Source: Escherichia coli
Lineage (GTDB): Bacteria > Pseudomonadota > Gammaproteobacteria > Enterobacterales > Enterobacteriaceae
Strand: one strand, 5' to 3'
Assembly: GCF_051903065.1 (NCBI RefSeq)
Contig: NZ_CP178438.1
Length of the DNA: 64,000 nt
Below are positions 1 to 64,000 of the stretch, piece after piece (positions within the stretch are counted from its first letter, which is position 1; the number at the start of each line of letters is the position of its first letter). The notes below the pieces were generated by a model, which saw nothing but the letters and a program-made list of their open reading frames with translations, ran no database searches and had not been told where the DNA came from. The translations under genes and the position numbers were made by a program.

Positions 1-1631
1 GCCGGAACATTGTCACACGGTTGCTCTTTCGGGCAGATCAAATCCAGCATTTTCAGCGTCACGCCATTGGTCCAGCCAAAGCCATCCTGTAATGGATATT
101 CGCCACCGCCGCCCCCCGTTCCGGTGGTGCTGACATCATACTTTTCCACCAGCTTTTTCTCCCGGTCATAGGTGTGCTGAACATTGGTCAGGAATTGCCA
201 GCTAATGTCCATCGCCACCTCTTTTTGCCCGTAGTTTTGTAATCCTTCTGTCGCGACCCACTGCAACGGTGCCCAGCCATTTGGCGCATCCCATTGTTGC
301 CCACTTTTCACCGACGTGGTGTTCAGGCCGCCGGGTTGTAGCAGATGTGTTTTCGTCGCCGTCGCCATTTTGTTGGCGCGATCTTTCGCTGCCGCATTGA
401 CGTATAGTGGGAACAGGGCGGCAGCGGTTAACTGATTGCGCACTTTATGACTTTTCAGGTCGTAATCGGCATACCAGCCTTGTTGATCGTTCCACAGGTA
501 TTTTTCGATCCCTTTTTGACGGGCATTTGCCAGCGTTTCGTACTGGTTTGCCATCGCGTTATCTCCGGCAGCTTTGCTGGCGCGGGCAAGGATTTTTTCC
601 ATTTTGAACATCAGGCTGTTCAGATCGACCGGTACGATGCTGGTGGTGCGTAAGGTATTTAGTTGCTGCGGATTGTCCATCCAGCGCGAGCTGAAATCCC
701 AGCCAGACGCAGCAGCAGAGCGCAGGTCGCGGTAAATTTCAGTGGCAGGTCGATTCGGATTGCTTTTAGCGGTGGCAATATCTTCCACCCATGACTCTGG
801 TCGTGGCGTATCGCGATCGTCCCAGTAGCGGTTGAGAAGGGTACCATCCTGAAGTTTTACAACGCGTTTTTCCTGTTGTCCGGCTTGCAGGTTTTCAACA
901 CCGTCCATCCAGTAAGCATATTCTTTTTGCATTTGCGGCAGGTATTGCTTCAACGCGGCATCGCCTTCATGCTGCGCCAGTAACTCTACCATCAGGGCAA
1001 AGAAGGGCGGCTGCGAGCGGCTTAAATAGTAACTGCGGTTGCCGTTGGGAATATGACCGTAAGTGTCTATTTCATGAGCAAAATTGGCCACCATATCCGC
1101 GACTTTATCCCAGTGACCGCTTTCGGCAAGTCCTAACATGGTGAAGTAACTGTCCCAGTAATATACCTCGCGAAAACGTCCGCCCGGCACGACATAAGGT
1201 TCCGGCAGCGGTAACAGAGAATCCCATTTTTCGGTGTTTTCGGTAGAACGCGTTAATACCGGCCAAAGTCCGTCAATATGTTCGCGCAGTGACTGTCCCT
1301 CTGGCGGAACATATTTCTCGCCCTCTGTCGGCAGGGTGAAATTGACGTTAACGAAATGGCGCAGATCAAATCCGCTCTGGTTTTGCTGCATCCGATAATC
1401 AGCAAGGATCATCAGCGGATCGCTGTTCGGCACGGCATCGGCAAAGGTTTTTTGGTCCGGAAAAAGTTTGGCGTTTTGCACATCATTAAACAGCGGCCCT
1501 AATAAAATATCAGGCGGCTGTGGCGTTACCGGTGTTTCTTCTGCCTGCACCGATAGCGCAGCGAAACACAAAAAGATGCAGGCTGGAATTAACGCCATTT
1601 TTTGCGGGCGAGAAGGTGCGGGGGATTTCAT
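1..1631 (-). CDS. treA: periplasmic trehalase TreA; 3' end of the gene lies beyond the window start
   Basis: Minus-strand frame opens at ATG 1629-1631 and translates [30 protein letters not shown] (signal peptide), staying open to position 1. C-terminal region seen at window start (..[32 protein letters not shown]). Not in ORF track because it is truncated. Confidence 0.9.
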
Positions 1632-1951
1632 CAATCATTCTCCTTAGGCGAAACCGAATAAAACGGTATTCAAGTATCAGAAAACCTTAGTTCAGGATCG
1701 CACTAGCTGCATGATCGAAATCTCATTCTGCGAACTGTCAGGCATTTTAGAAAAGGGAATTAAAGGGATAAATAACGGCGAAATAGAGTGATCAAATAAC
1801 GTCTGTTTATTAGCCAGCCAGCGGCGTTTGGTTCGCGATTAGCGAAGAAAAAGTCATCATAAATTGGTGAAAAATATAACAGGTAGTTAAAAAACATTAG
1901 TGCTGAGTAAATTGCCGGATGACATCAGAACGATGCCATCCGAACGGTGGC

Positions 1952-3370
1952 TTAACCCTGACGGTTGAAACGTTGCGTTTTAACGTCCAGCGTTAGCTTT
2001 TCTTCTGGTTGTATCGCATACAGTTTCTCACCCTGCTGGCAAATCCAGCCAATCCCCAGTTCACGGGCGATCAGGGCGCTGTGGGATACCGGACTTCCGG
2101 CGCTAAGGCAGATACCTTTTACAACCGCCGGATCCAGTTGCAGTACTGTGGAAGGATAAATGTTCTCCGCCAGTAGAATAGTTGGCGAGTTAAACTGCGG
2201 GAGTTCTTCTTTCGTTTGGGTCAGGTGGACCAGGGCGCGATGCAGAAGATCGTCCACATCAATATAGCGAGCTTGTAGATATTCATCATCCAGTTGCTGG
2301 TATTGCTGGCTAAGTTCTTTAAGAACTTGCTGCCAGGCATATTCTGCCGTGCAATGTTCGTGCTGAAGGAGTTCGCTTGCCGCCGCCAGCAGTTCCGGAT
2401 CATCTAACAGTGTATGGTGACCAGAAAAGATTGCGGCAATATCGTCAAGCCCGCTGGCTTCTGCTTTCGCTGTTAACGTCATCAGATCTAATAACGTGAA
2501 GTCAATGGCCTGGCGTAATCGATCTTGTTCCTCTTCCACGGTCAGGGTTGATTTGGCCTGTACCGTACATAAAACCGGTTGATAATAAAAGGCTTTACCC
2601 GAAACAGGCGGAACGGGACGCAGAGTAGGTGGAGCAACTTCCTCAGTTTCACCAAAGTTATCTTCAGCCAGCTGACGGAAAGCGATCAGTGCCTCTTCAG
2701 CTTCTGGCCCTTTCGCAATCAGGCGCAGCGTATCGTTATAGCGAACTTGTAGTAACGCAATCTGGTTAATACTCTCCGGTGTGACGCATTTGCCGTTTTT
2801 CTCCAGCAACATATCGGCATTAAATGTCGATAAGGTATAAACCAGCCGGGAGGCTGGACGTACATGCAGGCCGTTACGGTTCTTTATGACCACCGCCAGA
2901 GAACGGGCTTCTTCATCGTACGGAGGACATGTGTCAGAGATTTCAGTGTCGGAGGACGGTAAACCCAGTTGTTCACGTTTGGCTTCCAGCGCATGCATGG
3001 CGTCAAAGATAACTTTGTCGATATCCGCCCCCGAGGCCGCGCTGACCGTTGCTGCCAGTGTACCTTCGACCAACGGCGCAGCACACAAACGTACTTTTGC
3101 GGCGATCTCGGGAGCCAGCAATTCCAGCGCAGTTTCAGCACTCAATAATGCGCTACCCATATCCATCATGACCAGCACATGGTCGGCATCGGCAACAGAT
3201 TCTATGGCCTCCATCACTTTGACGGCATCGGTACCAATGGGATTTTGTGGATCGTCAATTCCCGCAGCAATGGCGATTTTACAATTATCACTCATTAACA
3301 TCTGACGGGCTAATTCACCGACACCTTCTCCCAGTCGGCTGCTATGTGAAACTATGACCAGGTTTACCAT
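1952..3370 (-). CDS. dhaM: dihydroxyacetone kinase phosphotransferase subunit DhaM (EIIA-HPr-EI-like multidomain)
   Basis: ORF 1952..3376; trimmed to the start matching the recognised N-terminus MVNLVIVSHSS (472 aa). Confidence 0.93.
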   Translation of the reverse strand: MVNLVIVSHSSRLGEGVGELARQMLMSDNCKIAIAAGIDDPQNPIGTDAVKVMEAIESVADADHVLVMMDMGSALLSAETALELLAPEIAAKVRLCAAPLVEGTLAATVSAASGADIDKVIFDAMHALEAKREQLGLPSSDTEISDTCPPYDEEARSLAVVIKNRNGLHVRPASRLVYTLSTFNADMLLEKNGKCVTPESINQIALLQVRYNDTLRLIAKGPEAEEALIAFRQLAEDNFGETEEVAPPTLRPVPPVSGKAFYYQPVLCTVQAKSTLTVEEEQDRLRQAIDFTLLDLMTLTAKAEASGLDDIAAIFSGHHTLLDDPELLAAASELLQHEHCTAEYAWQQVLKELSQQYQQLDDEYLQARYIDVDDLLHRALVHLTQTKEELPQFNSPTILLAENIYPSTVLQLDPAVVKGICLSAGSPVSHSALIARELGIGWICQQGEKLYAIQPEEKLTLDVKTQRFNRQG

Positions 3371-3380
3371 CACCAATTCC

Positions 3381-4013
3381 TTACTCTTTTGCGGCTAACG
3401 CCAACATTTGCATCATAAACATCACCGAGGTCGCGCCGGGATCCTGGTGACCAATACTGCGTTCACCGAGATAACTGGCGCGGCCTTTGCGGGCTTGCAT
3501 CGTAATCGTACTTTGTGCAGCGGATTCGGCGATGCTACTGGCAGCTTCGAGCGCCGCCGGAACAGAGAGATTTTGCTCGCTGGACTGACGTAACGATTCC
3601 ACCACCGGCACCCACACATCACACATGGTTTTATCGCCAGGTTCGGCTTTCCCGCGACTGATTACGCCGTCCGCGCCATCGCGGAACATCTGATAAAGCT
3701 CTTCCAGCGTCAGGCTTTGCCGTGCCTGGGTCGCCTGTGCGGCGCGGATAAAGAAGGTACCGAACAGCGGACCACTGGCACCACCGACGCTGGAAAGCAG
3801 CGTCATACCGGTATTCTTGAGAATGAAACCGATATCTTTATCTGCGATAGCAGGGAGTTTTTCCACCACTTTGCTAAAGCCTCGGTTCATATTTAGCCCG
3901 TGGTCAGCGTCGCCAATCTCGCGATCCAGTCCGGTAAGATACTCGCTCTCGGTGTTGAAAATATCGCCACAACGAGTGAGCCAGTTAACAATTTGAGTTC
4001 TGCTCAGTGACAT
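3381..4013 (-). CDS. dhaL: dihydroxyacetone kinase ADP-binding subunit DhaL
   Basis: ORF 3381..4091; trimmed to internal Met giving MSLSRTQIVNWLTRCGDIF (210 aa); 10-nt gaps to dhaK and dhaM suggest an operon. Confidence 0.92.
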   Translation of the reverse strand: MSLSRTQIVNWLTRCGDIFNTESEYLTGLDREIGDADHGLNMNRGFSKVVEKLPAIADKDIGFILKNTGMTLLSSVGGASGPLFGTFFIRAAQATQARQSLTLEELYQMFRDGADGVISRGKAEPGDKTMCDVWVPVVESLRQSSEQNLSVPAALEAASSIAESAAQSTITMQARKGRASYLGERSIGHQDPGATSVMFMMQMLALAAKE

Positions 4014-4023
4014 TGCTTTCTCC

Positions 4024-5094
4024 TTATTTACCCCAGTTAAGGGCCGGGGTGTGGACCGGGGCGTCCCAGAGTGCCAGCGTTTCGTCATCAACTTTCAGTA
4101 AGGTGATTGAGAAACCGGTCATATCCAGTGAGGTGCAGTACGCGCCAATTAAATTACGTTCGATAGTCAATCCCGCTTGCTGGCAACGTGTGGTCAGGCG
4201 GTTATAGACGCCGTACAGCTCAGAAAGCGGAGTTGCGCCAAGATTGTTAACCAGTGCAATCACCCGATCGCCAGACTGGAGCGGTTGTTTGGTTTGTGGT
4301 TCTTCCTGCCAGCTGCCTTGTTGATAATCCCAGAAACGCAAAGTGCGATGGTATGAGCCATTTTCCAGCAGGGTGTCGAACATTTCATCGACGGTTTGAT
4401 CAAGGGAAGAGAAGGGGCGGCGGTCAATACCCGGCTCACCATGAATGCCGACGCCAAACTCCATCTCATTATCCGCCAGGGTAAAAGAAGGTTTGCCCGC
4501 GGCAGGAACGGTACAGGCATCGAGAGCGATACCTATTGAGTGGCCTTGATTATTCAACTTACGCCCCAGTTCCGCACAGGCGTCCAGTGAGTCGCCACGC
4601 TCCGCCGCTGCGCCTACGAGTTTTTCAATTAATACGGTGTTGGCAACGCCGCGCCGCCCGGCGGTATAAAGACTGTCTTTTACTGCAACGTCGTCATCAA
4701 TGACCACAGTGGTCACTTTTACGCCGCTATCGTGCAGTAACTCGGTCGCTGTTTCAAAGTTAAGAATATCGCCGGTGTAATTTTTGATAATCAACAGTAC
4801 ACCTTCGCCGCCATCAACTTGCATGGCGCATTCAAAGATTTTATCGGGCGTCGGTGAGGTGAAAATTTCGCCCGGACAGGCCCCCGAAAGCATCCCCTGA
4901 CCGATATAACCACAGTGCATCGGCTCGTGTCCGCTGCCGCCACCCGACAGCAGGGCGACTTTTCCTGCAACAGGGGCATCAGCTCGGGTGACATACACCG
5001 GATCCTGATGCAGTGTCAGCGATGGATGCGCTTTCGCCAGTCCTGCCAGTTGTTCGTCCAGTACGTCTTGCACATCATTGATCAATTTTTTCAT
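4024..5094 (-). CDS. dhaK: dihydroxyacetone kinase DHA-binding subunit DhaK
   Basis: ORF 4024..5124; trimmed to MKKLINDVQDVLDEQLAGLAKAH (356 aa); Dak1 family. Confidence 0.93.
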   Translation of the reverse strand: MKKLINDVQDVLDEQLAGLAKAHPSLTLHQDPVYVTRADAPVAGKVALLSGGGSGHEPMHCGYIGQGMLSGACPGEIFTSPTPDKIFECAMQVDGGEGVLLIIKNYTGDILNFETATELLHDSGVKVTTVVIDDDVAVKDSLYTAGRRGVANTVLIEKLVGAAAERGDSLDACAELGRKLNNQGHSIGIALDACTVPAAGKPSFTLADNEMEFGVGIHGEPGIDRRPFSSLDQTVDEMFDTLLENGSYHRTLRFWDYQQGSWQEEPQTKQPLQSGDRVIALVNNLGATPLSELYGVYNRLTTRCQQAGLTIERNLIGAYCTSLDMTGFSITLLKVDDETLALWDAPVHTPALNWGK

Positions 5095-5209
5095 TATTTT
5101 GCTCCAGCAATTACGGTAGGGCATGGATGATGTTCAACGACACGGCGACCACTGACTGCCGATGAATCCATTGTGCATCAGGCAAGGGAAAAGAAAATTA
5201 GCCCAAATT

Positions 5210-5228
5210 ATGTTTCATAGTGAAACAT
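5210..5228. promoter_or_regulatory. perfect palindrome ATGTTTCA-TAG-TGAAACAT in the dhaK/dhaR divergent promoter region; candidate DhaR operator
   Basis: 8-bp arms with 3-bp spacer read directly; a related imperfect repeat TGTTCCATATTGAAAC lies at 5242-5257. Confidence 0.35.
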
Positions 5229-5321
5229 ATGCTTTAATGAATGTTCCATATTGAAACTTTTACGTGTATTAATACTTAAAATTGCGAGCCGGAACACCTT
5301 TTGTCATAAGGGATGCGGGAT

Positions 5322-7241
5322 ATGAGTGGCGCTTTTAACAACGATGGTCGGGGCATATCTCCCTTAATTGCAACCTCCTGGGAGCGATGCAATAAGCTGA
5401 TGAAACGGGAGACATGGAACGTACCACATCAGGCCCAGGGCGTGACATTTGCTTCTATTTATCGGCGTAAGAAAGCGATGCTGACGCTCGGGCAGGCTGC
5501 GCTGGAAGATGCCTGGGAATATATGGCACCGCGAGAGTGTGCGCTGTTTATTCTCGATGAAACCGCCTGCATTCTCAGCCGTAATGGCGATCCGCAAACC
5601 TTGCAGCAGCTAAGTGCACTGGGATTCAATGACGGCACGTATTGCGCCGAGGGAATTATTGGTACTTGTGCGCTATCGTTAGCGGCTATCTCTGGTCAGG
5701 CCGTGAAAACGATGGCCGATCAGCATTTCAAACAGGCACTCTGGAACTGGGCCTTTTGCGCAACGCCGTTGTTTGACAGCAAGGGCCGATTGACGGGAAC
5801 AATAGCGCTGGCGTGTCCGGTTGAGCAAACTACCGCAGCTGATTTGCCGTTGACGTTGGCAATCGCCCGCGAGGTCGGTAATTTACTGCTGACGGACAGT
5901 TTGCTCGCTGAAACTAACCGTCATTTAAATCAACTTAATGCCCTGTTAGAAAGTATGGATGATGGCGTGATTAGCTGGGACGAGCAGGGTAATTTGCAAT
6001 TTATTAATGCCCAGGCGGCGCGGGTCTTGCGCCTTGACGCGACGGCAAGTCAGGGACGGGCAATCACTGAACTCTTAACGTTACCCGCCGTATTGCAACA
6101 AGCAATAAAACAGGCACATCCGCTCAAACACGTAGAAGCAACCTTTGAAAGCCAGCACCAGTTTATTGATGCGGTGATAACCCTTAAACCGATAATAGAA
6201 ACGCAGGGAACCAGCTTTATTTTGTTGCTCCATCCTGTGGAACAGATGCGGCAGTTAATGACCAGTCAATTAGGAAAAGTCAGCCATACCTTCGCTCATA
6301 TGCCACAGGACGATCCGCAAACCCGCCGCTTGATTCATTTTGGTCGCCAGGCGGCGCGCAGTAGCTTTCCTGTCCTGCTTTGTGGAGAAGAGGGCGTGGG
6401 CAAGGCACTGCTAAGTCAGGCAATTCATAATGAAAGCGAGCGTGCTGCAGGTCCTTATATCGCCGTCAATTGTGAGTTATATGGTGATGCGGCACTGGCG
6501 GAAGAATTTATTGGCGGCGATCGCACGGACAATGAAAATGGCCGTCTGAGTCGGCTGGAACTGGCGCACGGCGGCACGCTGTTTCTTGAAAAGATTGAAT
6601 ATCTGGCGGTGGAGTTACAGTCTGCTTTGCTTCAGGTTATCAAGCAGGGTGTTATCACGCGACTGGATGCGCGGCGTTTAATACCAATTGATGTCAAAGT
6701 GATTGCCACAACGACCGCGGACCTCGCAATGCTGGTGGAACAAAATCGTTTTAGTCGCCAGCTGTATTACGCGCTGCATGCATTTGAAATTACCATCCCG
6801 CCTCTGCGTATGCGGCGTGGCAGCATTCCGGCTCTGGTGAATAACAAATTACGCAGTCTTGAAAAACGCTTCTCTACGCGGCTGAAAATTGATGACGATG
6901 CCCTCGCTCGCCTGGTTTCCTGTGCATGGCCTGGCAACGATTTTGAACTTTACAGCGTCATCGAGAATCTTGCTCTGAGTAGTGATAATGGGCGCATTCG
7001 CGTCAGTGATTTGCCGGAACATCTGTTTACCGAGCAGGCAACAGATGATGTCAGCGCCACACGCCTTTCCACCAGTCTGTCATTTGCGGAAGTTGAAAAA
7101 GAGGCAATTATTAACGCAGCCCAGGTCACAGGCGGTCGCATTCAGGAAATGTCGGCTTTACTTGGAATCGGCCGCACTACGCTGTGGCGGAAAATGAAGC
7201 AACATGGCATTGATGCAGGGCAGTTTAAGCGCCGGGTATGA
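5322..7241 (+). CDS. dhaR: transcriptional regulator DhaR (enhancer-binding-protein family, C-terminal HTH)
   Basis: ORF 5313..7241; start moved to MSGAFNNDGRG (639 aa); divergent from dhaKLM. Confidence 0.92.
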   Translation: MSGAFNNDGRGISPLIATSWERCNKLMKRETWNVPHQAQGVTFASIYRRKKAMLTLGQAALEDAWEYMAPRECALFILDETACILSRNGDPQTLQQLSALGFNDGTYCAEGIIGTCALSLAAISGQAVKTMADQHFKQALWNWAFCATPLFDSKGRLTGTIALACPVEQTTAADLPLTLAIAREVGNLLLTDSLLAETNRHLNQLNALLESMDDGVISWDEQGNLQFINAQAARVLRLDATASQGRAITELLTLPAVLQQAIKQAHPLKHVEATFESQHQFIDAVITLKPIIETQGTSFILLLHPVEQMRQLMTSQLGKVSHTFAHMPQDDPQTRRLIHFGRQAARSSFPVLLCGEEGVGKALLSQAIHNESERAAGPYIAVNCELYGDAALAEEFIGGDRTDNENGRLSRLELAHGGTLFLEKIEYLAVELQSALLQVIKQGVITRLDARRLIPIDVKVIATTTADLAMLVEQNRFSRQLYYALHAFEITIPPLRMRRGSIPALVNNKLRSLEKRFSTRLKIDDDALARLVSCAWPGNDFELYSVIENLALSSDNGRIRVSDLPEHLFTEQATDDVSATRLSTSLSFAEVEKEAIINAAQVTGGRIQEMSALLGIGRTTLWRKMKQHGIDAGQFKRRV

Positions 7242-7340
7242 AAGACAGAAACGATTTCTGATACATCAGAGTGATCTGTATTTCATTCCGGCGCACGCTA
7301 ACATTTTTCAGCATCGTTTAAGGGCTTGTCTATCCCGCAC

Positions 7341-10226
7341 TTAAAAGCTGAAGCGATATCCTCCGTTGACTTGCTTCTGATCAAAGAGGTTACCCTGCGT
7401 GTAATCCGCTTCGAGGTAGAATGTGTGCTGTTTGTTATACTGTGCACTGACTCCCACGCCGTTATTCCAGCCATTACCTTTGAAACTGTACTTCTCCCGG
7501 GAGTTATTCAACTGATATTCTGTATCCCCTGAAAACTCGCGGATAGCGGCAGTCTTCACATACATATTCAGCTGGCTGTTGCCTGCGGTGATGTCATATC
7601 CCAGTATCATGCTGGCACGCCCCAGCAGCGATTCGTAGTGATTCAGATGTATATTGAGACCATTGCTCGCCTTCATAGCCATCTCATTCTGGTGGCTGTA
7701 TGTGAGCTGGGTTTGCGGCTCTATATAGAACCCATAACCAGTAGGGGTCAGGTTGAACCTCTGCCCGGCTTCCAGGGAGATGCTCAATCCATTCGCAGTG
7801 CCGTTGGCGTTAACGCCGTTGTTCTGACTGTCACGTACGTGGAAACTATTTTTCTGGCGCGATGCTTTTACAACGAGATCGCTGTAAAAACCGCTGTGTG
7901 CCATGTAACTGGCGTACATTCCCATGTAGTCTGAACGTGCGGTACCGTCGCCTCCACTATAGTCCGGCGATGCATGTGTTGAGCCAATATACAGACCGAC
8001 ATACAACGGCATTTCATCAGAGAGACGTTTATCCCCACCAAACTGGATACCGCTGTAACCCATGTCAAAGCCGCTCAGTTTGCCACTGGCGAAGGAGTCC
8101 AGGCTTCCCCCATAACTGCGCAGCCAGATATTACCGTCTTTACTCTGATTTCGCAGGTCACCCATTCGTTGCATCAGCGTACGGTTTTCAACATAGTTTA
8201 ATAAGTAACCGACATTGAGATAATTGCCGCCAGCATCTGCGGTCGTGGTGGGTTTAGGTGTGGGAGTGGGGTTAGGCGTAGGATCGGGTTCAGGCGTAGG
8301 ATCGGGGTTGACTATGGGAGGCTGAGCGGGAGCTGGTGTTGGTTCAGGATTAGGAGTCGGTTCCGGAACTGTCCCGGAAGCGTAAAGCTCCCAGTTAGTG
8401 CCATTTTTACGCACATCGTACAGATATCCCCCCAACTCAACCTGAGAAGACGCGCTGAACGAGGCCGCACCGTCAGTGGTTTTTACCACTGTCAGAACTT
8501 CATTTCCCGTTGTGGCCTCGCTGCCCTGGTTGCGGATAGCCAATACGTGATTACCAGCACTACTCCCGCTGATATTCAATAAATCCCCTTTATTATTAAC
8601 GCCATTACCCTCGCCAACAACATCAGCACGCATAATAAAGGTACTGTTACCGCTCAGGTTCTCTACGTTTAATGTGGTAAATGTGCCGGCAGTTGACCCG
8701 TGGCTGGCAAAATCGACAGTTGAATGGCTCAGCGCCAGTGTGTCGAGATTAGAATTACTTGTTACGTTCCAGACGCTGTTATTCATTGCAACGTCCAGTT
8801 TCCCGTCATTGACATTATCGCTAAGGGAGGAACCTGTCCAAACCGACCCAGAGTGCATATCCAGATTGATTAGCCCACCTTTGGAAAGAACGCTACCGTT
8901 GATAAGCATACGACCCGAGGCGTTGATGCGGCTGGCGGCATAACCATCGTCATGTTGCGTTGCGATGGCCATCTGGTCGGGTGTACTCATATCAATGACC
9001 AGATCGCTCGTGAGGTCGATCTGGCTGTTGGTCATGGCATAAATCCCCCTGGCTCCTGCCGCGCCGGTGATAGCCAAACTGTCTCCGGTTATTCTACCGC
9101 CGCTGAGTGCCCACAAACCCAGCGCCAGACTGCCATTACGATCAACCGTAATATCCGTATTTTGCATGTTGATAACAGCCGTTGCCGTCTGGGCCGAGGC
9201 ACCATAAGAACCGCCGGAAAAGATGCTGTTTCGTTGCGCTGCCGTGCCAGAAAAATTGATTGTCGCGTCTGAACCACTGGTGACGAGGCCACCGCCCTGC
9301 GCGGAAGAAATATGGCTATCTGCACCGATAGTGGTTGTACCACCACGAACTTCGACGCCATTGGCCGCGGCTCCAGTTACATCAACAGTGAGTGCATTCG
9401 CGCTAACCTGGCCAAAGCTCCAGAGGCCGTGAGCATTATCGCCATTGGTTTTAATGGTACTGTTTGTTCCGAGATCGACAACAGAGTTTTTCTGTACGTT
9501 TATCCCCATGGCGCTGTAGCCCTGAACATCGATTGTCAGGTCTGTCGCCGTAAAACGCGCAGGACCATTGGCGTTATTGCCGTTGAGACCACCGATATAA
9601 ACACCTGTACTTCCATCGGTCTTGATTTTACTTCCGCTTCCAAGATCGACACTGGTGCCATAGTCATTGATGGTTAGGCCTATACCGTTCGAGTTTTCAA
9701 TGGTGAATTGAGTGGCTGTTAGTGTTGAGCTATGCCCAATAATGATGCCGTCATCGTTACTCTTAATGGTGCTGCCTGTGCCTAAGTCAGCATGGGTATA
9801 GTCACCAATTAAATTAATGCCGATGGCAGAGGTTTGACCAACAACATCTACTGTGAGTCGGTTAGCTGTCAGGGAGCTTTTTTTGCCCTGAATAATGATT
9901 CCTTTTGCATATCCAGAGGCGTCGTTGACATTGACGGTGACATCATTACCCAGGTTGATATTGCCAGGCGTGTTTCCTGCTGGGGTCATTACACCATAGA
10001 GGTTTCCTGATGGATCGGCGGTATCTCCTGTAATTCTGTCACCATCATTAATAGTAATATTGGTGCCATATTGACTTCCTGTATCAGCAGCTATCAGCAG
10101 GGGGGAAAAGATAATTGCATTCAAACCAATAGCGCCAAATTTTATCAGTTGAATTGAGGGCGAACGGATTTTTAATTCAGCGAGACGATCGGCTTTGGTA
10201 TTCCCATTGTGTTGTTTGATGCCCAT
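7341..10226 (-). CDS. ycgV: autotransporter adhesin YcgV (passenger repeats, Pro/Thr-rich linker, C-terminal beta-barrel)
   Basis: 961-aa ORF with Gly/Thr/Ser/Asn-rich repetitive passenger region, linker PEPTPNPEPTPAPAQPPIVNPDPTPEPDPTPNPTPTPKPTT and C-terminal ..GGYRFSF. Exact start codon uncertain. Confidence 0.85.
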   Translation of the reverse strand: MGIKQHNGNTKADRLAELKIRSPSIQLIKFGAIGLNAIIFSPLLIAADTGSQYGTNITINDGDRITGDTADPSGNLYGVMTPAGNTPGNINLGNDVTVNVNDASGYAKGIIIQGKKSSLTANRLTVDVVGQTSAIGINLIGDYTHADLGTGSTIKSNDDGIIIGHSSTLTATQFTIENSNGIGLTINDYGTSVDLGSGSKIKTDGSTGVYIGGLNGNNANGPARFTATDLTIDVQGYSAMGINVQKNSVVDLGTNSTIKTNGDNAHGLWSFGQVSANALTVDVTGAAANGVEVRGGTTTIGADSHISSAQGGGLVTSGSDATINFSGTAAQRNSIFSGGSYGASAQTATAVINMQNTDITVDRNGSLALGLWALSGGRITGDSLAITGAAGARGIYAMTNSQIDLTSDLVIDMSTPDQMAIATQHDDGYAASRINASGRMLINGSVLSKGGLINLDMHSGSVWTGSSLSDNVNDGKLDVAMNNSVWNVTSNSNLDTLALSHSTVDFASHGSTAGTFTTLNVENLSGNSTFIMRADVVGEGNGVNNKGDLLNISGSSAGNHVLAIRNQGSEATTGNEVLTVVKTTDGAASFSASSQVELGGYLYDVRKNGTNWELYASGTVPEPTPNPEPTPAPAQPPIVNPDPTPEPDPTPNPTPTPKPTTTADAGGNYLNVGYLLNYVENRTLMQRMGDLRNQSKDGNIWLRSYGGSLDSFASGKLSGFDMGYSGIQFGGDKRLSDEMPLYVGLYIGSTHASPDYSGGDGTARSDYMGMYASYMAHSGFYSDLVVKASRQKNSFHVRDSQNNGVNANGTANGLSISLEAGQRFNLTPTGYGFYIEPQTQLTYSHQNEMAMKASNGLNIHLNHYESLLGRASMILGYDITAGNSQLNMYVKTAAIREFSGDTEYQLNNSREKYSFKGNGWNNGVGVSAQYNKQHTFYLEADYTQGNLFDQKQVNGGYRFSF

Positions 10227-10983
10227 ACCACTCCTATATAGTACCCAGGCTATGGGTCTATGGATTTTGTCATTTTGTTTAAGTCAATGAATAATATCCT
10301 CTTATCATCATGATATTTGTATGGTGCAATCATGATGAGCTTCTCTGAGAATAATTCTCTATTACCGGGCAAAATCAGGAACACAGGAATTAATATATAT
10401 TTAACATCCCCCTTACAAAGGTGAGTTTAGATCAAGTTATTCCCTAAGTTGTCGTTACTTATTCCAATTCGTTACTATGAATATGACAAAAACATTACAC
10501 CAAACAGCGGTTAAATAATTTGGTAATATTTTTGGTAATAATCCTAATTAGTTATGGAATTTTCGCTCGATGTATCTGCATAACAAAAACAATATGCGCC
10601 ATTTTTGCATTACTAATAAGAAAAAGCAAAAAACATCGATATTCATTTTTGATCAATGATTTTTCTGGCATATCGTTATTATCGTGCTATTGGTTATCAT
10701 TTTCATCTTGCCAGGATCGCACGTAATCTCATTATTCGGGGACTTTATCTGCGGGATATTACCCTTCAGGTAAGTCCTTTTCTCGCCAGCATATTGGAGC
10801 GTGATCAATATTGATCGGCTGTGAAGGGGGTGATGTGTAGTGGAACAAAAACTGACGTTATATCACTACTAATGAGATATCCGTCATCTGAACACTGATG
10901 TCTTTAATTATTCTGGTGGTTCACTGTAGGCAATAAGCACAAAAGTGTAGGATGTTACAAGAATGATTAGGACTCGGTGAAAT

Positions 10984-11011
10984 GAAAAATCCACGCAATT
11001 GCGTGGATTTT
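10984..11011 (-). terminator. intrinsic terminator downstream of ychF
   Basis: Perfect hairpin AAAATCCACGCAATTGCGTGGATTTT, followed by a U-run on the minus strand. Confidence 0.6.
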
Positions 11012-11067
11012 ATATACTTTTGCGCTCTTCATGAGATTTAGCGAAACCTCATGAGACAACAAATTAA

Positions 11068-12159
11068 TTAGACGTTGAAAAGGAAGTTCATCACATCGCC
11101 ATCTTTAACGATGTAATCTTTACCTTCTGCACGCATTTTGCCTGCTTCTTTCGCGCCTTGTTCACCTTTGTAAGTGATGAAATCTTCAAACGAGATGGTT
11201 TGTGCACGGATAAAGCCTTTTTCAAAATCAGTATGGATTTTGCCCGCTGCCTGCGGCGCGGTTGCTCCAACCGGAATGGTCCATGCACGCACTTCTTTCA
11301 CCCCAGCGGTGAAGTAAGTTTGCAGGTTCAGCAGCTTATAACCGGCACGGATCACACGGTTCAGGCCCGGCTCTTCCAGCCCAAGCTCCTGCATAAACTC
11401 GTCACGTTCTTCGTCGTCCAGTTCGGCAATGTCTGCTTCAACAGCAGCACAAACCGGAACCACAACAGAACCTTCTTTCGCCGCGATTTCACGCACCTGG
11501 TCAAGATATGGGTTGTTTTCAAAACCGTCTTCGTTGACGTTGGCGATGTACATTGTTGGTTTCAGCGTCAGGAAGCTCAGGTAACGAATAGCCGCTTTCT
11601 CTTCAGCGCTTAAATCCAGCGCGCGCAGCATACCTGCGTTTTCCAGCTGGGGCAGGCATTTTTCCAGGACCGCCAGCTCAGCTTTCGCGTCTTTATCGCC
11701 ACCTTTGGCTTTCTTCTGTACGCGATGAATCGCACGTTCGCAGGTGTCGAGGTCTGCCAGCGCCAGTTCGGTGTTGATAACTTCAATATCGTCAGCCGGG
11801 TTAACTTTGCCGGAAACGTGAATGATGTTGTCATTTTCAAAGCAGCGAACAACGTGACCGATCGCTTCGGTTTCACGGATGTTGGTCAGGAACTGGTTAC
11901 CCAGACCTTCGCCTTTCGATGCGCCTTTTACCAGACCGGCGATATCGACAAATTCCATGGTCGTGGGAAGCGTACGTTGCGGTTTTACGATTTCAGCCAG
12001 TTGATTCAGGCGAGGATCAGGCATTGGTACGACGCCTGTGTTCGGCTCAATGGTGCAGAATGGAAAGTTGGCCGCTTCAATACCGGCTTTGGTCAGCGCG
12101 TTGAACAGGGTAGATTTCCCGACGTTGGGCAAACCGACGATACCGCATTTGAATCCCAT
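11068..12159 (-). CDS. ychF: ribosome-binding ATPase YchF (Obg-family P-loop NTPase)
   Basis: 363-aa ORF beginning [23 protein letters not shown] (G1 motif). Confidence 0.96.
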
Positions 12160-12275
12160 GATTTAAATCACCTTAATATCTTAATAATCAACCTGTTATT
12201 GCTAACAGATTGCAGAAATGGAAATAACTTTGCCTATTATACACGGCACTCGGCAAAAATGCCGCAGACAACGAC

Positions 12276-12860
12276 TTATTGCGCTTTAAAGGCGTGCAAT
12301 CGGTTCGTTGCTTTGGTCAAGCCATCTGTAAACCACATTTCAGTACAACGCGCCGCTTCGTCGATGGCTTCATCAATTAACTTCTGTTCACTAACAGGCG
12401 GTTTGCCTAACACAAAACCGACAACTTTATTTTTATCGCCCGGATGACCGATTCCGATGCGTAAACGGTGAAAGTTAGGGTTATTACCCAATTTACTGAT
12501 GATGTCTTTCAGTCCATTGTGACCACCATGGCCACCGCCCAACTTAAATTTGGCGACGCCAGGAGGCAGATCCAGTTCGTCGTGGGCCACAAGAATTTCG
12601 TCCGGATTAATGCGGAAAAAACTGGCCATCGCCGCAACGGCTTTGCCGCTGAGATTCATAAATGTAGTCGGGACTAACAGGCGGACATCTTCGCCTCCAA
12701 GGGTGACTCGCGAAGTATAACCAAAGAATTTAGCCTCTTCGCGCAGCGGAGCGCGCAAACGCTCTGCCAGTAAGTCAACGAACCAGGCACCAGCATTATG
12801 TCGCGTTGCGGCGTATTCAGCACCGGGGTTCGCCAGGCCGACAATCAATTTAATCGTCAC
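12276..12860 (-). CDS. pth: peptidyl-tRNA hydrolase
   Basis: 194-aa [30 protein letters not shown]. Confidence 0.96.
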
Positions 12861-13137
12861 GTTTTTTTGTCCTGAGTGTGTACATAACTGGCGCGTAGTT
12901 TACTGGTTGCGGCCCCGCTTGACAAAAAACTGCGTATCAAATGCAGATAACGTAATAATTGCCTGAGTGGACTATTAGAAAGTCAAGGTGTTCAGGCGTT
13001 TATTTGTAAAGTTTTGTTGAAATAAGGGTTGTAATTGTGATCACGCCCGCACATAACCCACAGGGTGTTGTCTATACTTTACACATAAGGAAGAGGGGTA
13101 TTCCCTGTTACAACCCAGAAAGTTCCGGAGGTGACAT

Positions 13138-13416
13138 ATGAAACGCAAAAACGCTTCGTTACTCGGTAACGTGCTCATGGGGTTGGGTCTGGTGGTAATG
13201 GTGGTCGGCGTGGGGTATTCAATCCTCAACCAGTTACCACAGTTTAATATGCCCCAGTATTTCGCACATGGTGCAGTGCTAAGTATTTTCGTCGGTGCCA
13301 TTCTCTGGCTGGCGGGTGCCCGTGTTGGCGGGCATGAACAGGTGTGCGACCGTTACTGGTGGGTTCGCCACTATGACAAACGTTGCCGCCGTAGCGATAA
13401 TCGCCGTCATAGCTAA
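13138..13416 (+). CDS. ychH: small stress-induced membrane protein YchH
   Basis: 92-aa ORF MKRKNASLLGNVLMGLGLVVMVVGVG with hydrophobic segments; GGAGG SD just upstream. Confidence 0.85.
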   Translation: MKRKNASLLGNVLMGLGLVVMVVGVGYSILNQLPQFNMPQYFAHGAVLSIFVGAILWLAGARVGGHEQVCDRYWWVRHYDKRCRRSDNRRHS

Positions 13417-13470
13417 CAAATAATGCAGTTTGCTGACCAGTCAGTTTGCGCTGACTGGTCAATCTCGTAC

Positions 13471-15150
13471 TTATAAATCCGCCATCGCCGCGCGACGATT
13501 CGGGAAGAACGCGAGGCGTCCCGGGATCGGTTGAATGCCTGCGCGAGCCATAGTGCGCAGTGGCTGGAATTCCACGTTGCACACGCGCAGTTCACATCCT
13601 TCGGGCAGACGCTTCACAAAACGCTGGAACGCATCAAGACCACCAGCATCAAGTACCGGAACGGCATCCCACTTCAGAATCACAATCCGTTTGCCTTCAA
13701 GACGTGACTCCAGGTCCGTGAATAAGCCTTCAGCAGCAGCAAAAAACAGCGGGCCAATAACGCGCAGAACCAGGACATCGTCTGGAACATCTACGACTAC
13801 CGGTGCCAGGCGAGTCATACGTGCGATACGACGCATAAACAGCAGCGATGCCAGCACGATCCCCACGCTGATGGCAATAACCATATCAAACAGCACGGTC
13901 AGCGACATGCACAGCAGCATGACAATGATGTCATCTTTCGGTGCATGACGCAGCAAGTCGACCACTTTATGCGCTTCACTCATGTTCCACGCCACCATCA
14001 ACAGCAGGGCTGCCATAGCGGAAAGCGGCAGCCAGGAGAGCAGCGGTGCCAGTACCAGCAGGGCAAGAATAACCAGAATAGAGTGGATCACCGCCGAGAT
14101 AGGGGAAGTTGCCCCGGCACGGACGTTAGCGGCAGAACGCGCGATGGCAGCGGTAGCGGTAATACCACCAAAGAACGGAGCGATGATATTCCCCAGTCCC
14201 TGTCCAACCAGTTCGCTATTCGCCTTGTGTTTCGTCCCGGTCATACCATCCAGCACCACGGCGCAGAGCAGAGATTCGATTGCGCCGAGCATTGCCATTG
14301 AGAATGCCGCAGGCAGCAGTGTGCGAATAGAATCCCAGGTTAGCGTGAATTCTGAATCAGGCAGATCCCACGGCAGCACCAGTTGCGGCAGCAGTTGCGG
14401 AATACCGTTACCCTGAGAACCATCGGCCAGGACGTAGTGGAATTGCGAACCGATGGTTGCAACATGTCCGCCGAGCAGGTTAACAATCCCCATCACCGCG
14501 CAACCAGCCAGCAAGGCCGGAAGGTGGCCAGGTAAACGAATGCCCAGACGCGGCCAGAAAACCAGAATGCCAAGCGTCACAATGCCAATGGCAGCATCAC
14601 CCACATTAATGGTCGGCAGCGCCATAAATAATGCACCGACTTTTTGTAGATAATGTTCCGGGACATGGGCCATTTGCAGACCGAGAAAATCTTTAATCTG
14701 CATGGTACCGATGGTGATCCCGATACCCGAGGTGAAACCTAAGGTGACGGAAACCGGAATATACTCAATCAGGCGACCAAAGCGTGCCAGACCCATCAGA
14801 ATCAAAAAGATCCCCGACAGCAAGGTCGCAACCAGCAGTCCTGCCAGCCCAAACTGTTGCGAAACGGGATAGAGAATTACCACAAATGCCGCAGTCGGAC
14901 CGGAAACGCTAAAGCGTGACCCACCCGTCAGAGCAATGACAATCCCCGCAACAGCAGCGGTATATAAACCGTACTGGGGTGCCACACCACTACCAATAGC
15001 CAACGCCATCGCCAGCGGGATAGCAATAATCCCGACGGTTATCCCGGCAATCAGGTCACGGGTAAACCGTGCGGCAGTATATTTTTCTTTCCAGCAAGCG
15101 TCGATCAGAGCGCGGAAAGGCATCACATGTGAGGAAAATATTTTGTTCAC
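13471..15150 (-). CDS. dauA: SulP-family C4-dicarboxylate transporter DauA (YchM) with C-terminal STAS domain
   Basis: 559-aa polytopic membrane ORF. Confidence 0.92.
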
Positions 15151-15232
15151 AATAATGTTTCATCCGTGAGCGCATCATCTGTCAACTAAATGGCAGGTGA
15201 AGGAGGCATAGGTCATACAAATGGATATTACA

Positions 15233-15258
15233 GACAAAAAAACCCGCCGCAGCGGGTC
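15233..15258 (-). terminator. intrinsic terminator downstream of prs
   Basis: Hairpin CCCGCCGCAGCGGG preceded on the plus strand by A8 (U-run on minus strand). Confidence 0.6.
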
Positions 15259-15274
15259 TTTGAGCCGGGTTCGA

Positions 15275-16348
<1,074 letters not shown>

Positions 16349-16372
16349 TCACCGAAACTCAGCTTGCCCGGC

Positions 16373-17223
16373 TTAAAGCATGGCTCTGTGCAATGGGGAA
16401 AGATTAACGCCTTTCGCCACAAAGCCATTGAGCCATTCCGGGGCTTGCTCTAGCACCTGGCGGGCTTCAGACTCTGTATCAAATTCAGCAAAGACACAGG
16501 CCCCTGTCCCAGTCAGGCGCGACGGGGCGTATTCTAACAGCCAGGAAAGCACCGCATCAACCTCGCGAAAACGTTTTCTTGCGATAACCTCGCAATCATT
16601 GCTGAATTCACATTTTAGCAACGTTTCTATTGACCTTTTTGGCGTATTGCGCGGGAGTTCAGGATCTTTAAAAATCACCGGAGTCGGGATACTTACACCA
16701 GGGTGCGCCACCAGATACCACTTCTCTGGCGGATCCACCGGCGTTAGTATTTCACCAACGCCTTCGGCAAACGCGGCATGCCCCCGAACAAAGACAGGAA
16801 CATCTGCGCCCAGCGTCAGCCCCATTTCCGCCAGCTCATCCATGCTTAGTCCGCATTGCCAGAGATGATTTAACGCCACCAGAACCGTCGCGGCATTGGA
16901 TGAACCACCGCCGAGACCGCCGCCCATCGGCAAACGCTTGTCAATGCTGATATTCGCACCGCTTCCCGTCGGAAGACGCCCGCTGTCTGCCGCAGTTTTC
17001 ATCAACAACCGCGCTGCGCGAACGATCAGGTTATCTTCATGTTCCACGCCTTCAACGGGCGTTAACAGACGAATATCTCCATCGTCACGAAGCTCAATGC
17101 TAATGGTGTCGCCGTAATCAAGAAACTGAAACAGCGTTTGCAGCGTGTGGTAACCATCCGCACGCTGACCGGTAATGTATAAAAACAGATTAAGTTTTGC
17201 CGGAGAGGGCCACTGTGTCCGCA

Positions 17224-17224
<1 letters not shown>
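16373..17224 (-). CDS. ispE: 4-diphosphocytidyl-2-C-methyl-D-erythritol kinase
   Basis: 283-aa [29 protein letters not shown]; start overlaps lolB stop by 1 nt. Confidence 0.95.
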
Positions 17225-17916
<692 letters not shown>

Positions 17917-18060
17917 CTATGTTCAAGTTGTCTTAATTGCCAGAATCTAACGGCTTTCGGCAATTACTCCAAAAGGGGGCGCTCTCTTTTATTGATCTTA
18001 CGCATCCTGTATGATGCAAGCAGACTAACCCTATCAACGTTGGTATTATTTCCCGCAGAC

Positions 18061-19317
18061 ATGACCCTTTTAGCACTCGGTATCAACCATAAAACGGCAC
18101 CTGTATCGCTGCGAGAACGTGTATCGTTTTCGCCGGATAAGCTCGATCAGGCGCTTGACAGCCTGCTTGCGCAGCCGATGGTGCAGGGCGGCGTGGTGCT
18201 GTCGACGTGCAACCGCACGGAACTTTATCTTAGCGTTGAAGAGCAGGATAACCTGCAAGAGGCGTTAATCCGCTGGCTTTGCGATTATCACAATCTTAAT
18301 GAAGAAGATCTGCGTAAAAGCCTCTACTGGCATCAGGATAACGACGCGGTTAGCCATTTAATGCGTGTTGCCAGCGGCCTGGATTCACTGGTTCTTGGGG
18401 AGCCGCAGATCCTCGGTCAGGTTAAAAAAGCGTTTGCCGATTCGCAAAAAGGCCATATGAAGGCCAGCGAACTGGAACGCATGTTCCAGAAATCTTTCTC
18501 TGTAGCGAAACGCGTTCGCACTGAAACAGATATCGGTGCCAGCGCTGTGTCTGTCGCTTTTGCGGCTTGTACGCTGGCGCGGCAGATCTTTGAATCGCTC
18601 TCTACGGTCACAGTGTTGCTGGTAGGCGCGGGCGAAACCATCGAGCTGGTAGCGCGTCATCTGCGCGAACATAAAGTACAGAAGATGATTATCGCCAACC
18701 GCACTCGCGAACGTGCCCAAATTCTGGCAGATGAAGTCGGCGCGGAAGTGATTGCCCTGAGTGAGATCGACGAACGTCTGCGCGAAGCCGATATCATCAT
18801 CAGTTCCACCGCCAGCCCGTTACCGATTATCGGAAAAGGCATGGTGGAGCGCGCATTAAAAAGTCGTCGCAACCAACCGATGCTGCTGGTGGATATTGCC
18901 GTTCCACGCGATGTTGAGCCGGAAGTTGGCAAACTGGCGAATGCTTATCTTTATAGCGTTGATGATCTGCAAAGCATCATTTCGCACAACCTGGCGCAGC
19001 GTAAAGCCGCAGCGGTTGAGGCGGAAACTATTGTCGCTCAGGAAACCAGCGAATTTATGGCGTGGCTGCGAGCACAAAGCGCCAGCGAAACCATTCGCGA
19101 GTATCGCAGCCAGGCAGAGCAAGTTCGCGATGAGTTAACCGCCAAAGCGTTAGCGGCCCTTGAGCAGGGCGGCGACGCGCAAGCCATTATGCAGGATCTG
19201 GCATGGAAACTGACTAACCGCTTGATCCATGCGCCAACGAAATCACTTCAACAGGCCGCCCGTGACGGGGATAACGAACGCCTGAATATTCTGCGCGACA
19301 GCCTCGGGCTGGAGTAG
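18061..19317 (+). CDS. hemA: glutamyl-tRNA reductase
   Basis: ORF 17863..19317; trimmed to ATG at 18061 giving [21 protein letters not shown] (418 aa). Confidence 0.95.
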
Positions 19318-19358
19318 CAGTACATCATTTTCTTTTTTTACAGGGTGCATTTACGCCT

Positions 19359-20441
19359 ATGAAGCCTTCTATCGTTGCCAAACTGGAAGCCCTGCATGAA
19401 CGCCATGAAGAAGTTCAGGCGTTGCTGGGTGACGCGCAAACTATCGCCGACCAGGAACGTTTTCGCGCATTATCACGCGAATATGCGCAGTTAAGTGATG
19501 TTTCGCGCTGTTTTACCGACTGGCAACAGGTTCAGGAAGATATCGAAACCGCACAGATGATGCTCGACGATCCTGAAATGCGTGAGATGGCGCAGGATGA
19601 ACTGCGCGAAGCTAAAGAAAAAAGCGAGCAACTGGAACAGCAATTACAGGTTCTGTTACTGCCAAAAGATCCTGATGACGAACGTAACGCCTTCCTCGAA
19701 GTCCGAGCCGGAACCGGCGGCGACGAAGCGGCGCTGTTCGCAGGCGATCTGTTCCGTATGTACAGCCGTTACGCCGAAGCCCGCCGCTGGCGGGTAGAAA
19801 TCATGAGCGCCAGCGAGGGTGAACATGGTGGTTATAAAGAGATCATCGCCAAAATTAGCGGTGATGGTGTGTATGGTCGTCTGAAATTTGAATCCGGCGG
19901 TCATCGCGTGCAGCGTGTTCCTGCTACGGAATCGCAGGGTCGTATTCATACTTCTGCTTGTACCGTTGCGGTAATGCCAGAACTGCCTGACGCAGAACTG
20001 CCGGACATCAACCCAGCAGATTTACGCATTGATACTTTCCGCTCGTCAGGGGCGGGTGGTCAGCACGTTAACACCACCGATTCGGCAATTCGTATTACTC
20101 ACTTGCCGACCGGGATTGTTGTTGAATGTCAGGACGAACGTTCACAACATAAAAACAAAGCGAAGGCGCTTTCAGTGCTCGGTGCTCGCATCCACGCTGC
20201 TGAAATGGCAAAACGCCAACAGGCCGAAGCGTCTACCCGTCGTAACCTGCTGGGGAGTGGCGATCGCAGCGACCGTAACCGTACTTACAACTTCCCGCAG
20301 GGGCGCGTTACCGATCACCGCATCAACCTGACGCTCTACCGCCTGGATGAAGTGATAGAAGGTAAGCTGGATATGCTGATTGAACCGATTATCCAGGAAC
20401 ATCAGGCCGACCAACTGGCGGCGTTGTCCGAGCAGGAATAA
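19359..20441 (+). CDS. prfA: peptide chain release factor 1
   Basis: 360-aa ORF containing the GGQ motif (..[15 protein letters not shown]..). Confidence 0.97.
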
Positions 20442-21274
20442 TGGAATATCAACACTGGTTACGTGAAGCAATAAGCCAACTTCAGGCGAGCGAAAGCCCG
20501 CGGCGTGATGCTGAAATCCTGCTGGAGCATGTTACCGGCAGAGGGCGTACTTTTATTCTCGCCTTTGGTGAAACGCAGCTGACTGACGAACAATGTCAGC
20601 AACTTGATGCGCTACTGACACGTCGTCGCGATGGTGAACCCATTGCTCATTTAACCGGGGTGCGAGAATTCTGGTCGTTGCCGTTATTTGTTTCGCCAGC
20701 GACCTTAATTCCGCGCCCGGATACGGAGTGTCTGGTGGAGCAGGCACTGGCGCGGTTGCCTGAACAACCTTGCCGTATTCTCGATCTCGGGACGGGTACC
20801 GGGGCGATTGCGCTTGCGCTGGCTAGCGAGCGCCCGGACTGCGAAATTATCGCTGTAGATCGTATGCCTGATGCTGTCTCCCTGGCACAACGTAATGCCC
20901 AGCATCTGGCGATCAAAAATATCCACATTCTGCAAAGCGACTGGTTTAGCGCGCTAGCCGGGCAGCAGTTTGCGATGATTGTCAGCAATCCGCCGTATAT
21001 TGACGAGCAGGACCCACATCTTCAACAAGGCGATGTCCGCTTTGAGCCGCTCACTGCGCTGGTTGCGGCAGACAGTGGAATGGCAGACATCGTGCATATC
21101 ATCGAACAGTCGCGTAACGCGCTGGTATCCGGCGGCTTTCTGCTTCTGGAACATGGCTGGCAGCAGGGCGAAGCGGTGCGACAGGCATTTATCCTCGCGG
21201 GGTATCATGACGTCGAAACCTGCCGTGACTATGGTGATAACGAGCGCGTAACGCTCGGCCGCTATTATCAATGA
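20441..21274 (+). CDS. prmC: release-factor glutamine N5-methyltransferase PrmC (HemK)
   Basis: 277-aa ORF with NPPY motif (IVSNPPYI); ATG overlaps prfA stop (TAATG). Confidence 0.95.
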   Translation: MEYQHWLREAISQLQASESPRRDAEILLEHVTGRGRTFILAFGETQLTDEQCQQLDALLTRRRDGEPIAHLTGVREFWSLPLFVSPATLIPRPDTECLVEQALARLPEQPCRILDLGTGTGAIALALASERPDCEIIAVDRMPDAVSLAQRNAQHLAIKNIHILQSDWFSALAGQQFAMIVSNPPYIDEQDPHLQQGDVRFEPLTALVAADSGMADIVHIIEQSRNALVSGGFLLLEHGWQQGEAVRQAFILAGYHDVETCRDYGDNERVTLGRYYQ

Positions 21275-21663
21275 CAAGTTTTTCTACACTGCTTAGTGTT
21301 CATCTTATTAGTATCGCGCTTTCTGTTGGGCTATTAACCTTACGTTTCTGGCTACGTTATCAGAAGCATCCACAGGCATTTGCTCGCTGGACGCGCATTG
21401 TGCCGCCGGTTGTCGATACGGTGTTATTGTTAAGCGGCATTGCGTTGATGGCTAAAGCGCACATCCTGCCATTTTCCGGGCAGGCACAGTGGCTGACTGA
21501 AAAGCTGTTTGGAGTTATCATTTATATCGTTTTGGGTTTTATTGCACTCGATTATCGTCGTATGCACAGTCAGCAGGCGCGCATTATTGCCTTCCCGCTG
21601 GCGTTGGTGGTGCTGTACATCATCATTAAACTCGCCACCACAAAAGTACCGTTACTGGGGTAA
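21271..21663 (+). CDS. sirB2: inner-membrane protein SirB2 (YchQ)
   Basis: 130-aa hydrophobic ORF; 4-nt overlap with prmC. Confidence 0.85.
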   Translation: MTSFSTLLSVHLISIALSVGLLTLRFWLRYQKHPQAFARWTRIVPPVVDTVLLLSGIALMAKAHILPFSGQAQWLTEKLFGVIIYIVLGFIALDYRRMHSQQARIIAFPLALVVLYIIIKLATTKVPLLG

Positions 21664-21666
21664 GTC

Positions 21667-22476
21667 ATGAGATCGTTAGCTGATTTCGAATTTAATAAAG
21701 CGCCATTGTGCGAAGGCATGATCCTGGCTTGCGAAGCAATCCGCCGCGATTTTCCCTCGCAAGATGTTTACGACGAACTGGAGCGTCTCGTTAGTCTGGC
21801 GAAGGAAGAAATCAGCCAGCTTCTGCCTTTAGAAGAGCAGCTGGAAAAACTGATCGCGCTGTTTTACGGCGACTGGGGATTTAAAGCCTCACGCGGCGTT
21901 TATCGTCTTTCCGATGCATTATGGCTGGACCAGGTGTTAAAGAATCGACAGGGCAGTGCGGTATCATTAGGTGCGGTTTTATTATGGGTCGCGAATCGTC
22001 TCGATTTGCCGCTGCTGCCGGTGATTTTCCCTACGCAGCTGATATTGCGCATTGAATGTCCGGATGGCGAAATTTGGCTGATTAATCCTTTTAACGGTGA
22101 ATCGTTAAGCGAACATATGCTGGACGTATGGTTAAAGGGAAATATCAGCCCGTCGGCGGAACTGTTTTATGAAGACCTTGATGAAGCTGATAACATTGAG
22201 GTAATCCGCAAATTGCTGGATACACTCAAAGCCTCGTTGATGGAAGAAAATCAGATGGAGCTGGCGTTACGCACCAGCGAAGCTTTATTACAATTCAACC
22301 CTGAAGATCCCTATGAAATTCGCGATCGCGGGTTGATTTATGCGCAACTGGATTGCGAACACGTTGCGTTGAACGATTTAAGTTATTTCGTTGAACAGTG
22401 TCCGGAAGACCCGATCAGCGAAATGATCCGTGCGCAAATAAATAACATCGCGCATAAACATATTGTGCTGCATTAA
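21667..22476 (+). CDS. sirB1: SirB1 (YchA), transglutaminase-like/TPR-like protein
   Basis: 269-aa ORF directly following sirB2. Confidence 0.85.
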   Translation: MRSLADFEFNKAPLCEGMILACEAIRRDFPSQDVYDELERLVSLAKEEISQLLPLEEQLEKLIALFYGDWGFKASRGVYRLSDALWLDQVLKNRQGSAVSLGAVLLWVANRLDLPLLPVIFPTQLILRIECPDGEIWLINPFNGESLSEHMLDVWLKGNISPSAELFYEDLDEADNIEVIRKLLDTLKASLMEENQMELALRTSEALLQFNPEDPYEIRDRGLIYAQLDCEHVALNDLSYFVEQCPEDPISEMIRAQINNIAHKHIVLH

Positions 22477-22502
22477 TTAATCGACATTTTACTCAAGATT
22501 AA

Positions 22503-23366
<864 letters not shown>

Positions 23367-23387
23367 TCTTTTTGTTTGAAAAATAAA

Positions 23388-23417
23388 GTCTTAGCGTTCT
23401 GCGTTAAGACTTTTTTT
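23388..23417 (+). terminator. kdsA intrinsic terminator
   Basis: Hairpin GTCTTA..TAAGAC followed by T7. Confidence 0.5.
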
Positions 23418-23513
23418 ATGGGTGCCGGATACAAAAAGGGCCGCAGGCTGTTACCCCTGCGGCCGGTTTCGGGCGCATATTGCCATCACGGCAGCCTGAC
23501 GCCCGTTTTCATC

Positions 23514-23621
23514 TTACTTCCGGTTACGCCACCAGCTGACAATCGCTGCGGTAATAATTCCCGCCAGGATCGGTGCTGCCAGGTCGTGCCAGAAAATCAT
23601 GGCAAACTGCGCGAGCGTCAT
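23514..23621 (-). CDS. ldrA: type I toxin Ldr (35-aa membrane peptide), copy 1
   Basis: Minus-strand ATG..TAA translating MTLAQFAMIFWHDLAAPILAGIITAAIVSWWRNRK; followed on the minus strand by hairpin GGCCGCAGG..CCTGCGGCC plus U-run (23430-23464). Confidence 0.9.
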   Translation of the reverse strand: MTLAQFAMIFWHDLAAPILAGIITAAIVSWWRNRK

Positions 23622-23668
23622 ATAGCCGCCTTGTTGTAATGACAACATTTTGCGGCTATTCTTGAATT

Positions 23669-23736
23669 GTTGATGGTTCAAGATTAGCCCCCGTTCTGTT
23701 GTCAGGTTTTACCTCTCAACGTGCGGGGGTTTTCTC
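23669..23736 (+). ncRNA. rdlA: Rdl antisense RNA (antitoxin), copy 1; ends approximate
   Basis: Plus-strand promoter-like TTGTAA-17bp-TATTCT (23634-23662), then about 66 nt ending in hairpin GCCCCCG..CGGGGG plus TTTTCTCTTT (23687-23740). Lies in the ldr leader on the opposite strand. Placement inferred from sequence; not confirmed against a reference. Confidence 0.45.
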
Positions 23737-24049
23737 TTTCCAGCAACCAATGCCACCAGGGATAAAGCCCCCGCAACATTGCGCCTCACCGGATAACGCC
23801 GGCTTGGTGTGGATACTACGACTCAATTCATCTTCACTTCATCCCTGAAATGTTTGCAATGAAGAGTGCATTCCGGTTTTTCAACAGCTGTTACAGTCGT
23901 TTCATGAGTGCTCTGGATGATGCTTCCAGCTCGGGTTGCCAATATTTACTTGTGGAAGTGATAAAGACAAAAATGGCCGCAGGCTGTTACCCCTGCGGCC
24001 GGTTTCGGGCGCATATTGCCATCACGGCAGCCTGACGCCCGTTTTCACC

Positions 24050-24157
24050 TTACTTCCGGTTACGCCACCAGCTGACAATCGCTGCGGTAATAATTCCCGC
24101 CAGGATCGGTGCTGCCAGGTCGTGCCAGAAAATCATGGCAAACTGCGCGAGCGTCAT
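24050..24157 (-). CDS. ldrB: type I toxin Ldr, copy 2 (identical peptide to copy 1)
   Basis: Same 108-nt ORF 536 bp downstream of copy 1. Confidence 0.9.
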   Translation of the reverse strand: MTLAQFAMIFWHDLAAPILAGIITAAIVSWWRNRK

Positions 24158-24204
24158 ATAGCCGCCTTGTTGTAATGACAACATTTTGCGGCTATTCTTG
24201 AATT

Positions 24205-24272
24205 GTTGATGGTTCAAGATTAGCCCCCGTTCTGTTGTCAGGTTTTACCTCTCAACGTGCGGGGGTTTTCTC
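24205..24272 (+). ncRNA. rdlB: Rdl antisense RNA, copy 2; ends approximate
   Basis: Same promoter and terminator arrangement, shifted 536 bp. Confidence 0.45.
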
Positions 24273-24585
24273 TTTCCAGCAACCAATGCCACCAGGGATA
24301 AAGCCCCCGCAACATTGCGCCTCACCGGATAACGCCGGCTTGGTGTGGATACTACGACTCAATTCATCTTCACTTCATCCCTGAAATGTTTGCAATGAAG
24401 AGTGCATTCCGGTTTTTCAACAGCTGTTACAGTCGTTTCATGAGTGCTCTGGATGATGCTTCCAGCTCGGGTTGCCAATATTTACTTGTGGAAGTGATAA
24501 AGACAAAAATGGCCGCAGGCTGTTACCCCTGCGGCCGGTTTCGGGCGCATATTGCCATCACGGCAGCCTGACGCCCGTTTTCACC

Positions 24586-24693
24586 TTACTTCCGGTTACG
24601 CCACCAGCCGACAATCGCTGCGGTAATAATTCCCGCCAGGATCGGTGCCGCCAGGTCGTGCCAGAAAGTCATGGCAAACTGCGCGAGCGTCAT
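24586..24693 (-). CDS. ldrC: type I toxin Ldr, copy 3 (variant peptide)
   Basis: Translates MTLAQFAMTFWHDLAAPILAGIITAAIVGWWRNRK; differs from copies 1 and 2 at two residues (I9T, S29G). Confidence 0.9.
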   Translation of the reverse strand: MTLAQFAMTFWHDLAAPILAGIITAAIVGWWRNRK

Positions 24694-24740
24694 ATAGCCG
24701 CCTTGTTGTAATGACAACATTTTGCGGCTATTCTTGAAGT

Positions 24741-24808
24741 GTCTGGTTTCAAGATTAGCCCCCGTTTTGTTGTCAGGTTTTACCTCTCAACGTGCGGGGG
24801 TTTTCTCT
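24741..24808 (+). ncRNA. rdlC: Rdl antisense RNA, copy 3; ends approximate, 5' region diverged
   Basis: Terminator hairpin conserved (AGCCCCCG..CGGGGG + TTTTCTCTTT) but the upstream 20 bp differ from copies 1 and 2 (GAAGTGTCTGGTTTCAAG versus GAATTGTTGATGGTTCAAG). Confidence 0.4.
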
Positions 24809-25097
24809 TTCCAGCAACCAATGCCACCAGGGATAAAGCCCCCGCAACATTGCGCCTCACCGGATAACGCCGGCTTGGTGTGGATACTACGTCTCAATTC
24901 ATCTTCACTTCATCCCTGAAATGTTTGCAATAAAGAGTACATTCCGGCTTTTCAACAGCTGTTGCAGTGGTTTCGTGCAGGTTGTGGTACAGGCTCGCAA
25001 TTCTGATTAACGACCTGTCCAGGTAGTATGAAGAAATACAATAAGCAGGAATTTATATTATCTCCCCCGATTTCCGTCATCGGAGGAGATATAACTG

Positions 25098-26198
25098 TCA
25101 GGCAAATATCGTCATCAAATAGGCGGCAAACAGTGCCAGATGCGCTGCGCCATTGAGCACGTTAGTACGTCCGGTGGAGAAGGAGATATGGCACAGCACT
25201 AAAGAGGCCACCATCACCACCATTTCTGGCGCACCAAGTGCAAACTGCAATTCGTTACCCGTCATAAATGCAATTAGCGTGACGACAGGTACGGTAAGCG
25301 AAATTGTTGCTAACACTGAACCAAAGAACAGATTCATCGCGCGCTGGACCTGGTTGTTCAACACTGCTTTTAATGCACCTAAACCTTCCGGCGACAGAAT
25401 CAACAGTGCCACCAGGAAGCCAGTAAAGGCGACAGGGGCATTCATGCTGTCGAGCAAAGTCTCCAGCGGGCTGGCGTTCATTTTGGTGACTGCAATAACG
25501 GCAATCAGGTGGATAATCAACCAGATAGCATGCCACAGGCTGCTATGGGCAGACGGTTTACCGTGGTGCGGGTCGTCGTCATCACTGTCATCTTCGTGCT
25601 CGTAGACAAACAAACTTTGATGCGTTTTGGTCTGGATCAGCAAAAATACGCCATACATTGCCGCAGAAATTAATGCTACCAGTAACGCCTGACCGGTTGA
25701 AAAATTCGCCGCAGGCAGAGCCATTGGAAATACCAGTACGATTATCGCCAGGGGGAACAGCGCAATTAAATACTGCTTAATACCAAACAGATTCATATAT
25801 TGGGTGGCAAACTTACGACCGCCCAACAATAATGAAAAGCCGACCAGCCCACCGGTAACAATCATAATGATCGAATAGAGCGTATCACGCATTAGCGTTG
25901 GCGCGGCGTCGCCGGTTGCCATTAAAGCTGAAATCAAACTGACTTCAAGAATAACCACTGAAAGGCTAAGAATAAGCGAACCGTAAGGTTCTCCCAGGCG
26001 ATGGGCTAATACGTCCGCATGACGGACAACACTAAAGGCGCTACTTAAAATACCAATAAGCGCAAGAAGATTGATGGCAATGACCACTGGTAGTGTCTGG
26101 CTGCTTCCCCACAGGAACAGCACTACCAGCGCCAGAACCGGGAAAATAAGCGAAGTCTCCTTGTGGCGGGTTTTTACCGCCTCTTGAGCATTTGACAT
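25098..26198 (-). CDS. chaA: Na+/K+(Ca2+):H+ antiporter ChaA
   Basis: ORF 25098..26285; trimmed to MSNAQEAVKTRHKETSLIFPVLALVVLF (366 aa). Confidence 0.93.
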   Translation of the reverse strand: MSNAQEAVKTRHKETSLIFPVLALVVLFLWGSSQTLPVVIAINLLALIGILSSAFSVVRHADVLAHRLGEPYGSLILSLSVVILEVSLISALMATGDAAPTLMRDTLYSIIMIVTGGLVGFSLLLGGRKFATQYMNLFGIKQYLIALFPLAIIVLVFPMALPAANFSTGQALLVALISAAMYGVFLLIQTKTHQSLFVYEHEDDSDDDDPHHGKPSAHSSLWHAIWLIIHLIAVIAVTKMNASPLETLLDSMNAPVAFTGFLVALLILSPEGLGALKAVLNNQVQRAMNLFFGSVLATISLTVPVVTLIAFMTGNELQFALGAPEMVVMVASLVLCHISFSTGRTNVLNGAAHLALFAAYLMTIFA

Positions 26199-26467
26199 TA
26201 TGGTTATCCCTTTGCAGATGAATTTATCGAAAATGTAAAAAATAGGTAGGAAAAATAACAGAAAGTGTCTGGATATCGGTAACATTTTACGAATTTTTAC
26301 CCCGTTGTCGATTTTTTACTCATTGGGGCATAAAAATAAGTAATACGTTTAGACAATGTTTGTTTTAGCGTTTCTTAAGAACAGTCTGACATGAAAATTC
26401 TTATGTTTTGGCAAGAGTAGATATTGTTGACCACACTTAATGTTCAACTTTGTAAAAGGAGTCAACG

Positions 26468-26698
26468 ATGCCGTATAAAACGAAAAGCGACCTGCCGGAA
26501 AGCGTAAAGCACGTTCTACCGTCTCATGCCCAGGATATCTATAAAGAAGCGTTCAACAGCGCATGGGATCAATATAAAGATAAAGAAGATCGGCGTGATG
26601 ACGCCAGTCGCGAAGAAACCGCGCATAAAGTGGCCTGGGCTGCTGTGAAGCATGAATATGCCAAAGGGGATGATGATAAATGGCATAAAAAATCGTAA
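26468..26698 (+). CDS. chaB: cation-transport regulator ChaB
   Basis: 76-aa ORF MPYKTKSDLPESVKHVLPSHAQDIYKEAF. Confidence 0.93.
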   Translation: MPYKTKSDLPESVKHVLPSHAQDIYKEAFNSAWDQYKDKEDRRDDASREETAHKVAWAAVKHEYAKGDDDKWHKKS

Positions 26699-26855
26699 AA
26701 CCGGTAGCTTAGTTAAAGCTATTCGTGCGGTGTTGCCTTGCAAGTGGTCCGTGGATTGCATATTGTCCCGTTAGTGGTTTCAAAATGAGCAGTAAAAATG
26801 TCCGGAAGACACCAAATAGTTGTCGCAGGGAAGTATGCAGTGGCGGAGGTGTAAG

Positions 26856-27551
26856 GTGATAACGCGTGATTTCTTGATGAATGCCGATTGTAAAACGGCA
26901 TTTGGTGCCATTGAAGAATCACTCTTATGGTCAGCAGAACAACGGGCGGCTTCGCTGGCGGCGACGCTGGCTTGTCGACCTGATGAGGGACCGGTGTGGA
27001 TCTTCGGTTATGGATCGTTGATGTGGAATCCGGCACTGGAGTTTACCGAGTCGTGCACCGGTACACTGGTTGGATGGCATCGTGCGTTTTGCCTGCGCCT
27101 GACCGCCGGGCGCGGGACTGCGCTCCAGCCGGGACGGATGCTTGCACTGAAAGAGGGCGGACGCACCACAGGCGTCGCCTATCGACTGCCAGAAGAGACG
27201 CTGGAGCAGGAACTAACCCTGTTGTGGAAGCGCGAGATGATTACCGGCTGTTATCTGCCAACCTGGTGTCAGCTTGATCTTGATGATGGACGCACAGTAA
27301 ACGCCATTGTGTTTATTATGGACCCGCGACATCCAGAATATGAATCTGACACTCGCGCTCAGGTCATCGCGCCGTTGATTGCGGCGGCGAGCGGTCCGCT
27401 GGGAACCAACGCACAATACCTGTTTTCACTGGAACAGGAGCTTATCAAACTGGGAATGCAGGACGATGGGCTGAATGATTTGCTGGTATCGGTAAAAAAA
27501 CTGCTGGCGGAGAATTTTCCGGATGGTGTGTTACGGCCGGGATTCGCCTGA
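26856..27551 (+). CDS. chaC: glutathione-specific gamma-glutamylcyclotransferase ChaC; GTG start
   Basis: ORF 26820..27551 opens at TTG; the recognised N-terminus (M)ITRDFLMNADCKTAFGA starts at GTG 26856 (231 aa). Confidence 0.88.
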   Translation: MITRDFLMNADCKTAFGAIEESLLWSAEQRAASLAATLACRPDEGPVWIFGYGSLMWNPALEFTESCTGTLVGWHRAFCLRLTAGRGTALQPGRMLALKEGGRTTGVAYRLPEETLEQELTLLWKREMITGCYLPTWCQLDLDDGRTVNAIVFIMDPRHPEYESDTRAQVIAPLIAAASGPLGTNAQYLFSLEQELIKLGMQDDGLNDLLVSVKKLLAENFPDGVLRPGFA

Positions 27552-27594
27552 GTAAACTTCCCTCATCGTGGGGCGTCAGACGCCCCCTTAAACA

Positions 27595-27948
27595 TTAAAA
27601 TGTGAGCACTTTATCGGCTGACAGCGTCCATTGCGCCAGTTCCACAAGAGTACCGATTTCCACCCCATCAATCAGAGGAAGTGTACTAATCCCGCGCCCG
27701 TCGGTACAGGTTTTGCACAATTTCACCGGTACATTCTGAGCGGTAAGGATCTCCAGCATTTGCTGAATGTTGTAGCCTTCCCCTGGTTTTTGCCCGCGCA
27801 ACCCGGCTGTGACCGCATCAGACATCAGGAACAGACGCAGATCCAGATTGCTCTCCTGCTCTCGTAACGCAATGGCCAGCCGCAAGCTGTTAAACAAGGA
27901 TTCGCTCCCGTAAGGTGCGCCATTGGCAACGATCACGATTTTTTGCAT
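27595..27948 (-). CDS. ychN: DsrE/DsrF-like protein YchN
   Basis: 117-aa ORF MQKIVIVANGAPYGSESLFNSLRLAIAL. Confidence 0.93.
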   Translation of the reverse strand: MQKIVIVANGAPYGSESLFNSLRLAIALREQESNLDLRLFLMSDAVTAGLRGQKPGEGYNIQQMLEILTAQNVPVKLCKTCTDGRGISTLPLIDGVEIGTLVELAQWTLSADKVLTF

Positions 27949-27965
27949 TATTTACTCCTGTATTC

Positions 27966-28069
<104 letters not shown>

Positions 28070-28070
28070 T

Positions 28071-29528
<1,458 letters not shown>

Positions 29529-30179
29529 TCAGAAAATGCGCTCCTGATGCACCCATACCGCTGCTTCCACGCGAGACTTGAGCTTCATTTTCTTCAGCAT
29601 GTGCTTGACGTGCACTTTTACTGTGCTTTCGGTGATGTCCAGGCGGCGGGCAATCATCTTGTTCGGCAAACCCTGGGCAATCAGCTTGAGAATATCGCGC
29701 TCGCGTGGGGTTAACTGGTTAACATCGCGCTCAGTCGTGGCACGGTTAGCGCGCAAGCTGGCGGCCAGAACAGGCGTTAATGCTTCGCTTAATACCATTT
29801 CGCCAGCAGCTGCCTGATGCAATGCTTTCAGCAGATCTTCCGGTTCCATATCTTTTAACAGATAGCCATCCGCGCCGCGTTTCAGTGCGGTGACCACATC
29901 TTCTTCATGGTTAGAGACGCTGAATACCACAATGCGCCCTGAGAGGGACTTTTCGCGCAGTTTATCCAGCGTTTCCAGACCGTTCATGCCGGGCATATTG
30001 AGATCTAACAGGATCAGATCGGGATCAAGAGATTCCGCCAGTTCAATACCCTGTTCGCCATTACTCGCTTCGCCAACCACGGTGATATCTGGTGCCATAC
30101 TGATAAGCTGTTTTACGCCAGTTCGCAGCATCGGGTGATCGTCAATCAGCAGGATAGTAGCCGGTTCCTGATTACTCAT
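29529..30179 (-). CDS. narL: nitrate/nitrite response regulator NarL
   Basis: ORF 29529..30293; trimmed to [24 protein letters not shown] (216 aa); receiver plus LuxR-type HTH. Confidence 0.96.
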
Positions 30180-31968
30180 GGGTATCTCCTTGGACGTCTG
30201 TGAAAGTTTTTTCGGGAATAAAGGTGACCACCACTTCGGTGCCACCTGATTCACGACGGCGGACGCGGCAATCGCCTCGTAAACTTTGCGCACGGTCGCG
30301 CATTATTATCATGCCGTAGTGATTGCTGCGGATGGCATTTTCAGGCACGCCGCAGCCGTTATCCTGGACGGTCAGTTTGACCTGATTATCGTTTTGCGCC
30401 ACCGTCACCACGACCTCACTCGCTTGCGAATGTTTGAGGGCGTTACTTAATGCCTCACGGGCAATTTGCAACAAGTGGATTGCCTGATGCGAAGGCACCA
30501 GACGAGGCGGCAATTGATAATCCAGCTTCACCGGGAAGCCAAATTTGGCGCTGTACTCTTCGCAACTCGCCTCCAGCGCCGGACGTAATCCAGGCTCGGT
30601 GAGCTGCAAGCGGAATGTGGTGAGCAATTCACGCAACTGCGCCCAGGATGCATTCAGTTCGTTACGGATCTGACTTAACAGTTCGCGGCTGCTTTCTGGC
30701 AGCGCATCGCCCTGCATCTGTAAACAACTCACCTGCATCTTCATGCAAGAGAGAGATTGGGCAATAGAATCATGCAGTTCGCGCGCAATGGTGGCACGCT
30801 CTTCCATCACGATCAACTGTTGCTGACGTTCCTGATGCCGATCCAGCGCCAGCGTGGCGGTGAGTTGTTCAACCAGGGTATCCACCAGTTGTTGTTGATC
30901 ATGGCTAAGATGACGCCCCTGCGGCAGGGTCGCCAGCAAAATACCGTACTGCGTATGAGAGTCAGCCAGCCGCCACTTCAGGGTCGTGCCGCGATCACCA
31001 ACGGGTAATACGCCGCGCGGGCAGAGCTGGCAGCCTTTATCATCACAAGTCATATCTGGCTGGCAGGTAAACTCCTGATGATTCTCTTCATCATCAGTGT
31101 CATACACCCGCAGTTCGATATCACGTAGCAGGGTTAAATTCTGTAAGCCGTTGAGTACAGGTGACAGGCGTTCACACAGCGGGGCGCGGGAATGCAAACG
31201 GCGGTTAGCCTGCCATAAAAAAGAGAGGATCTGATTTTTATGCTCCAGCCCGGCGGTTTTCTCCTGAACCCGCTGCTCAAGTACGGCATAACTTTCGGCC
31301 AGTTCTGCAGACATATTGTTCAACGCAGTTCCAAGCATCGCCATTTCGTTGCGCCCGCTGATGTTTGCGCGTTGGGTAAAATCGCGATGGCTGACGGCAC
31401 TCGCCATTGCCAGCAGTTGCCGCCACGGTTGTAGCAGTCGCGCCCGCAACCAGATAATAGTGAACACCAGTAAAAGTGCCATAAATACCGCCATTACCCG
31501 ATGGACCAGTACCACTGTCTCAATACGCATTTCCGTGGTGCGGTCAAAACCAGATACCAGCTGATCAAGCCCGGCAACAAACTGGCTGACATCCGCTGAT
31601 ACCGTTTCTCGGTTTTGCGCCCGCATCAGCGCAGGGATCAGTTCATTACGCCAGTAATCTTGTAAACCCTGTAATTGCGCCAGTTGTCCGTCTCGTTCTG
31701 CTGCTCGAGTCAACTCGGCGCTAAATGCCGTTTGTTCCATCTCTTTAATTAAGGGCTTGTCTTTCTCGCTTAATGGCACTGCTGCCAACAGACGGTAACT
31801 TTGCATGCGCAGCGATCCCGCTTTGTTGATCGCATGGGCGCTGCCCTGAACGCCTTGCACCAGCCAGCCAGAAACCGCCATCCCTGCCAGTCCAATAGCA
31901 GTAGAAAGCAACACAATAAGCGCAACCTGATTAACCAGGGTGAGCGGAGAGAGACAACGTTTAAGCAT
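30172..31968 (-). CDS. narX: nitrate/nitrite sensor histidine kinase NarX
   Basis: 598-aa ORF with two N-terminal TM segments, HAMP and HisKA_3/HATPase region; overlaps narL start by 8 nt. Confidence 0.96.
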
Positions 31969-32233
31969 GTAAACCTCTTCCTTCAGGCTTTAAATGAGCA
32001 ATAACCTTAATGAATGTGACGATACATTCTGGAATGGCAGTATTCTCGGCTATTGGCTGAAGTATACCCATACCCGGAAAGAGTTACTCCTTATTTGCCG
32101 TGTGGTTAGTCGCTTTACATCGGTAAGGGTAGGGATTCTACAGCACCGTGAAAAATCTCATAATTTTTATGAAATCACTGTACTCACTATGGGTAATGAT
32201 AAATATCAATGATAGATAAAGTTATCTTATCGT

Positions 32234-32247
32234 TTGATTTACATCAA
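32234..32247 (+). promoter_or_regulatory. FNR box TTGAT-TTAC-ATCAA in the narK promoter
   Basis: Perfect consensus half-sites read directly, about 60-70 bp upstream of the narK ATG; NarL-like heptamers (TACCCAT, TACTCCT) lie further upstream at about 32075-32095. Confidence 0.7.
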
Positions 32248-32306
32248 ATTGCCTTTAGCTACAGACACTAAGGTGGCAGACATCGAAACGAGTATCAGAG
32301 GTGTCT

Positions 32307-33698
32307 ATGAGTCACTCATCCGCCCCCGAAAGGGCTACTGGAGCTGTCATTACAGATTGGCGACCGGAAGATCCTGCGTTCTGGCAACAACGCGGTCAAC
32401 GTATTGCCAGCCGCAACCTGTGGATTTCCGTTCCCTGTCTGCTGCTGGCGTTTTGCGTATGGATGTTGTTCAGCGCTGTTGCGGTGAACTTACCGAAAGT
32501 CGGTTTTAATTTTACGACCGATCAGCTATTTATGTTGACTGCGCTGCCTTCGGTTTCTGGCGCGTTATTACGTGTTCCATACTCCTTTATGGTTCCTATC
32601 TTCGGTGGTCGTCGCTGGACGGCGTTCAGCACCGGTATTCTGATTATTCCTTGCGTCTGGCTGGGGTTTGCCGTGCAGGATACCTCCACGCCTTATAGCG
32701 TCTTCATCATCATCTCTCTGCTGTGCGGCTTTGCTGGCGCGAACTTCGCTTCCAGTATGGCAAACATCAGCTTCTTCTTTCCGAAACAGAAGCAGGGTGG
32801 CGCGCTGGGTCTGAATGGTGGTCTGGGCAACATGGGCGTCAGCGTCATGCAGTTGGTTGCTCCGCTGGTGGTATCACTGTCGATTTTCGCAGTATTTGGT
32901 AGCCAGGGCGTCAAACAGCCGGATGGGACTGAGCTGTATCTGGCGAATGCGTCCTGGATATGGGTGCCGTTCCTTGCCATCTTCACCATTGCGGCGTGGT
33001 TTGGCATGAACGATCTTGCTACCTCGAAAGCCTCCATCAAGGAGCAGTTGCCGGTACTCAAACGGGGTCATCTGTGGATTATGAGCCTGCTGTATCTGGC
33101 AACCTTCGGCTCCTTTATCGGCTTCTCCGCGGGCTTTGCGATGCTGTCAAAAACGCAGTTCCCGGATGTTCAGATTCTGCAATACGCTTTCTTCGGGCCG
33201 TTTATTGGTGCGCTGGCGCGTTCTGCAGGTGGTGCATTATCTGACCGTCTGGGCGGAACTCGTGTCACGCTGGTGAACTTTATTCTGATGGCGATTTTCA
33301 GCGGCCTGCTGTTCCTGACCTTACCGACTGACGGGCAGGGCGGAAGCTTCATGGCGTTCTTCGCGGTCTTCCTGGCGCTGTTCCTGACAGCTGGGCTGGG
33401 TAGTGGTTCCACTTTCCAGATGATTTCAGTGATCTTCCGTAAACTGACAATGGATCGCGTGAAAGCAGAAGGGGGGTCTGACGAACGTGCGATGCGTGAA
33501 GCGGCAACCGACACGGCGGCGGCGTTGGGTTTCATCTCTGCGATTGGCGCGATTGGTGGCTTCTTTATCCCGAAAGCGTTCGGTAGCTCGCTGGCATTAA
33601 CGGGTTCGCCAGTCGGCGCAATGAAAGTATTTTTGATTTTCTATATCGCCTGCGTAGTGATTACCTGGGCGGTATATGGTCGGCATTCTAAAAAATAA
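32307..33698 (+). CDS. narK: nitrate/nitrite antiporter NarK (MFS)
   Basis: ORF 32301..33698; start set to MSHSSAPERATGAVITDWRPEDPAFW (463 aa). Confidence 0.95.
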   Translation: MSHSSAPERATGAVITDWRPEDPAFWQQRGQRIASRNLWISVPCLLLAFCVWMLFSAVAVNLPKVGFNFTTDQLFMLTALPSVSGALLRVPYSFMVPIFGGRRWTAFSTGILIIPCVWLGFAVQDTSTPYSVFIIISLLCGFAGANFASSMANISFFFPKQKQGGALGLNGGLGNMGVSVMQLVAPLVVSLSIFAVFGSQGVKQPDGTELYLANASWIWVPFLAIFTIAAWFGMNDLATSKASIKEQLPVLKRGHLWIMSLLYLATFGSFIGFSAGFAMLSKTQFPDVQILQYAFFGPFIGALARSAGGALSDRLGGTRVTLVNFILMAIFSGLLFLTLPTDGQGGSFMAFFAVFLALFLTAGLGSGSTFQMISVIFRKLTMDRVKAEGGSDERAMREAATDTAAALGFISAIGAIGGFFIPKAFGSSLALTGSPVGAMKVFLIFYIACVVITWAVYGRHSKK

Positions 33699-33720
33699 AT
33701 CTTAATATTTGATTATCCTT

Positions 33721-33747
33721 TGCGCGGCATGATGTCGCGCTTTTTTT
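33721..33747 (+). terminator. narK intrinsic terminator
   Basis: Hairpin GCGCGGCATGATGTCGCGC followed by T7. Confidence 0.6.
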
Positions 33748-33858
33748 ATACGTTATTTAGTTACAACATACTAATGTTATATAGCTTATTTCGCCGGATT
33801 TCAGGTGATGCTGCCAACTTACTGATTTAGTGTATGATGGTGTTTTTGAGGTGCTCCA

Positions 33859-34134
33859 GTGGCTTCTGTTTCTATCAGCTGTCCCTCCTGTTCAGCTACT
33901 GACGGGGTGGTGCGTAACGGCAAAAGCACCGCCGGACATCAGCGCTATCTCTGCTCTCACTGCCGTAAAACATGGCAACTGCAGTTCACTTACACCGCTT
34001 CTCAACCCGGTACGCACCAGAAAATCATTGATATGGCCATGAATGGCGTTGGATGCCGGGCAACAGCCCGCATTATGGGCGTTGGCCTCAACACGATTTT
34101 ACGTCACTTAAAAAACTCAGGCCGCAGTCGGTAA
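33859..34134 (+). CDS. insA: IS1 InsA (DNA-binding regulator/transposase N-terminal part)
   Basis: 91-aa [43 protein letters not shown] (zinc-finger-like). Confidence 0.95.
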
Positions 34135-34556
34135 CCTCGCGCATACAGCCGGGCAGTGACGTCATCGTCTGCGCGGAAATGGACGAACAGTGGGGCTATG
34201 TCGGGGCTAAATCGCGCCAGCGCTGGCTGTTTTACGCGTATGACAGGCTCCGGAAGACGGTTGTTGCGCACGTATTCGGTGAACGCACTATGGCGACGCT
34301 GGGGCGTCTTATGAGCCTGCTGTCACCCTTTGACGTGGTGATATGGATGACGGATGGCTGGCCGCTGTATGAATCCCGCCTGAAGGGAAAGCTGCACGTA
34401 ATCAGCAAGCGATATACGCAGCGAATTGAGCGGCATAACCTGAATCTGAGGCAGCACCTGGCACGGCTGGGACGGAAGTCGCTGTCGTTCTCAAAATCGG
34501 TGGAGCTGCATGACAAAGTCATCGGGCATTATCTGAACATAAAACACTATCAATAA
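34053..34556 (+). CDS. insB: IS1 InsB frame (expressed as an InsAB' fusion by -1 frameshift)
   Basis: 167-aa ORF in the -1 frame overlapping the insA 3' end; ..[22 protein letters not shown].. Confidence 0.9.
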
Positions 34557-34598
34557 GTTGGAGTCATTACCGGATTTCATTAAGAGCCATTAATATGT

Positions 34599-34628
34599 TA
34601 CCCATGGGGAATACTCCTTAATACCCAT
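34599..34628 (+). promoter_or_regulatory. NarL heptamer cluster of the narG upstream activating region
   Basis: TACCCAT (34599-34605), TACTCCT (34612-34618), TACCCAT (34622-34628) fit the TACYYMT consensus; roughly 180-210 bp upstream of the inferred narG transcription start. Confidence 0.6.
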
Positions 34629-34761
34629 TTGCATAAAAATCTTAATAGTTTAAATAGCTACAGGTATAAAACGTCTTAATTTACAGCATGTTATGCTGTA
34701 ACTGTTAATTATCCTAAAGGGGTATCTTAGGAATTTACTTTATTTTTCATCCCCATCACTC

Positions 34762-34775
34762 TTGATCGTTATCAA
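34762..34775 (+). promoter_or_regulatory. FNR box TTGAT-CGTT-ATCAA of the narG promoter
   Basis: Perfect FNR consensus about 90 bp upstream of the narG ATG. Confidence 0.75.
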
Positions 34776-34866
34776 TTCCCACGCTGTTTCAGAGCGTTAC
34801 CTTGCCCTTAAACATTAGCAATGTCGATTTATCAGAGGGCCGACAGGCTCCCACAGGAGAAAACCG

Positions 34867-37800
34867 ATGAGTAAATTCCTGGACCGGTTTCGCTACTTCA
34901 AACAGAAGGGTGAAACCTTTGCCGATGGGCATGGCCAGCTTCTCAATACCAACCGTGACTGGGAGGATGGATATCGCCAGCGTTGGCAGCATGACAAAAT
35001 CGTCCGCTCTACCCACGGGGTAAACTGCACCGGCTCCTGCAGCTGGAAAATCTACGTCAAAAACGGTCTGGTCACCTGGGAAACCCAGCAGACTGACTAT
35101 CCGCGTACCCGTCCGGATCTGCCAAACCATGAACCTCGCGGCTGCCCGCGCGGTGCCAGCTACTCCTGGTATCTTTACAGTGCCAACCGCCTGAAATACC
35201 CGATGATGCGCAAACGCCTGATGAAAATGTGGCGTGAAGCGAAGGCGCTGCATAGCGATCCGGTTGAGGCATGGGCTTCTATCATTGAAGACGCCGATAA
35301 AGCGAAAAGCTTTAAGCAGGCGCGTGGACGCGGTGGTTTTGTTCGTTCTTCCTGGCAGGAGGTGAACGAACTGATCGCCGCATCTAACGTTTACACCATC
35401 AAAAACTACGGCCCGGACCGTGTTGCTGGTTTCTCGCCAATTCCGGCAATGTCGATGGTTTCTTACGCATCGGGTGCACGCTATCTCTCGCTGATTGGCG
35501 GTACTTGCTTAAGCTTCTACGACTGGTACTGCGACCTGCCTCCTGCGTCTCCGCAAACCTGGGGCGAGCAAACTGACGTACCGGAATCTGCTGACTGGTA
35601 CAACTCCAGCTACATCATCGCCTGGGGTTCAAACGTGCCGCAGACGCGTACCCCGGATGCTCACTTCTTTACTGAAGTGCGTTACAAAGGGACCAAAACT
35701 GTTGCCGTCACGCCGGACTACGCTGAAATCGCCAAACTGTGCGATCTGTGGCTGGCACCGAAACAGGGCACCGATGCGGCAATGGCGCTGGCAATGGGCC
35801 ACGTAATGCTGCGTGAATTCCACCTCGATAACCCAAGCCAGTATTTCACCGACTATGTGCGTCGCTACACCGACATGCCGATGCTGGTGATGCTGGAAGA
35901 ACGCGACGGTTACTACGCTGCGGGTCGTATGCTGCGCGCTGCTGATCTGGTGGATGCGCTGGGTCAGGAAAACAATCCGGAATGGAAAACTGTCGCCTTT
36001 AATACCAATGGCGAAATGGTTGCGCCGAACGGTTCTATTGGCTTCCGCTGGGGCGAGAAGGGCAAATGGAATCTTGAGCAGCGCGACGGCAAAACTGGCG
36101 AAGAAACCGAGCTGCAACTGAGCCTGCTGGGTAGCCAGGATGAGATCGCTGAGGTGGGCTTCCCGTACTTTGGTGGCGACGGCACGGAACACTTCAACAA
36201 AGTGGAACTGGAAAACGTGCTCCTGCACAAGCTGCCGGTGAAACGCCTGCAACTGGCTGACGGCAGCACCGCTCTGGTGACCACCGTTTACGATCTGACG
36301 CTGGCAAACTACGGTCTGGAACGTGGCCTGAACGACGTTAACTGTGCAACCAGCTATGACGATGTGAAAGCTTATACCCCGGCCTGGGCCGAGCAGATTA
36401 CCGGCGTTTCTCGCAGCCAGATTATTCGCATCGCCCGTGAATTTGCCGATAACGCTGATAAAACGCACGGTCGTTCGATGATTATCGTCGGTGCGGGGCT
36501 GAACCACTGGTATCACCTCGATATGAACTATCGTGGTCTGATCAACATGCTGATTTTCTGCGGCTGTGTCGGTCAGAGCGGGGGCGGCTGGGCGCACTAT
36601 GTAGGTCAGGAAAAACTGCGTCCGCAAACCGGCTGGCAGCCGCTGGCGTTTGCCCTTGACTGGCAGCGTCCGGCGCGTCACATGAACAGCACTTCTTATT
36701 TCTATAACCACTCCAGCCAGTGGCGTTATGAAACCGTCACGGCGGAAGAGTTGTTGTCACCGATGGCGGATAAATCCCGTTATACCGGACACCTGATCGA
36801 CTTTAACGTCCGTGCGGAACGCATGGGCTGGCTGCCGTCTGCACCGCAGTTAGGCACTAACCCGCTGACTATCGCTGGCGAAGCGGAAAAAGCCGGGATG
36901 AATCCGGTGGACTATACGGTGAAATCCCTGAAAGAGGGTTCCATCCGTTTTGCGGCAGAACAACCAGAAAACGGTAAAAACCACCCGCGCAACCTGTTCA
37001 TCTGGCGTTCTAACCTGCTCGGTTCTTCCGGTAAAGGTCATGAGTTTATGCTCAAGTACCTGCTGGGGACGGAGCACGGTATCCAGGGTAAAGATCTGGG
37101 GCAGCAGGGCGGCGTGAAGCCGGAAGAAGTGGACTGGCAGGACAATGGTCTGGAAGGCAAGCTGGATCTGGTGGTTACGCTGGACTTCCGTCTGTCGAGC
37201 ACCTGTCTCTATTCCGACATCATTTTGCCGACGGCGACCTGGTACGAAAAAGACGACATGAATACATCGGATATGCATCCGTTTATTCACCCGCTGTCTG
37301 CGGCGGTCGATCCGGCCTGGGAAGCGAAAAGCGACTGGGAAATCTACAAAGCCATCGCGAAGAAATTCTCCGAAGTGTGCGTCGGCCATCTGGGTAAAGA
37401 AACCGACATCGTCACGCTGCCTATCCAGCACGACTCTGCCGCTGAACTGGCGCAGCCGCTGGATGTGAAAGATTGGAAAAAAGGCGAATGCGACCTGATC
37501 CCAGGCAAAACTGCACCGCACATTATGGTCGTAGAGCGCGATTATCCAGCGACTTACGAACGCTTTACCTCTATCGGCCCGCTGATGGAGAAAATCGGTA
37601 ATGGCGGTAAAGGGATTGCATGGAACACCCAGAGCGAGATGGATCTGCTGCGTAAGCTCAACTACACCAAAGCGGAAGGTCCGGCGAAAGGCCAGCCGAT
37701 GCTGAACACCGCAATTGATGCGGCAGAGATGATCCTGACGCTGGCACCGGAAACCAACGGTCAGGTAGCCGTGAAAGCCTGGGCTGCCCTGAGCGAGTTT

Positions 37801-38610
37801 ACCGGTCGTGACCATACGCATCTGGCGCTGAATAAAGAAGACGAGAAGATCCGCTTCCGCGATATTCAGGCACAGCCGCGCAAAATTATCTCCAGCCCGA
37901 CCTGGTCTGGTCTGGAAGATGAACACGTTTCTTACAACGCCGGTTACACCAACGTTCACGAGCTGATCCCATGGCGTACGCTCTCTGGTCGTCAGCAACT
38001 GTATCAGGATCACCAGTGGATGCGTGATTTCGGTGAAAGCCTGCTGGTTTATCGTCCGCCGATCGACACCCGTTCGGTGAAAGAAGTGATAGGCCAGAAA
38101 TCCAACGGCAACCCGGAAAAAGCGCTCAACTTCCTGACGCCGCACCAGAAGTGGGGTATCCACTCCACCTACAGCGACAACCTGCTGATGCTGACTTTAG
38201 GTCGCGGTGGTCCGGTGGTCTGGTTGAGTGAAGCCGATGCCAAAGAGCTGGGTATCGCCGATAACGACTGGATTGAAGTCTTCAACAGCAACGGCGCTCT
38301 GACTGCCCGTGCGGTTGTCAGCCAGCGTGTTCCGGCAGGGATGACCATGATGTACCACGCGCAGGAACGTATCGTTAACCTGCCTGGTTCGGAAATTACC
38401 CAACAGCGTGGTGGTATCCATAACTCGGTCACCCGTATCACGCCGAAACCGACGCATATGATCGGCGGCTATGCCCATCTGGCATACGGCTTTAACTACT
38501 ACGGCACCGTAGGTTCTAACCGCGATGAGTTTGTTGTAGTGCGTAAGATGAAGAACATTGACTGGTTAGATGGCGAAGGCAATGACCAGGTACAGGAGAG
38601 CGTAAAATGA
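34867..38610 (+). CDS. narG: respiratory nitrate reductase A alpha subunit
   Basis: 1247-aa ORF; N-terminal HGVNCTGSCSWK FeS-binding motif; molybdopterin oxidoreductase family. Confidence 0.97.
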   Translation: MSKFLDRFRYFKQKGETFADGHGQLLNTNRDWEDGYRQRWQHDKIVRSTHGVNCTGSCSWKIYVKNGLVTWETQQTDYPRTRPDLPNHEPRGCPRGASYSWYLYSANRLKYPMMRKRLMKMWREAKALHSDPVEAWASIIEDADKAKSFKQARGRGGFVRSSWQEVNELIAASNVYTIKNYGPDRVAGFSPIPAMSMVSYASGARYLSLIGGTCLSFYDWYCDLPPASPQTWGEQTDVPESADWYNSSYIIAWGSNVPQTRTPDAHFFTEVRYKGTKTVAVTPDYAEIAKLCDLWLAPKQGTDAAMALAMGHVMLREFHLDNPSQYFTDYVRRYTDMPMLVMLEERDGYYAAGRMLRAADLVDALGQENNPEWKTVAFNTNGEMVAPNGSIGFRWGEKGKWNLEQRDGKTGEETELQLSLLGSQDEIAEVGFPYFGGDGTEHFNKVELENVLLHKLPVKRLQLADGSTALVTTVYDLTLANYGLERGLNDVNCATSYDDVKAYTPAWAEQITGVSRSQIIRIAREFADNADKTHGRSMIIVGAGLNHWYHLDMNYRGLINMLIFCGCVGQSGGGWAHYVGQEKLRPQTGWQPLAFALDWQRPARHMNSTSYFYNHSSQWRYETVTAEELLSPMADKSRYTGHLIDFNVRAERMGWLPSAPQLGTNPLTIAGEAEKAGMNPVDYTVKSLKEGSIRFAAEQPENGKNHPRNLFIWRSNLLGSSGKGHEFMLKYLLGTEHGIQGKDLGQQGGVKPEEVDWQDNGLEGKLDLVVTLDFRLSSTCLYSDIILPTATWYEKDDMNTSDMHPFIHPLSAAVDPAWEAKSDWEIYKAIAKKFSEVCVGHLGKETDIVTLPIQHDSAAELAQPLDVKDWKKGECDLIPGKTAPHIMVVERDYPATYERFTSIGPLMEKIGNGGKGIAWNTQSEMDLLRKLNYTKAEGPAKGQPMLNTAIDAAEMILTLAPETNGQVAVKAWAALSEFTGRDHTHLALNKEDEKIRFRDIQAQPRKIISSPTWSGLEDEHVSYNAGYTNVHELIPWRTLSGRQQLYQDHQWMRDFGESLLVYRPPIDTRSVKEVIGQKSNGNPEKALNFLTPHQKWGIHSTYSDNLLMLTLGRGGPVVWLSEADAKELGIADNDWIEVFNSNGALTARAVVSQRVPAGMTMMYHAQERIVNLPGSEITQQRGGIHNSVTRITPKPTHMIGGYAHLAYGFNYYGTVGSNRDEFVVVRKMKNIDWLDGEGNDQVQESVK

Positions 38611-40145
38611 AAATTCGTTCACAAGTCGGCATGGTGCTGAATCTCGATAAGTGCATCGGCTGCCACACCTGTTCAGTTACCTGTAAAAACGTCTGGACCA
38701 GCCGTGAAGGCGTGGAATACGCGTGGTTCAACAACGTGGAAACCAAGCCGGGCCAGGGCTTCCCGACTGACTGGGAAAACCAGGAAAAATACAAAGGCGG
38801 CTGGATCCGTAAAATCAACGGCAAACTGCAGCCGCGCATGGGTAACCGTGCCATGCTGCTGGGTAAAATCTTCGCTAACCCGCATCTGCCGGGGATCGAC
38901 GATTATTACGAGCCGTTCGATTTTGACTATCAGAACCTGCATACCGCGCCGGAAGGCAGCAAATCGCAGCCGATTGCCCGTCCGCGTTCGCTGATTACCG
39001 GGGAACGGATGGCGAAAATCGAAAAAGGGCCGAACTGGGAAGATGACTTGGGCGGTGAGTTTGACAAACTGGCGAAAGACAAGAACTTCGACAACATCCA
39101 GAAGGCGATGTATAGCCAGTTCGAAAACACCTTCATGATGTATTTGCCGCGCCTGTGCGAACACTGCCTGAACCCGGCATGTGTGGCGACCTGCCCGAGC
39201 GGTGCGATTTACAAGCGTGAAGAAGATGGCATCGTCCTGATCGACCAGGATAAATGCCGTGGCTGGCGTATGTGCATCACCGGATGCCCGTACAAAAAAA
39301 TCTACTTCAACTGGAAGAGCGGTAAGTCTGAGAAGTGCATCTTCTGCTATCCGCGTATTGAAGCGGGTCAGCCGACCGTGTGCTCAGAAACCTGTGTCGG
39401 TCGTATCCGTTATCTTGGCGTGCTGCTGTACGATGCCGACGCGATTGAACGTGCAGCCAGCACCGAGAACGAGAAAGATCTCTACCAGCGTCAGCTGGAG
39501 GTGTTCCTCGATCCGAACGATCCGAAAGTCATCGAGCAGGCGATTAAAGACGGTATTCCGCTGAGCGTTATTGAAGCTGCACAGCAGTCGCCGGTTTATA
39601 AAATGGCAATGGAATGGAAACTGGCGCTGCCGCTGCATCCAGAATATCGCACACTGCCGATGGTCTGGTACGTGCCGCCTCTGTCTCCGATTCAGTCTGC
39701 AGCAGACGCGGGTGAGCTGGGTAGCAACGGCATTCTGCCAGACGTCGAAAGCCTGCGTATTCCGGTACAGTATCTGGCGAATCTGCTGACCGCCGGTGAT
39801 ACCAAACCGGTACTGCGCGCGCTGAAACGTATGCTGGCGATGCGTCATTACAAACGTGCTGAAACCGTTGACGGTAAAGTTGATACCCGTGCGCTGGAAG
39901 AGGTCGGTCTGACCGAAGCCCAGGCACAGGAGATGTACCGTTATCTGGCGATTGCTAACTACGAAGATCGCTTTGTGGTGCCGAGTAGTCATCGTGAACT
40001 GGCACGGGAAGCCTTCCCGGAGAAAAATGGCTGCGGCTTTACCTTTGGTGATGGCTGCCACGGTTCAGATACCAAATTCAATCTGTTCAACAGCCGCCGT
40101 ATCGATGCCATCGACGTAACCAGCAAAACGGAGCCGCACCCATGA
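38607..40145 (+). CDS. narH: respiratory nitrate reductase A beta subunit (FeS)
   Basis: 512-aa ORF with multiple Cys clusters (CIGCHTCSVTC, CEHCLNPACVATCP); 4-nt overlap with narG. Confidence 0.97.
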   Translation: MKIRSQVGMVLNLDKCIGCHTCSVTCKNVWTSREGVEYAWFNNVETKPGQGFPTDWENQEKYKGGWIRKINGKLQPRMGNRAMLLGKIFANPHLPGIDDYYEPFDFDYQNLHTAPEGSKSQPIARPRSLITGERMAKIEKGPNWEDDLGGEFDKLAKDKNFDNIQKAMYSQFENTFMMYLPRLCEHCLNPACVATCPSGAIYKREEDGIVLIDQDKCRGWRMCITGCPYKKIYFNWKSGKSEKCIFCYPRIEAGQPTVCSETCVGRIRYLGVLLYDADAIERAASTENEKDLYQRQLEVFLDPNDPKVIEQAIKDGIPLSVIEAAQQSPVYKMAMEWKLALPLHPEYRTLPMVWYVPPLSPIQSAADAGELGSNGILPDVESLRIPVQYLANLLTAGDTKPVLRALKRMLAMRHYKRAETVDGKVDTRALEEVGLTEAQAQEMYRYLAIANYEDRFVVPSSHRELAREAFPEKNGCGFTFGDGCHGSDTKFNLFNSRRIDAIDVTSKTEPHP

Positions 40146-40852
40146 TCGAACTCGTGATTGTATCGCGTCTCCTTGAATATCCGGATGCTGCCTTATGGCA
40201 GCATCAACAAGAGATGTTTGAGGCGATTGCCGCGTCGAAAAATCTGCCAAAAGAGGATGCCCATGCGCTGGGCATTTTCCTGCGCGATTTAACGACGATG
40301 GATCCGCTCGATGCCCAGGCGCAGTACAGCGAACTGTTCGACCGTGGCCGCGCCACGTCACTGTTGCTGTTTGAACATGTGCACGGCGAATCCCGCGACC
40401 GCGGCCAGGCGATGGTGGACCTGCTGGCGCAGTACGAGCAGCACGGCTTGCAGTTAAACAGCCGCGAATTGCCGGACCATCTGCCGCTGTATCTGGAGTA
40501 CCTGGCGCAGCTACCGCAAAGCGAAGCCGTGGAAGGTTTGAAAGATATCGCGCCGATTCTGGCATTGCTGAGCGCGCGTCTGCAACAGCGTGAAAGCCGT
40601 TATGCCGTGCTGTTTGATCTGCTGCTGAAACTGGCGAATACCGCTATCGACAGCGACAAAGTGGCGGAAAAAATTGCCGACGAAGCGCGCGATGATACGC
40701 CGCAGGCGCTGGATGCTGTCTGGGAAGAAGAGCAGGTTAAATTCTTTGCTGACAAAGGCTGCGGTGATTCAGCAATCACTGCTCATCAGCGTCGCTTTGC
40801 CGGTGCCGTCGCGCCGCAATATCTGAATATCACCACCGGAGGACAGCACTAA
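40142..40852 (+). CDS. narJ: nitrate reductase assembly chaperone NarJ
   Basis: 236-aa ORF; 4-nt overlap with narH. Confidence 0.95.
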
Positions 40853-41529
40853 TGCAATTCCTGAATATGTTCTTCTTTGATATCTACCCGTACATAGCCG
40901 GGGCGGTCTTCCTGATTGGTAGCTGGCTGCGTTATGACTACGGGCAGTACACCTGGCGCGCGGCGTCCAGCCAGATGCTGGATCGCAAAGGGATGAACCT
41001 GGCGTCGAACCTGTTCCATATCGGTATTCTGGGGATTTTTGTCGGTCACTTCTTCGGTATGCTGACGCCGCACTGGATGTATGAAGCCTGGCTGCCGATT
41101 GAAGTGAAACAGAAAATGGCGATGTTTGCTGGTGGTGCCAGCGGCGTGCTGTGTCTGATTGGCGGCGTACTGTTGCTTAAGCGTCGTCTGTTCAGCCCAC
41201 GCGTGCGTGCAACCACTACCGGAGCGGATATCCTGATCCTGTCGCTGCTCGTTATCCAGTGCGCGCTGGGCCTGTTGACCATTCCGTTCTCCGCCCAACA
41301 TATGGACGGTAGCGAGATGATGAAACTGGTTGGCTGGGCGCAGTCGGTGGTGACCTTCCACGGTGGCGCTTCTCAACACCTCGATGGTGTGGCGTTTATC
41401 TTCCGTCTACACCTGGTGCTGGGGATGACGTTATTCCTGCTGTTCCCGTTCTCGCGTCTGGTACACATCTGGAGCGTACCGGTGGAGTATCTGACACGTA
41501 AGTACCAGCTGGTGCGCGCTCGTCACTAA
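40852..41529 (+). CDS. narI: respiratory nitrate reductase A gamma subunit (cytochrome b)
   Basis: 225-aa polytopic ORF; start overlaps narJ stop. Confidence 0.96.
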
Positions 41530-41549
41530 GCGAATTTTAGTTCACATAG

Positions 41550-41574
41550 ACCCTGCTTCGGCGGGGTTTTTTTA
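41550..41574 (+). terminator. narGHJI intrinsic terminator
   Basis: Stem ACCCTGC/GCGGGGT with UUCG loop followed by T7. Confidence 0.6.
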
Positions 41575-41593
41575 TGGGCACGGTGCGGGGTGA

Positions 41594-41675
41594 GTTGTCG
41601 GATGCGCTTCGCTTATCCGACCTACAGGGGAGGATATTGTAGGTCCGGTAAACGCGGTGCCATCGGGCAAAATTA
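41594..41675. repeat. REP/BIME-like extragenic palindromic element
   Basis: GTCGGATGCGCTTCGCTTATCCGACCTACA resembles the REP consensus; inverted copy of GACCTACA / TGTAGGTC 11 bp apart. Confidence 0.5.
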
Positions 41676-41712
41676 GCTCGGAGTAACAGGTTTTGAGTAT
41701 TTCAGGAAGTAA

Positions 41713-41882
41713 TGGTGGTGGGGGAAGGATTACTAGCGCTTCGCCCTTCGGGTCGTTGCCTGCGGCAACGCTTTCTCGCTGGCGCTCGAGTCGAACCTTA
41801 GTCGAAGCTTCTCATCCTTCCCCGCTTGGGCAGAATATTTAATTACGGATTCGTTTGAGAGTTCAGGGACTTTTGAAAGTGA
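41713..41882 (-). repeat. tyrT-operon 3' repeat unit (rtT/tpr region), ending in a 19-nt copy of the tRNA-Tyr 3' end
   Basis: TGGTGGTGGGGGAAGGATT at 41713-41731 repeats the tRNA 3' end about 170 bp downstream of tyrV; only about one unit is present here. Confidence 0.6.
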
Positions 41883-41967
<85 letters not shown>

Positions 41968-42001
41968 AGGGGTAATTCAAATTTCGAGGTAATGCTTGAG
42001 A

Positions 42002-42086
<85 letters not shown>

Positions 42087-42135
42087 ACGGGGTAATGCTT
42101 TTTACTGGCCTGCTCCCTTATCGGGAAGCGGGGCG

Positions 42136-42164
42136 CATCATATCAAATGACGCGCCGCTGTAAA
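42136..42164 (-). promoter_or_regulatory. tyrT promoter (-35 TTTACA, 16-bp spacer, -10 TATGATG, GC-rich discriminator)
   Basis: Minus strand reads TTTACAGCGGCGCGTCATTTGATATGATGCGCCCCGCTTCCCG, placing +1 about 41 nt upstream of the mature tRNA 5' end. Confidence 0.8.
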
Positions 42165-42245
42165 GTGTTACGTTGAGAAAAATGAACTGGTTGCGTAATT
42201 TTCATCCGTAACGGATTAAAGGTAACCAGTTATTTTTGCTGGCGA

Positions 42246-43088
42246 TTAAAGAATAATCGTCCGATTACCGTAAACAAAGACGCGCTGCGCCAGTACTTTG
42301 TAGAGCGCGCGACTTAAGACGTTTTTCTCGACGTCACGACCTGCACGCATCATATCTTCAGCTGTGTAGGTATGATCGACATGAATAACGTCCTGCATGA
42401 TGATTGGGCCTTCGTCCAGATTGTCATTAACATAGTGAGCTGTTGCGCCAATAATCTTCACGCCACGTTCATAGGCCTGGTGATAAGGACGTGCGCCGAT
42501 AAACGCTGGCAGGAAGGAATGGTGAATATTGATGATCTTATTCGGGAAGCGTGACACAAATTCCGGTGTTAATACCCGCATATACTTCGCCAGCACCACG
42601 TAGTCAGGTTGATAAGCATCAATGGCATCCGCCATCTTTTGATCGTGCTCGTTGCGGCTTAACCCTTCATGGCTTACCAGCTCAAACGGTATATCAAAAC
42701 GCTCAACCAGAGAACGTAAAGTATCGTGGTTACCAATCACTGCCGCGATTTCGACATCCAGGCCGCCGTAATTGGCTTTCATCAACAAATCGCCAAGGCA
42801 ATGCGCTTCTTTAGTGACCAGAATCACTATCCGGCGACGACCGGCAGGATTCAGCTCACGCACGGAGCCTTCTGGCAATGCGCTATCGAGATCCGCCAGC
42901 AGGGTGGAATCATTAAAAATCCCTTCCAGTTCCGTGCGCATAAAAAAGCGCCCGGTACGGTGATCAACAAATTCATTGTTCTGTACGATATTTAACTCGT
43001 GCTTGTAGCAAATATTGGTAATACGTGCGATCAGACCTTTTTGGTCCGGACAAATAGTACGCAGAACTTTACGTTGGAGTGAATGCAT
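42246..43088 (-). CDS. purU: formyltetrahydrofolate deformylase
   Basis: 280-aa ORF MHSLQRKVLRTICPDQKGLIARITNICYKHELNIV (ACT domain plus formyltransferase domain). Confidence 0.96.
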   Translation of the reverse strand: MHSLQRKVLRTICPDQKGLIARITNICYKHELNIVQNNEFVDHRTGRFFMRTELEGIFNDSTLLADLDSALPEGSVRELNPAGRRRIVILVTKEAHCLGDLLMKANYGGLDVEIAAVIGNHDTLRSLVERFDIPFELVSHEGLSRNEHDQKMADAIDAYQPDYVVLAKYMRVLTPEFVSRFPNKIINIHHSFLPAFIGARPYHQAYERGVKIIGATAHYVNDNLDEGPIIMQDVIHVDHTYTAEDMMRAGRDVEKNVLSRALYKVLAQRVFVYGNRTIIL

Positions 43089-43137
43089 TGCTGGAAAAAC
43101 CTTGTTGAGAGTGTTTGCTAAACCGTACCGTCAACCA

Positions 43138-43596
43138 TTATTGGCCGCAGCACTTTTTAAATTTTTTACCTGAACCACAAGGGCAGGGATCGTTGCGGCC
43201 AAACTGCGGACGTGTACCGTCAATATAGTACCATTGACCGTTTTCTTTCAAAAATCGCGAACGTTCAATTATTGCACCTGTTTTGCCACCTTCGGTAAAT
43301 CGAGCAACAAAACTGACGAATCCGATATTGTCGGCGTCCTGCCAACAATGTTCAAATACGGTCAATCCCAACCATTCAGTATGCGCAAATCCGGCAATCA
43401 ATTCGGCACGTAACGCCGCTGCTCCACAAGATGGATGCCAGGTCTTTATTAAATAATCTGCGTCTTGCATCACAAAAGCGCAGTAACGCGAACGCATGAG
43501 ATGTTCTGGATCAGGTGCAACCTTTTCACCAGACACATAAGGGTGGCAACATAGGCTATACTCGACAGCACTACCACAGGGACAAAGCTGAGACAC
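43138..43596 (-). CDS. ychJ: UPF0225 protein YchJ (SEC-C motif); GTG start
   Basis: ORF 43138..43617; recognised N-terminus (M)[19 protein letters not shown] begins at an in-frame GTG; C-terminal [15 protein letters not shown]. Confidence 0.85.
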
Positions 43597-43708
43597 AAAT
43601 AATCTCCCTGGAAACAATAACGGCGTATTAACCGCCTGAGTAGCACTATGTTAACCGAGCAGTAGCGATGTGGCTACGATTGCATTCCAGGGGAATCTTG
43701 CGGGAATA

Positions 43709-44614
43709 ATGAGAAAGATAAAAATAGGGCTGGCGCTGGGATCTGGCGCGGCGAGAGGTTGGTCGCATATTGGCGTTATTAATGCGCTAAAAAAAGTGGG
43801 TATTGAAATTGATATCGTTGCAGGATGTTCAATTGGTTCGCTGGTGGGCGCTGCCTATGCATGCGATCGATTATCTGCGCTGGAAGATTGGGTGACCTCT
43901 TTCAGTTATTGGGATGTTTTACGCCTGATGGATCTCTCCTGGCAGCGCGGTGGGTTACTGCGTGGCGAGCGTGTCTTCAATCAATACCGCGAAATAATGC
44001 CGGAAACAGAGATCGAAAATTGTTCCCGTCGCTTCGCGGCTGTTGCCACCAATTTAAGTACTGGGCGTGAATTATGGTTTACTGAAGGCGATCTCCATCT
44101 TGCTATTCGCGCATCATGCAGTATTCCAGGACTAATGGCACCCGTTGCGCATAACGGCTACTGGCTGGTTGATGGGGCAGTCGTTAACCCAATTCCTATT
44201 TCGCTCACGCGTGCATTGGGTGCTGATATTGTGATAGCGGTCGACCTGCAGCACGATGCTCATTTGATGCAACAAGATTTGCTCTCCTTTAATGTCAGTG
44301 AAGAAAATAGCGAGAATGGTGATTCTCTGCCGTGGCATGCGCGTCTGAAAGAAAGGTTAGGCAGCATAACGACACGTCGGGCGGTGACAGCACCAACGGC
44401 AACAGAGATTATGACCACTTCTATCCAGGTGCTGGAGAACCGCCTTAAAAGGAACCGCATGGCAGGTGATCCGCCCGATATTCTGATTCAACCTGTTTGC
44501 CCGCAAATATCTACGCTTGATTTCCATCGCGCGCACGCTGCCATTGCGGCCGGACAGCTGGCAGTGGAAAAGAAAATGGACGAACTTTTGCCGTTGGTAC
44601 GCACCAACATTTGA
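43709..44614 (+). CDS. rssA: patatin-like phospholipase RssA
   Basis: ORF 43670..44614; start set to MRKIKIGLALGSGAARGWSHIGV; GxSxG motif (GCSIGS). Confidence 0.9.
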   Translation: MRKIKIGLALGSGAARGWSHIGVINALKKVGIEIDIVAGCSIGSLVGAAYACDRLSALEDWVTSFSYWDVLRLMDLSWQRGGLLRGERVFNQYREIMPETEIENCSRRFAAVATNLSTGRELWFTEGDLHLAIRASCSIPGLMAPVAHNGYWLVDGAVVNPIPISLTRALGADIVIAVDLQHDAHLMQQDLLSFNVSEENSENGDSLPWHARLKERLGSITTRRAVTAPTATEIMTTSIQVLENRLKRNRMAGDPPDILIQPVCPQISTLDFHRAHAAIAAGQLAVEKKMDELLPLVRTNI

Positions 44615-44705
44615 CCAGAATTTTTATCTACACTTAAGTTAATTCTGACAGGCGCAGGTGGCAATAGCATGCCACTATTGAGTAAAGCCAGTCAGGGGAG
44701 AGAAC

Positions 44706-45719
44706 ATGACGCAGCCATTGGTCGGAAAACAGATTCTCATTGTTGAAGATGAGCAGGTATTTCGCTCGCTTCTGGATTCGTGGTTTTCCTCATTGGGAGC
44801 GACAACGGTACTGGCGGCTGATGGGGTGGATGCCCTTGAGTTGCTGGGAGGTTTCACTCCAGACCTGATGATATGTGATATCGCGATGCCACGAATGAAC
44901 GGGCTTAAACTGCTGGAGCATATACGTAACAGAGGCGACCAGACCCCAGTTCTGGTGATATCTGCCACTGAAAATATGGCAGATATTGCCAAAGCGTTAC
45001 GTCTGGGCGTTGAAGATGTTTTGCTGAAACCAGTTAAAGATCTGAATCGCTTGCGCGAGATGGTTTTTGCCTGTCTCTATCCCAGCATGTTTAATTCGCG
45101 CGTTGAGGAAGAGGAAAGGCTTTTTCGCGACTGGGATGCAATGGTTGATAACCCTGCCGCAGCGGCGAAATTATTACAGGAACTACAACCGCCGGTTCAG
45201 CAGGTGATTTCCCATTGCCGGGTTAATTATCGTCAATTGGTTGCCGCGGACAAACCCGGCCTGGTGCTTGATATTGCCGCACTTTCGGAAAACGATCTGG
45301 CATTTTATTGCCTTGATGTAACCCGAGCTGGACATAATGGCGTACTTGCTGCCTTGTTATTACGCGCATTGTTTAACGGATTATTACAGGAACAGCTTGC
45401 ACACCAAAATCAACGGTTGCCAGAGTTGGGCGCGTTATTGAAGCAGGTAAACCATTTACTCCGTCAGGCCAATCTGCCGGGGCAGTTTCCGCTATTAGTT
45501 GGCTATTATCATCGCGAACTGAAAAATCTCATTCTGGTTTCTGCGGGTCTGAATGCGACGTTAAATACCGGCGAACACCAGGTGCAAATCAGTAATGGTG
45601 TTCCGTTAGGCACTTTAGGTAACGCTTATTTGAATCAATTGAGCCAGCGATGCGATGCCTGGCAATGCCAAATATGGGGAACCGGTGGTCGGCTGCGCTT
45701 GATGTTGTCTGCAGAATGA
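44706..45719 (+). CDS. rssB: RpoS-degradation adaptor RssB (response regulator)
   Basis: 337-aa ORF with N-terminal receiver domain (..ILIVEDEQVFRSLL.., DIAMPRMNGL). Confidence 0.95.
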   Translation: MTQPLVGKQILIVEDEQVFRSLLDSWFSSLGATTVLAADGVDALELLGGFTPDLMICDIAMPRMNGLKLLEHIRNRGDQTPVLVISATENMADIAKALRLGVEDVLLKPVKDLNRLREMVFACLYPSMFNSRVEEEERLFRDWDAMVDNPAAAAKLLQELQPPVQQVISHCRVNYRQLVAADKPGLVLDIAALSENDLAFYCLDVTRAGHNGVLAALLLRALFNGLLQEQLAHQNQRLPELGALLKQVNHLLRQANLPGQFPLLVGYYHRELKNLILVSAGLNATLNTGEHQVQISNGVPLGTLGNAYLNQLSQRCDAWQCQIWGTGGRLRLMLSAE

Positions 45720-45920
45720 GCAAACGATAACGCGGGCTAAATTTGCATTACCAGCTAATGTCGGCTGGTGGTACTATCGTCGCCATTCGTATAAGTAATT
45801 GTCTTAATTATGCTAACTCGCATCCTTTTCAGAACTTAGCCCCTCCGGTGTGCTGATATACTGGGATGCGATACAGAAATATGAACACGTTCAAAACACG
45901 AACAGTCCAGGAGAATTTAA

Positions 45921-46829
45921 ATGGCTGCCATTAATACGAAAGTCAAAAAAGCCGTTATCCCCGTTGCGGGATTAGGAACCAGGATGTTGCCGGCGACGAA
46001 AGCCATCCCGAAAGAGATGCTGCCACTTGTCGATAAGCCATTAATTCAATACGTCGTGAATGAATGTATTGCGGCTGGCATTACTGAAATTGTGCTGGTT
46101 ACACACTCATCTAAAAACTCTATTGAAAACCACTTTGATACCAGTTTTGAACTGGAAGCAATGCTGGAAAAACGTGTAAAACGTCAACTGCTTGATGAAG
46201 TGCAGTCTATTTGTCCGCCGCACGTAACTATTATGCAAGTTCGTCAGGGGCTGGCGAAAGGCCTGGGACATGCGGTATTGTGTGCTCACCCGGTAGTGGG
46301 TGATGAACCTGTGGCTGTTATTTTGCCTGACGTTATTCTGGATGAATATGAATCCGATTTGTCACAGGATAACCTGGCAGAGATGATCCGCCGCTTCGAT
46401 GAAACGGGTCATAGCCAGATCATGGTTGAACCGGTTGCTGATGTGACCGCATATGGCGTTGTGGATTGCAAAGGCGTTGAATTAGCGCCGGGTGAAAGCG
46501 TACCGATGGTTGGCGTGGTTGAAAAACCAAAAGCGGATGTTGCGCCGTCTAATCTCGCTATTGTGGGTCGTTACGTACTTAGTGCGGATATTTGGCCGTT
46601 GCTGGCAAAAACCCCTCCGGGAGCTGGTGATGAAATTCAGCTCACCGACGCAATTGATATGCTGATCGAAAAAGAAACGGTGGAAGCCTATCATATGAAA
46701 GGGAAGAGCCATGACTGCGGTAATAAATTAGGTTACATGCAGGCCTTCGTTGAATACGGTATTCGTCATAACACCCTTGGCACGGAATTTAAAGCCTGGC
46801 TTGAAGAAGAGATGGGCATTAAGAAGTAA
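45921..46829 (+). CDS. galU: UTP-glucose-1-phosphate uridylyltransferase
   Basis: 302-aa ORF; [26 protein letters not shown] nucleotidyltransferase motif. Confidence 0.96.
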
Positions 46830-46853
46830 CATCCGTATCGGTGTTATCCACGA

Positions 46854-46884
46854 AACGGCGTTGAGCAATCGACGCCGTTTTTTT
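46854..46884 (+). terminator. galU intrinsic terminator
   Basis: ACGGCG..CGCCGT hairpin followed by T7. Confidence 0.6.
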
Positions 46885-46920
46885 ATAGCTTATTCTTATT
46901 AAATTGTCTTAAACCGGACA

Positions 46921-46950
46921 ATAAAAAATCCCGCCGATGGCGGGATTTTA
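46921..46950 (-). terminator. hns intrinsic terminator
   Basis: ATCCCGCCGATGGCGGGAT hairpin flanked by an A-run and T-run. Confidence 0.65.
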
Positions 46951-46972
46951 AGCAAGTGCAATCTACAAAAGA

Positions 46973-47386
46973 TTATTGCTTGATAAGGAAATCGTCGAGG
47001 GATTTACCTTGCTCATCCATTGCTTTTTTGATTACAGCTGGAGTACGGCCCTGGCCAGTCCAGGTTTTAGTTTCGCCGTTTTCGTCAACGTAGCTATATT
47101 TTGCCGGACGCTGAGCACGTTTAGCTTTGGTGCCAGATTTAACGGCGGCAAGGCTATTCAGCAGTTCGTTCGGGTCAATACCGTCAGCGATCAGCATTTC
47201 GCGATATTGCTGCAGTTTACGAGTGCGCTCTTCAACTTCAGCAGCAGCCGCGCTTTCTTCTTCGCGACGTTCGTTAACAACAACTTCTAATTTTTCCAGC
47301 ATTTCTTCCAGCGTTTCAAGTGTACATTCTCTTGCCTGCGCACGAAGAGTACGGATGTTGTTCAGAATTTTAAGTGCTTCGCTCAT
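46973..47386 (-). CDS. hns: nucleoid-associated protein H-NS
   Basis: 137-aa [44 protein letters not shown]. Confidence 0.98.
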
Positions 47387-47989
47387 TGTAGTAATCTCAA
47401 ACTTATATTGGGGTGGTTTGTTGAGGTAATAATAGAGCCTTAAATTCAGTTGTGCAATAGCCAGGAATGTAAGGAATTCAAAATTGTTCTTTATTTTGTG
47501 CCGCCAATAAATATCTTTTCATAAAATTAGCCAGAAAAGACGCGGCATATAGCCCTATTTGTACCGATGATTTCGCAGCACGTGAGGTTAAAACTTCCTG
47601 ATTCATGTCACATTTTATGGGGAGATTATCGTAGGCTGACGACCTTTCAGTCTTCTGTATTAGTCGTGTTTACGAGAATTCCCTATTAAGCGAATGATGA
47701 AAAGTAGAACAGTCGCAATAAGAGCAGGGACTTAGTATTGCACTATCTCCTGGAGGTCAACAGAGGGCTATTACTTGCGCAACAGGTTAAAGATTGTGAA
47801 TAGTTACCAGCAGTCATTTACCCGCTTATAACAAGCGAGGCAGTTGTAATGATAGCTCAGAAGGATTATGCAAGGCTTCGTAAGGGAGAACGCATATACC
47901 ACTTCTGTGCATACTGTTGAGCTGAAAAACTGACGAATTATGATAAACTCCAGCCAACTTTATTTCATATCATTGAGGGCCTGTGGCTG

Positions 47990-48607
47990 ATGGCACAGCT
48001 ATATTTCTACTATTCCGCAATGAATGCGGGTAAGTCTACAGCATTGTTGCAATCTTCATACAATTACCAGGAACGCGGCATGCGCACTGTCGTATATACG
48101 GCAGAAATTGATGATCGCTTTGGTGCCGGGAAAGTCAGCTCGCGTATAGGTTTGTCATCGCCTGCAAAATTATTTAACCAAAATTCATCATTATTTGCCG
48201 AGATTCGTGCGGAACATGAACAGCAGGCAATTCATTGTGTACTGGTTGATGAATGCCAGTTTTTAACCAGACAACAAGTATATGAATTATCGGAGGTTGT
48301 AGATCAACTCGATATACCCGTACTTTGTTATGGTTTACGTACCGATTTTCGAGGTGAATTATTTATTGGTAGCCAATACTTACTGGCATGGTCCGACAAA
48401 CTGGTTGAATTAAAAACCATCTGTTTTTGTGGCCGTAAAGCAAGCATGGTGCTGCGTCTTGATCAAGCAGGCAGACCTTATAACGAAGGTGAGCAGGTGG
48501 TTATTGGTGGTAATGAACGCTACGTTTCTGTATGCCGTAAACACTATAAAGAGGCGTTAGAAGTCGGCTCATTAACGGCTATTCAGGAAAGGCATCGCCA
48601 CGATTAA
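47990..48607 (+). CDS. tdk: thymidine kinase
   Basis: 205-aa [33 protein letters not shown] (P-loop). Confidence 0.96.
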
Positions 48608-48870
48608 TAAGAATTTCTTTACTGACAGGGTGAGCAGGGCGTTTTTATCCTGTCAGTCCGTTTTACGCACTTCCTCTGGGTTATACACCCTTCGCGGTAG
48701 TTTTTAACGCCGCTATACGCCTCACAGAGCGTTTAAGCACCGATATGACCTGTAAAGTACACTATCGCTGTGTGTAGGCGTTATACATCGCTGCAATTAT
48801 GATGAAGGCTAATGCTGTCGGTTTATGGAATAGTTGCTTTGGGTAAACAAAAAAACGGCCCCAGAAGGGG

Positions 48871-50296
48871 TAATGCCGATCAGTTAAGGATCAGTTGACC
48901 GATCCAGTGGCTGTGTAAGAATCCGGAAACGCTCACTCGTTTCCGGATTTTTTTATGCACATTGGACAGGCTCTTGATCTGGTATCCCGTTACGATTCTC
49001 TGCGTAACCCACTGACTTCTCTGGGGGATTACCTCGACCCCGAACTCATCTCTCGTTGCCTTGCCGAATCAGGTACTGTAACGCTACGCAAGCGCCGTCT
49101 TCCCCTCGAAATGATGGTCTGGTGTATTGTTGGCATGGCGCTTGAGCGTAAAGAACCTCTTCACCAGATTGTGAATCGCCTGGACATCATGCTGCCGGGC
49201 AATCGCCCCTTCGTTGCCCCCAGTGCTGTTATTCAGGCCCGCCAGCGCCTGGGAAGTGAGGCTGTCCGCCGCGTGTTCACGAAAACAGCGCAGCTCTGGC
49301 ATAACGCCACGCCGCATCCGCACTGGTGCGGCCTGACCCTGCTGGCCATCGATGGTGTGTTCTGGCGCACACCGGATACACCAGAGAACGATGCAGCCTT
49401 CCCTCGCCAGACACATGCCGGGACCCCGGCGCTCTACCCGCAGGTCAAAATGGTCTGCCAGATGGAACTGACCAGCCATCTGCTGACGGCTGCAGCCTTC
49501 GGCACGATGAAGAACAGCGAAAATGAGCTTGCTGAGCAACTTATAGAACAAACCGGCGATAACACTCTGACGTTAATGGATAAAGGTTATTACTCACTGG
49601 GATTGTTAAATGCCTGGAGCCTGGCGGGAGAACACCGCCACTGGATGATCCCTCTCAGAAAGGGAGCTCAATATGAAGAGATCAGAAAACTGGGTAAAGG
49701 CGATCATCTGGTGAAGCTGAAAACCAGCCCGCAGGCACGAAAAAAGTGGCCGGGACTGGGAAATGAGGTGACAGCCCGCCTGCTGACCGTGACGCGCAAA
49801 GGAAAAGTCTGCCATCTGCTGACGTCGATGACGGACGCCATGCGCTTCCCCGGAGGAGAAATGGCGGATCTGTACAGTCATCGCTGGGAAATCGAACTGG
49901 GATACAGGGAGATAAAACAGACGATGCAACTGAGCAGGCTGACGCTGAGAAGTAAAAAGCCTGAGCTTGTGGAGCAAGAGCTGTGGGGTGTCTTACTGGC
50001 TTATAATCTGGTGAGATATCAGATGATTAAAATGGCGGAACATCTGAAAGGTTACTGGCCAAATCAACTGAGCTTCTCAGAATCATGCGGAATGGTGATG
50101 AGAATGCTGATGACATTGCAGGGCGCTTCACCGGGACGTATACCGGAGCTGATGCGCGATCTTGCAAGTATGGGACAACTTGTGAAATTACCGACAAGAA
50201 GGGAAAGGGCCTTCCCGAGAGTGGTAAAGGAGAGGCCCTGGAAATACCCCACAGCCCCGAAAAAGAGCCAGTCAGTTGCTTAACTGACTGGCATTA
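48871..50296 (+). mobile_element. IS4 insertion sequence (1426 bp), intact
   Basis: 18-bp imperfect terminal inverted repeats TAATGCCGATCAGTTAAG (48871-48888) and CTTAACTGACTGGCATTA (50279-50296); flanked by 12-bp direct repeat CCCCAGAAGGGG (48859-48870 and 50297-50308); contains a 442-aa transposase ORF. Confidence 0.92.
48955..50283 (+). CDS. insG: IS4 transposase (DDE family)
   Basis: 442-aa [43 protein letters not shown]..., recognised as the IS4 transposase. Confidence 0.9.
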
Positions 50297-50337
50297 CCCC
50301 AGAAGGGGCCGTTTATGTTGCCAGACAGCGCTACTGA

Positions 50338-53013
50338 TTAAGCGGATTTTTTCGCTTTTTTCTCAGCTTTAGCCGGAGCGGCTTCTTTTTTCGCTGCAGT
50401 TTCACCTTCTACATAATCACGACCGTAGTAGGTATCCAGCAGAATCTGTTTCAGCTCGGAGATCAGCGGGTAACGCGGGTTAGCGCCAGTGCACTGGTCA
50501 TCGAATGCATCTTCAGACAGTTTATCCACGTTCGCCAGGAAGTCTGCTTCCTGAACGCCAGCTTCACGGATAGATTTCGGAATACCCAGTTCAGCCTTCA
50601 GCGTTTCCAGCCATGCCAGCAGTTTCTCGATCTTAGCAGCAGTACGGTCGCCCGGTGCGCTCAGACCCAGGTGGTCGGCAATTTCAGCATAACGACGGCG
50701 AGCCTGCGGACGGTCATACTGGCTGAATGCAGTCTGCTTGGTCGGGTTGTCGTTCGCATTGTAGCGAATAACGTTACAAATCAGCAGGGCGTTTGCCAGA
50801 CCGTGCGGAATATGGAACTGGGAACCCAGTTTGTGCGCCATTGAGTGACATACACCCAGGAAGGCGTTCGCAAACGCGATACCCGCGATAGTCGCTGCAC
50901 TGTGAACACGTTCACGCGCTACCGGATTTTTAGACCCTTCGTGGTAGGACGCTGGCAGATATTCTTTCAGCAGTTTCAGTGCCTGCAGAGCCTGACCATC
51001 AGAGAACTCAGATGCCAGTACAGAAACATAAGCTTCCATGGCGTGAGTTACTGCGTCCAGACCACCGAAAGCACACAGGGACTTCGGCATGTCCATAACC
51101 AGGTTGGCGTCGACAATCGCCATATCCGGGGTCAGCGCATAGTCCGCCAGCGGGTATTTCTGACCAGTAGCGTCGTCAGTTACAACCGCAAACGGAGTGA
51201 CTTCAGAACCTGTACCAGAAGTGGTGGTGACAGCAATCATTTTCGCTTTCACGCCCATTTTCGGGAACTTGTAGATACGTTTACGGATATCCATAAAGCG
51301 CAGCGCCAGCTCTTCGAAGTGAGTTTCCGGATGTTCGTACATAACCCACATGATCTTCGCGGCGTCCATCGGGGAACCACCACCCAGCGCGATAATCACG
51401 TCTGGTTTGAAGGAGTTTGCCAGTTCTGCACCTTTACGAACGATGCTCAGGGTCGGGTCCGCTTCTACTTCGAAGAAGACTTCAGTTTCAACGCCTGCTG
51501 CTTTCAGTACGGAAGTGATCTGATCAGCATAACCATTGTTGAACAGGAAGCGGTCAGTCACGATGAGCGCACGTTTGTGGCCATCAGTAATCACTTCATC
51601 CAGCGCGATTGGCAGGGAGCCACGGCGGAAGTAGATAGATTTCGGAAGTTTGTGCCACAACATGTTTTCAGCTCGCTTAGCAACGGTTTTCTTGTTGATC
51701 AGGTGTTTCGGACCAACGTTTTCAGAGATGGAGTTACCACCCCAGGAACCACAACCCAGAGTCAGGGAAGGTGCGAGTTTGAAGTTATACAGGTCACCGA
51801 TACCACCCTGAGAAGCCGGGGTGTTAATCAGGATACGAGCCGTTTTCATTTTCTGACCGAAGTAAGAAACGCGAGCCGGTTGGTTATCCTGGTCAGTGTA
51901 CAGGCAAGAGGTATGACCGATACCACCCATAGCAACCAGTTTCTCTGCTTTTTCTACCGCGTCTTCGAAATCTTTAGCGCGGTACATTGCCAGAGTCGGG
52001 GACAGTTTTTCATGTGCGAACGGTTCGCTTTCATCAACAACGGTCACTTCACCGATCAGAATCTTGGTGTTTTCTGGTACAGAGAAGCCTGCCAGTTCAG
52101 CAATTTTATAGGCTGGCTGACCTACGATAGCCGCGTTCAGCGCACCGTTTTTCAGGATAACGTCCTGAACAGCTTTCAGCTCTTTACCCTGCAATAGATA
52201 GCCGCCGTGGGTTGCGAAACGTTCACGTACTGCGTCATAAACAGAGTCAACAACAACAACAGACTGTTCAGAAGCACAGATTACGCCGTTGTCGAAGGTT
52301 TTGGACATCAGTACAGATGCAACTGCACGTTTGATATCAGCAGTTTCATCAATAACAACTGGAGTGTTACCCGCGCCTACACCGATAGCTGGTTTACCGG
52401 AGCTGTATGCGGCTTTAACCATGCCCGGACCACCAGTCGCGAGGATCAGGTTGATGTCTGGGTGGTGCATCAGTGCGTTAGACAGTTCAACAGAAGGTTG
52501 ATCGATCCAGCCGATCAGATCTTTCGGAGCACCTGCAGCGATAGCAGCCTGCAGAACGATATCAGCCGCTTTGTTGGTGGCATCTTTTGCACGCGGGTGC
52601 GGGGAGAAGATAATGGCGTTACGGGTCTTCAGACTGATCAGCGATTTGAAGATAGCAGTTGAAGTCGGGTTAGTAGTCGGAACGATACCGCAAATAATAC
52701 CGATTGGTTCAGCGATAGTGATGGTACCAAAAGTGTCGTCTTCAGACAGAACACCACAGGTTTTTTCATCTTTATAGGCGTTGTAGATATATTCAGAAGC
52801 AAAGTGGTTTTTGATCACTTTATCTTCGACGATACCCATGCCGGATTCGGCAACGGCCATTTTCGCGAGTGGGATTCGAGCATCTGCAGCAGCCAGAGCG
52901 GCGGCGCGGAAGATTTTGTCTACTTGCTCTTGAGTGAAACTGGCATATTCACGCTGGGCTTTTTTTACACGCTCTACGAGTGCGTTAAGTTCAGCGACAT
53001 TAGTAACAGCCAT
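50338..53013 (-). CDS. adhE: bifunctional acetaldehyde-CoA/alcohol dehydrogenase
   Basis: 891-aa [38 protein letters not shown]. Confidence 0.98.
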
Positions 53014-53489
53014 AATGCTCTCCTGATAATGTTAAACTTTTTTAGTAAATCATCTGCTCGAATACGAGAGTATAGTCAGTGCGGTGATGATTTGCTTAAC
53101 CGATGAAAATCAAAAGCTTACTCGCGCTCACACTCACTGTGATTTACTAAAAGAGTTTAAACATTAGAGTTATTATCTCTAATGCGTCACTTCCAGGTGG
53201 CGTAAGCAAGATTACTCACTTCTGGGTACTGATTACGTGATCCAAATCAAATTTTTGCAAAGCTGACACCTTTCAGCATCGCTTTTCGCCATTATAGCTA
53301 ACAGTTAATAAATTGTAGTATGATTTGGTGGCTACATTAGCATGTTTTGCACAACTAGATAACAATAACGAATGATAGCAATTTTAAGTAGTTAGGAGGT
53401 GAAAAATGCTGTCAAAAGGCGTATTGTCAGCGCGTCTTTTCAACCTTATTTATGGCTAACATTATCCGGCTTTTGCTTCGGAGCTAACC

Positions 53490-54137
53490 GTGATTCAGAC
53501 CCTTTTTGATTTTCCCGTTTACTTCAAATTTTTCATCGGGTTATTTGCGCTGGTCAACCCGGTAGGGATTATTCCCGTCTTTATCAGCATGACCAGTTAT
53601 CAGACAGCGGCAGCGCGAAACAAAACTAACCTTACAGCCAACCTGTCTGTGGCCATTATCTTGTGGATCTCGCTTTTTCTCGGCGACACGATTCTACAAC
53701 TTTTTGGTATATCAATTGATTCGTTCCGTATCGCCGGGGGTATCCTGGTGGTGACAATAGCGATGTCGATGATCAGCGGCAAGCTTGGCGAGGATAAACA
53801 GAACAAGCAAGAAAAATCAGAAACCGCGGTACGTGAAAGCATTGGTGTGGTGCCACTGGCGTTGCCGTTGATGGCGGGGCCAGGGGCGATCAGTTCTACC
53901 ATCGTCTGGGGTACGCGTTATCACAGCATTAGCTATCTGTTTGGTTTCTTTGTGGCTATTGCATTGTTCGCTTTATGTTGCTGGGGATTGTTCCGCATGG
54001 CACCGTGGCTGGTACGGGTTTTACGCCAGACCGGCATCAACGTGATTACGCGTATTATGGGGCTATTGCTGATGGCATTGGGGATTGAATTTATCGTTAC
54101 TGGTATTAAGGGGATTTTCCCCGGCCTGCTTAATTAA
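53490..54137 (+). CDS. ychE: MarC-family (UPF0056) inner-membrane protein YchE; GTG start
   Basis: 215-aa hydrophobic ORF (M)IQTLFDFPVYFKFFIGLFALVNPVGIIPVFISM. Confidence 0.9.
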   Translation: MIQTLFDFPVYFKFFIGLFALVNPVGIIPVFISMTSYQTAAARNKTNLTANLSVAIILWISLFLGDTILQLFGISIDSFRIAGGILVVTIAMSMISGKLGEDKQNKQEKSETAVRESIGVVPLALPLMAGPGAISSTIVWGTRYHSISYLFGFFVAIALFALCCWGLFRMAPWLVRVLRQTGINVITRIMGLLLMALGIEFIVTGIKGIFPGLLN

Positions 54138-54147
54138 TTCCTTTCAA

Positions 54148-54175
54148 ATGAAACGGAGCTGCCATGCTCCGTTTA
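54148..54175 (+). terminator. ychE terminator-like hairpin
   Basis: AAACGGAGC-TGCCAT-GCTCCGTTT perfect stem, followed by ACTTCG (weak U-tract). Confidence 0.45.
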
Positions 54176-54874
54176 CTTCGTCATTATTTTTACTTTGTTC
54201 CCGCGCAGTTATCAAAAGCAAAAGGAATAGGTAAAAATATTCTTCTCAAATTACAGTTAGTTATAAGGATTTCCTTAACTGCTTCTCCTCACCATCATGT
54301 TATTTTCGCCACATCATAATCCTGGGCTTGCTGAAGAATAATTGAAATGATATTAGTAATTCCACTGCCTTTGGTAGAGGAAAGTGCTAAATAATAATCA
54401 ATTGTTAAATTATTGTGCATTTCACTGCTGGAACTGTAATCAGAAAAGATAGACATGCTTAACCAATCTCTATTTGATTGAATTTAAAGATGTTTGTTAA
54501 GACATGGAAGCAAGCTATAGATTCTGATACGGTCAATAAAAGAGAATTGCTTAACAATTTTGCAAAATGTATTGGCGAGTAAGAAGCGCATTTGGTACTT
54601 TCCGGGCAACCGCCAGGCGATTCTTTATTGGTAATGAGAATAATTAACAATTAAAGAGCGTCGCGAAAGAATAATGTGTCTCGACAGGGGAGACACAGTA
54701 CGAATCGACATAAGGTGATCGTCTGAATCACCAGAATAAATAAAGTCGGTGATAGCAATCCGTAACGATAAAGTAACCTGACAGCAGAAAGTCTCCGAGC
54801 CTGTGCAGGGTCCCATTCCGGGATTACACATGCTGGTTAATACCAGTAATTATAATGAGGGAGTCCAAAAAACA

Positions 54875-56506
54875 ATGACCAACATCACCAAGAGAAGTTT
54901 AGTAGCAGCTGGCGTTCTGGCTGCGCTAATGGCAGGGAATGTAGCGCTGGCAGCTGATGTACCCGCAGGCGTCACACTGGCGGAAAAACAAACGCTGGTA
55001 CGTAACAATGGTTCAGAAGTTCAGTCATTAGATCCGCACAAAATTGAAGGTGTTCCGGAGTCTAATATCAGCCGAGACCTGTTTGAAGGCTTACTGGTCA
55101 GCGATCTTGACGGCCATCCGGCACCTGGCGTCGCTGAATCCTGGGATAATAAAGACGCGAAAGTCTGGACCTTCCATTTGCGTAAAGATGCGAAATGGTC
55201 TGATGGCACGCCAGTCACAGCACAAGACTTTGTGTATAGCTGGCAACGTTCTGTTGATCCGAACACCGCTTCTCCGTATGCCAGTTATCTGCAATATGGG
55301 CATATCGCCGGTATTGATGAAATTCTTGAAGGGAAAAAACCGATTACCGATCTCGGCGTGAAAGCTATTGATGATCACACATTAGAAGTCACCTTAAGTG
55401 AACCCGTTCCGTACTTCTATAAATTACTTGTTCACCCATCAACTTCACCGGTGCCAAAAGCCGCTATCGAGAAATTCGGCGAAAAATGGACCCAGCCTGG
55501 TAATATCGTCACCAACGGTGCCTATACCTTAAAAGATTGGGTCGTAAACGAACGAATCGTTCTTGAACGCAGCCCGACCTACTGGAACAACGCGAAAACC
55601 GTTATTAACCAGGTAACCTATTTGCCTATTGCTTCTGAAGTTACCGATGTCAACCGCTACCGTAGTGGTGAAATCGACATGACGTATAACAACATGCCGA
55701 TCGAATTGTTCCAGAAGCTGAAAAAAGAGATCCCGGACGAAGTTCACGTTGATCCATACCTGTGCACTTACTATTACGAAATTAACAACCAGAAACCGCC
55801 ATTCAACGATGTGCGTGTGCGTACCGCACTGAAACTAGGTATGGACCGCGATATCATTGTTAATAAAGTGAAAGCGCAGGGCGACATGCCCGCCTATGGT
55901 TACACTCCACCGTATACTGATGGCGCAAAATTGACTCAGCCAGAATGGTTTGGCTGGAGCCAGGAAAAACGTAACGAAGAAGCGAAAAAACTGCTGGCTG
56001 AAGCGGGTTATACCGCAGACAAACCGTTGACCATCAACCTGCTGTATAACACCTCCGATCTGCATAAAAAGCTGGCGATTGCTGCCTCTTCATTGTGGAA
56101 GAAAAACATTGGTGTAAACGTCAAACTGGTTAACCAGGAGTGGAAAACGTTCCTCGACACCCGTCACCAGGGTACTTTTGATGTGGCCCGTGCAGGCTGG
56201 TGTGCTGACTACAACGAACCAACTTCCTTCCTGAACACCATGCTTTCGAACAGCTCGATGAATACCGCGCATTATAAGAGCCCGGCCTTTGACAGCATTA
56301 TGGCGGAAACGCTGAAAGTGACTGACGAGGCGCAGCGCACAGCTCTGTACACTAAAGCAGAACAACAGCTGGATAAGGATTCGGCCATTGTTCCTGTTTA
56401 TTACTACGTGAATGCGCGTCTGGTGAAACCGTGGGTTGGTGGCTATACCGGCAAAGATCCGCTGGATAATACCTACACCCGAAATATGTACATTGTGAAG
56501 CACTAA
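54875..56506 (+). CDS. oppA: periplasmic oligopeptide-binding protein OppA
   Basis: ORF 54803..56506; start set to MTNITKRSLVAAGVLAALMAGNVALA (signal peptide; 543 aa). Confidence 0.96.
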   Translation: MTNITKRSLVAAGVLAALMAGNVALAADVPAGVTLAEKQTLVRNNGSEVQSLDPHKIEGVPESNISRDLFEGLLVSDLDGHPAPGVAESWDNKDAKVWTFHLRKDAKWSDGTPVTAQDFVYSWQRSVDPNTASPYASYLQYGHIAGIDEILEGKKPITDLGVKAIDDHTLEVTLSEPVPYFYKLLVHPSTSPVPKAAIEKFGEKWTQPGNIVTNGAYTLKDWVVNERIVLERSPTYWNNAKTVINQVTYLPIASEVTDVNRYRSGEIDMTYNNMPIELFQKLKKEIPDEVHVDPYLCTYYYEINNQKPPFNDVRVRTALKLGMDRDIIVNKVKAQGDMPAYGYTPPYTDGAKLTQPEWFGWSQEKRNEEAKKLLAEAGYTADKPLTINLLYNTSDLHKKLAIAASSLWKKNIGVNVKLVNQEWKTFLDTRHQGTFDVARAGWCADYNEPTSFLNTMLSNSSMNTAHYKSPAFDSIMAETLKVTDEAQRTALYTKAEQQLDKDSAIVPVYYYVNARLVKPWVGGYTGKDPLDNTYTRNMYIVKH

Positions 56507-56516
56507 TGGCAATACG

Positions 56517-56556
56517 TGGGGCAGGAGTGTCCTGCTCCACGGTGTCTGATTTTTAT
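56517..56556 (+). terminator. oppA-oppB intergenic stem-loop (partial terminator/attenuator)
   Basis: GGGGCAGGAGTGTCCTGCTCC hairpin, then a T-run at about 56550; fits the usual excess of oppA over oppBCDF. Confidence 0.45.
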
Positions 56557-56591
56557 CGCATTACAGAAGGCACAGGCCAGAAGGTAGGGCA

Positions 56592-57512
56592 ATGTTAAAA
56601 TTTATTCTACGTCGCTGTCTGGAAGCGATTCCGACGCTATTTATTCTTATTACTATTTCGTTCTTTATGATGCGCCTCGCGCCGGGAAGCCCTTTTACCG
56701 GCGAACGTACTTTACCGCCGGAAGTAATGGCCAATATCGAAGCGAAATATCATCTTAATGATCCGATCATGACACAGTATTTCAGCTACCTGAAACAACT
56801 GGCGCATGGCGATTTCGGTCCATCGTTTAAATATAAAGATTATTCGGTCAATGACCTGGTTGCATCCAGTTTTCCCGTTTCTGCCAAACTGGGAGCCGCA
56901 GCATTTTTCCTTGCGGTAATACTGGGTGTTAGTGCTGGCGTTATTGCCGCATTAAAACAAAACACCAAATGGGACTATACCGTGATGGGGCTGGCAATGA
57001 CCGGGGTTGTTATCCCCAGTTTTGTGGTTGCGCCATTATTAGTCATGATATTTGCGATCATTTTGCATTGGCTGCCGGGCGGTGGCTGGAATGGTGGGGC
57101 GCTTAAATTCATGATATTGCCGATGGTGGCGTTGTCACTCGCCTATATCGCCAGTATTGCGCGTATTACCCGTGGCTCTATGATTGAAGTATTACACTCC
57201 AACTTTATTCGTACTGCCCGGGCGAAAGGGTTACCTATGCGGCGGATCATTTTACGCCACGCATTAAAACCTGCTCTGTTACCCGTGCTCTCTTATATGG
57301 GCCCCGCATTTGTCGGCATTATTACCGGTTCTATGGTTATCGAAACCATTTATGGTTTGCCGGGGATTGGACAACTGTTCGTTAATGGCGCATTGAACCG
57401 TGACTATTCCTTAGTGTTAAGCCTGACCATCCTGGTTGGTGCTTTAACCATTTTGTTTAATGCCATTGTCGATGTGCTATATGCGGTTATCGACCCGAAA
57501 ATCCGTTACTGA
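56592..57512 (+). CDS. oppB: oligopeptide ABC transporter permease OppB
   Basis: 306-aa polytopic ORF. Confidence 0.96.
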   Translation: MLKFILRRCLEAIPTLFILITISFFMMRLAPGSPFTGERTLPPEVMANIEAKYHLNDPIMTQYFSYLKQLAHGDFGPSFKYKDYSVNDLVASSFPVSAKLGAAAFFLAVILGVSAGVIAALKQNTKWDYTVMGLAMTGVVIPSFVVAPLLVMIFAIILHWLPGGGWNGGALKFMILPMVALSLAYIASIARITRGSMIEVLHSNFIRTARAKGLPMRRIILRHALKPALLPVLSYMGPAFVGIITGSMVIETIYGLPGIGQLFVNGALNRDYSLVLSLTILVGALTILFNAIVDVLYAVIDPKIRY

Positions 57513-57526
57513 TACTGGAGCTCGCG

Positions 57527-58435
57527 ATGATGTTAAGTAAGAAAAACAGCGAGACGCTGGAAAATTTCAGTGAAAAGCTGGAGGTCGAAGGGCGCAGCTT
57601 GTGGCAGGACGCACGTCGACGTTTTATGCATAACCGTGCGGCGGTTGCCAGTCTGATAGTGCTGGTGCTGATCGCGTTATTTGTAATCCTGGCACCGATG
57701 CTTTCGCAGTTTGCCTATGACGATACTGACTGGGCGATGATGTCCAGCGCACCGGATATGGAGTCAGGTCACTACTTTGGTACTGACTCATCCGGTCGCG
57801 ACCTGCTTGTGCGCGTTGCGATTGGTGGGCGTATCTCACTCATGGTCGGTGTTGCTGCGGCACTGGTGGCAGTGGTCGTGGGGACACTTTATGGTTCGCT
57901 TTCCGGTTATCTGGGCGGTAAGATGGATTCGGTAATGATGCGTCTGCTGGAAATCCTCAACTCCTTCCCATTCATGTTCTTCGTCATTTTGCTGGTGACC
58001 TTTTTCGGCCAAAACATCCTGCTGATTTTCGTGGCGATAGGCATGGTTTCCTGGCTGGATATGGCTCGTATTGTGCGTGGGCAAACCCTGAGTCTGAAGC
58101 GCAAAGAGTTTATTGAGGCGGCACAAGTTGGCGGTGTATCGACGCCGGGCATTGTTATTCGCCACATTGTGCCGAACGTACTCGGTGTGGTGGTGGTCTA
58201 CGCATCGCTACTGGTGCCCAGCATGATCCTCTTTGAATCTTTCCTTAGCTTCCTGGGGTTGGGTACGCAAGAGCCGTTAAGCAGCTGGGGGGCATTGCTG
58301 AGTGATGGCGCGAACTCGATGGAAGTCTCTCCATGGTTACTGTTGTTCCCAGCGGGATTCCTCGTGGTGACGCTGTTTTGTTTCAACTTTATCGGCGATG
58401 GCTTGCGTGATGCCCTCGACCCGAAAGATCGTTAA
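57527..58435 (+). CDS. oppC: oligopeptide ABC transporter permease OppC
   Basis: 302-aa polytopic ORF. Confidence 0.96.
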   Translation: MMLSKKNSETLENFSEKLEVEGRSLWQDARRRFMHNRAAVASLIVLVLIALFVILAPMLSQFAYDDTDWAMMSSAPDMESGHYFGTDSSGRDLLVRVAIGGRISLMVGVAAALVAVVVGTLYGSLSGYLGGKMDSVMMRLLEILNSFPFMFFVILLVTFFGQNILLIFVAIGMVSWLDMARIVRGQTLSLKRKEFIEAAQVGGVSTPGIVIRHIVPNVLGVVVVYASLLVPSMILFESFLSFLGLGTQEPLSSWGALLSDGANSMEVSPWLLLFPAGFLVVTLFCFNFIGDGLRDALDPKDR

Positions 58436-58446
58436 GGAGTGCAGCC

Positions 58447-59460
58447 ATGAGCGTAATTGAAACTGCAACTGTGCCGCTCGCACAACAACAGGCTGACGCA
58501 CTGCTGAACGTGAAAGATTTGCGTGTCACCTTTAGTACCCCGGACGGCGACGTCACGGCGGTCAATGATTTAAATTTTTCCCTACGTGCCGGAGAAACGC
58601 TGGGCATTGTAGGTGAGTCTGGTTCGGGTAAATCGCAAACTGCATTTGCGTTGATGGGCCTGTTGGCTGCCAACGGACGCATTGGCGGATCGGCAACCTT
58701 CAATGGGCGTGAAATCCTCAATTTGCCAGAGCGTGAACTCAATAAACTGCGCGCTGAACAAATCTCAATGATTTTTCAGGACCCAATGACTTCGTTGAAT
58801 CCCTATATGCGCGTCGGTGAGCAGTTGATGGAAGTGCTGATGCTGCATAAGAACATGAGCAAAGCTGAGGCGTTTGAAGAGTCGGTGCGGATGCTCGATG
58901 CGGTAAAAATGCCGGAAGCGCGTAAACGCATGAAAATGTACCCGCACGAATTTTCTGGCGGCATGCGTCAGCGAGTCATGATTGCGATGGCATTGCTATG
59001 TCGGCCTAAGCTGCTGATTGCGGATGAACCCACTACTGCGCTGGACGTCACCGTACAGGCGCAGATCATGACGCTATTAAATGAACTGAAGCGGGAATTT
59101 AATACCGCCATCATTATGATCACCCACGATCTTGGCGTGGTGGCGGGGATCTGCGACAAAGTGCTGGTAATGTACGCCGGGCGCACGATGGAATATGGCA
59201 ACGCGCGCGATGTCTTTTATCAACCTGTTCATCCTTATTCTATCGGTTTGCTCAACGCGGTGCCTCGTCTCGATGCGGAAGGTGAAACAATGTTGACTAT
59301 TCCGGGTAATCCGCCAAACCTGCTGCGATTACCGAAAGGTTGCCCGTTCCAGCCACGTTGTCCGCATGCGATGGAAATTTGTAGTAGCGCACCGCCGCTG
59401 GAAGAGTTTACGCCTGGCCGTCTGCGTGCTTGCTTTAAACCGGTGGAGGAACTGTTATGA
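58447..59460 (+). CDS. oppD: oligopeptide ABC transporter ATP-binding protein OppD
   Basis: 337-aa ORF with Walker A GESGSGKS and signature FSGGMRQR. Confidence 0.96.
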   Translation: MSVIETATVPLAQQQADALLNVKDLRVTFSTPDGDVTAVNDLNFSLRAGETLGIVGESGSGKSQTAFALMGLLAANGRIGGSATFNGREILNLPERELNKLRAEQISMIFQDPMTSLNPYMRVGEQLMEVLMLHKNMSKAEAFEESVRMLDAVKMPEARKRMKMYPHEFSGGMRQRVMIAMALLCRPKLLIADEPTTALDVTVQAQIMTLLNELKREFNTAIIMITHDLGVVAGICDKVLVMYAGRTMEYGNARDVFYQPVHPYSIGLLNAVPRLDAEGETMLTIPGNPPNLLRLPKGCPFQPRCPHAMEICSSAPPLEEFTPGRLRACFKPVEELL

Positions 59461-60461
59461 ATGCTGTAACCGAAGGAAGAAAAGTCCTCCTCGAAATCGC
59501 CGATCTGAAAGTGCACTTTGAAATCAAAGATGGCAAACAGTGGTTCTGGCAACCACCGAAAACTCTCAAAGCCGTAGATGGTGTAACTCTTCGCCTGTAT
59601 GAAGGGGAAACATTAGGTGTGGTAGGGGAATCGGGATGCGGTAAGTCCACCTTTGCTCGCGCCATCATCGGTTTGGTCAAGGCGACCGACGGTCATGTTG
59701 CCTGGTTAGGTAAAGAGTTGCTGGGCATGAAGCCCGATGAATGGCGTGCCGTTCGCAGTGATATTCAGATGATTTTCCAGGATCCGTTGGCATCGCTAAA
59801 CCCGCGTATGACCATCGGCGAGATCATCGCTGAACCACTGCGTACTTATCATCCGAAAATGTCACGCCAGGAAGTTCGCGAGCGCGTGAAGGCGATGATG
59901 CTGAAAGTCGGGTTATTGCCTAACCTGATTAACCGCTATCCGCATGAGTTCTCTGGTGGGCAGTGCCAGCGTATCGGGATTGCGCGTGCTCTTATTCTTG
60001 AACCGAAGCTGATTATCTGTGATGAGCCGGTATCGGCGCTGGACGTGTCAATTCAGGCACAGGTGGTCAACCTGCTCCAGCAGTTACAACGTGAGATGGG
60101 ATTGTCATTAATTTTTATCGCTCACGACCTGGCCGTGGTAAAACACATTTCCGATCGTGTGTTGGTGATGTATCTCGGCCATGCGGTAGAACTGGGGACC
60201 TATGATGAGGTCTACCACAATCCACTACATCCTTACACCAGGGCATTGATGTCGGCAGTCCCCATACCTGATCCGGATCTGGAGAAGAACAAAACCATCC
60301 AGTTACTGGAAGGGGAATTACCGTCGCCGATCAACCCGCCTTCCGGTTGTGTTTTTCGTACCCGTTGCCCGATTGCCGGTCCGGAGTGTGCCAAAACACG
60401 TCCTGTGCTGGAGGGGAGTTTCAGACACGCCGTTTCTTGCCTGAAAGTCGATCCGCTTTAA
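59457..60461 (+). CDS. oppF: oligopeptide ABC transporter ATP-binding protein OppF
   Basis: 334-aa ORF with Walker A GESGCGKST and signature FSGGQCQR; 4-nt overlap with oppD. Confidence 0.96.
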   Translation: MNAVTEGRKVLLEIADLKVHFEIKDGKQWFWQPPKTLKAVDGVTLRLYEGETLGVVGESGCGKSTFARAIIGLVKATDGHVAWLGKELLGMKPDEWRAVRSDIQMIFQDPLASLNPRMTIGEIIAEPLRTYHPKMSRQEVRERVKAMMLKVGLLPNLINRYPHEFSGGQCQRIGIARALILEPKLIICDEPVSALDVSIQAQVVNLLQQLQREMGLSLIFIAHDLAVVKHISDRVLVMYLGHAVELGTYDEVYHNPLHPYTRALMSAVPIPDPDLEKNKTIQLLEGELPSPINPPSGCVFRTRCPIAGPECAKTRPVLEGSFRHAVSCLKVDPL

Positions 60462-60465
60462 ACAC

Positions 60466-60495
60466 AAAAAGGGCTGACAGTTGTCAGCCCTTTTT
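60466..60495. terminator. bidirectional intrinsic terminator between oppF and yciU
   Basis: AAAAAGGGCTGACAGTTGTCAGCCCTTTTT: perfect hairpin flanked by A5 and T5. Confidence 0.7.
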
Positions 60496-60513
60496 CACGC
60501 CGAAAGTGATTAT

Positions 60514-62338
<1,825 letters not shown>

Positions 62339-62480
62339 AGATTAGAAATCCTTTTGAAAGCGCATTGTTATGAGTTTACGCATATGGATTCATCTGGCAA
62401 ATAAAAACGCGGGAAAAGCACTGGTCAGCGTCGGGGGCGGGGGTATAATGACCATTCTGTTATTGCATAGAGTAGTTAAC

Positions 62481-62654
62481 ATGAAGCGGAGTAGAACGGA
62501 AGTGGGGCGCTGGCGCATGCAGCGTCAGGCTAGCCGACGTAAATCGCGTTGGCTTGAGGGGCAATCGCGCCGAAATATGCGTATCCACAGCATCAGGAAG
62601 TGCATTCTAAACAAACAGCGTAACTCGTTATTGTTTGCGATCTACAATATCTAA
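62481..62654 (+). CDS. yciY: small basic protein YciY (57 aa)
   Basis: ATG at 62481 gives MKRSRTEVGRWRMQRQASRRKSRWLEGQSRRNMRIHSIRKCILNKQRNSLLFAIYNI; the ORF-track entry 62370..62654 is an upstream extension of it. Confidence 0.45.
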   Translation: MKRSRTEVGRWRMQRQASRRKSRWLEGQSRRNMRIHSIRKCILNKQRNSLLFAIYNI

Positions 62655-62708
62655 ATGTACTGGGCACCATTGCGGTGCCCAATAAGTTTACTCTTCCGTC
62701 TTTAAACT

Positions 62709-63962
62709 CTATTTTTGCGCCGATTCTTTACTGTCAGCTTTCGTTTCTTGTTCATCGTTATCGCTGAAAATGCCATGACCGGAGTTCAACAACATTGAAA
62801 CGAGCATATCATTATTAATCTCTTCACCATTTAAAACTCGCGCCAGAATTTCGCTGCCAAACAGTTGCGGTGAGAGAATGATATCCGGATGTACCATCTT
62901 AATCTTATTCAGGTTTTTGCTATCACTGACGGCGAGAACTGTTTTGACATCACTGCTCATATCTTTTGCCGAGAGTACAACAAACGCGTTATCTGCATCG
63001 TTATCACTCAGCGCCAGAATGGCCCGGCAACGATCGATTCCCGCTTTCTTTAATACAGAACTGTCATTACTGTCACCGGGGATAACATCAGCGTTATCGC
63101 CTAAGCGTTGCTCAAGTTGCTTGATATCATCTTCAGGCAAGTTGCTGATAACCGTTACGTTTTGTCCGCGTTGATTCAGTTGCAGGATCGTATTGATAGC
63201 GAGAATCGAATGTCCGCAAACAATAAAATGATCTTTACGATGCATTGTATGATTGTTTCCTTTTACAAGTTTGTTGAATCCCCCGCGGATAAGCGGACCA
63301 AAAATTGAGGTCATAGATGTGGCAAAAACGGTAATGCCGGAAATAATGACCGAAATAGTGAACAATCGTGCTGATTCAGAAACAGGGACAATATCTCCAT
63401 AGCCGACGGTTGACATGGTTTCTATCGAAAAATAGAACGCGGTCATCAAACTTTCTATTCGCGGATTAAAACCTTCGCTTAAATAAAGCGCACCGTAGGT
63501 TGAGTAAAACAGTAATGTCGTGAAACTAATAAATGCAAAAATTGTCCCGGCTGCGGCGCTACTGTGGGAGAAGTCTTTGCGCAGTATCAGCAAAAACACC
63601 AGCGTAAAAATGCAAAATCCAATACTAAATTTCAGCCAGGGATAAAAATGCAGGGTGTAAATTAGCGCTATCAACAACAAAATGATACTGATTGCCCATG
63701 CGAGCTTTGCCCGGAACAGTAAGCCAATGGAGTTCAGGACAAGAAAGACGCCGAGCATAAATAGTGGGGCGTTTGCCAGCAAGGAGAGATCCAACTCTGA
63801 AAATGCTTTGATATGGAAAATATCAAGCAAATTGACCGACATACCATAGATTGTTTTAAAAATAAGCAATCCATTTAAAAAGACGGCCAGCGCGAGAATG
63901 TCGTGCCGTAGGGTCACCCATAAATTTGTTGCTGTTTGTTTGAATGTAGCCCAGTGACTCAC
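62709..63962 (-). CDS. kch: voltage-gated K+ channel Kch (RCK/TrkA-N domain); GTG start
   Basis: ORF 62709..63980; recognised N-terminus (M)SHWATFKQTATNLWV at an in-frame GTG; selectivity filter TVGYGD present. Confidence 0.9.
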   Translation of the reverse strand: MSHWATFKQTATNLWVTLRHDILALAVFLNGLLIFKTIYGMSVNLLDIFHIKAFSELDLSLLANAPLFMLGVFLVLNSIGLLFRAKLAWAISIILLLIALIYTLHFYPWLKFSIGFCIFTLVFLLILRKDFSHSSAAAGTIFAFISFTTLLFYSTYGALYLSEGFNPRIESLMTAFYFSIETMSTVGYGDIVPVSESARLFTISVIISGITVFATSMTSIFGPLIRGGFNKLVKGNNHTMHRKDHFIVCGHSILAINTILQLNQRGQNVTVISNLPEDDIKQLEQRLGDNADVIPGDSNDSSVLKKAGIDRCRAILALSDNDADNAFVVLSAKDMSSDVKTVLAVSDSKNLNKIKMVHPDIILSPQLFGSEILARVLNGEEINNDMLVSMLLNSGHGIFSDNDEQETKADSKESAQK

Positions 63963-64000
63963 TGATACCTCTGTAACCACAATTTTGTTTAATTATCTTA

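Follow-up and report, generated by a model that had tools for sequence, protein, structure and literature searches.

Predicted DhaR Operator Sites and a Putative Conserved Promoter Geometry in the dhaK-dhaR Spacer of Escherichia coli

Introduction

The dhaKLM operon of Escherichia coli is activated by DhaR (PMC6643234, PMC10084136), a regulator that drives a sigma-70 promoter and for which DhaK serves as co-repressor and DhaL::ADP as co-activator (PMC10084136). During growth on dihydroxyacetone, the mRNA of dhaR itself rises strongly together with that of dhaKLM (PMC6643234). Structures of DhaR (4LRX, 4LRY, and 4LRZ) are confined to the sensor domain, residues 1-318, and include no DhaR-DNA structure; RefSeq labels the protein a "dual regulator." Bächler et al. 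2005 are said to have found that DhaR represses its own gene and, reportedly, that it binds to the spacer between dhaK and dhaR, where intergenic DhaR sites are presumably also recorded in RegulonDB/EcoCyc. The K-12 RefSeq record carries no annotated binding-site features in this spacer, and a search of full-text literature that included the sequence of the palindrome described below, and that had the primary DhaR papers outside its range, returned no DhaR footprint or motif.

Among related regulators, the enhancer-binding proteins of the NtrC type are homologous to DhaR as AAA+ activators with a Fis-type helix-turn-helix. They bind 17-bp palindromes of 7-3-7 form, of which two, each for one dimer, share a face of the DNA at a distance of about three turns (about 32 bp between centres in the NtrC enhancer of glnAp2) and lie at least 100 bp upstream. 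TyrR, whose boxes have the sequence TGTAAA-N6-TTTACA, resembles DhaR in being a relative of the enhancer-binding proteins that has lost its dependence on sigma-54, recognizes palindromic boxes close to sigma-70 promoters, and can activate as well as repress. It differs in the sequence of its box, in an N6 rather than an N3 center, and in its response to amino acids and ATP instead of a partner enzyme. DhaR has been grouped with TyrR in earlier work (PMC8743547, PMC4797297). TyrR is the nearest functional analogue of DhaR.

The dha regulons of Klebsiella and Citrobacter are often described as being under sigma-54/enhancer control. In Klebsiella pneumoniae and Citrobacter freundii the regulon comprises dhaD, dhaK, dhaT, and dhaB and is served by orthologous DhaR proteins of about 70 to 74% identity; there dhaR lies 3' of dhaD, whereas in E. 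coli it is divergent from dhaK. Of the genes in this larger regulon, dhaT has been reported as DhaR regulated (PMC5890353, PMC4785665).

Results and Discussion

The dhaK-dhaR locus

The DNA analyzed here, referred to as the window, is a stretch of 64,000 nucleotides of the E. coli chromosome. Between positions 4000 and 7300 it is 100% identical to annotated E. coli dhaL-dhaK and dhaR (Table 1), and the dhaR product, with a score of 1021.7 bits (cut-off, 551), matches NCBIfam NF008485, the DhaR equivalog. The protein combines a GAF-PAS sensor, an AAA+ domain in which the GAFTGA loop is missing, and a Fis-type helix-turn-helix at the C terminus; the Pfam basis for these domains, HTH_8 included, is the Citrobacter orthologue. 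The divergent promoter region, put at 227 bp in the initial annotation, measures exactly that (5095-5321) and has the same length in K-12 MG1655. A further in-frame ATG stands at 5313 (5313-5321), three codons 5' of the annotated dhaR start at 5322, which is also the start used in K-12.

Table 1. Genes, predicted operator sites, and putative promoter elements of the dhaK-dhaR region (window coordinates)
Feature	Position	Strand	Description
dhaK	4024..5094	-	First gene of dhaKLM, activated target; start codon at 5094
ATG-proximal dhaK promoter candidate	-35 TTGAAC, 5132-5127; -10 CGTAAT, 5110-5105		Spacing 16; CATAAT in other Escherichia
dhaK promoter -10 (putative)	5170..5175	-	CACAAT; xAxAAT conserved in all genera
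T-tract	5187..5199	-	AATTTTCTTTTCC, at the -35 position of the putative dhaK promoter
DhaR site 1 (predicted)	5209..5229		Perfect 9-3-9 palindrome TATGTTTCA-TAG-TGAAACATA, centre 5219, dhaK-proximal
DhaR site 2 (predicted)	5241..5259		ATGTTCCATATTGAAACTT = ATGTTCCA-TAT-TGAAACTT, centre 5250, dhaR-proximal
dhaR promoter -10 (putative)	5277..5282	+	TAAAAT; TAAATT in other Escherichia
dhaR	5322..7241	+	Regulator gene; ATG at 5322

Two palindromic sites in the spacer

The spacer had initially been annotated with a perfect 8-3-8 palindrome at 5210-5228, followed by a degenerate second copy. The first of these, ATGTTTCATAGTGAAACAT, that is, ATGTTTCA-TAG-TGAAACAT, is indeed a perfect inverted repeat, but one more base pairs on each side, so that its arms are of nine bases rather than eight; its conserved core is GTTTCA-TAG-TGAAAC at 5212-5226. 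The second element as first delimited, TGTTCCATATTGAAAC at 5242-5257, is separated from the 8-3-8 palindrome by 13 bases. A related copy is present there, as claimed, with the core GTTCCA-TAT-TGAAAC at 5243-5257, and it follows site 1 at a start-to-start distance of 31 bp, about three helical turns. Although it departs from the site 1 pattern by 2 mismatches, the term "degenerate" does not suit it, for it matches the family consensus in full and is conserved like site 1.

The two sites are the sole matches to the pattern at up to 3 mismatches in the 64 kb of the window, where 0.42 would be expected, and both fit the family core GTTYCANNNYGRAAC with 0 mismatches, as does no other sequence in the window. 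For perfect palindromes in general (arms of at least 9 and loops of 0 to 6), Markov-1 random sequence gives an expectation of about 2.0 per 64 kb and 0.007 per 227 bp.

The window as a whole is rich in palindromes of this kind, with about 11 other distinct loci (arms of at least 9 bp, loops of 0 to 6) against about 2 expected. They include 10987-11010, 13436-13459, 34681-34701, 40184-40205, 46926-46948, 48923-48946, 50268-50291, 54151-54174, 60469-60492, and 61520-61541 and are probably terminators or operators.

Conservation of the sites across Enterobacterales

Within the species, positions 5195-5275 are present at 95% identity or more in 5,383 of 5,426 complete E. coli genomes. Relatives were sought with DhaR residues 1-399 as query in a scan limited to a single genome for each species, distant enhancer-binding proteins being set aside, and 47 Enterobacterales loci with DhaR orthologues (68 to 97% identity) were obtained. 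These loci have two layouts. In one, that of Escherichia, Rahnella, Phytobacter, Kosakonia, and some Citrobacter, dhaK and dhaR are immediate divergent neighbors. The other, the classic dha regulon of Klebsiella, Raoultella, most Citrobacter, and others, has about 590 bp between dhaK and a divergent dhaD-dhaR.

The core GTTYCA-N3-YGRAAC is kept in the regulatory region of every one of the 47 distinct DhaR-encoding loci. Persistence of the palindrome in species that retain dhaR/dhaKLM had been set beforehand as a test of the DhaR-site proposal, and all 42 non-Escherichia loci proved positive: the pattern TGTTTCANNNTGAAACA, derived from E. coli alone and searched at up to 3 mismatches, has at least one match in the regulatory region of each. 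Across these 42 loci it occurs 105 times in 24.0 kb of regulatory DNA and 28 times in 271.9 kb elsewhere (4.37 versus 0.10 per kb), while the family core, at up to 1 mismatch, was found 165 times within regulatory regions and twice outside (6.6 versus 0.007 sites per kb); the P-values of such enrichments are inflated, since shared ancestry keeps the loci from being independent and these loci also supplied the family core.

The number and spacing of the sites are as regular as their sequence. Exactly 4 sites are present in all 36 of the regions between dhaK and dhaD-dhaR, and 2 or 3 in those between dhaK and dhaR; the spacing within a pair is 30 to 32 bp in 83 of 83 pairs from the 47 loci, and in four-site regions the two pairs lie 221 to 223 bp apart. 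Alignments reveal the half-sites as conserved islands, with the 16-nt inter-site spacer and the flanks varying freely. In each of the 34 aligned loci whose dhaK is of the PTS type, the dhaK-proximal site is the orthologue of site 1. Among Escherichia sequences its GTTTCA and TGAAAC are invariant, substitutions being limited to the central triplet and the outermost bases, and site 2 reads GTTCCATAACGGAAC in the other Escherichia species, a switch between TTGAAAC and ACGGAAC of which both forms lie within the consensus. The test with TGTTTCANNNTGAAACA and the pattern of conserved islands are the sound parts of this footprint.

Some loci vary in length around the sites. Escherichia sp. E1V33 (L003) has a 6-bp tandem duplication (AAATCC AAATCC; columns 69-74 of the Escherichia alignment) immediately 3' of the putative dhaK -10/start region, which extends the spacer to 233 bp without changing how far the -10 lies from the sites. 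The regulatory region of Enterobacter sp. 10-1 (L011) is 743 bp long, having an excess of about 150 bp between dhaD and the pair on the dhaD side, and that of Phytobacter ursingii (L030) measures 855 bp against 456 bp in relatives; these lengths suggest insertions. The dhaK leaders of the Klebsiella type (L005-L049; e.g., L018, about 1179-1240) contain a conserved CCCTAC(A) box and an insertion of 40 to 45 nt, absent in E. coli, with an inverted repeat; a CTCC-GAC-GGAG sequence in them allows possible pairing of the Shine-Dalgarno sequence with an upstream anti-SD. Such leader features could be elements of translational control.

The conservation data also bear on whether any protein is involved at all. 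A palindrome arising by chance, or one acting as a DNA cruciform, an RNA hairpin, or a terminator, would account for the 9-bp stem, which folds as single-stranded DNA at -6.2 kcal/mol (z = -2.4), and would find company in the other palindromic loci of the window. We regard this reading as barely credible. The half-sites are kept while loop and flanks change, which indicates sequence-specific recognition and not stem pairing; site 2 is the poorer hairpin, yet it is equally conserved; and the strict pairing at 30 to 32 bp, like the fixed distance to the -10 element, is without a structural-RNA explanation. Moreover, the stem is A+T-rich, no terminator-like sites were found in a scan of 5000-5420, no Rfam match was obtained at an E value of 1 or below, and the palindromes, being 5' of both putative start sites, are probably untranscribed.

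The motif and its distribution relative to dhaR

Judged by its distribution, the motif follows DhaR and not the kinase. In the common Citrobacter type, the neighboring kinase is only 32% identical to DhaK, yet 4 sites are kept beside this non-orthologous gene, and the divergent spacer between dhaB and orfY-dhaT in Citrobacter carries a third pair, which consists of GTTCCAATTTGATAC and GTTTCATATTGAAAC at a spacing of 31 bp. Extra pairs are found more generally in dha regulons of the Klebsiella and Citrobacter types, 5' of dhaD and between dhaB and dhaT. Motif and pair spacing are the same in K. pneumoniae and C. freundii as in E. coli, the difference being that three pairs serve four promoters in the former and a single pair is present in the latter. 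Although overall identity among 46 orthologues is only about 70%, all of them have the same DhaR recognition helix, IGRTTLWRKMKQ.

Probable assignment of the sites to DhaR

Taken with the match of the locus to E. coli dhaK/dhaR at 100% and the identification of its product as the DhaR equivalog, the comparative evidence makes it very probable that the two palindromes, inverted repeats of 15 to 17 bp, are the DhaR operator. The proposal of a candidate DhaR binding site in the initial annotation thus gains support from phylogenetic footprinting and from co-occurrence with dhaR. Both sites lie inside the control region of dhaKLM and dhaR, and each is a dyad whose half-sites are set about one helical turn from each other, a form that suits a dimer of Fis-type helix-turn-helix domains. 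The sequence of the sites, their conservation, their co-occurrence with dhaR, their fixed geometry, and the absence of sigma-54 features described below were observed directly. As to the binding protein and its stoichiometry, we infer that one DhaR dimer occupies each palindrome by way of the Fis-type helix-turn-helix at the C terminus of each subunit; with the palindromes 31 bp, or about three turns, apart, the two dimers would lie on the same face of the DNA and be able to associate.

Other regulators have been connected with this spacer. YgfI/DhfA, of the LysR type, gives a ChIP-exo signal 5' of dhaKLM, and dhaK expression is lower in its mutant (PMC9068703); the T-N11-A rule of LysR-type sites offers little discrimination, as any odd-spaced palindrome fits it trivially. 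The published predicted YgfI site, however, GATGCACAATGGATTC at -92, corresponds to window positions 5164-5179, which lie 30 bp from site 1 and do not overlap the palindromes (PMC9068703, Table S1). That site coincides with the putative dhaK -10 CACAAT and start, an odd position for an activator, and the published YgfI motif may be picking up the promoter core. NtrC, for its part, yields a genomic-SELEX peak of 40% intensity in the dhaK/dhaR spacer (PMC8743547). SELEX-chip resolution, however, is too coarse to assign this peak to one sequence. The NtrC consensus TGCACCA-N3-TGGTGCA shares the 7-3-7 geometry, but the half-sites GTTYCA are unlike the NtrC half-site at the central bases. Weak cross-binding of NtrC to the sites is possible and would not explain their co-variation with dhaR, and in many genera pairs of the motif accompany dhaR at three separate promoters of the dha regulon. 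We therefore consider it highly improbable that the palindromes are bound mainly by either of these proteins or by another regulator. A CRP site was ruled out by inspection, TGTGA-N6-TCACA differing in half-site as well as in spacing.

Absence of sigma-54 features

The sites are paired and phased, as in enhancers of the sigma-54 class, and this class was nevertheless rejected for DhaR. The spacer contains a single match to the -24/-12 element (GG-N10-GC), with 3 mismatches, and the count of such matches over the window, 306 against 336 expected in shuffles, indicates that it is no better than chance. The GAFTGA loop is absent in all DhaR orthologues, where it is replaced by GGDRTDNENG or GSAPTDDENG. 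The missing loop and the chance-level -24/-12 match agree with the statement that DhaR drives a sigma-70 promoter (PMC10084136). DhaR sites thus differ from NtrC-type enhancers in having no sigma-54 promoter and an activator without GAFTGA; they would also be promoter-close, at about -56 and -87, and would in addition repress a divergent promoter.

Putative promoter geometry

A generic sigma-70/terminator scan of 5000-5420 found no promoter, and the promoter elements were therefore deduced from conservation. On the dhaK side, the xAxAAT hexamer, CACAAT in Escherichia and CAGAAT in most genera, has its first base 44 bp from the centre of the proximal site at nearly all loci, and a tract of ATTTTnTTTT or TTTTTTT is conserved between proximal site and -10-like hexamer at both dhaK and dhaD promoters. 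The hexamer at +44 on the dhaD side is TACAGT in 27 loci, TAGAGT in 6, and TAAAGT in 2; on the dhaT side it is TTAAAT, also at +44, and on the dhaB side TAAAGT at +43. The distance from proximal site to -10-like hexamer is hence 43 to 44 bp at four promoter types. In E. coli the putative dhaK promoter has a poor -35 (ATTTTC), a weakness to be expected where transcription depends on an activator. Reading from these sequence elements, dhaK transcription would start at about 5163, leaving some 69 nt of leader, and sites 1 and 2 would be found near -56 and -87, respectively. Class I activators do not classically have their centre at -56. The sole start assigned to dhaK in Kim 2012, with 6 reads, lies 318 nt 5' of the dhaK ATG (K-12 U00096.2 coordinate 1250379), which in the window is about 5412 on the minus strand, antisense inside dhaR.

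The sites might alternatively serve the ATG-proximal dhaK promoter candidate (Table 1), activating it at sigma-70 from about -120/-150 in the manner of a remote enhancer. This candidate is a better sigma-70 match than the distal one and has the conserved CCCTAC(A) box beside it; remote action would also be in keeping with the descent of DhaR from enhancer-binding proteins, which work at a distance. Transcription from it, however, would leave a leader of only about 4 to 14 nt that begins at or inside the Shine-Dalgarno sequence, and its separation from the sites varies between genera through indels of 11 to 45 bp, whereas xAxAAT keeps its exact 44-bp distance in a geometry that recurs at dhaD, dhaT, and dhaB. 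Remote activation of this kind is thus unlikely, and since its distance to the sites is not conserved, the ATG-proximal promoter ranks second to the distal candidate, with only a small chance of being the one that DhaR serves.

On the dhaR side, TAAAAT alone, of the blocks resembling a -10, is conserved in a stretch of the Escherichia alignment that has otherwise diverged. A start at about 5287-5289 would place the centre of site 2 near -39, where it would cover the -35 position, an arrangement that fits autorepression. DhaR had initially been cast as an autoregulating activator of dhaKLM; the activation of dhaKLM stands (PMC6643234, PMC10084136), but the position of site 2 fits repression, not self-activation. 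Simple autorepression through site 2 does not predict the rise in dhaR mRNA on dihydroxyacetone (PMC6643234). Between the putative dhaR -10 and the ATG of that gene, GCCGGAACACC includes a lone half-site, CGGAAC, at 5290-5295. None of the seven Escherichia sequences departs from it, though the DNA just 5' of it has diverged, and it could be an extra DhaR contact or merely leader/ribosome-binding context.

Model for regulation of dhaKLM and dhaR

With the distal dhaK promoter as the preferred target, the following model is suggested. DhaL::ADP, as is established in the literature, displaces DhaK from the sensor domain of DhaR and so switches DhaR on. Located at about -56 and -87, according to the putative geometry, DhaR would activate the weak sigma-70 dhaK promoter, in which CACAAT provides the -10 and a T-tract stands in for the -35. 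The same DhaR complex, through site 2, would cover the -35 region of the divergent dhaR promoter and limit dhaR transcription. Start sites, like the contact made with RNA polymerase, enter this model as inferences.

Compared with the described DhaR/dhaKLM-dhaR system of E. coli, the locus, the regulator, and its targets are the same, and probably nothing differs; the sigma-70 activation, the control by DhaK and DhaL::ADP, and the autorepression reported for that system all fit the positions of the sites. What we describe in E. coli is probably the ordinary operator of a characterised regulator, already documented as such, while the consensus across genera, the pair rule, and the 44-bp geometry may go beyond published work.

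Implications

A broader reading, which we put forward as tentative and somewhat doubtful, is that the whole Enterobacterales DhaR clade, Klebsiella and Citrobacter included, uses one rigid sigma-70 promoter design, in which two dimers are bound 31 to 32 bp apart, a T-tract takes the place of the -35, and the -10 lies exactly 43 to 44 bp from the proximal centre. Such a design would be an enhancer architecture that has stayed intact but moved beside the promoter after loss of the sigma-54 contact. If this is true and undescribed, DhaR-dependent promoters, and the engineering of 1,3-propanediol strains with them, would gain an exact rule that can be tested. The consensus GTTYCA-N3-YGRAAC, with the pairing rule and the geometry, offers a guide for reporters, for dihydroxyacetone biosensors, and for rewiring of dha genes in Klebsiella and Citrobacter production strains, and the DhaR sites present the case of an enhancer-binding-protein relative working at sigma-70 promoters.

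Follow-up and report, generated by a model that had tools for sequence, protein, structure and literature searches.

The AT-rich gap between ycgV and ychF of Escherichia coli: a catalogued H-NS-bound promoter island joined to the ychF 3'UTR and terminator

AT-rich acquired loci are subject to xenogeneic silencing by H-NS, as in the case of the cryptic chaperone-usher fimbriae and of bgl. The regulatory region of agn43 (flu) contains a Dam/OxyR phase switch. Tyrosine integrases of the P4 family use attachment sites of the tRNA/tmRNA type, e.g. CP4-57 at ssrA and P4 at leuX. Promoter islands are defined with the program PlatProm as stretches of at least 300 bp with an extreme density of predicted start points, and 78 of them were listed for E. 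coli K-12 by Panyukov & Ozoline (2013; PMC3661553, Table 1). The list includes the entry '1255333_301 ycgV(-)ychF(-)', which carries the flag 'A' (H-NS-bound in all of the compared ChIP studies, namely those of Grainger, Kahramanoglou and Oshima) and is associated with a gene predicted to be foreign by Nakamura et al. (PMC3661553). Another cryptic autotransporter gene, yfaL, was also reported to have a promoter island (PMC3661553). The gap described here lies between ycgV and ychF in a 64-kb stretch of E. coli DNA (the window, i.e. the whole stretch that was analyzed). It corresponds to the already catalogued H-NS-bound promoter island of ycgV, joined to the 3'UTR and terminator of ychF, and is in this respect ordinary and already known.

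The gap (10227-11067) is 841 bp long; its counterpart in K-12 MG1655 measures 768 bp. E. coli ECNB21-M121 is 99.97% identical to the window across the full 64 kb and identical in the gap, and its annotation was overlaid on the window for the gap statistics (n = 49). No RefSeq feature is annotated inside the gap in ECNB21-M121 or in K-12 MG1655. The gap ranks first in length among the 49 annotated gaps of the window (median 143 bp), the runner-up being tdk/hns with 603 bp. The GC content of the gap is 0.352. All other gaps taken together have 0.428, and the entire window has 0.501. When the 64 kb were scanned in 300-bp stretches, the eight lowest all started between 10251 and 10451, with GC contents of 0.297-0.313. 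Composition is uneven along the gap and rises to approximately 0.43 at 10700-10900. Three short gaps are similarly AT-rich: chaB/chaA (0.32), ychT/adhE (0.36) and pth/ychF (0.36). Tracts of at least four A/T bases occur at 22.6 per kb in the gap and at 10.1 per kb window-wide, about a twofold difference; 19 such tracts were observed, compared to 12.6 ± 3.2 in mononucleotide shuffles of the gap. The sequence-only reading had described an unusually long non-coding gap, strongly AT-rich and with many A/T tracts, and all of this was confirmed, as was a GC content below that of the other gaps pooled. It had also let the gap end at the ychF terminator; the length stands, but the border does not, as the terminator hairpin (10986-11011) sits inside the gap. 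The hns gene is located in the same window (approximately 46974-47387, minus strand), next to the tdk/hns gap (approximately 47388-47990; GC 0.40). Two strain-specific insertion sequences are placed in the window by the ECNB21-M121 annotation, IS4 (approximately 48956-50284) downstream of adhE and IS1A (approximately 33860-34557) between narG and narK.

The gap is composed of two unrelated pieces: about 90 bp of ychF 3'UTR and about 750 bp of E. coli-specific AT-rich DNA. The features of the region are listed in Table 1.

Table 1. Features of the ycgV-ychF region, in coordinates of the window.
Feature	Position	Strand	Basis
ycgV coding sequence, classical autotransporter adhesin	7341..10226	-	ORF list, Pfam, RefSeq name
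ycgV-proximal region, probable 5'UTR and core promoter, match to the YbdO probe	10227..10352	-	Sequence, primer mapping
AT-rich core, counterpart of the K-12 promoter island and H-NS-bound interval	10384..10684		PMC3661553 Table 1 and K-12 alignment
75-bp indel polymorphism, GCCAG direct repeat at its flanks	10711..10785		K-12 alignment
Fast-evolving spacer, most variable part of the gap, without detectable function	10786..10976		Diversity
ychF 3'UTR, two hairpins	10977..11067	-	Terminator scan, fold, cross-species conservation
ychF coding sequence, core gene bounding the region	11068..12159	-	ORF list, RefSeq; dN/dS 0.01

The K-12 island interval, transferred to the window via the K-12 record and the alignment, coincides with the lowest-GC core of the gap (GC 0.29-0.32). 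The K-12 gap is about 95% identical to the gap in the window and lacks 75 bp of it; the ChIP data are those of K-12. The hexamer TAnnnT occurs in the core at 5.6 per 100 bp versus 2.2 window-wide, a density of 2.4-2.6 times the window average and within the top 2.6% of 300-bp windows. A crude scan with the two-hexamer sigma-70 consensus yielded 3 promoter-like sites in the gap versus 5.1 ± 2.2 in dinucleotide shuffles. Since TAnnnT is dense but the consensus scan does not exceed the shuffles, the excess of 'promoters' follows from composition. The high-affinity H-NS 10-mer TCGATAAATT has no match with up to two mismatches in 10227-10976, and is not enriched window-wide (70 matches versus 65.6 ± 8.7 expected). 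Predicted curvature, which had been proposed as a further check on an H-NS-silenced locus, turned out to be unexceptional: 9.7 degrees per 30 bp in the gap versus 8.9 in the window, with 18% of 841-bp windows equal to or above the gap. These values were calculated with a wedge model from Bolshoy/Trifonov parameters and are approximate. The largest local curvature peak of the gap is found at the terminator. The intergenic gaps of three tandem Ldr-family type I toxin genes (approximately 23400-25100, with repeats of about 428 bp between them) are among the highest predicted curvature peaks of the window. Antisense Rdl RNAs are presumably encoded at these ldr/rdl loci as well and are absent from the RefSeq annotation. 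A low peak of the RpoH holoenzyme in genomic SELEX was reported for the K-12 spacer (PMC5493296) and maps near position 10960 of the window, assuming U00096.2 coordinates. In the main-text passages concerning ychF, the RpoD-holoenzyme SELEX tables give no peak in the ycgV-ychF spacer.

The locus resembles the described promoter islands: its K-12 orthologue is itself catalogued, with an AT-rich sequence, many -10-like hexamers and bound H-NS, and next to it lies a gene that was acquired horizontally and is poorly expressed. It differs in that the present copy is about 5% off K-12, has a 75-bp indel just outside the island and shows no promoter excess in the consensus scan. With H-NS-silenced loci it shares the low relative GC content, the published H-NS occupancy (in K-12), the accessory distribution and the cryptic downstream gene. 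It differs from them by a spacer without a strong high-affinity motif and by average predicted curvature; moreover, the searched literature mentioning ycgV contained no report of its derepression in hns mutants. The sequence-only reading had named the gap an H-NS-silenced locus and suggested a comparison with H-NS ChIP data. This interpretation is supported by the published data for K-12, in which the orthologue of the core was scored as H-NS-bound in all compared studies (PMC3661553); from this binding we infer that H-NS silences ycgV, and that it does likewise in this strain.

The ycgV gene has 961 codons and an ATG start and is uninterrupted in the window, as had been read from the sequence. 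A Shine-Dalgarno motif (GGAG) is located 7 nt ahead of the ATG. The product matches the Pfam families Pertactin (2e-38) and Autotransporter beta-domain (2.3e-37), and YcgV was described as an autotransporter with a role in adhesion and biofilms (Roux et al. 2005, as cited in PMC3796261). In APEC, the LysR-type regulator YbdO represses ycgV about 3-4-fold and shifts a 126-bp ycgV probe in vitro (PMC11681634). The primers of this probe, ACCACTCCTATATAGTACCC and ATTCTCTGAGAAGCTCATCA (PMC11681634), delimit the ycgV-proximal region of Table 1; ATTCTCTGAGAAGCTCATCA differs from this strain at one position. The stretch 10200-10319 shows little diversity (about 0.01 in the 12-strain alignment described below). 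A frame of 44 codons with a GTG start (10250-10384, minus strand) is located directly upstream of ycgV and has a dN/dS of 0.15, based on very few substitutions. It was rejected as a gene, as it lacks a Shine-Dalgarno motif and is interrupted by a nonsense allele in H3, one of the 12 strains; its low dN/dS most likely reflects constraint on the promoter and 5'UTR rather than coding. Sites for sigma-54 and GalR have been reported for ycgV; they fall within the gene and outside the gap.

Among 5426 complete E. coli genomes, ycgV is present in 4118 and the AT-rich centre of the gap in 4120, and the two are found together in 76%. The near-equal counts indicate that both behave as one module. The AT-rich DNA and ycgV are one accessory module, which occupies a slot of variable content delimited by the core genes dhaR and ychF. 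In ST131, the slot holds an integrase island of about 27 kb instead of ycgV. In Citrobacter amalonaticus (10410-12245 of its locus), a GntR-like regulator ORF and an aldolase-like ORF, both named by reading the translations, replace ycgV, and the slot is thus variable between genera too. The horizontal influence assumed in the sequence-only reading agrees with this distribution. Whether ycgV is intact or a pseudogene was found to depend on the strain: it is intact in the window, and a pseudogene or remnant in several lineages. The gene is truncated in O157:H7 (Z910) with loss of the C-terminal barrel, carries an internal stop in AR437 and is split by an IS1 insertion in TUM1881. In HH45 it is deleted almost completely, with scraps left, and the deletion extends over the AT-rich spacer and into the ychF terminator, half of whose stem is missing. 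The window has the 75-bp segment of Table 1, with the GCCAG direct repeat on both sides; K-12 and O104:H4 do not. About half of the ycgV-bearing genomes lack it (their match is in two pieces), as do 2 of the 12 aligned strains. This indel, of in-frame length, looks like a microhomology-mediated deletion. A 4.5-kb contig labeled 'MAG: Actinomycetes bacterium' (JAEWQO010000123.1) contains the same spacer, with YchF 99.4% and the YcgV N-terminus 98.7% identical to E. coli. Its source is almost certainly E. coli DNA that contaminated this MAG or was wrongly binned into it.

The 3'UTR of ychF consists of stem-loop 1 (11019-11063), an A-rich linker and the terminator hairpin, which is palindromic and forms a strong intrinsic terminator. 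The RNA folds into two hairpins with -33.2 kcal/mol (z = -6.0), and these hairpins end the pth-ychF transcript. The terminator probably acts in both directions, also halting transcription from the other side. The 22-bp palindrome of the terminator, AATCCACGCAATTGCGTGGATT, was searched as an exact 22-mer in species-representative genomes and was found in 86 stretches of genomes of other species. The genera include Citrobacter, Klebsiella, Salmonella, Yersinia, Serratia, Erwinia and Pantoea, and also Pectobacterium, Edwardsiella, Hafnia, Budvicia, Xenorhabdus and Photorhabdus. In 62 distinct loci, AATCCACGCAATTGCGTGGATT is located about 60-100 bp beyond the stop codon of the ychF orthologue. The pairing of stem-loop 1 is kept in 88.6% of cells, with compensatory changes at 6 of 10 pairs; RNAalifold alone gave only the terminator, and stem-loop 1 was specified by hand and then counted. 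The exact match demanded by the search biases the sample of loci, and the invariance of the second hairpin, the terminator, is for this reason partly by construction.

The same end of ychF borders integrase islands in other genomes. ST131 and the window share only about 10979-11067 of the gap. The island of ST131 strain 4224 (1405-28869 of its ychF-dhaR locus) is about 27 kb long and decayed, with a P4-type integrase. Its further cargo comprises fragments of ISEc24, ISEc52 and IS91, a second tyrosine recombinase, RadC, a reverse transcriptase of the retron Ec67 family and an ABC-three-component system, which characterizes it as a defence island at a ychF hotspot. No attR copy was found in the ST131 locus, either by fuzzy matching with up to five mismatches or by blastn-short. 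Homologues of the ST131 integrase adjoin the hairpin in 20 of 80 loci, mostly within about 150 bp, and are often truncated. The integrase contains the domains Arm-DNA-bind_3, Phage_int_M and Phage_integrase, lies about 130-150 bp beyond the hairpin and is transcribed away from ychF, and a conserved island end with GAGTAC repeats is common to many loci. Second copies of AATCCACGCAATTGCGTGGATT occur away from ychF in several genomes, and some of these copies comprise the final ychF codons, TTCAACGTCTAA, followed by the 3'UTR in full. Such far copies are the signature of an attachment site whose target regains its 3' end from the island. Direct repeats of the att core were seen in loci of Salmonella diarizonae, Raoultella, Citrobacter and Erwinia. 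The last codons of ychF and its 3'UTR (approximately 10977-11079) thus behave as an att site of P4-type integrase islands. The likeness to tRNA/tmRNA sites concerns only the ychF-proximal 90 bp and consists in the adjoining integrase and in a far island end that repeats the 3' end of the target. In contrast, the site used here belongs to a protein-coding gene rather than to an RNA gene, comprising its 3' end together with the 3'UTR, and is without a recognizable island in the window. In the searched literature, ychF was not found as an integration site in Enterobacterales; the reports found concern pneumococcal prophages and actinobacterial pipolins.

Diversity and ORFs of the gap were compared across 12 diverse E. 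coli strains in which the region had been aligned. In the centre (10431-10930), diversity amounts to 0.045, compared to 0.034 at third codon positions of ychF and 0.028 at those of ycgV. The centre evolves at about the neutral rate. As its diversity is at least that of the third codon positions of ychF, no constrained element is hidden in it; selection does not act on the exact sequence and could act only on composition. The peak, 0.077 at 10800-10859, lies in the fast-evolving spacer. Constraint is limited to two parts of the gap, the ycgV-proximal 100 bp or so (about 0.01) and the ychF-proximal 137 bp or so (0.013).

An unannotated gene for a small protein or small RNA hidden in the gap is very improbable. 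Such a gene would be in line with two frames that are open in all 12 strains, one of 52 codons (10656-10814, plus strand) and one of 51 codons antisense to it, with a T-run of the terminator hairpin on the plus strand too, and with two sub-threshold Rfam matches to Leu_leader (31-34 bits versus a threshold of 50), the best obtained. The dN/dS values of the frames are, however, 1.19 and 0.75, compared to the reference values of 0.01 for ychF and 0.20 for ycgV, and the 52-codon frame has no Shine-Dalgarno motif; both were rejected as genes. The longest ORF of the gap (68 aa) was rejected likewise: it exists only in this strain, where it is open because of a 1-bp deletion, and meets a stop at codon 11 in all other strains but one. 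No ORF of the gap matched the NCBIfam models and no Rfam family reached its gathering score in the gap, the Leu_leader matches being explained by the terminator hairpin on which both sit. Neutral diversity in the centre and the lack of annotation in RefSeq, K-12 included, also speak against a gene, and the earlier statement that the gap holds no credible ORF is upheld. Still more improbable is a phase-variation switch by Dam methylation like that of Ag43 (agn43/flu). The gap contains five GATC sites, and in a preprint ycgV is one of the biofilm genes whose GATC sites are differentially methylated. Two of the Dam sites belong to GATCAATATTGATC, a perfect 14-bp palindrome at 10803-10816. But five sites are no excess over the expected 3.6, and a single one of them is shared unchanged by all 12 strains; the sites are scattered 200-590 bp from the start codon without a cluster, and a substitution breaks the palindrome in K-12, so that it is probably not functional. 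With sites neither in excess nor conserved, the evidence is against such a switch. A region with GATC sites upstream of an autotransporter adhesin of the AIDA/Ag43 type is what the locus has in common with agn43; it lacks the conserved GATC cluster, and the likeness is rejected.

Two further explanations concern the origin and the role of the spacer. The ycgV module and spacer could be a decayed integrative island that entered at the att site at the 3' end of ychF, the spacer being the leftover integrase or regulatory end. In favor of this, the spacer starts exactly where the att homology stops (approximately 10977), the same site holds P4-type integrase islands in ST131 and in genomes of about 20 other species, many of the integrases at the site are truncated and decaying in place, and the ycgV module is accessory. 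However, a tblastn search of the gap with the ST131 integrase gave only chance matches (best E = 0.24, on the wrong strand), and no integrase or integrase remnant was found beside the att site in the window. No second att copy was detected in the window (up to five mismatches; blastn-short), and an nhmmer profile of 15 island left ends had no match in 7000-10987. The score of a similarity of about 25 nt directly beyond the att core did not stand out from those of 2000 shuffles. No evidence was thus found for the ycgV module being a remnant of an integrase island, and we consider this origin improbable. The spacer might instead be functionless filler, AT-rich by mutation bias, with H-NS bound passively and without a regulatory role for ycgV. 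A diversity of the centre at or above that of synonymous sites, the common 75-bp polymorphism in about half of the genomes, the loss of the entire spacer in HH45 and the decay of ycgV in several lineages would all suit filler. On the other hand, spacer and ycgV are kept together in 76% of the genomes, the spacer is the most AT-rich DNA of the 64 kb, beyond the other non-coding gaps pooled, and its ycgV-proximal 100 bp or so are constrained. Filler appears unlikely on this evidence; in practice it differs from the best explanation only on whether the silencing is 'for' anything.

The best explanation combines, as a single account, the two-piece structure of the gap with a silencing platform for the accessory gene ycgV, made up of H-NS, the promoter island and YbdO; we assign it a probability of roughly 0.8. 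According to this explanation, the AT-rich DNA would serve as the platform, on which H-NS may nucleate and from which it may spread over the promoter region of ycgV. RNA polymerase could bind many of the -10-like sequences unproductively, as in the published behavior of promoter islands, and YbdO would bind the 126 bp beside the start codon. H-NS, trapping of RNA polymerase and YbdO would jointly keep the adhesin cryptic under laboratory conditions. A wider reading, which joins the silencing platform to the att site, is more tentative and somewhat doubtful. It takes the last codons of ychF and the two-hairpin 3'UTR as a non-tRNA att site across Enterobacterales, and the AT-rich ycgV module as old cargo stranded at the hotspot and quieted by H-NS. 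As part of this reading, repeated overwriting by island-borne copies would explain the identity of the terminator from Escherichia to Yersinia and Xenorhabdus. A small RNA might, in addition, be derived from the conserved 3'UTR.

The known promoter-island and H-NS locus of ycgV was re-identified here from raw sequence, and it fits the familiar rule that cryptic adhesins lie behind long, AT-rich, H-NS-bound upstream regions. The locus is a clean example in which platform and gene are inherited or lost as a unit, while the exact sequence drifts neutrally and the composition persists. The more interesting by-product is the 3' end and terminator of ychF, which behaves as a conserved integration site that may be order-wide, with defence islands in ST131. 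The dhaR-ychF interval is a hotspot worth adding to surveys of the insertion sites of islands and defence systems.

Follow-up and report, generated by a model that had tools for sequence, protein, structure and literature searches.

Almost certainly (we put the probability near 0.95), the region between kdsA and chaA in the 64,000-nt stretch of Escherichia coli DNA analysed here, hereafter the window, carries the LDR array of the E. coli chromosome, three tandem ldr/rdl type I toxin-antitoxin modules. The array of E. coli K-12 was reportedly described by Kawano et al. in 2002. This triple repeat is already known, real but ordinary: among 5426 complete E. coli genomes, 5425 match the region and 5371 retain 80% or more of it, and because it is present in virtually all E. 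coli and annotated in K-12, the array matters little as a discovery.

Three ldr/rdl units and their recent history

Three head-to-tail repeats occupy window positions 23431-24978, and the units were delimited from their direct-repeat families as follows.

22512-23366, plus strand, kdsA (RefSeq annotation of an identical genome)
23436-23971, LDR unit 1, 536 bp, identical to unit 2 at 534 of 536 bases (2 differences)
23972-24507, LDR unit 2, 536 bp, recombinant
24508-24978, LDR unit 3, ~471 bp, its homology with the other two units fading after ~24978
25098-26198, minus strand, chaA (RefSeq annotation of an identical genome)

Copies of one direct-repeat family lie at 23431, 23967 and 24503 and those of another at 23677, 24213 and 24748, giving spacings of 536, 536 and 535 bp across the families, in agreement with the ~536-bp periodicity proposed in a preliminary description of this DNA. 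Unit 3 is ~91% identical to the other two over 535 columns. The array is two full periods followed by a third unit of ~471 bp; the earlier claim of three ~536-bp repeats thus holds for units 1 and 2 and fails for unit 3, the end coordinate it gave (24978) was accurate, and its placement between kdsA and chaA stands, both flanking genes being annotated and the locus colinear with K-12. Tandem Repeats Finder returned no repeat for the region, a result that is uninformative on a 536-bp repeat because the longest period it considered was 500.

Each unit carries a toxin ORF on the minus strand and an rdl gene on the plus strand:

23514-23621, minus strand, ldr toxin ORF 1, 35 aa, I9/S29 variant, equal to K-12 LdrA/LdrC (RefSeq WP_000170955.1)
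24050-24157, minus strand, ldr toxin ORF 2, 35 aa, I9/S29 variant
24586-24693, minus strand, ldr toxin ORF 3, 35 aa, T9/G29 variant, equal to K-12 LdrB (RefSeq WP_000170963.1)
23669-23736, plus strand, rdl RNA 1 (Rfam RF01813, 83.6 bits at 23670-23735; K-12 rdlA maps here)
24205-24272, plus strand, rdl RNA 2 (RF01813, 83.6 bits at 24206-24271)
24741-24808, plus strand, rdl RNA 3 (RF01813, 91.8 bits at 24741-24806)

The ORF translations are MTLAQFAMIFWHDLAAPILAGIITAAIVSWWRNRK (twice) and MTLAQFAMTFWHDLAAPILAGIITAAIVGWWRNRK, exactly as first read from the DNA, and they match K-12 LdrA/C and LdrB residue for residue; three Ldr-family toxins are annotated by RefSeq in a genome that is 100% identical. 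The 35-residue peptide matches Pfam PF13940 Ldr_toxin over residues 1-35 of 35 (E 1.8e-24), the sole match in a Pfam scan that returned nothing for the Hok/Gef family, and it also matches LdrD in PDB 5LBJ (E 1.5e-10); the NCBIfam HMMs gave no match to the 35-aa peptides. Ldr would be a 35-residue single-pass inner-membrane peptide. LdrD and LdrA are toxic on over-expression and RdlD rescues, over-made Ldr causing collapse of ATP synthesis, nucleoid condensation and growth arrest (PMC4147584, PMC12643268, PMC8309996). We rejected the in-frame upstream ATG at 23648 as a candidate for the true ldr start, since LDR-D has ACG there and indels separate it from the annotated ATG.

All three plus-strand matches are full length and exceed the gathering score of the Rfam rdlD model (50), bearing out the antisense units of ~66 nt that had been proposed. 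Rdl is fully complementary to a stretch of the ldr mRNA leader that lies 48 to 115 nt ahead of the toxin start codon, thereby overlapping the 5′ leader and neither the ribosome-binding site nor the coding sequence. In unit 1 a gap of about 47-48 nt separates rdl (23669-23736) from the ldr ATG (23621), units 2 and 3 share this layout, and the proposal that rdl is antisense to the toxin leader is sound. The predicted fold of rdl RNA 1 (−27.7 kcal/mol, z −4.8) has a 16-nt single-stranded 5′ tail followed by a long terminator stem-loop, and the 5′ tail of rdl 3 differs from that of copies 1 and 2.

Against E. coli K-12 the region shows 98.7% nucleotide identity, and the six annotated features ldrA, rdlA, ldrB, rdlB, ldrC and rdlC all map base for base onto the window, as an alignment suggested beforehand would require. 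With Pfam Ldr_toxin, Rfam rdlD and the K-12 mapping all in agreement on the LDR arrangement, the sequence-only reading had placed the units and the small RNAs with an error of no more than one or two bases.

K-12 LDR-A/B/C and the window units share the kdsA-chaA locus, unit length, gene order and strands, but the order of peptide variants is I/S, I/S, T/G in the window and I/S, T/G, I/S in K-12, and K-12 rdlA has a 5′ tail unlike those of rdl 1 and 2. Unit 2 is a hybrid, its left ~77 bp resembling unit 3 and the remainder unit 1, with the crossover in the interval 24049-24072; for this reason the three window genes are not one-to-one orthologues of K-12 ldrA/B/C. With unit 2 removed, the window is identical to a two-copy genome at 1914 of 1915 positions, pointing to a two-copy array that underwent one recent unequal crossover. 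E. coli genomes carry 1 to 3 copies at the locus, and some arrays are interrupted by IS elements. On these comparisons, copy number and order change by unequal crossover between units, and the names ldrA/B/C should therefore not be carried over by position from one strain to another.

The experimentally studied member of the family, LDR-D (ldrD/rdlD), has the same architecture as the window units, with a nearly identical leader (about 80 nt of it invariant), 3′UTR element and terminator and the same predicted fold-back structure. It differs in being a single copy elsewhere, between bcsG and yhjV, in its peptide, only 57% identical to window Ldr, and in the sequence upstream of the −10 box, which is unrelated. 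The ibs/sib and zor/orz systems likewise combine small hydrophobic toxins with cis-encoded antisense RNAs and are duplicated within one intergenic region (PMC2887945). Their toxin and RNA families are nevertheless unrelated to ldr/rdl, and Sib RNAs span the whole ibs ORF.

Putative transcripts and the predicted fold of the ldr mRNA

Transcript ends and promoters were inferred from sequence and K-12 annotation; in K-12 the ldrD/rdlD transcripts have been demonstrated (PMC7373196). The signals considered are these.

23432-23805, minus strand, putative ldr mRNA 1 (~374 nt; ends placed from homology limits and terminator)
23968-24341 and 24504-24876, minus strand, putative ldr mRNAs 2 and 3, equivalents of ldr mRNA 1
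23464-23439, 24000-23975 and 24536-24511, minus strand, terminators (GC hairpin plus U-run; terminator scan)
23711-23730, 24247-24266 and 24782-24801, plus strand, terminators (hairpin plus U-run; terminator scan)
23634-23662, plus strand, putative rdl promoter 1 (−35 TTGTAA at 23634-23639, 17-nt spacer, −10 TATTCT at 23657-23662)
24170-24198 and 24706-24734, plus strand, putative rdl promoters 2 and 3, equivalents of rdl promoter 1
23470-23505, minus strand, conserved 3′UTR element 1 (predicted in MFE folds to pair with the ldr SD/AUG region and the 5′ leader)
24006-24041 and 24542-24577, minus strand, conserved 3′UTR elements 2 and 3, equivalents of element 1

Homology with LDR-D and 28 other loci begins at the −10 box and stops at the terminator U-run, and the limits of the ldr mRNA are placed there for that reason. 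The putative start of ldr mRNA 1 falls ~7 nt past the −10 box TAGTAT (23818-23813), its end being the U-run. The terminator scan returned 11 sites (2.4 expected), among them a minus-strand site in each of the three units, in accordance with the hairpin plus U-run that the preliminary description assigned to every toxin ORF. A consensus promoter scan with a cut-off of 9/12 gave no sigma-70 site; the rdl promoter is missing from it because it scores 8/12. The +1 of rdl 1, read from the sequence, would be the G at 23669, and the −35 box of ldr is weak.

We compared 30 ldr loci from six genera (Escherichia, Kluyvera, Pseudocitrobacter, Citrobacter, Klebsiella and Salmonella). The 35-codon ORF is kept in the 30 loci; one Pseudocitrobacter copy has a premature stop. 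An rdlD match of 60-87 bits was found in 7 of the 7 loci of this set that were scanned. Across genera, the alignments show leader and 3′UTR to be better conserved than the coding sequence.

The MFE structure of unit 1 is kept in 87.9% of cells over the 30 sequences (36-48% in slid controls). Its predicted helices 25-29:352-356, 172-184:339-351, 194-200:332-338 and 204-212:321-329 (alignment columns) are kept in 87-100% of cells, the last three, which join the SD/AUG region to the 3′UTR, being 87-90% paired. Pair 212:321 is compensated in 8 sequences, and covariation is limited to a few pairs, the paired columns of the key helices being mostly invariant or changed on one side. RNAalifold predicts a different, local hairpin for the anti-SD, in which CG and UA pairs covary (19 to 10). 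Partition-function folds of the 30 mRNAs, computed at full length and 3′-truncated and with the Rdl target masked, predict a paired SD (P 0.78-0.91) under all four conditions, that is, with and without the mask and with and without the 3′UTR. From these models, the toxin ribosome-binding site is predicted to be locked in conserved 3′UTR pairings in the 30 ldr mRNAs, and a 5′-3′ fold-back is predicted to mask the translation start of the full-length mRNA.

Candidate leader ORFs and the proposed hok/mok/sok-like model

Two kinds of leader ORF enter the models of translational control:

23622-23681, minus strand, candidate ldrX (mok-like) UUG leader ORF of unit 1, starting inside the Rdl target
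23702-23779, minus strand, 25-codon upstream leader ORF of unit 1, with ATG start and SD-like GGUGAGG
24238-24315 and 24773-24850, minus strand, upstream leader ORFs of units 2 and 3, equivalents of the 25-codon ORF

Six nt upstream of the UUG lies a GGGGG SD-like motif. In units 1 and 2 the UUG ORF is in frame with ldr (in unit 1 as a 55-codon ORF, 23514-23681), and the unit-3 version (24690-24752) terminates at a UGA that shares bases with the ldr AUG, as an AUGA stop-start overlap; given this difference, the copies could differ in how they are coupled and in how their own Rdl 5′ tails repress them. The UUG, 58-63 nt upstream of ldr, is followed by a stop-free frame up to the ldr AUG in all 25 non-Klebsiella loci, whichever frame it occupies, and it is absent from the five Klebsiella oxytoca-group loci among the 30. 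Since two of the three frames are open across this conserved segment anyway (18 of 50 non-UUG control frames are stop-free), openness supports the candidate leader ORF weakly.

The hok/mok/sok systems, both the plasmid R1 one and chromosomal hokC/mokC/sokC, resemble ldr in their long structured leader, in an antisense RNA lying opposite that leader and not the toxin ribosome-binding site, in a predicted 5′-3′ fold-back pairing and, if the candidate UUG ORF is accepted, in an ORF running from the antisense target into the start of the toxin gene. The Rfam model RF01794 describes the sense leader of hok up to the hok AUG, and every ldr leader aligns with it end to end (positions 1-157), finishing exactly at the ldr AUG, with Rdl at the same model positions as SokC. 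Scores of the ldr leaders run from 20 to 47 bits (best E 6.6e-8, in K. oxytoca), below the gathering score of 59: 27-30.5 bits in the window and at most 47.1 in K. oxytoca. For hokC itself the score is 118 bits. The toxin families differ, Ldr/Fst with 35 aa in ldr and Hok/Gef with about 50 aa in hok, and the ldr leader ORF starts at UUG and is mostly in frame with the toxin, whereas mok overlaps its toxin out of frame. Unlike hok, ldr is not known to undergo 3′ processing. Kawano 2012 (RNA Biol 9:1520) is said to have found the regulatory elements of ldr and hok very similar save for the toxin-coding region.

Fold-back, hok-leader alignment and UUG ORF fit the published hok/mok/sok-like model, the Ldr/Rdl mechanism itself being called unproven in reviews (PMC4147584, PMC8309996). 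In each unit, a structured minus-strand mRNA of ~374 nt would encode Ldr and the opposite strand would give the 66-nt Rdl. According to the model, the ldr SD and AUG would be permanently masked by the conserved 3′UTR element or the local anti-SD hairpin, and Ldr would therefore be made only when ribosomes translating the leader ORF, a candidate for which starts at the UUG inside the Rdl target, reach the ldr start and open the mask. The single-stranded 5′ tail of Rdl would pair with the hairpin loop carrying the UUG, which may both block initiation on the leader ORF and form an RNase III substrate. In its published description, ldrX extends over the initiation region of ldr, and RdlD blocks it (PMC8167048).

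It is rather unlikely, though the strongest of the alternatives, that Rdl mainly targets the ldr mRNA for cleavage by RNase III and degradation instead of blocking leader-ORF translation. Full complementarity of Rdl to 66 nt of the leader would suit such a role, as would an RNase III-dependent dsRNA peak of ~21 nt in the rdlD/ldrD overlap, among the most abundant in E. coli, and a shorter ldrD fragment seen only in rnc mutants (PMC7373196). These mutants, however, show only slight rises in the level and half-life of ldrD and rdlD (PMC7373196), reviews class Ldr/Rdl under 'inhibit protein synthesis' (PMC4147584), and a cut in the leader, at least 48 nt ahead of the AUG, would by itself leave the ldr coding region in place.

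Less probable again is that the coupling ORF is the 25-codon ATG ORF (23779-23702), whose translation would open the leader until Rdl blocked its elongation. All 30 sequences retain its start codon (ATG in 27, GTG in 3) behind an invariant GGUGAGG 4-5 nt upstream, and in E. coli its 3′ half overlaps the Rdl target. Yet the ORF varies in length from 11 to 34 codons, with three Klebsiella versions stopping before the Rdl target; it stops 56-132 nt short of the ldr AUG and hence does not reach into the ldr initiation region, and its variable columns show non-synonymous changes and one frameshift. The ATG is moreover part of a conserved hairpin, hence its conservation can be explained without translation, and the published description of ldrX (PMC8167048) suits the UUG ORF better. 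With a conserved start but neither stop position nor peptide conserved across the alignments, the 25-codon ORF does not seem to be favoured as the coupling ORF.

A purely structural switch, in which Rdl binding frees the anti-SD AUAGCCGC to sequester the ldr SD with no leader ORF involved, appears slightly less plausible still. Two alternative pairings of the anti-SD are conserved, one with GGCUA in the Rdl target (131-135:162-166) and the other with the SD (161-168:195-202), and masking the Rdl target moves the predicted SD partner from the 3′UTR to the anti-SD (0.19 to 0.43). Since the SD is predicted to be paired equally with or without mask and with or without 3′UTR (0.78-0.91), the folds predict no 'on' state that Rdl could turn off, and with the SD paired in 4 of 4 conditions over 30 mRNAs we rejected the switch as an on/off mechanism.

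That the repeats are decaying remnants with some or no copies functional is very improbable: the copy number of 1 to 3, the IS-interrupted arrays and the Pseudocitrobacter premature stop would fit decay, but every unit is intact in its toxin ORF, both terminators, rdl promoter boxes and Rfam/Pfam matches, 5425 of the 5426 E. coli genomes match the region (5371 retain 80% or more of it), and across genera the coding sequence is less constrained than the non-coding parts.

To return to the hok/mok/sok-like model, the 30 loci in six genera lend it comparative support and identify specific bases to mutate. We tentatively raise the possibility, more doubtful than probable, that ldr/rdl is a chimera in which an Fst/Ldr toxin ORF sits within a regulatory scaffold that shares its ancestry with that of hok/mok/sok; if that were true, the leaders of the Klebsiella oxytoca group, which reach 47 bits against the hok-leader model, would be intermediates.

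Anatomy and identity of the array

Three head-to-tail copies of one unit were read within 23200-25300 of the window. A repeat finder returned two overlapping families (copies at 23431/23967/24503 and 23677/24213/24748) spaced by 536, 536 and 535 bp, which bears out the direct repeats of ~536 bp proposed in the preliminary description. By global alignment, units 1 (23436-23971) and 2 (23972-24507) match at all but 2 of 536 positions, and unit 3 aligns well with both up to ~24978 and is degenerate beyond, the array end at 24978 having been placed accurately. Tandem Repeats Finder reported nothing for the array because its maximum period of 500 lies below the 536-bp unit.

Features of the array (window positions)
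22512-23366, plus strand: kdsA, array flank (RefSeq annotation)
23514-23621, minus strand: ldr toxin ORF 1, 35 codons (ORF translation)
24050-24157, minus strand: ldr toxin ORF 2, 35 codons (ORF translation)
24586-24693, minus strand: ldr toxin ORF 3, 35 codons (ORF translation)
23670-23735, plus strand: rdl RNA 1, Rfam rdlD family, full length, 83.6 bits
24206-24271, plus strand: rdl RNA 2, Rfam rdlD family, full length, 83.6 bits
24741-24806, plus strand: rdl RNA 3, Rfam rdlD family, full length, 91.8 bits
23619-23772, 24155-24308 and 24691-24843, minus strand: sub-threshold matches to Rfam RF01794
25098-26198, minus strand: chaA, array flank (RefSeq annotation)

The three hydrophobic minus-strand ORFs encode exactly the peptides noted beforehand, and a terminator scan placed the expected 9-bp GC-rich hairpin and U-run downstream of each. 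The proposed plus-strand units of ~66 nt correspond to the three rdlD matches (gathering score 50 bits) and to a second hairpin and U-run per unit on that strand; kdsA and chaA flank the array as claimed. Each rdl RNA is predicted to fold into a 16-nt single-stranded 5′ tail and a long terminator stem-loop (z ~-4.8). Elsewhere in the window, an RtT RNA element (118.9 bits, 41713-42086, minus strand) adjoins two tRNA genes; it belongs to the tyrT-tyrV-rtT locus expected in E. coli.

Pfam Ldr_toxin covers the toxin peptide from end to end (E 1.8e-24), and the peptide also matches LdrD, solved by NMR (PDB 5LBJ). Megablast matched the array region in 5,425 of 5,426 complete E. coli genomes, two of them 100% identical across it, and RefSeq labels three genes in the kdsA-chaA interval of an identical genome as "type I toxin-antitoxin system toxin Ldr family protein". 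K-12 MG1655 is colinear with the region at 98.7% identity, its ldrA, rdlA, ldrB, rdlB, ldrC and rdlC mapping base for base onto the window ORFs and RNAs. The array shows every Ldr/Rdl family sequence feature tested and is a member of that family. It is near certain that this locus is the known E. coli LDR array, which Kawano et al. reportedly described in 2002. The finding itself is therefore already known, with nothing new in it, and its crossover history and the structural comparison are modest additions; reviews cover the array (PMC4147584; PMC2887945).

Array history and copy number

The peptide variants I9/S29 (I/S) and T9/G29 (T/G) are ordered I/S, I/S, T/G in the window versus I/S, T/G, I/S in K-12, and window units 2 and 3 align with K-12 units A and B at 99.0%, better than in the colinear pairing. 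The window copies do not correspond one to one, as orthologues, to K-12 ldrA/B/C. Many of the closest megablast genomes carry only two copies, and the window without unit 2 is identical to the two-copy E. coli genome 14EC033 save for one difference (1,914/1,915 positions). At 23974 and 24048 unit 2 itself agrees with unit 3, and from 24073 on with unit 1, its left ~77 bp being unit-3-like and the exchange interval 24049-24072. From this hybrid and the near-perfect two-copy match we infer a two-copy ancestor, in which a single recent unequal crossover between the units produced the triple array.

Copy number between kdsA and chaA is polymorphic: when all E. coli hits were ranked and 60 records taken at even spacing, three copies were present in 26, two in 18 and one in 15. 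Two sampled arrays are broken by IS elements (IS200C or ISApl1). Records labelled plasmid account for 33 matching places; they also contain kdsA and chaA and are probably mislabelled chromosomal pieces.

Conserved core and distribution

Alignment with LDR-D (ldrD/rdlD), the single-copy K-12 module at another locus, shows homology from a -10-like box (TAGTAT, 23818-23813; TAGAAT in LDR-D) to the terminator U-run. These limits suggest that the conserved core is the ldr transcription unit, which would measure ~374 nt between its putative ends if it starts near 23805. Surveying one genome per species (GTDB) gave 30 ldr loci in Escherichia, Kluyvera, Pseudocitrobacter, Citrobacter, the Klebsiella oxytoca group and Salmonella arizonae/diarizonae. 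The 35-codon ORF is intact in almost all, and an rdlD match (60-87 bits) was present in all seven loci scanned. An in-frame ATG lying 27 nt before the annotated ldr start was rejected for its lack of conservation, in support of the 35-codon ORF.

Leader and 3′UTR are more conserved than the coding sequence, whose second codon is ACG in 30/30 sequences with no synonymous variation (columns 203-208 of the ldr mRNA alignment; window 23621-23616 and equivalents); the invariant codon preserves a UGA that overlaps the AUG (AUGA) as well as a GACGC:GCGUC pairing with the 3′UTR.

The Pseudocitrobacter vendiensis ldr (L009:1501-1605) has W31 changed to a premature stop with leader and 3′UTR intact, and may be a recently inactivated copy. 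Klebsiella oxytoca carries two tandem ldr/rdl units spaced by ~478 bp (L023:865-1026, 1343-1503) and Kluyvera genomosp. 3 at least three dispersed ldr loci (L008, L010, L013), so both kinds of amplification also occur outside Escherichia. A 503-bp contig labelled Bacillus sp. (L026, coverage 0.66) codes for an LdrD-like peptide that differs little from the E. coli one; the contig is almost certainly enterobacterial contamination of a Bacillus assembly.

Leader structure, leader ORFs and likeness to hok/mok/sok

In the minimum free energy (MFE) folds of both unit 1 and LDR-D, the ldr SD/AUG region is base-paired to a conserved 3′UTR element, and a 5′-proximal GGCGC to a 3′-proximal GCGCC. Across 30 sequences this structure is paired in 87.9% of cells, versus 36-48% for slid controls; the three start-masking helices reach 87-90%, and pair 212:321 (alignment columns) is compensated in 8/30. 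RNAalifold favours a different, local anti-SD hairpin whose inner stem covaries (CG in 19, UA in 10). The observed substitutions fit either structure, and the SD is predicted to be buried in both. Partition-function folds with the Rdl target masked left SD pairing at 0.78-0.91 in all conditions, its partner alone shifting; a simple structural on/off switch by Rdl is rejected, predicted SD pairing being the same with and without the mask. Such constant pairing suggests that the SD would need active opening, for example by leader-ORF translation.

One candidate start, UUG 23681-23679 in unit 1, lies 6 nt downstream of GGGGG within the hairpin that the Rdl 5′ tail targets. The ORF opened by this UUG runs without a stop to the ldr AUG in 25/25 non-Klebsiella sequences, in frame with ldr in 18, ending at AUGA in four (including unit 3) and 20 nt into ldr in three. 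This openness is weakened as evidence because the conserved segment leaves two of the three frames open in any case and all five Klebsiella loci lack the UUG. A second ORF (ATG 23779, 25 codons) keeps its start, also inside a conserved hairpin, in 30/30 sequences; it spans 11-34 codons and never reaches the ldr start, except in two sequences where it reads on into ldr.

The rdl 5′ tails differ, being GUUGAUGGUUCAAG in copies 1 and 2 and GUCUGGUUUCAAG in copy 3 (23669-23684 versus 24741-24755), and no leader segment varies more across genera than the matching hairpin loop. By analogy with Sib/Ibs, for which this was shown, tail differences may lead each Rdl to prefer its own mRNA.

Rfam RF01794, although named "sok antitoxin", effectively models the hok leader up to the hok AUG and not the Sok strand: hokC scores 118 bits on its sense strand (L035:502-654, minus). 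The model aligns full length with every tested ldr leader, ending exactly at the ldr AUG, at 20-47 bits, all below its gathering score of 59. The best match (E 6.6e-8) is that of K. oxytoca, in whose leader the first stem is extended, as in hok, by an 8-nt insertion. Rdl and SokC sit at the same model positions, and the mokC AUG aligns 2 nt from the candidate UUG start in the ldr leader. Regulation of ldr appears like that of hok/sok, with antisense Rdl at sok's place opposite the leader, but the window array is not a member, since its toxin family differs (Pfam) and its leader falls below the Rfam threshold. Kawano is said to have described the regulatory elements of the two families as similar in 2012.

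LdrD and LdrA are toxic membrane peptides, and LdrD is counteracted by RdlD (PMC4147584; PMC12643268; PMC8309996); RNase III-dependent dsRNA forms at the ldrD/rdlD overlap (PMC7373196). The leading, unproven proposal holds that a mok-like ORF, ldrX, is translationally coupled to ldr and blocked by Rdl (PMC8167048). The ldr SD/AUG would be kept buried by 3′UTR pairing or the local anti-SD hairpin, translation of the mok-like leader ORF would open it, and Rdl, by blocking that translation, would repress ldr. With moderate confidence, structure, hok-likeness and leader ORFs together best fit this published hok/mok/sok-like model.

What the first reader, a model, noticed from the sequence alone, without database searches (positions are those of the whole stretch)
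23630..23740. Sequence-defined antisense sRNA unit in each repeat: promoter TTGTAA-17-TATTCT to GCCCCCG/CGGGGG terminator
The plus strand has a near-consensus sigma70 promoter (23634-23662) and, about 66 nt downstream, a GC-clamped hairpin followed by TTTTCTCTTT. This fixes the antitoxin RNA about 50-115 nt upstream of the toxin start codon on the opposite strand, so it would pair with the toxin mRNA leader rather than the coding region. My from-memory coordinates would put rdl about 120 bp further from the ldr start, but that region has no terminator, so I trust the sequence-derived placement.
Basis: inference. Interest (0 to 1): 0.4.

Follow-up and report, generated by a model that had tools for sequence, protein, structure and literature searches.

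The report
Known Rdl antitoxin sRNA genes

Summary
Confirmed and already known. The window is an E. coli chromosome segment (about 98.7% identical to MG1655) with kdsA, three tandem 536-bp LDR repeats and chaA. Rfam's rdlD model (RF01813) matches full length at 23670-23735, 24206-24271 and 24741-24806 (84-92 bits against a gathering score of 50). K-12 annotates rdlA 48 nt beyond the ldrA start codon, which is window 23669-23735. Published Term-seq puts the RdlD 3' end at ...CGGGGGUUUUCU(C), equivalent to 23735/23736. A published TSS table puts the RdlD 5' end 7 nt after TATTCT, equivalent to 23669. One overstatement: the promoter matches only 8 of 12 consensus positions, and matches of that quality occur 264 times in this window. 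It is credible because TTGNNA-17-TAT(T/C)CT is kept in all 43 distinct family units from seven genera and because the start is mapped. Rdl pairs with nt 71-137 of a roughly 185-nt ldr leader, not with the ribosome-binding site. How it represses is still unsettled in the literature. My family comparison shows the ldr ribosome-binding site is structurally closed, which favours an indirect, hok/mok/Sok-like mechanism.

The parts
23634..23639 (+). rdl promoter -35 hexamer TTGTAA (copy 1). On the opposite strand it lies in the ldr leader just 5' of the ldr SD, within the GUUGUCAUUACAAC element.
   Evidence: Sequence. TTGNNA sits at this position, exactly 17 bp before the -10, in 43 of 43 distinct family units.
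23657..23662 (+). rdl promoter -10 hexamer TATTCT (copy 1). Its complement overlaps the ldr anti-SD AUAGCCGC (23652-23659).
   Evidence: Sequence. TATTCT is found in 26 units and TATCCT in 17 of the 43. The annotated or listed K-12 rdl starts lie 7 nt downstream.
23669..23736 (+). Rdl antitoxin sRNA, copy 1 (rdlA equivalent), 67-68 nt. It has a 5' single-stranded tail, then a long hairpin that also serves as the intrinsic terminator.
   Evidence: Rfam RF01813 at 23670-23735, 83.6 bits. K-12 rdlA 1269323-1269389 maps here. RdlD Term-seq 3' ends fall at UUUUCU / UUUUCUC. Fold z = -5.3.
23686..23739 (+). Terminator hairpin (outer stem AGCCCCCGU/GCGGGGGUU, inner stem UGUUG/CAACG plus AGG/CCU) with the U-rich tail UUUUCUCUUU.
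   Evidence: Rfam structure line, terminator scan, 95% of cells paired across 43 units.
23514..23621 (-). ldr toxin ORF, copy 1 (35 aa, identical to K-12 LdrA).
   Evidence: ORF list. Pfam PF13940 Ldr_toxin, 86 bits, E = 1.7e-24. K-12 annotation.
23433..23805 (-). Predicted ldr mRNA, copy 1 (about 373 nt): 184-nt leader, ORF, 3' UTR and terminator hairpin at 23439-23464. Rdl is complementary to nt 71-137 of this mRNA.
   Evidence: The 5' end is placed by homology to the listed ldrD TSS 3700272. Terminator. Fold -159.9 kcal/mol, z = -6.4. The 5' hairpin and the terminator co-vary across the family.
23626..23630 (-). ldr Shine-Dalgarno sequence GGCGG, predicted to be base-paired in every context tested.
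   Evidence: Anti-SD/SD helix is 95.3% paired in 40 units. Predicted unpaired probability of the SD is about 0.2 or lower.
23679..23681 (-). TTG inside the Rdl target that opens a reading frame reaching the ldr start codon (candidate leader ORF). In copies 1 and 2 of this window it is in frame with ldr (55-codon ORF 23514-23681).
   Evidence: The TTG also lies in a co-varying RNA stem.
24170..24272 (+). Copy 2: promoter (24170-24198) and Rdl sRNA (24205-24272), identical to copy 1. Its ldr ORF is at 24050-24157 (-).
24706..24808 (+). Copy 3: promoter (24706-24734) and Rdl sRNA (24741-24808), identical to K-12 rdlC. Its ldr ORF is at 24586-24693 (-).
   Evidence: Rfam 91.8 bits. Exact match to the annotated K-12 rdlC sequence..

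Best explanation
The unit is the rdl gene of a type I toxin-antitoxin LDR repeat (ldr/rdl), and the window holds three of them, equivalent to rdlA, rdlB and rdlC. SHOWN: a sigma-70-type promoter, TTGTAA-17-TATTCT, starts transcription at G23669. The transcript ends at the U-rich tail of a long GC-clamped hairpin, at about 23735/23736, giving a 67-68-nt RNA. It is made from the strand opposite the ldr toxin mRNA and is perfectly complementary to nt 71-137 of the roughly 185-nt ldr leader. It therefore ends 48 nt short of the start codon and does not touch the Shine-Dalgarno sequence. FROM THE LITERATURE: RdlD blocks LdrD toxicity and inhibits its translation, the duplex is cut by RNase III, and the mechanism is described as unknown. 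INFERRED (my best guess, about 50%): repression is indirect, as in hok/mok/Sok. The ldr Shine-Dalgarno sequence is held closed by a conserved anti-SD hairpin, whose anti-SD strand is the complement of the rdl -10 region. In the full-length mRNA it is also held closed by pairing with the 3' UTR. Ldr synthesis would then need ribosomes that enter upstream and read through this structure. Rdl covers that upstream entry region, which includes a TTG about 60 nt upstream of the ldr ATG whose frame always stays open to the ldr AUG, and so prevents opening. RNase III cleavage of the duplex adds to this.
For: Identity and boundaries: Rfam rdlD matches at full length. The K-12 rdlA/B/C/D annotations sit at the same offset from ldr. 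The listed TSS equals the annotated start. Term-seq 3' ends fall at UUUUCU|C. The fold has z = -5.3. Promoter hexamers and spacing are kept in 43 of 43 units from Escherichia, Salmonella, Citrobacter, Kluyvera, Klebsiella, Pseudocitrobacter and Pluralibacter. The adjacent ORF is a Pfam Ldr_toxin. [quoted passage not shown] Mechanism: reviews list 'inhibit protein synthesis' and the unconfirmed ldrX coupling proposal. A p19-captured dsRNA cluster and rnc effects are reported at ldrD/rdlD. The anti-SD/SD helix is 95% paired in 40 units. The SD is predicted closed with or without the Rdl target masked. The 3' UTR/pre-SD helix is 97% paired with compensatory changes. The TTG frame is open to the ldr AUG in 43 of 43 units across three different frame relationships.
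Against: Nothing argues against the identity or the boundaries. Several points weaken the coupling mechanism. The +2 control frame is also open in 35 of 43 units, so frame openness is weak evidence. Six Klebsiella units have TCG instead of the TTG, and that change is compensated in an RNA stem (CUUG/CAAG to CUCG/CGAG), so the 'TTG' may be conserved for structure and not as a start codon. The encoded leader peptide is not conserved in frame. No ribosome-profiling or toeprint data were found. The curated Term-seq list reports a terminator 3' end only for rdlD; for rdlA/B/C it lists only an internal end at nt 38. All structures are predictions.
Confidence: 0.93

Rival explanations
1. Rdl works mainly by mRNA destruction. 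The 67-bp Rdl/ldr-leader duplex is a substrate for RNase III, and cleavage in the leader inactivates or destabilises the toxin mRNA. Any effect on translation is secondary.
For: A roughly 21-nt p19-captured dsRNA cluster lies in the ldrD/rdlD overlap. It maps to RdlD nt 8-41 after I shift the paper's older coordinates by 1977. The ldrD and rdlD half-lives rise slightly in an rnc mutant. Term-seq shows abundant internal 3' ends at Rdl nt 38 in rdlA/B/C, close to the edge of that cluster.
Against: The rnc effects are described as slight. Reviews classify Ldr/Rdl as inhibiting protein synthesis. In hok/Sok and several other type I systems RNase III cleavage is dispensable for repression.
Confidence: 0.25
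2. Rdl flips an RNA switch. In free ldr mRNA the Rdl-target segment (GGGGCUAAUCUUGAA and UGACAAC) would hold the anti-SD and the pre-SD element, leaving the SD open. Rdl binding would release the anti-SD so that it closes the SD.
For: The helices nest into two coherent states, and each is at least 95% paired across 40 units. There is a compensatory change between UG(A/G)CAAC in the Rdl target and GUUG(U/C)CA next to the SD: GC in 26 units, AU in 13.
Against: This was tested and not supported. Masking the Rdl target leaves the predicted SD accessibility unchanged (0.20 vs 0.20 in the leader context), and the SD hairpin forms in both states in every example inspected. The covarying position is shared by three mutually exclusive helices and reflects few evolutionary events.
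Confidence: 0.08
3. The promoter-like and terminator-like elements are only the reverse-strand shadow of conserved ldr-leader RNA structure, and no separate sRNA is made here. A variant is that the real rdl lies about 120 bp further from ldr.
For: The promoter matches only 8 of 12 positions, and such matches are common. Its -10 and -35 overlap ldr-leader elements that are themselves constrained (anti-SD and pre-SD hairpin).
Against: A TSS and primary 3' ends are mapped for RdlD at exactly the homologous positions. Northern detection of rdlD is reported. The curated K-12 genes lie at this offset. There is no Rfam match or plus-strand terminator further downstream in the repeat.
Confidence: 0.02

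Closest known systems
rdlA/rdlB/rdlC/rdlD of E. coli K-12 (Rfam RF01813; Kawano et al. 2002, Mol Microbiol 45:333, as cited in PMC4147584)
   Same: Same genomic context (kdsA-LDR x3-chaA). Same offset from ldr (48 nt), same promoter hexamers, same hairpin terminator, same length. Copy 3 is base-for-base K-12 rdlC.
   Different: The window is another E. coli strain. Copies 1 and 2 carry one extra base in the 5' tail of Rdl (GUUGAUGG instead of GUUCUGG or GUCUGG). This allele is also seen in E. coli E69 and Escherichia sp. E1V33. Copies 1 and 2 score 83.6 bits against 91.8 bits for copy 3 in the Rfam search; they differ from copy 3 in this 5' tail and at one further base.
hok/mok/Sok of plasmid R1 (type I TA with a leader ORF and fold-back inhibition)
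   Same: A stable toxin mRNA with a long leader. The antisense RNA binds upstream of the toxin RBS. An overlapping upstream reading frame has been proposed (ldrX). I predict pairing between the translation-initiation region and the 3' UTR, with covariation. RNase III cuts the duplex.
   Different: There is no sequence homology and the toxin family differs (Ldr/Fst). Leader-ORF translation and 3' processing have not been shown for ldr. The candidate TTG start is missing in Klebsiella units.
Fst/RNAI-RNAII (par of pAD1), the homologous toxin superfamily
   Same: The toxin peptides are considered homologous (Ldr/Fst).
   Different: [quoted passage not shown] In ldr/rdl it lies opposite the 5' leader.

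Membership tests
Rfam RF01813 rdlD antitoxin | Covariance-model score at or above the curated gathering score (50 bits), over the full model length | tested here: met
   83.6, 83.6 and 91.8 bits, model positions 1-66 of 66, at 23670-23735, 24206-24271 and 24741-24806.
ldr/rdl (LDR) type I toxin-antitoxin locus | A 35-aa Ldr toxin ORF on the opposite strand next to the sRNA gene | tested here: met
   ORFs at 23514-23621, 24050-24157 and 24586-24693. The two distinct peptides (copies 1/2 and copy 3) match Pfam PF13940 Ldr_toxin at 86 and 91.6 bits, cut-off 27.
ldr/rdl (LDR) type I toxin-antitoxin locus | The sRNA is cis-encoded antisense to the toxin mRNA 5' UTR and does not overlap the RBS or start codon | tested here: met
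   Rdl at 23669-23736 against ldr ATG at 23619-23621. The ldrD TSS 185 nt upstream of its ATG places the whole overlap inside the leader. Stated in review PMC4147584.
ldr/rdl (LDR) type I toxin-antitoxin locus | Long direct repeat of about 530 bp, in tandem between kdsA and chaA in E. coli | tested here: met
   Three copies with a 536-bp period and 97% mean column identity. Flanks match K-12 kdsA and chaA.
ldr/rdl (LDR) type I toxin-antitoxin locus | Own promoter and intrinsic terminator, with transcript ends mapped experimentally | tested here: inconclusive
   Mapped for the K-12 paralogue rdlD (TSS 3700136; 3' ends 3700201/2) at the homologous positions. Not mapped for this strain. The curated Term-seq list gives only an internal end for rdlA/B/C.
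ldr/rdl (LDR) type I toxin-antitoxin locus | Toxin overproduction kills and the cognate Rdl relieves toxicity | not testable with these tools
   Reported for LdrD/RdlD in the literature.
hok/mok/Sok-type regulation (works-like comparison, not membership) | A translated leader ORF coupled to toxin translation, with its start blocked by the antisense RNA | tested here: inconclusive
   The TTG frame is open to the ldr AUG in 43 of 43 units, but a control frame is open in 35 of 43. The TTG is absent in 6 Klebsiella units and sits in a co-varying stem.

The most novel reading that the evidence does not exclude
The sRNA gene itself is known, but how Rdl represses is described as unknown as late as 2021. 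The family comparison suggests that ldr mRNA is built like hok mRNA. The SD is always closed, by an anti-SD that doubles as the rdl -10 region. The pre-SD segment and initiation region pair with the 3' UTR, with compensatory changes. A reading frame that starts inside the Rdl target runs to the ldr AUG. If true, Rdl acts by blocking upstream ribosome entry. The one-base allele in copies 1 and 2 of this strain would then turn the leader frame into an N-terminal extension of the toxin (55 codons) instead of a 20-codon frame ending in an ATGA overlap.
Probability: 0.3. Interest if true: 0.4.

Novelty: already known. Interest (0 to 1): 0.1.

Why it matters
For the scan it matters little. It shows that reading promoter and terminator from sequence can place a known 67-nt antitoxin RNA to the base, and can correct a faulty remembered coordinate. 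Biologically, ldr/rdl is a classic type I toxin-antitoxin system whose repression mechanism is still unresolved. The side observations give concrete mutations and probing experiments that would test the hok-like coupling model. These observations are a closed Shine-Dalgarno sequence, covarying 3' UTR pairing, a co-varying hairpin over the candidate leader start, and a natural frame-shifting allele.

Tried and rejected
1. Covariation support for the Rdl hairpin. The Rfam structure is 95% paired across 43 units, but the stems are invariant and no better than shuffles. Part of this is an ascertainment artefact, because my genome scan pattern fixed TTAGCCCCCG and CGGGGGTTTT.
2. An Rdl-driven anti-anti-SD switch. 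The helices nest neatly and are conserved. However, masking the Rdl target did not change predicted SD accessibility in 40 units, in either the leader-only or the full-length context. Rejected as unsupported.
3. Open-frame conservation as proof of a leader ORF. The TTG frame is open in 43 of 43 units, but the +2 frame is open in 35 of 43, so the evidence is weak.
4. The upstream ATG ORF (23702-23779, minus strand, 25 aa) as a conserved peptide. Its ATG becomes GTG, ACG or GCG in some genera. Its length and stop position vary. Its variable sites behave like G-U-neutral stem positions, so there is no coding signature.
5. The window as K-12. The 5-kb K-12 stretch is not an exact substring; identity is 98.7%.
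6. Papers I could not obtain: Kawano 2012 (RNA Biol), Thomason 2015 (dRNA-seq) and Fozo 2008 (MMBR) are not held. The primary paper, Kawano 2002, is cited only through reviews.
7. About 15 loci from the genome scan (Rothia, Phycisphaerae, Oscillospiraceae and others) are unrelated terminators and were dropped.

Full report
WHAT IS THERE

The region 23,370-25,100 lies between a kdsA homologue (plus strand) and a chaA homologue (minus strand). It holds three tandem copies of a 536-bp repeat with 97% mean column identity. The window is E. coli but not MG1655: the corresponding 5 kb of NC_000913.3 aligns at 98.7% identity. The 601-bp query around the finding is found in 5,425 of 5,426 complete E. 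coli genomes.

Each repeat carries a 35-codon ORF on the minus strand, at 23514-23621, 24050-24157 and 24586-24693. These match Pfam PF13940 Ldr_toxin at 86-92 bits against a cut-off of 27.

THE OBSERVATION

TTGTAA (23634-23639), a 17-bp spacer and TATTCT (23657-23662) are present as described, and again at 24170-24198 and 24706-24734. Downstream lies a long hairpin with outer stem AGCCCCCGU/GCGGGGGUU at 23686-23731, followed by UUUUCUCUUU. The 72-nt RNA from 23669 folds to -27.7 kcal/mol with z = -5.3.

The Rfam rdlD model (RF01813) matches over its full 66 positions at 23670-23735 and 24206-24271 (83.6 bits each) and at 24741-24806 (91.8 bits). The gathering score is 50 and the E-values run from 3.9e-16 to 2.7e-18.

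Two corrections apply.
- The promoter is not 'near-consensus'. It matches 8 of 12 positions and was missed by the >=9/12 scan. Sites of that quality occur 264 times in this window.
- The stems show no compensatory changes in my data.

BOUNDARIES AGAINST ANNOTATION AND EXPERIMENT

- **K-12 annotation.** K-12 annotates rdlA at 1269323-1269389, starting 48 nt beyond the ldrA start codon. rdlB, rdlC and rdlD have the same geometry. Transferred to the window, rdlA is 23669-23735. Copy 3 is identical to the annotated rdlC sequence from 24741.
- **5' end.** In every K-12 copy the annotated start is the 7th base after TATTCT. A published TSS table lists the rdlD TSS at that same base, 3700136.
- **3' end.** Term-seq in MG1655 (Adams et al. 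2021, PMC7815308, Supplementary file 1) lists primary RdlD 3' ends at 3700201 and 3700202. I verified on the K-12 sequence that these fall at ...CGGGGGUUUUCU|C. The homologous window bases are 23735 and 23736.

IS IT MORE THAN CHANCE?

A scan of one genome per species found 43 distinct rdl/ldr units in Escherichia, Salmonella enterica subsp. arizonae and diarizonae, Citrobacter, Kluyvera, the Klebsiella oxytoca group, Pseudocitrobacter and Pluralibacter.

All 43 have TTGNNA (TTGCAA 29, TTGTAA 10, TTGTCA 3, TTGAAA 1), exactly 17 bp, and then TATTCT (26) or TATCCT (17). The distance from the -10 to the hairpin is 19-21 bp. Part of this conservation must come from the ldr leader on the other strand (see below), so it does not prove promoter function on its own. 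Together with the mapped start it is convincing.

WHAT RDL PAIRS WITH

The listed ldrD TSS (3700272) lies 185 nt upstream of the ldrD ATG. By homology the copy-1 ldr mRNA starts at about 23805 and ends at the terminator at 23439-23464, giving about 373 nt. Rdl is complementary to nt 71-137 of this mRNA. The SD (GGCGG, 23626-23630) and the AUG lie 39-48 nt beyond the 3' edge of the duplex.

MECHANISM

What the literature says:
- RdlD counteracts LdrD toxicity and inhibits its translation.
- A leader ORF, 'ldrX', coupled to ldr has been proposed by analogy to mok/hok but not confirmed.
- A 2021 review calls the mechanism 'currently unknown'.
- A p19-captured dsRNA cluster lies in the ldrD/rdlD overlap. 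It corresponds to RdlD nt 8-41 after I shift the paper's older coordinates by 1977. Both RNAs are slightly stabilised in an rnc mutant.

What I looked for in 40 full-length units (alignment A3):

(a) Both UTRs are more conserved than the toxin ORF.

(b) The predicted full-length mRNA is very stable: -159.9 kcal/mol, z = -6.4.

(c) A set of helices is 93% paired, exceeds all 500 shuffles and exceeds every slid control. It includes:
- the 5' hairpin and the terminator, both with compensatory changes;
- a hairpin GGCUAAUCUUGAA/UUCAAGAAUAGCC, with five pairs changed on both sides;
- a 10-bp helix between the pre-SD segment GUUG(U/C)CAUU(A/G) and the 3' UTR, 97% paired with pair types C-G, U-G and U-A.

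(d) The anti-SD AUAGCCGC (23652-23659, the complement of the rdl -10 region) pairs with GCGGCUAU next to the AUG in 95% of cells.

(e) The SD is predicted to be closed in every context.

A TTG about 60 nt upstream of the ldr ATG, inside the Rdl target, opens a frame that reaches the ldr AUG in 43 of 43 units. It is either in frame with ldr (28 units), or ends in an ATGA overlap with the ldr start (11 units), or lies in the third frame (4 units). However, a control frame is open in 35 of 43 units. Six Klebsiella units have TCG, with a compensating CAAG-to-CGAG change in the opposite stem arm. The TTG may therefore be kept for structure.

My own alternative was an Rdl-triggered anti-anti-SD switch. 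It failed its test because masking the Rdl target did not change predicted SD accessibility.

I therefore rank the mechanisms as follows:
- indirect translational repression of the hok/mok/Sok type: about 0.5;
- RNase III-driven inactivation as the main route: about 0.25;
- a structural switch: below 0.1.

The identity of the element is not in doubt (0.93 or higher).

COMPARISON AND NOVELTY

The element passes every testable membership criterion for Rfam rdlD and for the ldr/rdl LDR locus. Toxicity and antitoxin function cannot be tested here, and the transcript ends are mapped for the K-12 paralogue, not for this strain.

It differs from the K-12 genes only by strain-level polymorphism. Most notably, copies 1 and 2 have one extra base in the Rdl 5' tail, an allele also seen in E. 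coli E69 and Escherichia sp. E1V33.

Verdict: already known and correctly read by the first stage. Interest is low.

Noticed in passing
window 23669-23681 and 24205-24217 (compare copy 3 at 24741-24752): Copies 1 and 2 carry one extra base in the Rdl 5' tail (GTTGATGG) relative to all four K-12 copies. On the ldr strand this puts the TTG-initiated leader frame in frame with ldr (55-codon ORF 23514-23681). In copy 3 and in K-12 A/B/C the leader frame is instead 20 codons ending in an ATGA overlap with the ldr start. The same allele occurs in E. coli E69 (L016) and Escherichia sp. E1V33 (L039).
   Followed up: partly
K-12 1269360, 1269895, 1270430 (equivalent to window about 23707, 24243, 24778): Term-seq (Adams 2021, supplementary file 1) lists abundant 'internal' 3' ends at Rdl nt 38, in the loop of the inner hairpin (CAGGU|U), for rdlA, rdlB and rdlC, but no terminator end for these three. 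Only rdlD has the terminator end. This could reflect processing (RNase III or RNase E), or loss of multi-mapping reads over the identical 3' halves. The position is close to the edge of the p19 dsRNA cluster (RdlD nt 8-41).
   Followed up: partly
window 23433-23805 minus strand (ldr mRNA nt 158-194 with nt 301-334): The ldr translation-initiation region and the segment just 5' of it are predicted to pair with the 3' UTR. The 10-bp pre-SD/3' UTR helix co-varies across genera (C-G, U-G, U-A). An invariant GGCGC/GCGCC pair links the 5' leader to the 3' UTR. This resembles hok fold-back inhibition. I found no open-access paper describing it for ldr.
   Followed up: partly
window 23630-23643 (GTTGTAATGACAAC) and 23697-23703 (GTTGTCA): The element around the rdl -35 is a near-palindrome. 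On the ldr strand its GUUG(U/C)CA segment has three mutually exclusive conserved partners: a local hairpin, UG(A/G)CAAC inside the Rdl target, and the 3' UTR. All three co-vary at one position (U/A in Escherichia and Pseudocitrobacter, C/G elsewhere). Rdl itself contains the same GUUGUCA.
   Followed up: yes
L034:10937-11310 (Kluyvera ascorbata); also L032 and L058: These units keep the ldr-type leader and rdl, and in L034 also the 3' UTR. However, they encode an unrelated 30-aa hydrophobic peptide (MTFREALVIAVVTSIIGPIVVALVCHFCNI) with no Pfam match. This looks like a swap of the toxin ORF inside a conserved regulatory frame.
   Followed up: partly
L059 (503-bp contig labelled Bacillus sp. EB106-08-02-XG196, coverage 0.66): The contig contains an rdlD-type sequence whose core and flanks are identical to the Escherichia sp. 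E1V33 D-type unit (L038). This is most likely enterobacterial contamination of that assembly.
   Followed up: no
window 41713-42086 minus strand: One RtT RNA (RF00391, 118.9 bits) and two tRNA matches (82 nt each). This is the tyrT-tyrV region of E. coli and is unrelated to the finding.
   Followed up: no
window 23702-23779 minus strand (and 24238-24315, 24773-24850): A 25-codon ATG ORF (MLRGLYPWWHWLLERENPRTLRGKT) starts at nt 27 of the ldr leader and stops inside the Rdl target. In Citrobacter-type units it is 33 codons and its UGA overlaps the downstream UUG (UUGA). Its ATG is not universal, and its variable sites behave like stem positions, so there is no coding signature. A relay of reinitiation events is conceivable but untested.
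   Followed up: partly

What the first reader, a model, noticed from the sequence alone, without database searches (positions are those of the whole stretch)
24586..24978. Third ldr/rdl copy is diverged: two toxin substitutions, altered antitoxin 5' region, truncated repeat end
Copy 3 encodes I9T and S29G relative to copies 1 and 2. The first ~20 nt of its putative antisense RNA and promoter differ, and the repeat unit ends early (homology lost after about 24978). Differential regulation or cross-talk between non-identical toxin-antitoxin pairs in one array is plausible.
Basis: seen in the sequence. Interest (0 to 1): 0.4.

Follow-up and report, generated by a model that had tools for sequence, protein, structure and literature searches.

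The report
Common ldr/rdl allele, not a decayed copy
The "diverged third copy" is an intact unit of the well-known E. coli Ldr/Rdl toxin-antitoxin repeat array, carrying the same toxin as K-12 LdrB and the same antisense RNA as K-12 RdlC, so it is ordinary strain-to-strain allele shuffling and not a new or decaying element.

Summary
Window 23431-24978 is the E. coli long-direct-repeat (LDR) array between kdsA and chaA, with three ldr/rdl type I toxin-antitoxin units. Unit 3 encodes I9T and S29G relative to units 1 and 2. Its Rdl differs at nt 3-7 (with a 1-nt indel), at -2 and at +27. High identity stops at 24978.

None of this is strain-specific decay. The unit-3 toxin is identical to K-12 LdrB and its Rdl to K-12 RdlC. 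Its 225-nt toxin/antitoxin module is at least 99% identical in 1,927 of 5,425 E. coli records, more than the unit-1/2 module (1,653). It also scores higher than units 1/2 against Pfam Ldr_toxin and Rfam rdlD.

Across 34 units from 16 strains, residues 9 and 29 occur in all four combinations, and three Rdl 5'-tail types shuffle among array positions. That fits gene conversion or unequal crossing-over.

The "truncated end" is the array edge, the same as in K-12 LDR-C. Decayed in-register homology (51.5%) continues for 68 nt, and the inferred ldr promoter lies inside the conserved part.

One point is worth keeping. The variable patch is the unpaired Rdl 5' tail and also the apical loop of a conserved ldr-leader hairpin. 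It is the diversity hot spot of the unit. Pair specificity is therefore plausible but untested.

The parts
23431..24978 (.). LDR array: three tandem ldr/rdl units (unit starts about 23431, 23967, 24503) between kdsA (22512-23366, +) and chaA (stop at 25098, -)
   Evidence: same gene order as K-12 kdsA-ldrA-rdlA-ldrB-rdlB-ldrC-rdlC-chaA
24511..24536 (-). intrinsic terminator hairpin of the unit-3 ldr mRNA (GGCCGCAGGGGTAACAGCCTGCGGCC followed by a T run); equivalents at 23439-23464 and 23975-24000
24586..24693 (-). unit-3 ldr CDS, 35 aa, T9/G29; identical to K-12 LdrB (WP_000170963.1)
   Evidence: Pfam PF13940 at 91.6 bits
24690..24752 (-). 20-codon leader ORF opened by the conserved UUG (24752-24750), with GGGGG 6 nt upstream. 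Its UGA overlaps the ldr AUG (AUGA). This is a candidate for the 'ldrX' leader proposed in the literature; that identity was not verified
   Evidence: ldrX model as described in PMC4147584
24706..24734 (+). inferred rdl promoter, TTGTAA-17 nt-TATTCT, identical in the three units
   Evidence: read from the sequence; invariant columns; 8 of 12 matches, below the scanner's threshold of 9
24739..24747 (.). hypervariable patch: Rdl position -2 and nt +3 to +7 with a 1-nt indel; also the apical loop of the ldr-leader hairpin
   Evidence: (pi 0.31 against <=0.12 elsewhere in the homogenised core, 24511-24975)
24741..24806 (+). unit-3 Rdl antisense RNA, 66 nt, identical to K-12 RdlC over these 66 nt; unpaired 5' tail followed by a terminator stem-loop
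   Evidence: Rfam RF01813 at 91.8 bits
24884..24889 (-). inferred -10 box of the ldr promoter (TAGTAT; TAGAAT in relatives). Cross-genus conservation begins here. The start site would be near 24877, giving an mRNA of about 370 nt
   Evidence: alignment of 15 units from 5 genera; inference, not mapped experimentally
24979..25046 (.). decayed last part of unit 3, with 51.5% in-register identity to the inter-unit junction; this is the array edge
   Evidence: same flank in K-12 LDR-C
23514..23621 (-). unit-1 ldr CDS (I9/S29, same as K-12 LdrA/LdrC); its Rdl lies at 23670-23735 (+)
24050..24157 (-). unit-2 ldr CDS (I9/S29); its Rdl lies at 24206-24271 (+)

Best explanation
Unit 3 is a complete, presumably functional ldr/rdl type I toxin-antitoxin module. 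It is the chaA-proximal unit of the conserved E. coli LDR array. Its differences from units 1 and 2 are standing alleles of the species, moved between units and strains by gene conversion and unequal crossing-over. The toxin is the LdrB allele, the antisense RNA is the RdlC allele, and units 1/2 are a near-identical recent duplicate of an LdrA-type unit with a third Rdl-tail type.

The drop in homology at 24978 marks the edge of the array. Beyond it, homogenisation stops and old homology has decayed. No functional part is missing.

How the module works. Shown for LdrD/RdlD and LdrA in the literature: the 35-aa membrane peptide is toxic when overproduced, and the roughly 66-nt cis-antisense Rdl blocks its synthesis by pairing with the long 5' UTR; the duplex is an RNase III substrate. 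Inferred here: Rdl covers a hairpin holding a GGGGG-N6-UUG leader start, so pairing would prevent leader translation that runs into the ldr AUG. The variable patch sits in the hairpin loop and the unpaired Rdl tail, the likely first contact point.
For: Identity: Rfam rdlD hits for all three units, with unit 3 the best; Pfam Ldr_toxin, with unit 3 the best; K-12 annotation and sequence identity to LdrB and RdlC.

Common allele: the 225-nt unit-3 module is >=99% identical in 1,927 of 5,425 records, against 1,653 for unit 2. The whole array is 100% identical in NZ_AP045789.1, and 71 records are >=99%.

Shuffling: the array has 1-3 copies across 5,425 genomes. Among 34 units, residues 9/29 occur as IG 11, IS 9, TG 9 and TS 5, and three tail types combine freely with them. 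The mosaic pattern against K-12 A/B/C is shown.

Intactness: terminators, identical rdl promoter hexamers, and a conserved -10 at 24884-24889 inside the homologous part.

Edge.

Mechanism: PMC4147584, PMC8167048, PMC7373196, PMC12643268 and PMC8309996; hairpin and loop; unpaired tail and duplex energies; leader ORF.
Against: No expression or toxicity data exist for this strain. Promoters and transcription starts are inferred from conservation only; the consensus scan found no promoter at its threshold. The hairpin stem never varies among the 11 sequences, so covariation neither supports nor refutes it. Only the enclosing helix shows a compensatory A-U to G-C change. The reading-frame relation of the leader ORF to ldr differs between units and species, which weakens any single coupling model. 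Reviews state that the mechanism of Rdl action is still unresolved.
Confidence: 0.88

Rival explanations
1. Insulated paralogues. The 9-bp patch is a specificity code kept diverse by selection. Rdl of units 1/2 would then fail to repress ldr of unit 3 efficiently, and the reverse. The array would hold two independently controlled toxin-antitoxin pairs, one of them duplicated, as with the cognate-only Sib/Ibs pairs.
For: The patch is the diversity hot spot of the unit (pi 0.31 against <=0.12 in the rest of the homogenised core). It is also the most variable stretch of Rdl across genera. It lies in the unpaired Rdl 5' tail and in the loop of the target hairpin. Non-cognate tail pairing loses about half its predicted energy. 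Precedent: the Sib target-recognition domains lie in the variable regions and set specificity (PMC2943612).
Against: About 59 of 66 nt stay complementary between non-cognate pairs, and the full duplex energy is still about -118 kcal/mol. Units 1 and 2 share an identical Rdl. K-12 RdlB and RdlC differ by only one unpaired nt, so many co-resident pairs are not insulated. High diversity could equally reflect relaxed constraint on a loop. No experiment on Rdl cross-repression turned up in the searches.
Confidence: 0.3
2. Translational-control variant. The main effect of the 1-nt indel is on the leader ORF. In unit 3 the UUG-initiated leader is 20 codons and stops on the ldr AUG (AUGA), which would allow coupling. 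In units 1/2 the same UUG is in frame with ldr and would give a 55-aa N-terminally extended peptide.
For. In all 11 family members the ORF from the UUG reaches the ldr AUG without a stop. An N-terminal tag abolishes LdrA toxicity (PMC8309996), so an extended product could be inactive.
Against: There is no evidence that the UUG is used. The absence of stops may only reflect nucleotide conservation imposed by the overlapping rdl promoter and RNA. The frame relation is 0, +1 or -1 in different relatives. I could not check where the published ldrX lies, because the papers are not held.
Confidence: 0.15
3. Decaying copy. Unit 3 is a degenerating, truncated repeat on its way to becoming a pseudogene.
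For: It is about 96% identical to units 1/2, whereas they are 99.8% identical to each other. High identity stops 58 nt before the unit end.
Against: The 35-codon ORF is intact and has the PXXXG motif, the WW pair and the charged tail (motif as in PMC7472228). It scores higher on Pfam and Rfam than units 1/2. Terminators and promoter elements are present. An identical module occurs in about a third of E. coli genomes and equals the K-12 alleles. All Rdl changes fall at unpaired positions.
Confidence: 0.02
4. Misreading or assembly artefact in a repeat.
For: Tandem repeats of about 536 bp can be collapsed or mis-phased in assemblies.
Against: The 1,861-bp array with its flanks is 100% identical in an independent complete genome, NZ_AP045789.1. 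Every variant state is found in other strains.
Confidence: 0.01

Closest known systems
E. coli K-12 LDR-A/B/C array (ldrA-rdlA, ldrB-rdlB, ldrC-rdlC; Kawano et al. 2002, as cited in PMC4147584)
   Same: Same locus between kdsA and chaA, the same approximately 535-bp units, the same orientation, and the same right-hand edge. The unit-3 toxin is identical to LdrB and its Rdl is identical to RdlC. The unit-1/2 toxin is identical to LdrA/LdrC.
   Different: The allele order differs. K-12 has A(I-S, GTTCTGG tail), B(T-G, GTCTGG tail), C(I-S, GTCTGG tail). This window has two near-identical I-S units with a third tail type (GTTGATGG), followed by a unit that joins the B-type CDS to the C-type Rdl and flank.
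ldrD/rdlD (LDR-D), the experimentally studied member
   Same: A 35-aa toxin of the same Pfam family. Rdl lies opposite the 5' UTR with the same core (AAGATTAGCCCCCG...CGGGGGTTTTCT). The leader hairpin and the -10 box are conserved.
   Different: A different chromosomal site (bcsG-yhjV). It is a single copy, the toxin is more diverged, and the tail is different (GGTCTAGAGTC). The leader UUG is in frame with ldrD.
hok/sok (mok leader) of plasmid R1
   Same: Works alike in outline: a long 5' UTR, an antisense RNA that does not cover the toxin start, and a proposed leader ORF whose translation is needed for toxin synthesis (PMC4147584, PMC8167048).
   Different: The toxin and RNA sequences are unrelated. 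Coupling in ldr is proposed but not demonstrated, and the leader frame is not conserved.
Ibs/Sib multi-copy type I systems
   Same: Multiple near-identical cis-antisense pairs in one genome, some in tandem, with variable patches inside otherwise conserved sRNAs. For Sib these patches are shown to set cognate specificity (PMC2943612).
   Different: The family is unrelated. Sib overlaps the whole ibs ORF. Specificity of Rdl has not been tested.

Membership tests
Ldr/Rdl type I toxin-antitoxin (LDR repeat) | 35-aa hydrophobic peptide matching Pfam Ldr_toxin (PF13940), with a PXXXG motif, tryptophan after the transmembrane helix and a charged C-terminus | tested here: met
   Unit 3 scores 91.6 bits and units 1/2 score 86.0 bits against a cut-off of 27, over the full length 1-35. 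P17-G21, W30 W31 and RNRK are present. Motif definition from PMC7472228.
Ldr/Rdl type I toxin-antitoxin (LDR repeat) | Cis-encoded antisense RNA of about 66 nt opposite the 5' UTR of ldr, matching Rfam rdlD (RF01813) | tested here: met
   91.8, 83.6 and 83.6 bits against a gathering score of 50, covering the full model 1-66. The match lies 48 nt upstream of the ldr AUG on the opposite strand.
Ldr/Rdl type I toxin-antitoxin (LDR repeat) | Long direct repeat of about 530 bp in tandem between kdsA and chaA | tested here: met
   Spacing 536/535 nt. Flanking genes. Present at this site in 5,425 of 5,426 complete E. coli genomes.
Ldr/Rdl type I toxin-antitoxin (LDR repeat) | Own promoter and terminator for both transcripts | tested here: inconclusive
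   Terminator-like hairpins were found for all ldr and rdl transcripts. Promoters are inferred only: rdl TTGTAA-17-TATTCT, and an ldr -10 TAGTAT conserved across genera. The consensus scan found none at its threshold.
Ldr/Rdl type I toxin-antitoxin (LDR repeat) | Peptide toxic on overproduction; toxicity relieved by the cognate Rdl | not testable with these tools
   Shown for LdrD/RdlD and LdrA in the literature. I found no data for the T9/G29 (LdrB) peptide or for this strain.
K-12 LdrB / RdlC alleles | Sequence identity to the K-12 gene products | tested here: met
   The unit-3 peptide equals the ldrB product and carries the same accession, WP_000170963.1. The 66-nt unit-3 Rdl equals the first 66 nt of the 68-nt rdlC annotation.
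hok/sok-type control through a coupled leader ORF | Leader ORF whose start is covered by the antisense RNA and whose translation runs into the toxin start | tested here: inconclusive
   A UUG with GGGGG 6 nt upstream lies inside the Rdl target. The ORF reaches the ldr AUG in 11 of 11 relatives, but in three different frame relations. Use of the UUG is untested.
Sib/Ibs-type cognate discrimination | Variable recognition domains that make each sRNA repress only its own mRNA | not testable with these tools
   Only the precondition is met: a variable patch at unpaired positions of both partners. No functional data.

The most novel reading that the evidence does not exclude
The 9-bp hypervariable patch (Rdl nt 3-7, which is also the loop of the ldr-leader hairpin) may be a selected specificity code. 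It would make co-resident Ldr/Rdl pairs of one array orthogonal, as the variable recognition domains do for Sib/Ibs. Its 1-nt indel would at the same time switch the leader ORF between an in-frame N-terminal extension (units 1/2) and a stop-start overlap, AUGA (unit 3). The array would then hold functionally distinct modules, not redundant copies.
Probability: 0.2. Interest if true: 0.4.

Novelty: already known. Interest (0 to 1): 0.1.

Why it matters
As it stands, this has little importance. It is a textbook chromosomal type I toxin-antitoxin array, and the "divergence" is ordinary allelic mosaicism. It does illustrate concerted evolution in a short tandem array: a homogenised core, decayed edges, and copy number varying from 1 to 3. 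One lead remains. The mechanism by which Rdl controls ldr is still described as unresolved (PMC8309996). The natural variation mapped here points to a single short element, the Rdl 5' tail and target-hairpin loop with its leader UUG, as the place to test recognition and specificity.

Tried and rejected
- Tandem Repeats Finder returned nothing, probably because the period exceeds its 500-nt limit. The repeat finder and MAFFT were used instead.
- The sigma-70 consensus scan found no promoter. The rdl promoter matches 8 of 12 positions and the scan needs 9, so promoters were read by eye and from conservation.
- NCBIfam gave no hit for either peptide.
- The 15-mer scan of genome contigs returned 118 loci, mostly chance matches in unrelated phyla. 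About 10 were real relatives: Escherichia albertii, E. whittamii, Escherichia sp. E1V33, Citrobacter sedlakii, Kluyvera and Pseudocitrobacter. The E. albertii locus lay at a contig end and gave no peptide.
- The primary papers (Kawano 2002 in Mol Microbiol and in DNA Res, Kawano 2012 in RNA Biol, Fozo 2008 in MMBR) are not held. The mapped transcript ends and the published position of ldrX could not be checked.
- The polarity of I/T at residue 9 and S/G at residue 29 could not be settled. Outgroups carry I, M or A at 9 and S, G or N at 29.
- Rejected: pseudogene or decay; assembly artefact; "promoter differs" (hexamers are identical); "truncated unit" (the same edge as K-12 LDR-C, and decayed homology continues).
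- No YUNR U-turn motif is evident by eye in the target loop, so that hok/sok-style feature was not claimed.

Full report
**What is in the sequence**

Window 23431-24978 holds three direct repeats spaced 536 and 535 nt apart. They lie between kdsA (22512-23366, + strand) and chaA (- strand, stop at 25098). Each unit carries four elements:
- a 35-codon ORF on the - strand (23514-23621, 24050-24157, 24586-24693);
- a terminator-like hairpin downstream of that ORF;
- a full-length match to Rfam rdlD (RF01813) on the + strand, 48 nt upstream of the ORF's AUG (23670-23735, 24206-24271, 24741-24806; 83.6, 83.6 and 91.8 bits against a gathering score of 50);
- a full-length match of the peptide to Pfam Ldr_toxin (PF13940).

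This is the E. coli long-direct-repeat (LDR) array of ldr/rdl type I toxin-antitoxin modules. Gene order and orientation match K-12 MG1655: kdsA-ldrA-rdlA-ldrB-rdlB-ldrC-rdlC-chaA.

**Checking the observation**

- Unit 3 encodes I9T and S29G relative to units 1/2, plus one synonymous change.
- Its Rdl differs in a compact patch at 24739-24747 (position -2 and nt +3 to +7, with a 1-nt indel) and at 24767 (nt +27).
- High identity ends at 24978.

Two details were overstated.
- The differing stretch is about 9 bp, not about 20 nt.
- The rdl promoter hexamers that I read from the sequence (TTGTAA 24706-24711, 17-nt spacer, TATTCT 24729-24734) are identical in all three units.

Units 1 and 2 differ at one internal position. 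Unit 3 differs from unit 2 by 17 substitutions and one indel over 476 nt.

**What unit 3 really is**

- The unit-3 peptide is identical to K-12 LdrB (RefSeq WP_000170963.1). Its 66-nt Rdl is identical to K-12 RdlC. The unit-1/2 peptide is identical to K-12 LdrA and LdrC.
- Site by site, unit 3 shares the three CDS states and 24932 with K-12 LDR-B, and shares 24767 and everything from 24969 onward with K-12 LDR-C. It is a mosaic of known alleles.
- It is closer to the family profiles than units 1/2: Rfam 91.8 against 83.6 bits, Pfam 91.6 against 86.0 bits.

**Population context**

- The locus is present in 5,425 of 5,426 complete E. coli genomes, with one, two or three units.
- The exact 1,861-bp array is 100% identical in NZ_AP045789.1, and 71 records are at least 99% identical.
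- The 225-nt CDS-plus-Rdl module of unit 3 is at least 99% identical in 1,927 of 5,425 records, including O157:H7. The unit-2 module reaches that level in 1,653.
- In 34 units from 16 strains, residues 9/29 occur as I-G (11), I-S (9), T-G (9) and T-S (5), that is, all four combinations.
- Three Rdl tail types (GTTGATGGTTC, GTTCTGGTTC, GTCTGGTTTC) combine with those residues and occupy different array positions.

This is the signature of gene conversion and unequal crossing-over in a small tandem array, not of one copy drifting away.

**The "truncated" end**

The right-hand boundary is the same as that of K-12 LDR-C. Homology is not wholly lost there. Positions 24979-25046 retain 51.5% ungapped in-register identity to the inter-unit junction (0 of 20,000 shuffles reach this; other registers give 26-37%). 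The left flank of unit 1 shows none.

The simplest reading is that unit 3 is an old full-length copy. Its core is kept similar to its neighbours by conversion, and its outer edge, next to unique DNA, has escaped homogenisation.

Nothing functional seems to be missing. An alignment of units from Escherichia, Citrobacter, Kluyvera and Pseudocitrobacter shows that conservation begins sharply at a TAGAAT/TAGTAT box (24884-24889 in unit 3). This is the probable ldr -10 element. The sequence upstream of about 24915 is not conserved across genera. A start near 24877 and the terminator at 24511-24536 would give an mRNA of about 370 nt (inference).

**Where the differences fall**

- All Rdl changes are at positions predicted to be unpaired. 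Nt 3-7 lie in the single-stranded 5' tail, and nt 27 lies in the two-nucleotide internal loop of the terminator stem.
- On the ldr strand, the same patch forms the apical loop of a hairpin (GGGCUAAUCUUGA-loop-UCAAGAAUAGCC) in the consensus fold of 11 leaders.
- The stem of that hairpin is invariant, so covariation says nothing either way. An enclosing helix has a compensatory A-U to G-C change in two sequences.
- This 10-nt bin is the diversity hot spot of the unit. Its pi is 0.31. Bins in the CDS and Rdl stem reach at most about 0.06, and no other bin of the homogenised core exceeds 0.12.
- It is also the most variable part of Rdl across genera.

**Mechanism**

Established for relatives:
- LdrD and LdrA are 35-aa inner-membrane peptides, toxic on overproduction. 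Reported effects are an ATP drop, growth arrest and nucleoid condensation.
- RdlD relieves LdrD toxicity by acting on the long 5' UTR, not on the toxin's ribosome-binding site.
- The ldrD-rdlD overlap yields RNase III-dependent dsRNA.
- A leader ORF, ldrX, has been proposed by analogy with mok of hok/sok, but reviews still call the mechanism unresolved (PMC4147584, PMC8167048, PMC7373196, PMC12643268, PMC8309996).

Inferred here:
- Inside the Rdl target lies a conserved UUG preceded by GGGGG at 6 nt.
- The ORF it opens reaches the ldr AUG without a stop in all 11 relatives examined.
- In unit 3, as in K-12 A, B and C, it is 20 codons long and its UGA overlaps the ldr AUG (AUGA).
- In units 1/2, the extra base in the patch puts the UUG in frame with ldr, giving a potential 55-aa product. 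The same is true of LDR-D and several other genera.
- I could not confirm that this ORF is the published ldrX.

**Cross-talk**

Predicted pairing of the 17-nt Rdl tail to a non-cognate leader is about half as stable as to its own (-13.6 against -26.5 kcal/mol). The full duplex stays very stable (-118 to -120 against -133 to -137 kcal/mol).

If the tail and loop nucleate pairing, the patch could confer specificity. That is how it works in hok/sok (from my own knowledge), and the variable recognition domains of Sib RNAs do the same job (PMC2943612). If pairing starts elsewhere, the units will cross-react.

Units 1 and 2 have identical Rdl RNAs and are redundant in either case. The literature searches turned up no published test.

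**Verdict**

The element is the well-known LDR-A/B/C array, and the third unit is an intact, common allele: the LdrB toxin, the RdlC antitoxin and the LDR-C flank. The novelty class is "already known" and the interest is low. The residual lead is that the patch may be a specificity and leader-frame switch; this is recorded as the novel case.

Noticed in passing
L009 (E. coli O157:H7 86-24), equivalent to window 24763-24768: The chaA-proximal unit is otherwise almost identical to window unit 3. It has a 6-bp deletion (CCCGTT) that removes part of the 5' arm of the Rdl terminator stem and, on the other strand, part of the GGGGG tract before the leader UUG. The ldr CDS is intact. Another O157:H7 strain (TR01) has the undeleted module.
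   Followed up: partly
window 24979-25046 vs 24444-24511: Decayed in-register homology (51.5%, 0 of 20,000 shuffles) runs beyond the apparent repeat end. The left flank of the array has none (26.6%). The array edge appears to have escaped homogenisation.
   Followed up: yes
window 23681/24217 (units 1, 2) and 24752 (unit 3), - strand: A conserved UUG with GGGGG 6 nt upstream lies inside the Rdl target. It is in frame with ldr in units 1/2 (55-aa ORF). In unit 3 it opens a 20-codon leader that ends on the ldr AUG. The frame relation varies among relatives, but no stop ever precedes the AUG.
   Followed up: partly
ldr 5' UTR, e.g. window 24806-24870 (- strand) and alignment A2 columns 28-94: Three G/C-rich elements (GCGGGGG, CCCCCGC, CGGGGGC) in the leader can pair in alternative ways. 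The consensus fold pairs the first two. The second and third would form the complement of the Rdl stem. This could be a conformational switch, reminiscent of hok mRNA.
   Followed up: no
hit H26 (E. coli F5446, NZ_CM153269.1) and 33 plasmid places: One strain has an IS200C-family transposase gene annotated within the stretch that matches the array query, and a few plasmids carry matches to it, e.g. NZ_CP010135.1 with kdsA and one ldr unit.
   Followed up: no
L093 (Escherichia whittamii), 5469-6022: E. whittamii has a two-unit tandem array (spacing 539) with the GTTCTGG tail in both units and the same terminal flank type as E. coli. The tandem arrangement appears to predate the split of these species.
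   Followed up: partly
window 25062-25090: An inverted repeat (TCTCCCCCGAT...ATCGGAGGAGA) lies directly downstream of the chaA stop and looks like the chaA terminator. chaA and the unit-3 ldr are on the same strand, so read-through from chaA would enter the ldr promoter region (not analysed).
   Followed up: no

Follow-up and report, generated by a model that had tools for sequence, protein, structure and literature searches.

Spacerless convergent junction of ychO and narL in Escherichia coli and probable Rho-dependent termination of narXL read-through inside ychO

The convergent genes ychO and narL of Escherichia coli meet stop codon to stop codon, and neither has a recognisable intrinsic terminator. 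Very probably the junction is an ordinary compact tail-to-tail boundary, at which narXL read-through is terminated by Rho inside ychO and the overlap of the transcripts arises as a by-product, with no dedicated regulatory switch. Because no non-coding DNA lies between ychO and narL, neither gene has an intergenic terminator of its own; the pair would thus illustrate, in a case that matters little, how Rho stands in for the missing element. The abutment, the absence of an intrinsic terminator, a C-rich tract on the narL strand and the conservation of the layout across species were observed in this analysis, which started from a 64,000-nt stretch of E. coli DNA (the window). Others had established the overlap of coverage, the sensitivity to bicyclomycin and the levels of antisense and double-stranded RNA (dsRNA). 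The junction was already present in RefSeq annotation, the transcript overlap had been published, the Rho region stood in a published table, and the class of boundary is well described. What is added is a link between the Rho region and the C-rich tract, a rate for such junctions in E. coli, and their conservation over 80 species.

Read off the plus strand, the junction is GAA CCG TAA followed directly by TCA GAA AAT GCG, giving a stop-to-stop spacer of 0 nt. An earlier note on this DNA had described the ychO TAA (29526-29528) and the narL stop (29529-29531) as adjoining, and both the coordinates and the description are correct according to the sequence and RefSeq. The features of the locus, in window coordinates, are the following.

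28134..29528, plus strand: ychO coding sequence (RefSeq and open reading frame (ORF) list; Pfam IAT_beta PF11924, E 5.8e-103, inverse autotransporter)
29526..29528, plus strand: ychO stop codon TAA (direct reading)
29529..29531, minus strand: narL stop codon TGA (TCA on the plus strand), abutting the ychO stop (direct reading)
29529..30179, minus strand: narL coding sequence, 216 codons, last gene of the narXL operon (ORF, Pfam Response_reg and GerE, RefSeq)
30172..31968, minus strand: narX coding sequence, with an 8-nt overlap with the narL start (ORF list, RefSeq)
29311..29528, minus strand: putative 3' untranslated extension of narXL by read-through, antisense to approximately the last 73 codons of ychO; the lower bound is the published Rho peak
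29351..29448, minus strand: C-rich, G-poor tract (C 34, G 14-15 per 78 nt), candidate rut site
29529..29626, plus strand: initial ~100 nt of read-through from ychO, antisense to the 3' end of narL, with a modest excess of C over G (ratio ~1.5)

The start of ychO is ambiguous. RefSeq places it at a non-ATG codon at 28134 (464 aa), and an in-frame ATG lies upstream at 28098 (476 aa), which was taken as the start in an APEC study (PMC4787180). The same 0-nt junction is found in the RefSeq records of O157:H7 PV15-279, one K-12 strain, MG1655 (ychO 1273784..1275178, narL 1275179..1275829; window coordinates are MG1655 coordinates minus 1245650) and one 97.8%-identical strain, and the locus was found in 5421 of 5426 complete E. 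coli genomes. The two genes are adjacent, lie on opposite strands and face each other tail to tail; their coding sequences share no nucleotides in E. coli (0 nt in common). The window is 100% identical to O157:H7 PV15-279 over the junction (29230-29830), with a few single-nucleotide differences within approximately 26.6-33.8 kb and with indels that break the register outside it, and it therefore represents another E. coli strain than PV15-279.

A terminator consensus scan returned 8 matches in the region, compared with 4.6 ± 2.4 in shuffled sequences, and only weak hairpin-plus-T matches within 400 nt. Four candidate hairpins were rejected as intrinsic terminators, with energies of -3.3 to -10.6 kcal/mol and z-scores of -0.9, -1.1, -1.9 and +1.9 against shuffles. 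At the junction itself, RNA folding was no stronger than in shuffles (z -0.35 on the plus strand and +0.18 on the minus strand), the gene ends lack the G+C-rich hairpin and U-run of an intrinsic or bidirectional terminator, and Rfam returned zero RNA families at E <= 1 over 28900-30300. There is no spacer and, by consensus scan and folding, no intrinsic terminator close by on either strand, as had been proposed from the layout. Bidirectional intrinsic terminators between convergent genes were reportedly described by Ju, Li and Liu in 2019. They serve the same need as exists at ychO-narL, namely to bring two convergent transcripts to an end within very little DNA, but the E. coli junction is without the hairpin.

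A Rho termination region at MG1655 1274961 on the minus strand, classed as antisense to ychO, is listed by Adams et al. 2021 (eLife, PMC7815308, supplementary file 2), with a Rho score of 10.6 and a p value of 5e-14. It corresponds to window position 29311, 218 nt beyond the narL stop, a position that is approximate as it derives from one culture pair and 800-nt windows (PMC7815308). Reads upstream and downstream numbered 101/6 without bicyclomycin and 649/408 with it (PMC7815308). The resulting down/up ratios of 0.06 and 0.63 amount to an approximately 17-fold cut, with ~94% of the read-through removed. The Term-seq tables of the same study hold no 3' end for narL or ychO (PMC7815308), and no usable entry for the locus was found in the SMRT-Cappable-seq, Dar and Sorek, and ExcludonFinder supplements.

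The C-rich tract lies 80-180 nt beyond the end of narL, a short distance upstream of the Rho region (~29311), and ranks in the 99.3-99.5th percentile of all 78-nt windows on both strands of the 64-kb window. Its best 78-nt stretch (29371-29448, minus strand) contains C 34 and G 14 and lies at the 99.5th percentile. On the minus strand, C-rich, G-poor untranslated RNA precedes the termination zone over the length of at least ~70 nt that a Rho-dependent terminator calls for, and no intrinsic terminator acting earlier than Rho was detected by scan, folding or Rfam. A tract followed by a Rho region has the geometry expected of a rut site and its termination zone, and on these sequence grounds the tract is a putative rut site. 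The Rho-terminated antisense RNA is most simply read as narXL read-through, since the end of the narL mRNA has to fall past 29529 and the interval is otherwise free of reported features; it may instead start at an independent promoter inside narL or ychO.

Peters et al. are said to have described, in 2012, Rho-dependent termination of transcripts antisense to genes. The locus resembles these cases and those of Adams et al. 2021, who classed 51.5% of 1078 Rho regions as antisense to genes (PMC7815308), in that, past a C-rich, G-poor untranslated tract, coverage within the opposing gene is lost in a bicyclomycin-sensitive manner. Unlike RNAs from spurious intragenic starts, the ychO antisense RNA is most simply taken as the transcript of a genuine operon, narXL, extended at its 3' end.

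A complete narL mRNA extends into ychO coding DNA, because it must contain its stop codon. The earlier note had argued that the convergent transcripts overlap, and they do so by this logic, by a published excludon list (PMC12288877) and by the high level of ychO antisense RNA (PMC7373196). ychO-narL is among the 165 convergent excludons of MG1655 in Table 1 of ExcludonFinder (NAR 2025, PMC12288877), whose criterion is an overlap of coverage-defined boundaries in half or more of 58 stranded RNA-seq samples, and on this published evidence the pair falls within the coverage-based definition of a convergent excludon. In the data of Huang et al. (mBio 2020, PMC7373196), ychO appears under its older name ychP and abuts narL there too. 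The levels below are sense/antisense RPM, with p19-captured dsRNA also in RPM, from one sample each in LB, a medium in which ychO expression is low; the strand column of the data set looks scrambled, and the sense and antisense labels alone were used (PMC7373196).

ychO (ychP): wild type 8.57/5.46; rnc-14 9.88/10.66; rnc-38 6.45/9.80; p19 dsRNA 40-59
narL: wild type 72.5/1.6; rnc-14 76.9/0.86; rnc-38 27.8/2.1; p19 dsRNA 2.0-2.5

The antisense/sense ratio of ychO is 0.64 in the wild type and 1.1-1.5 in the rnc mutants, with most neighbours at 0.02-0.1; antisense RNA is approximately equal to sense RNA and doubles without RNase III (PMC7373196 data). For narL, antisense RNA amounts to 0.9-2.1 RPM, or ~2% of sense, at a ychO sense level of 6.4-9.9 RPM (PMC7373196 data), and ychO read-through into narL is weak. 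No promoter-like site was found on the plus strand between 27951 and 32137. A p19 dsRNA hot spot of 21-22 bp lies in the 3' part of narX (window ~30340-30364; U00096.2 1275213-1275237), which implies antisense RNA there.

In the mechanism proposed for the junction, the ribosome would leave at the narL stop, and the narXL mRNA would go on untranslated and antisense to the last ~220 nt of ychO. This untranslated RNA would expose the C-rich, G-poor tract, at which Rho would act to terminate transcription. On the other strand, ychO transcripts would run some way into narL and then fade. With its 3' end transcribed on both strands, ychO would give rise to some dsRNA, trimmed by RNase III. The overlap would have little regulatory consequence.

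The frequency of such junctions was estimated from convergent coding-sequence pairs in four 50-kb annotated stretches (200 kb), comprising the O157 homologue of the window and three MG1655 regions. Spacing is 0 nt or less in 6 of the 31 sampled E. coli pairs: ychO-narL itself, ydhK-sodC (0 nt), zapC-ycbX, yccX-tusE and purR-punR (each -4 nt) and sxy-yccS (-38 nt). Two further pairs are spaced at 11 and 16 nt. The spacerless share is approximately one-sixth of convergent pairs (95% interval roughly 6-35%, from the 30 pairs besides ychO-narL), and the ychO-narL junction is ordinary, no statistical outlier. By rough extrapolation from the 31 sampled pairs, E. coli is estimated to have a hundred or so compact convergent junctions. 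The five other pairs with a spacing of 0 nt or less are all convergent excludons in Table 1 of ExcludonFinder, as is ychO-narL (PMC12288877); no substantial difference separates them from it, and all have in common the absence of intergenic DNA.

Across Enterobacterales, a scan of species-representative genomes with NarL yielded 80 loci. A ychO homologue is convergent on narL in 62 of the 80 species, and in 54 of these 62 the spacing is between -4 and +11 nt, distributed with the remainder as follows.

Spacing -4 nt: 23 species, in which the stops share CTAA, CTAG or TTAA (Klebsiella, Pluralibacter, Serratia, Mangrovibacter, Rouxiella and others)
Spacing 0 nt: 12 species (E. coli, Salmonella arizonae and diarizonae, Kosakonia, Trabulsiella and others)
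Spacing +1 to +11 nt: 19 species
Spacing 21-46 nt: 5 species
Spacing approximately -50 nt: 3 species, in which ychO has lost its usual stop, its ORF continuing into narL

YchO has a conserved Ig-like core (...GQRVSSNEITL.L.EP) and a variable stretch of 12-25 last residues with a loose D-P-R-W/Y-x-L-L-P-E motif, and its ORF always reaches the end of narL. From this comparative pattern, the tight, terminator-less junction is an old and stable state of the locus and no peculiarity of E. coli. ychO is absent at 18 of the 80 loci, five of which were folded (Hafnia, Dickeya, Pectobacterium, Acerihabitans and a MAG). In all five, the narL stop is followed at once by strong hairpins (z -2.1 to -9.5), which in Hafnia take the form of a textbook hairpin and U-run; the same folding of the E. 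coli representative gave no structure (z -0.08).

Two departures from the common layout were observed. In Kluyvera (loci L024, L037 and L039, 4652-4700), where ychO is present, the 43-46-nt spacer contains a near-perfect palindrome (-23 kcal/mol, z -5.2), possibly a terminator that acts in both directions or a repeat acquired by insertion. In E. albertii (L006, 4652-4800), ychO has been lost by a clean deletion equivalent to window 28115-29384, spanning from just upstream of the ychO start to 144 nt before its stop. The retained 144 nt by narL hold part of the C-rich tract.

The synonymous sites of the ychO 3' part are biased. In E. coli, G is the last base of 56% of the codons beneath the C-rich tract, compared with 30% gene-wide. 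Over the last 124 ychO codons (29157-29528), the excess of G-ending over C-ending codons, corrected for the amino-acid-specific codon usage of each species, is +0.11 per codon and is positive in 57 of 58 species, which are not independent of one another. The corrected excess is +0.005 in the 5' part of ychO, and all control windows in narL and narX lie between -0.10 and +0.04. An uncorrected test at four-fold sites was discarded, being confounded by amino-acid-specific codon preference: narX showed local skews of the same strength. In E. coli alone, tight convergent pairs (16 genes) and spaced pairs (42 genes) show no difference (excess 0.027 and 0.029, p 0.43), and both groups have a small generic 3'-end G excess. 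The tract as a conserved, selected feature was rejected, its strength being no higher than elsewhere in antisense ychO; most species have it at a similar position, ~90-100 nt beyond narL, and across species its G excess at third positions ranks no higher than the 80th percentile.

Other readings of the junction are far less probable than a compact boundary with Rho-terminated read-through. That one of the two stops is an annotation artefact, not a true protein end, and that a spacer really exists, has next to no likelihood: the last 12-25 residues of YchO do differ in length and sequence between genera, but NarL ends 7 residues past GerE with residues 1-216 at 88-100% identity throughout Enterobacteriaceae, YchO homology extends to residue 460-464 in most species with the tail motif loosely kept, and all RefSeq records agree on both ends. 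It is very unlikely that each gene is ended by a hairpin lying within the reading frame of the gene it faces, which would make the locus a normal terminated pair with short overlaps. Such hairpins have a precedent, as TransTermHP terminators overlap the neighbour in 146 of the 165 convergent excludons (ExcludonFinder, PMC12288877), and consensus hairpin-plus-T-run matches occur here, for example at 29215-29192 on the minus strand and 29597-29613 on the plus strand. However, these matches (-7.8 to -10.6 kcal/mol, z -0.9 to -1.9) are no better than shuffled sequence, their T-tails are poor (AACGUUUUUC, ACUUUUAC), and their number is inside the shuffle expectation. The minus-strand candidate, moreover, is positioned downstream of the Rho region, past the 17-fold drop in coverage.

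Excludons were reportedly first defined in Listeria as long antisense UTRs that repress a divergent or convergent neighbour. ychO-narL shares with them the opposite-strand neighbours and overlapping transcripts, and its ychO dsRNA is detectable and RNase III-sensitive, but a reciprocal effect on expression is not seen in the rnc mutants and the overlap is short, because Rho limits it. That the overlap is a selected device, in which read-through RNAs pair with the opposing mRNAs and make narL and ychO mutually antagonistic through RNase III cleavage or polymerase collision, is unlikely. It would fit the excludon listing of the pair on at least 50% of 58 RNA-seq samples (PMC12288877), the capture of dsRNA in ychO with a doubling of antisense RNA in rnc mutants, the tight junction retained in 54 of 62 species, the G over C excess at synonymous sites of the ychO 3' third in 57 of 58 species, and the deletion of ychO in E. 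albertii with the 144 nt adjoining narL kept. The antisense interference between ychO and narXL suggested in the earlier note nevertheless finds no support: narL changes 1.14-fold in rnc-14, which is not significant, ychO sense RNA is unchanged in the rnc mutants (8.6 RPM to 9.9 and 6.4; PMC7373196 data), and Rho cuts the read-through ~17-fold, taking away ~94% of it within a few hundred nucleotides. Reciprocal repression of the two genes thus has no support in the available data, which are from rnc mutants in LB. Also against a selected device are the narL antisense level of ~2% of sense, a ychO promoter without a NarL site, and the commonness of tight junctions in E. coli, whose 3' ends carry no special synonymous bias (0.027 vs 0.029, p 0.43); the authors of ExcludonFinder, for their part, could not validate convergent excludons with p19 data (PMC12288877). 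Quite improbable, too, is that the antisense RNA of the last ~370 nt of ychO is kept C-rich by synonymous-site selection across Enterobacteriaceae, such that the ychO coding sequence doubles as the narXL Rho terminator and possibly as a regulatory 3'UTR, with the overlap coupling nitrate sensing to adhesin expression in conditions not yet sampled. Selection for C-rich antisense RNA would leave just such a G excess in the ychO 3' part; this is a hint and not a finding, and such selection would make the layout less of a pure by-product. If the bias were selected, the locus would show, cleanly and on a small scale, how a coding sequence can be held in check by what the opposite-strand gene requires for its termination.

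Control of ychO by NarL was considered and rejected, as the sole heptamer, TACTCCT at 27953, coincides on the opposite strand with the Shine-Dalgarno sequence of ychN; no NarL 7-2-7 site was found in the ychN-ychO spacer. ychO is reported to be induced in infected chick lung and spleen (PMC4787180). In the APEC ychO::kan deletion, one homology arm consists of the last 50 nt of narL including the TGA (window 29529-29578; PMC4787180). As the arm ends at the narL TGA, this deletion removes the whole narXL 3' untranslated region and the Rho tract. The same holds for any ychO deletion reaching the narL stop, and the phenotypes of such mutants need complementation controls; those of the APEC ychO::kan mutant were complemented in trans (PMC4787180).

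A published sigma-54 binding site, IA11 (TCGGTACAGGTTTTGCA), lies within ychN at window ~27710 on the plus strand (coordinate converted from U00096.2) and points toward ychO, 405 nt downstream. The neighbouring convergent pair chaC-ychN has a spacer of 43 nt (window 27551-27595). A second Rho region, antisense to chaC, is located at MG1655 1272857 (window ~27207, minus strand; Rho score 12.3; PMC7815308), and ychN read-through therefore seems to end inside chaC likewise.
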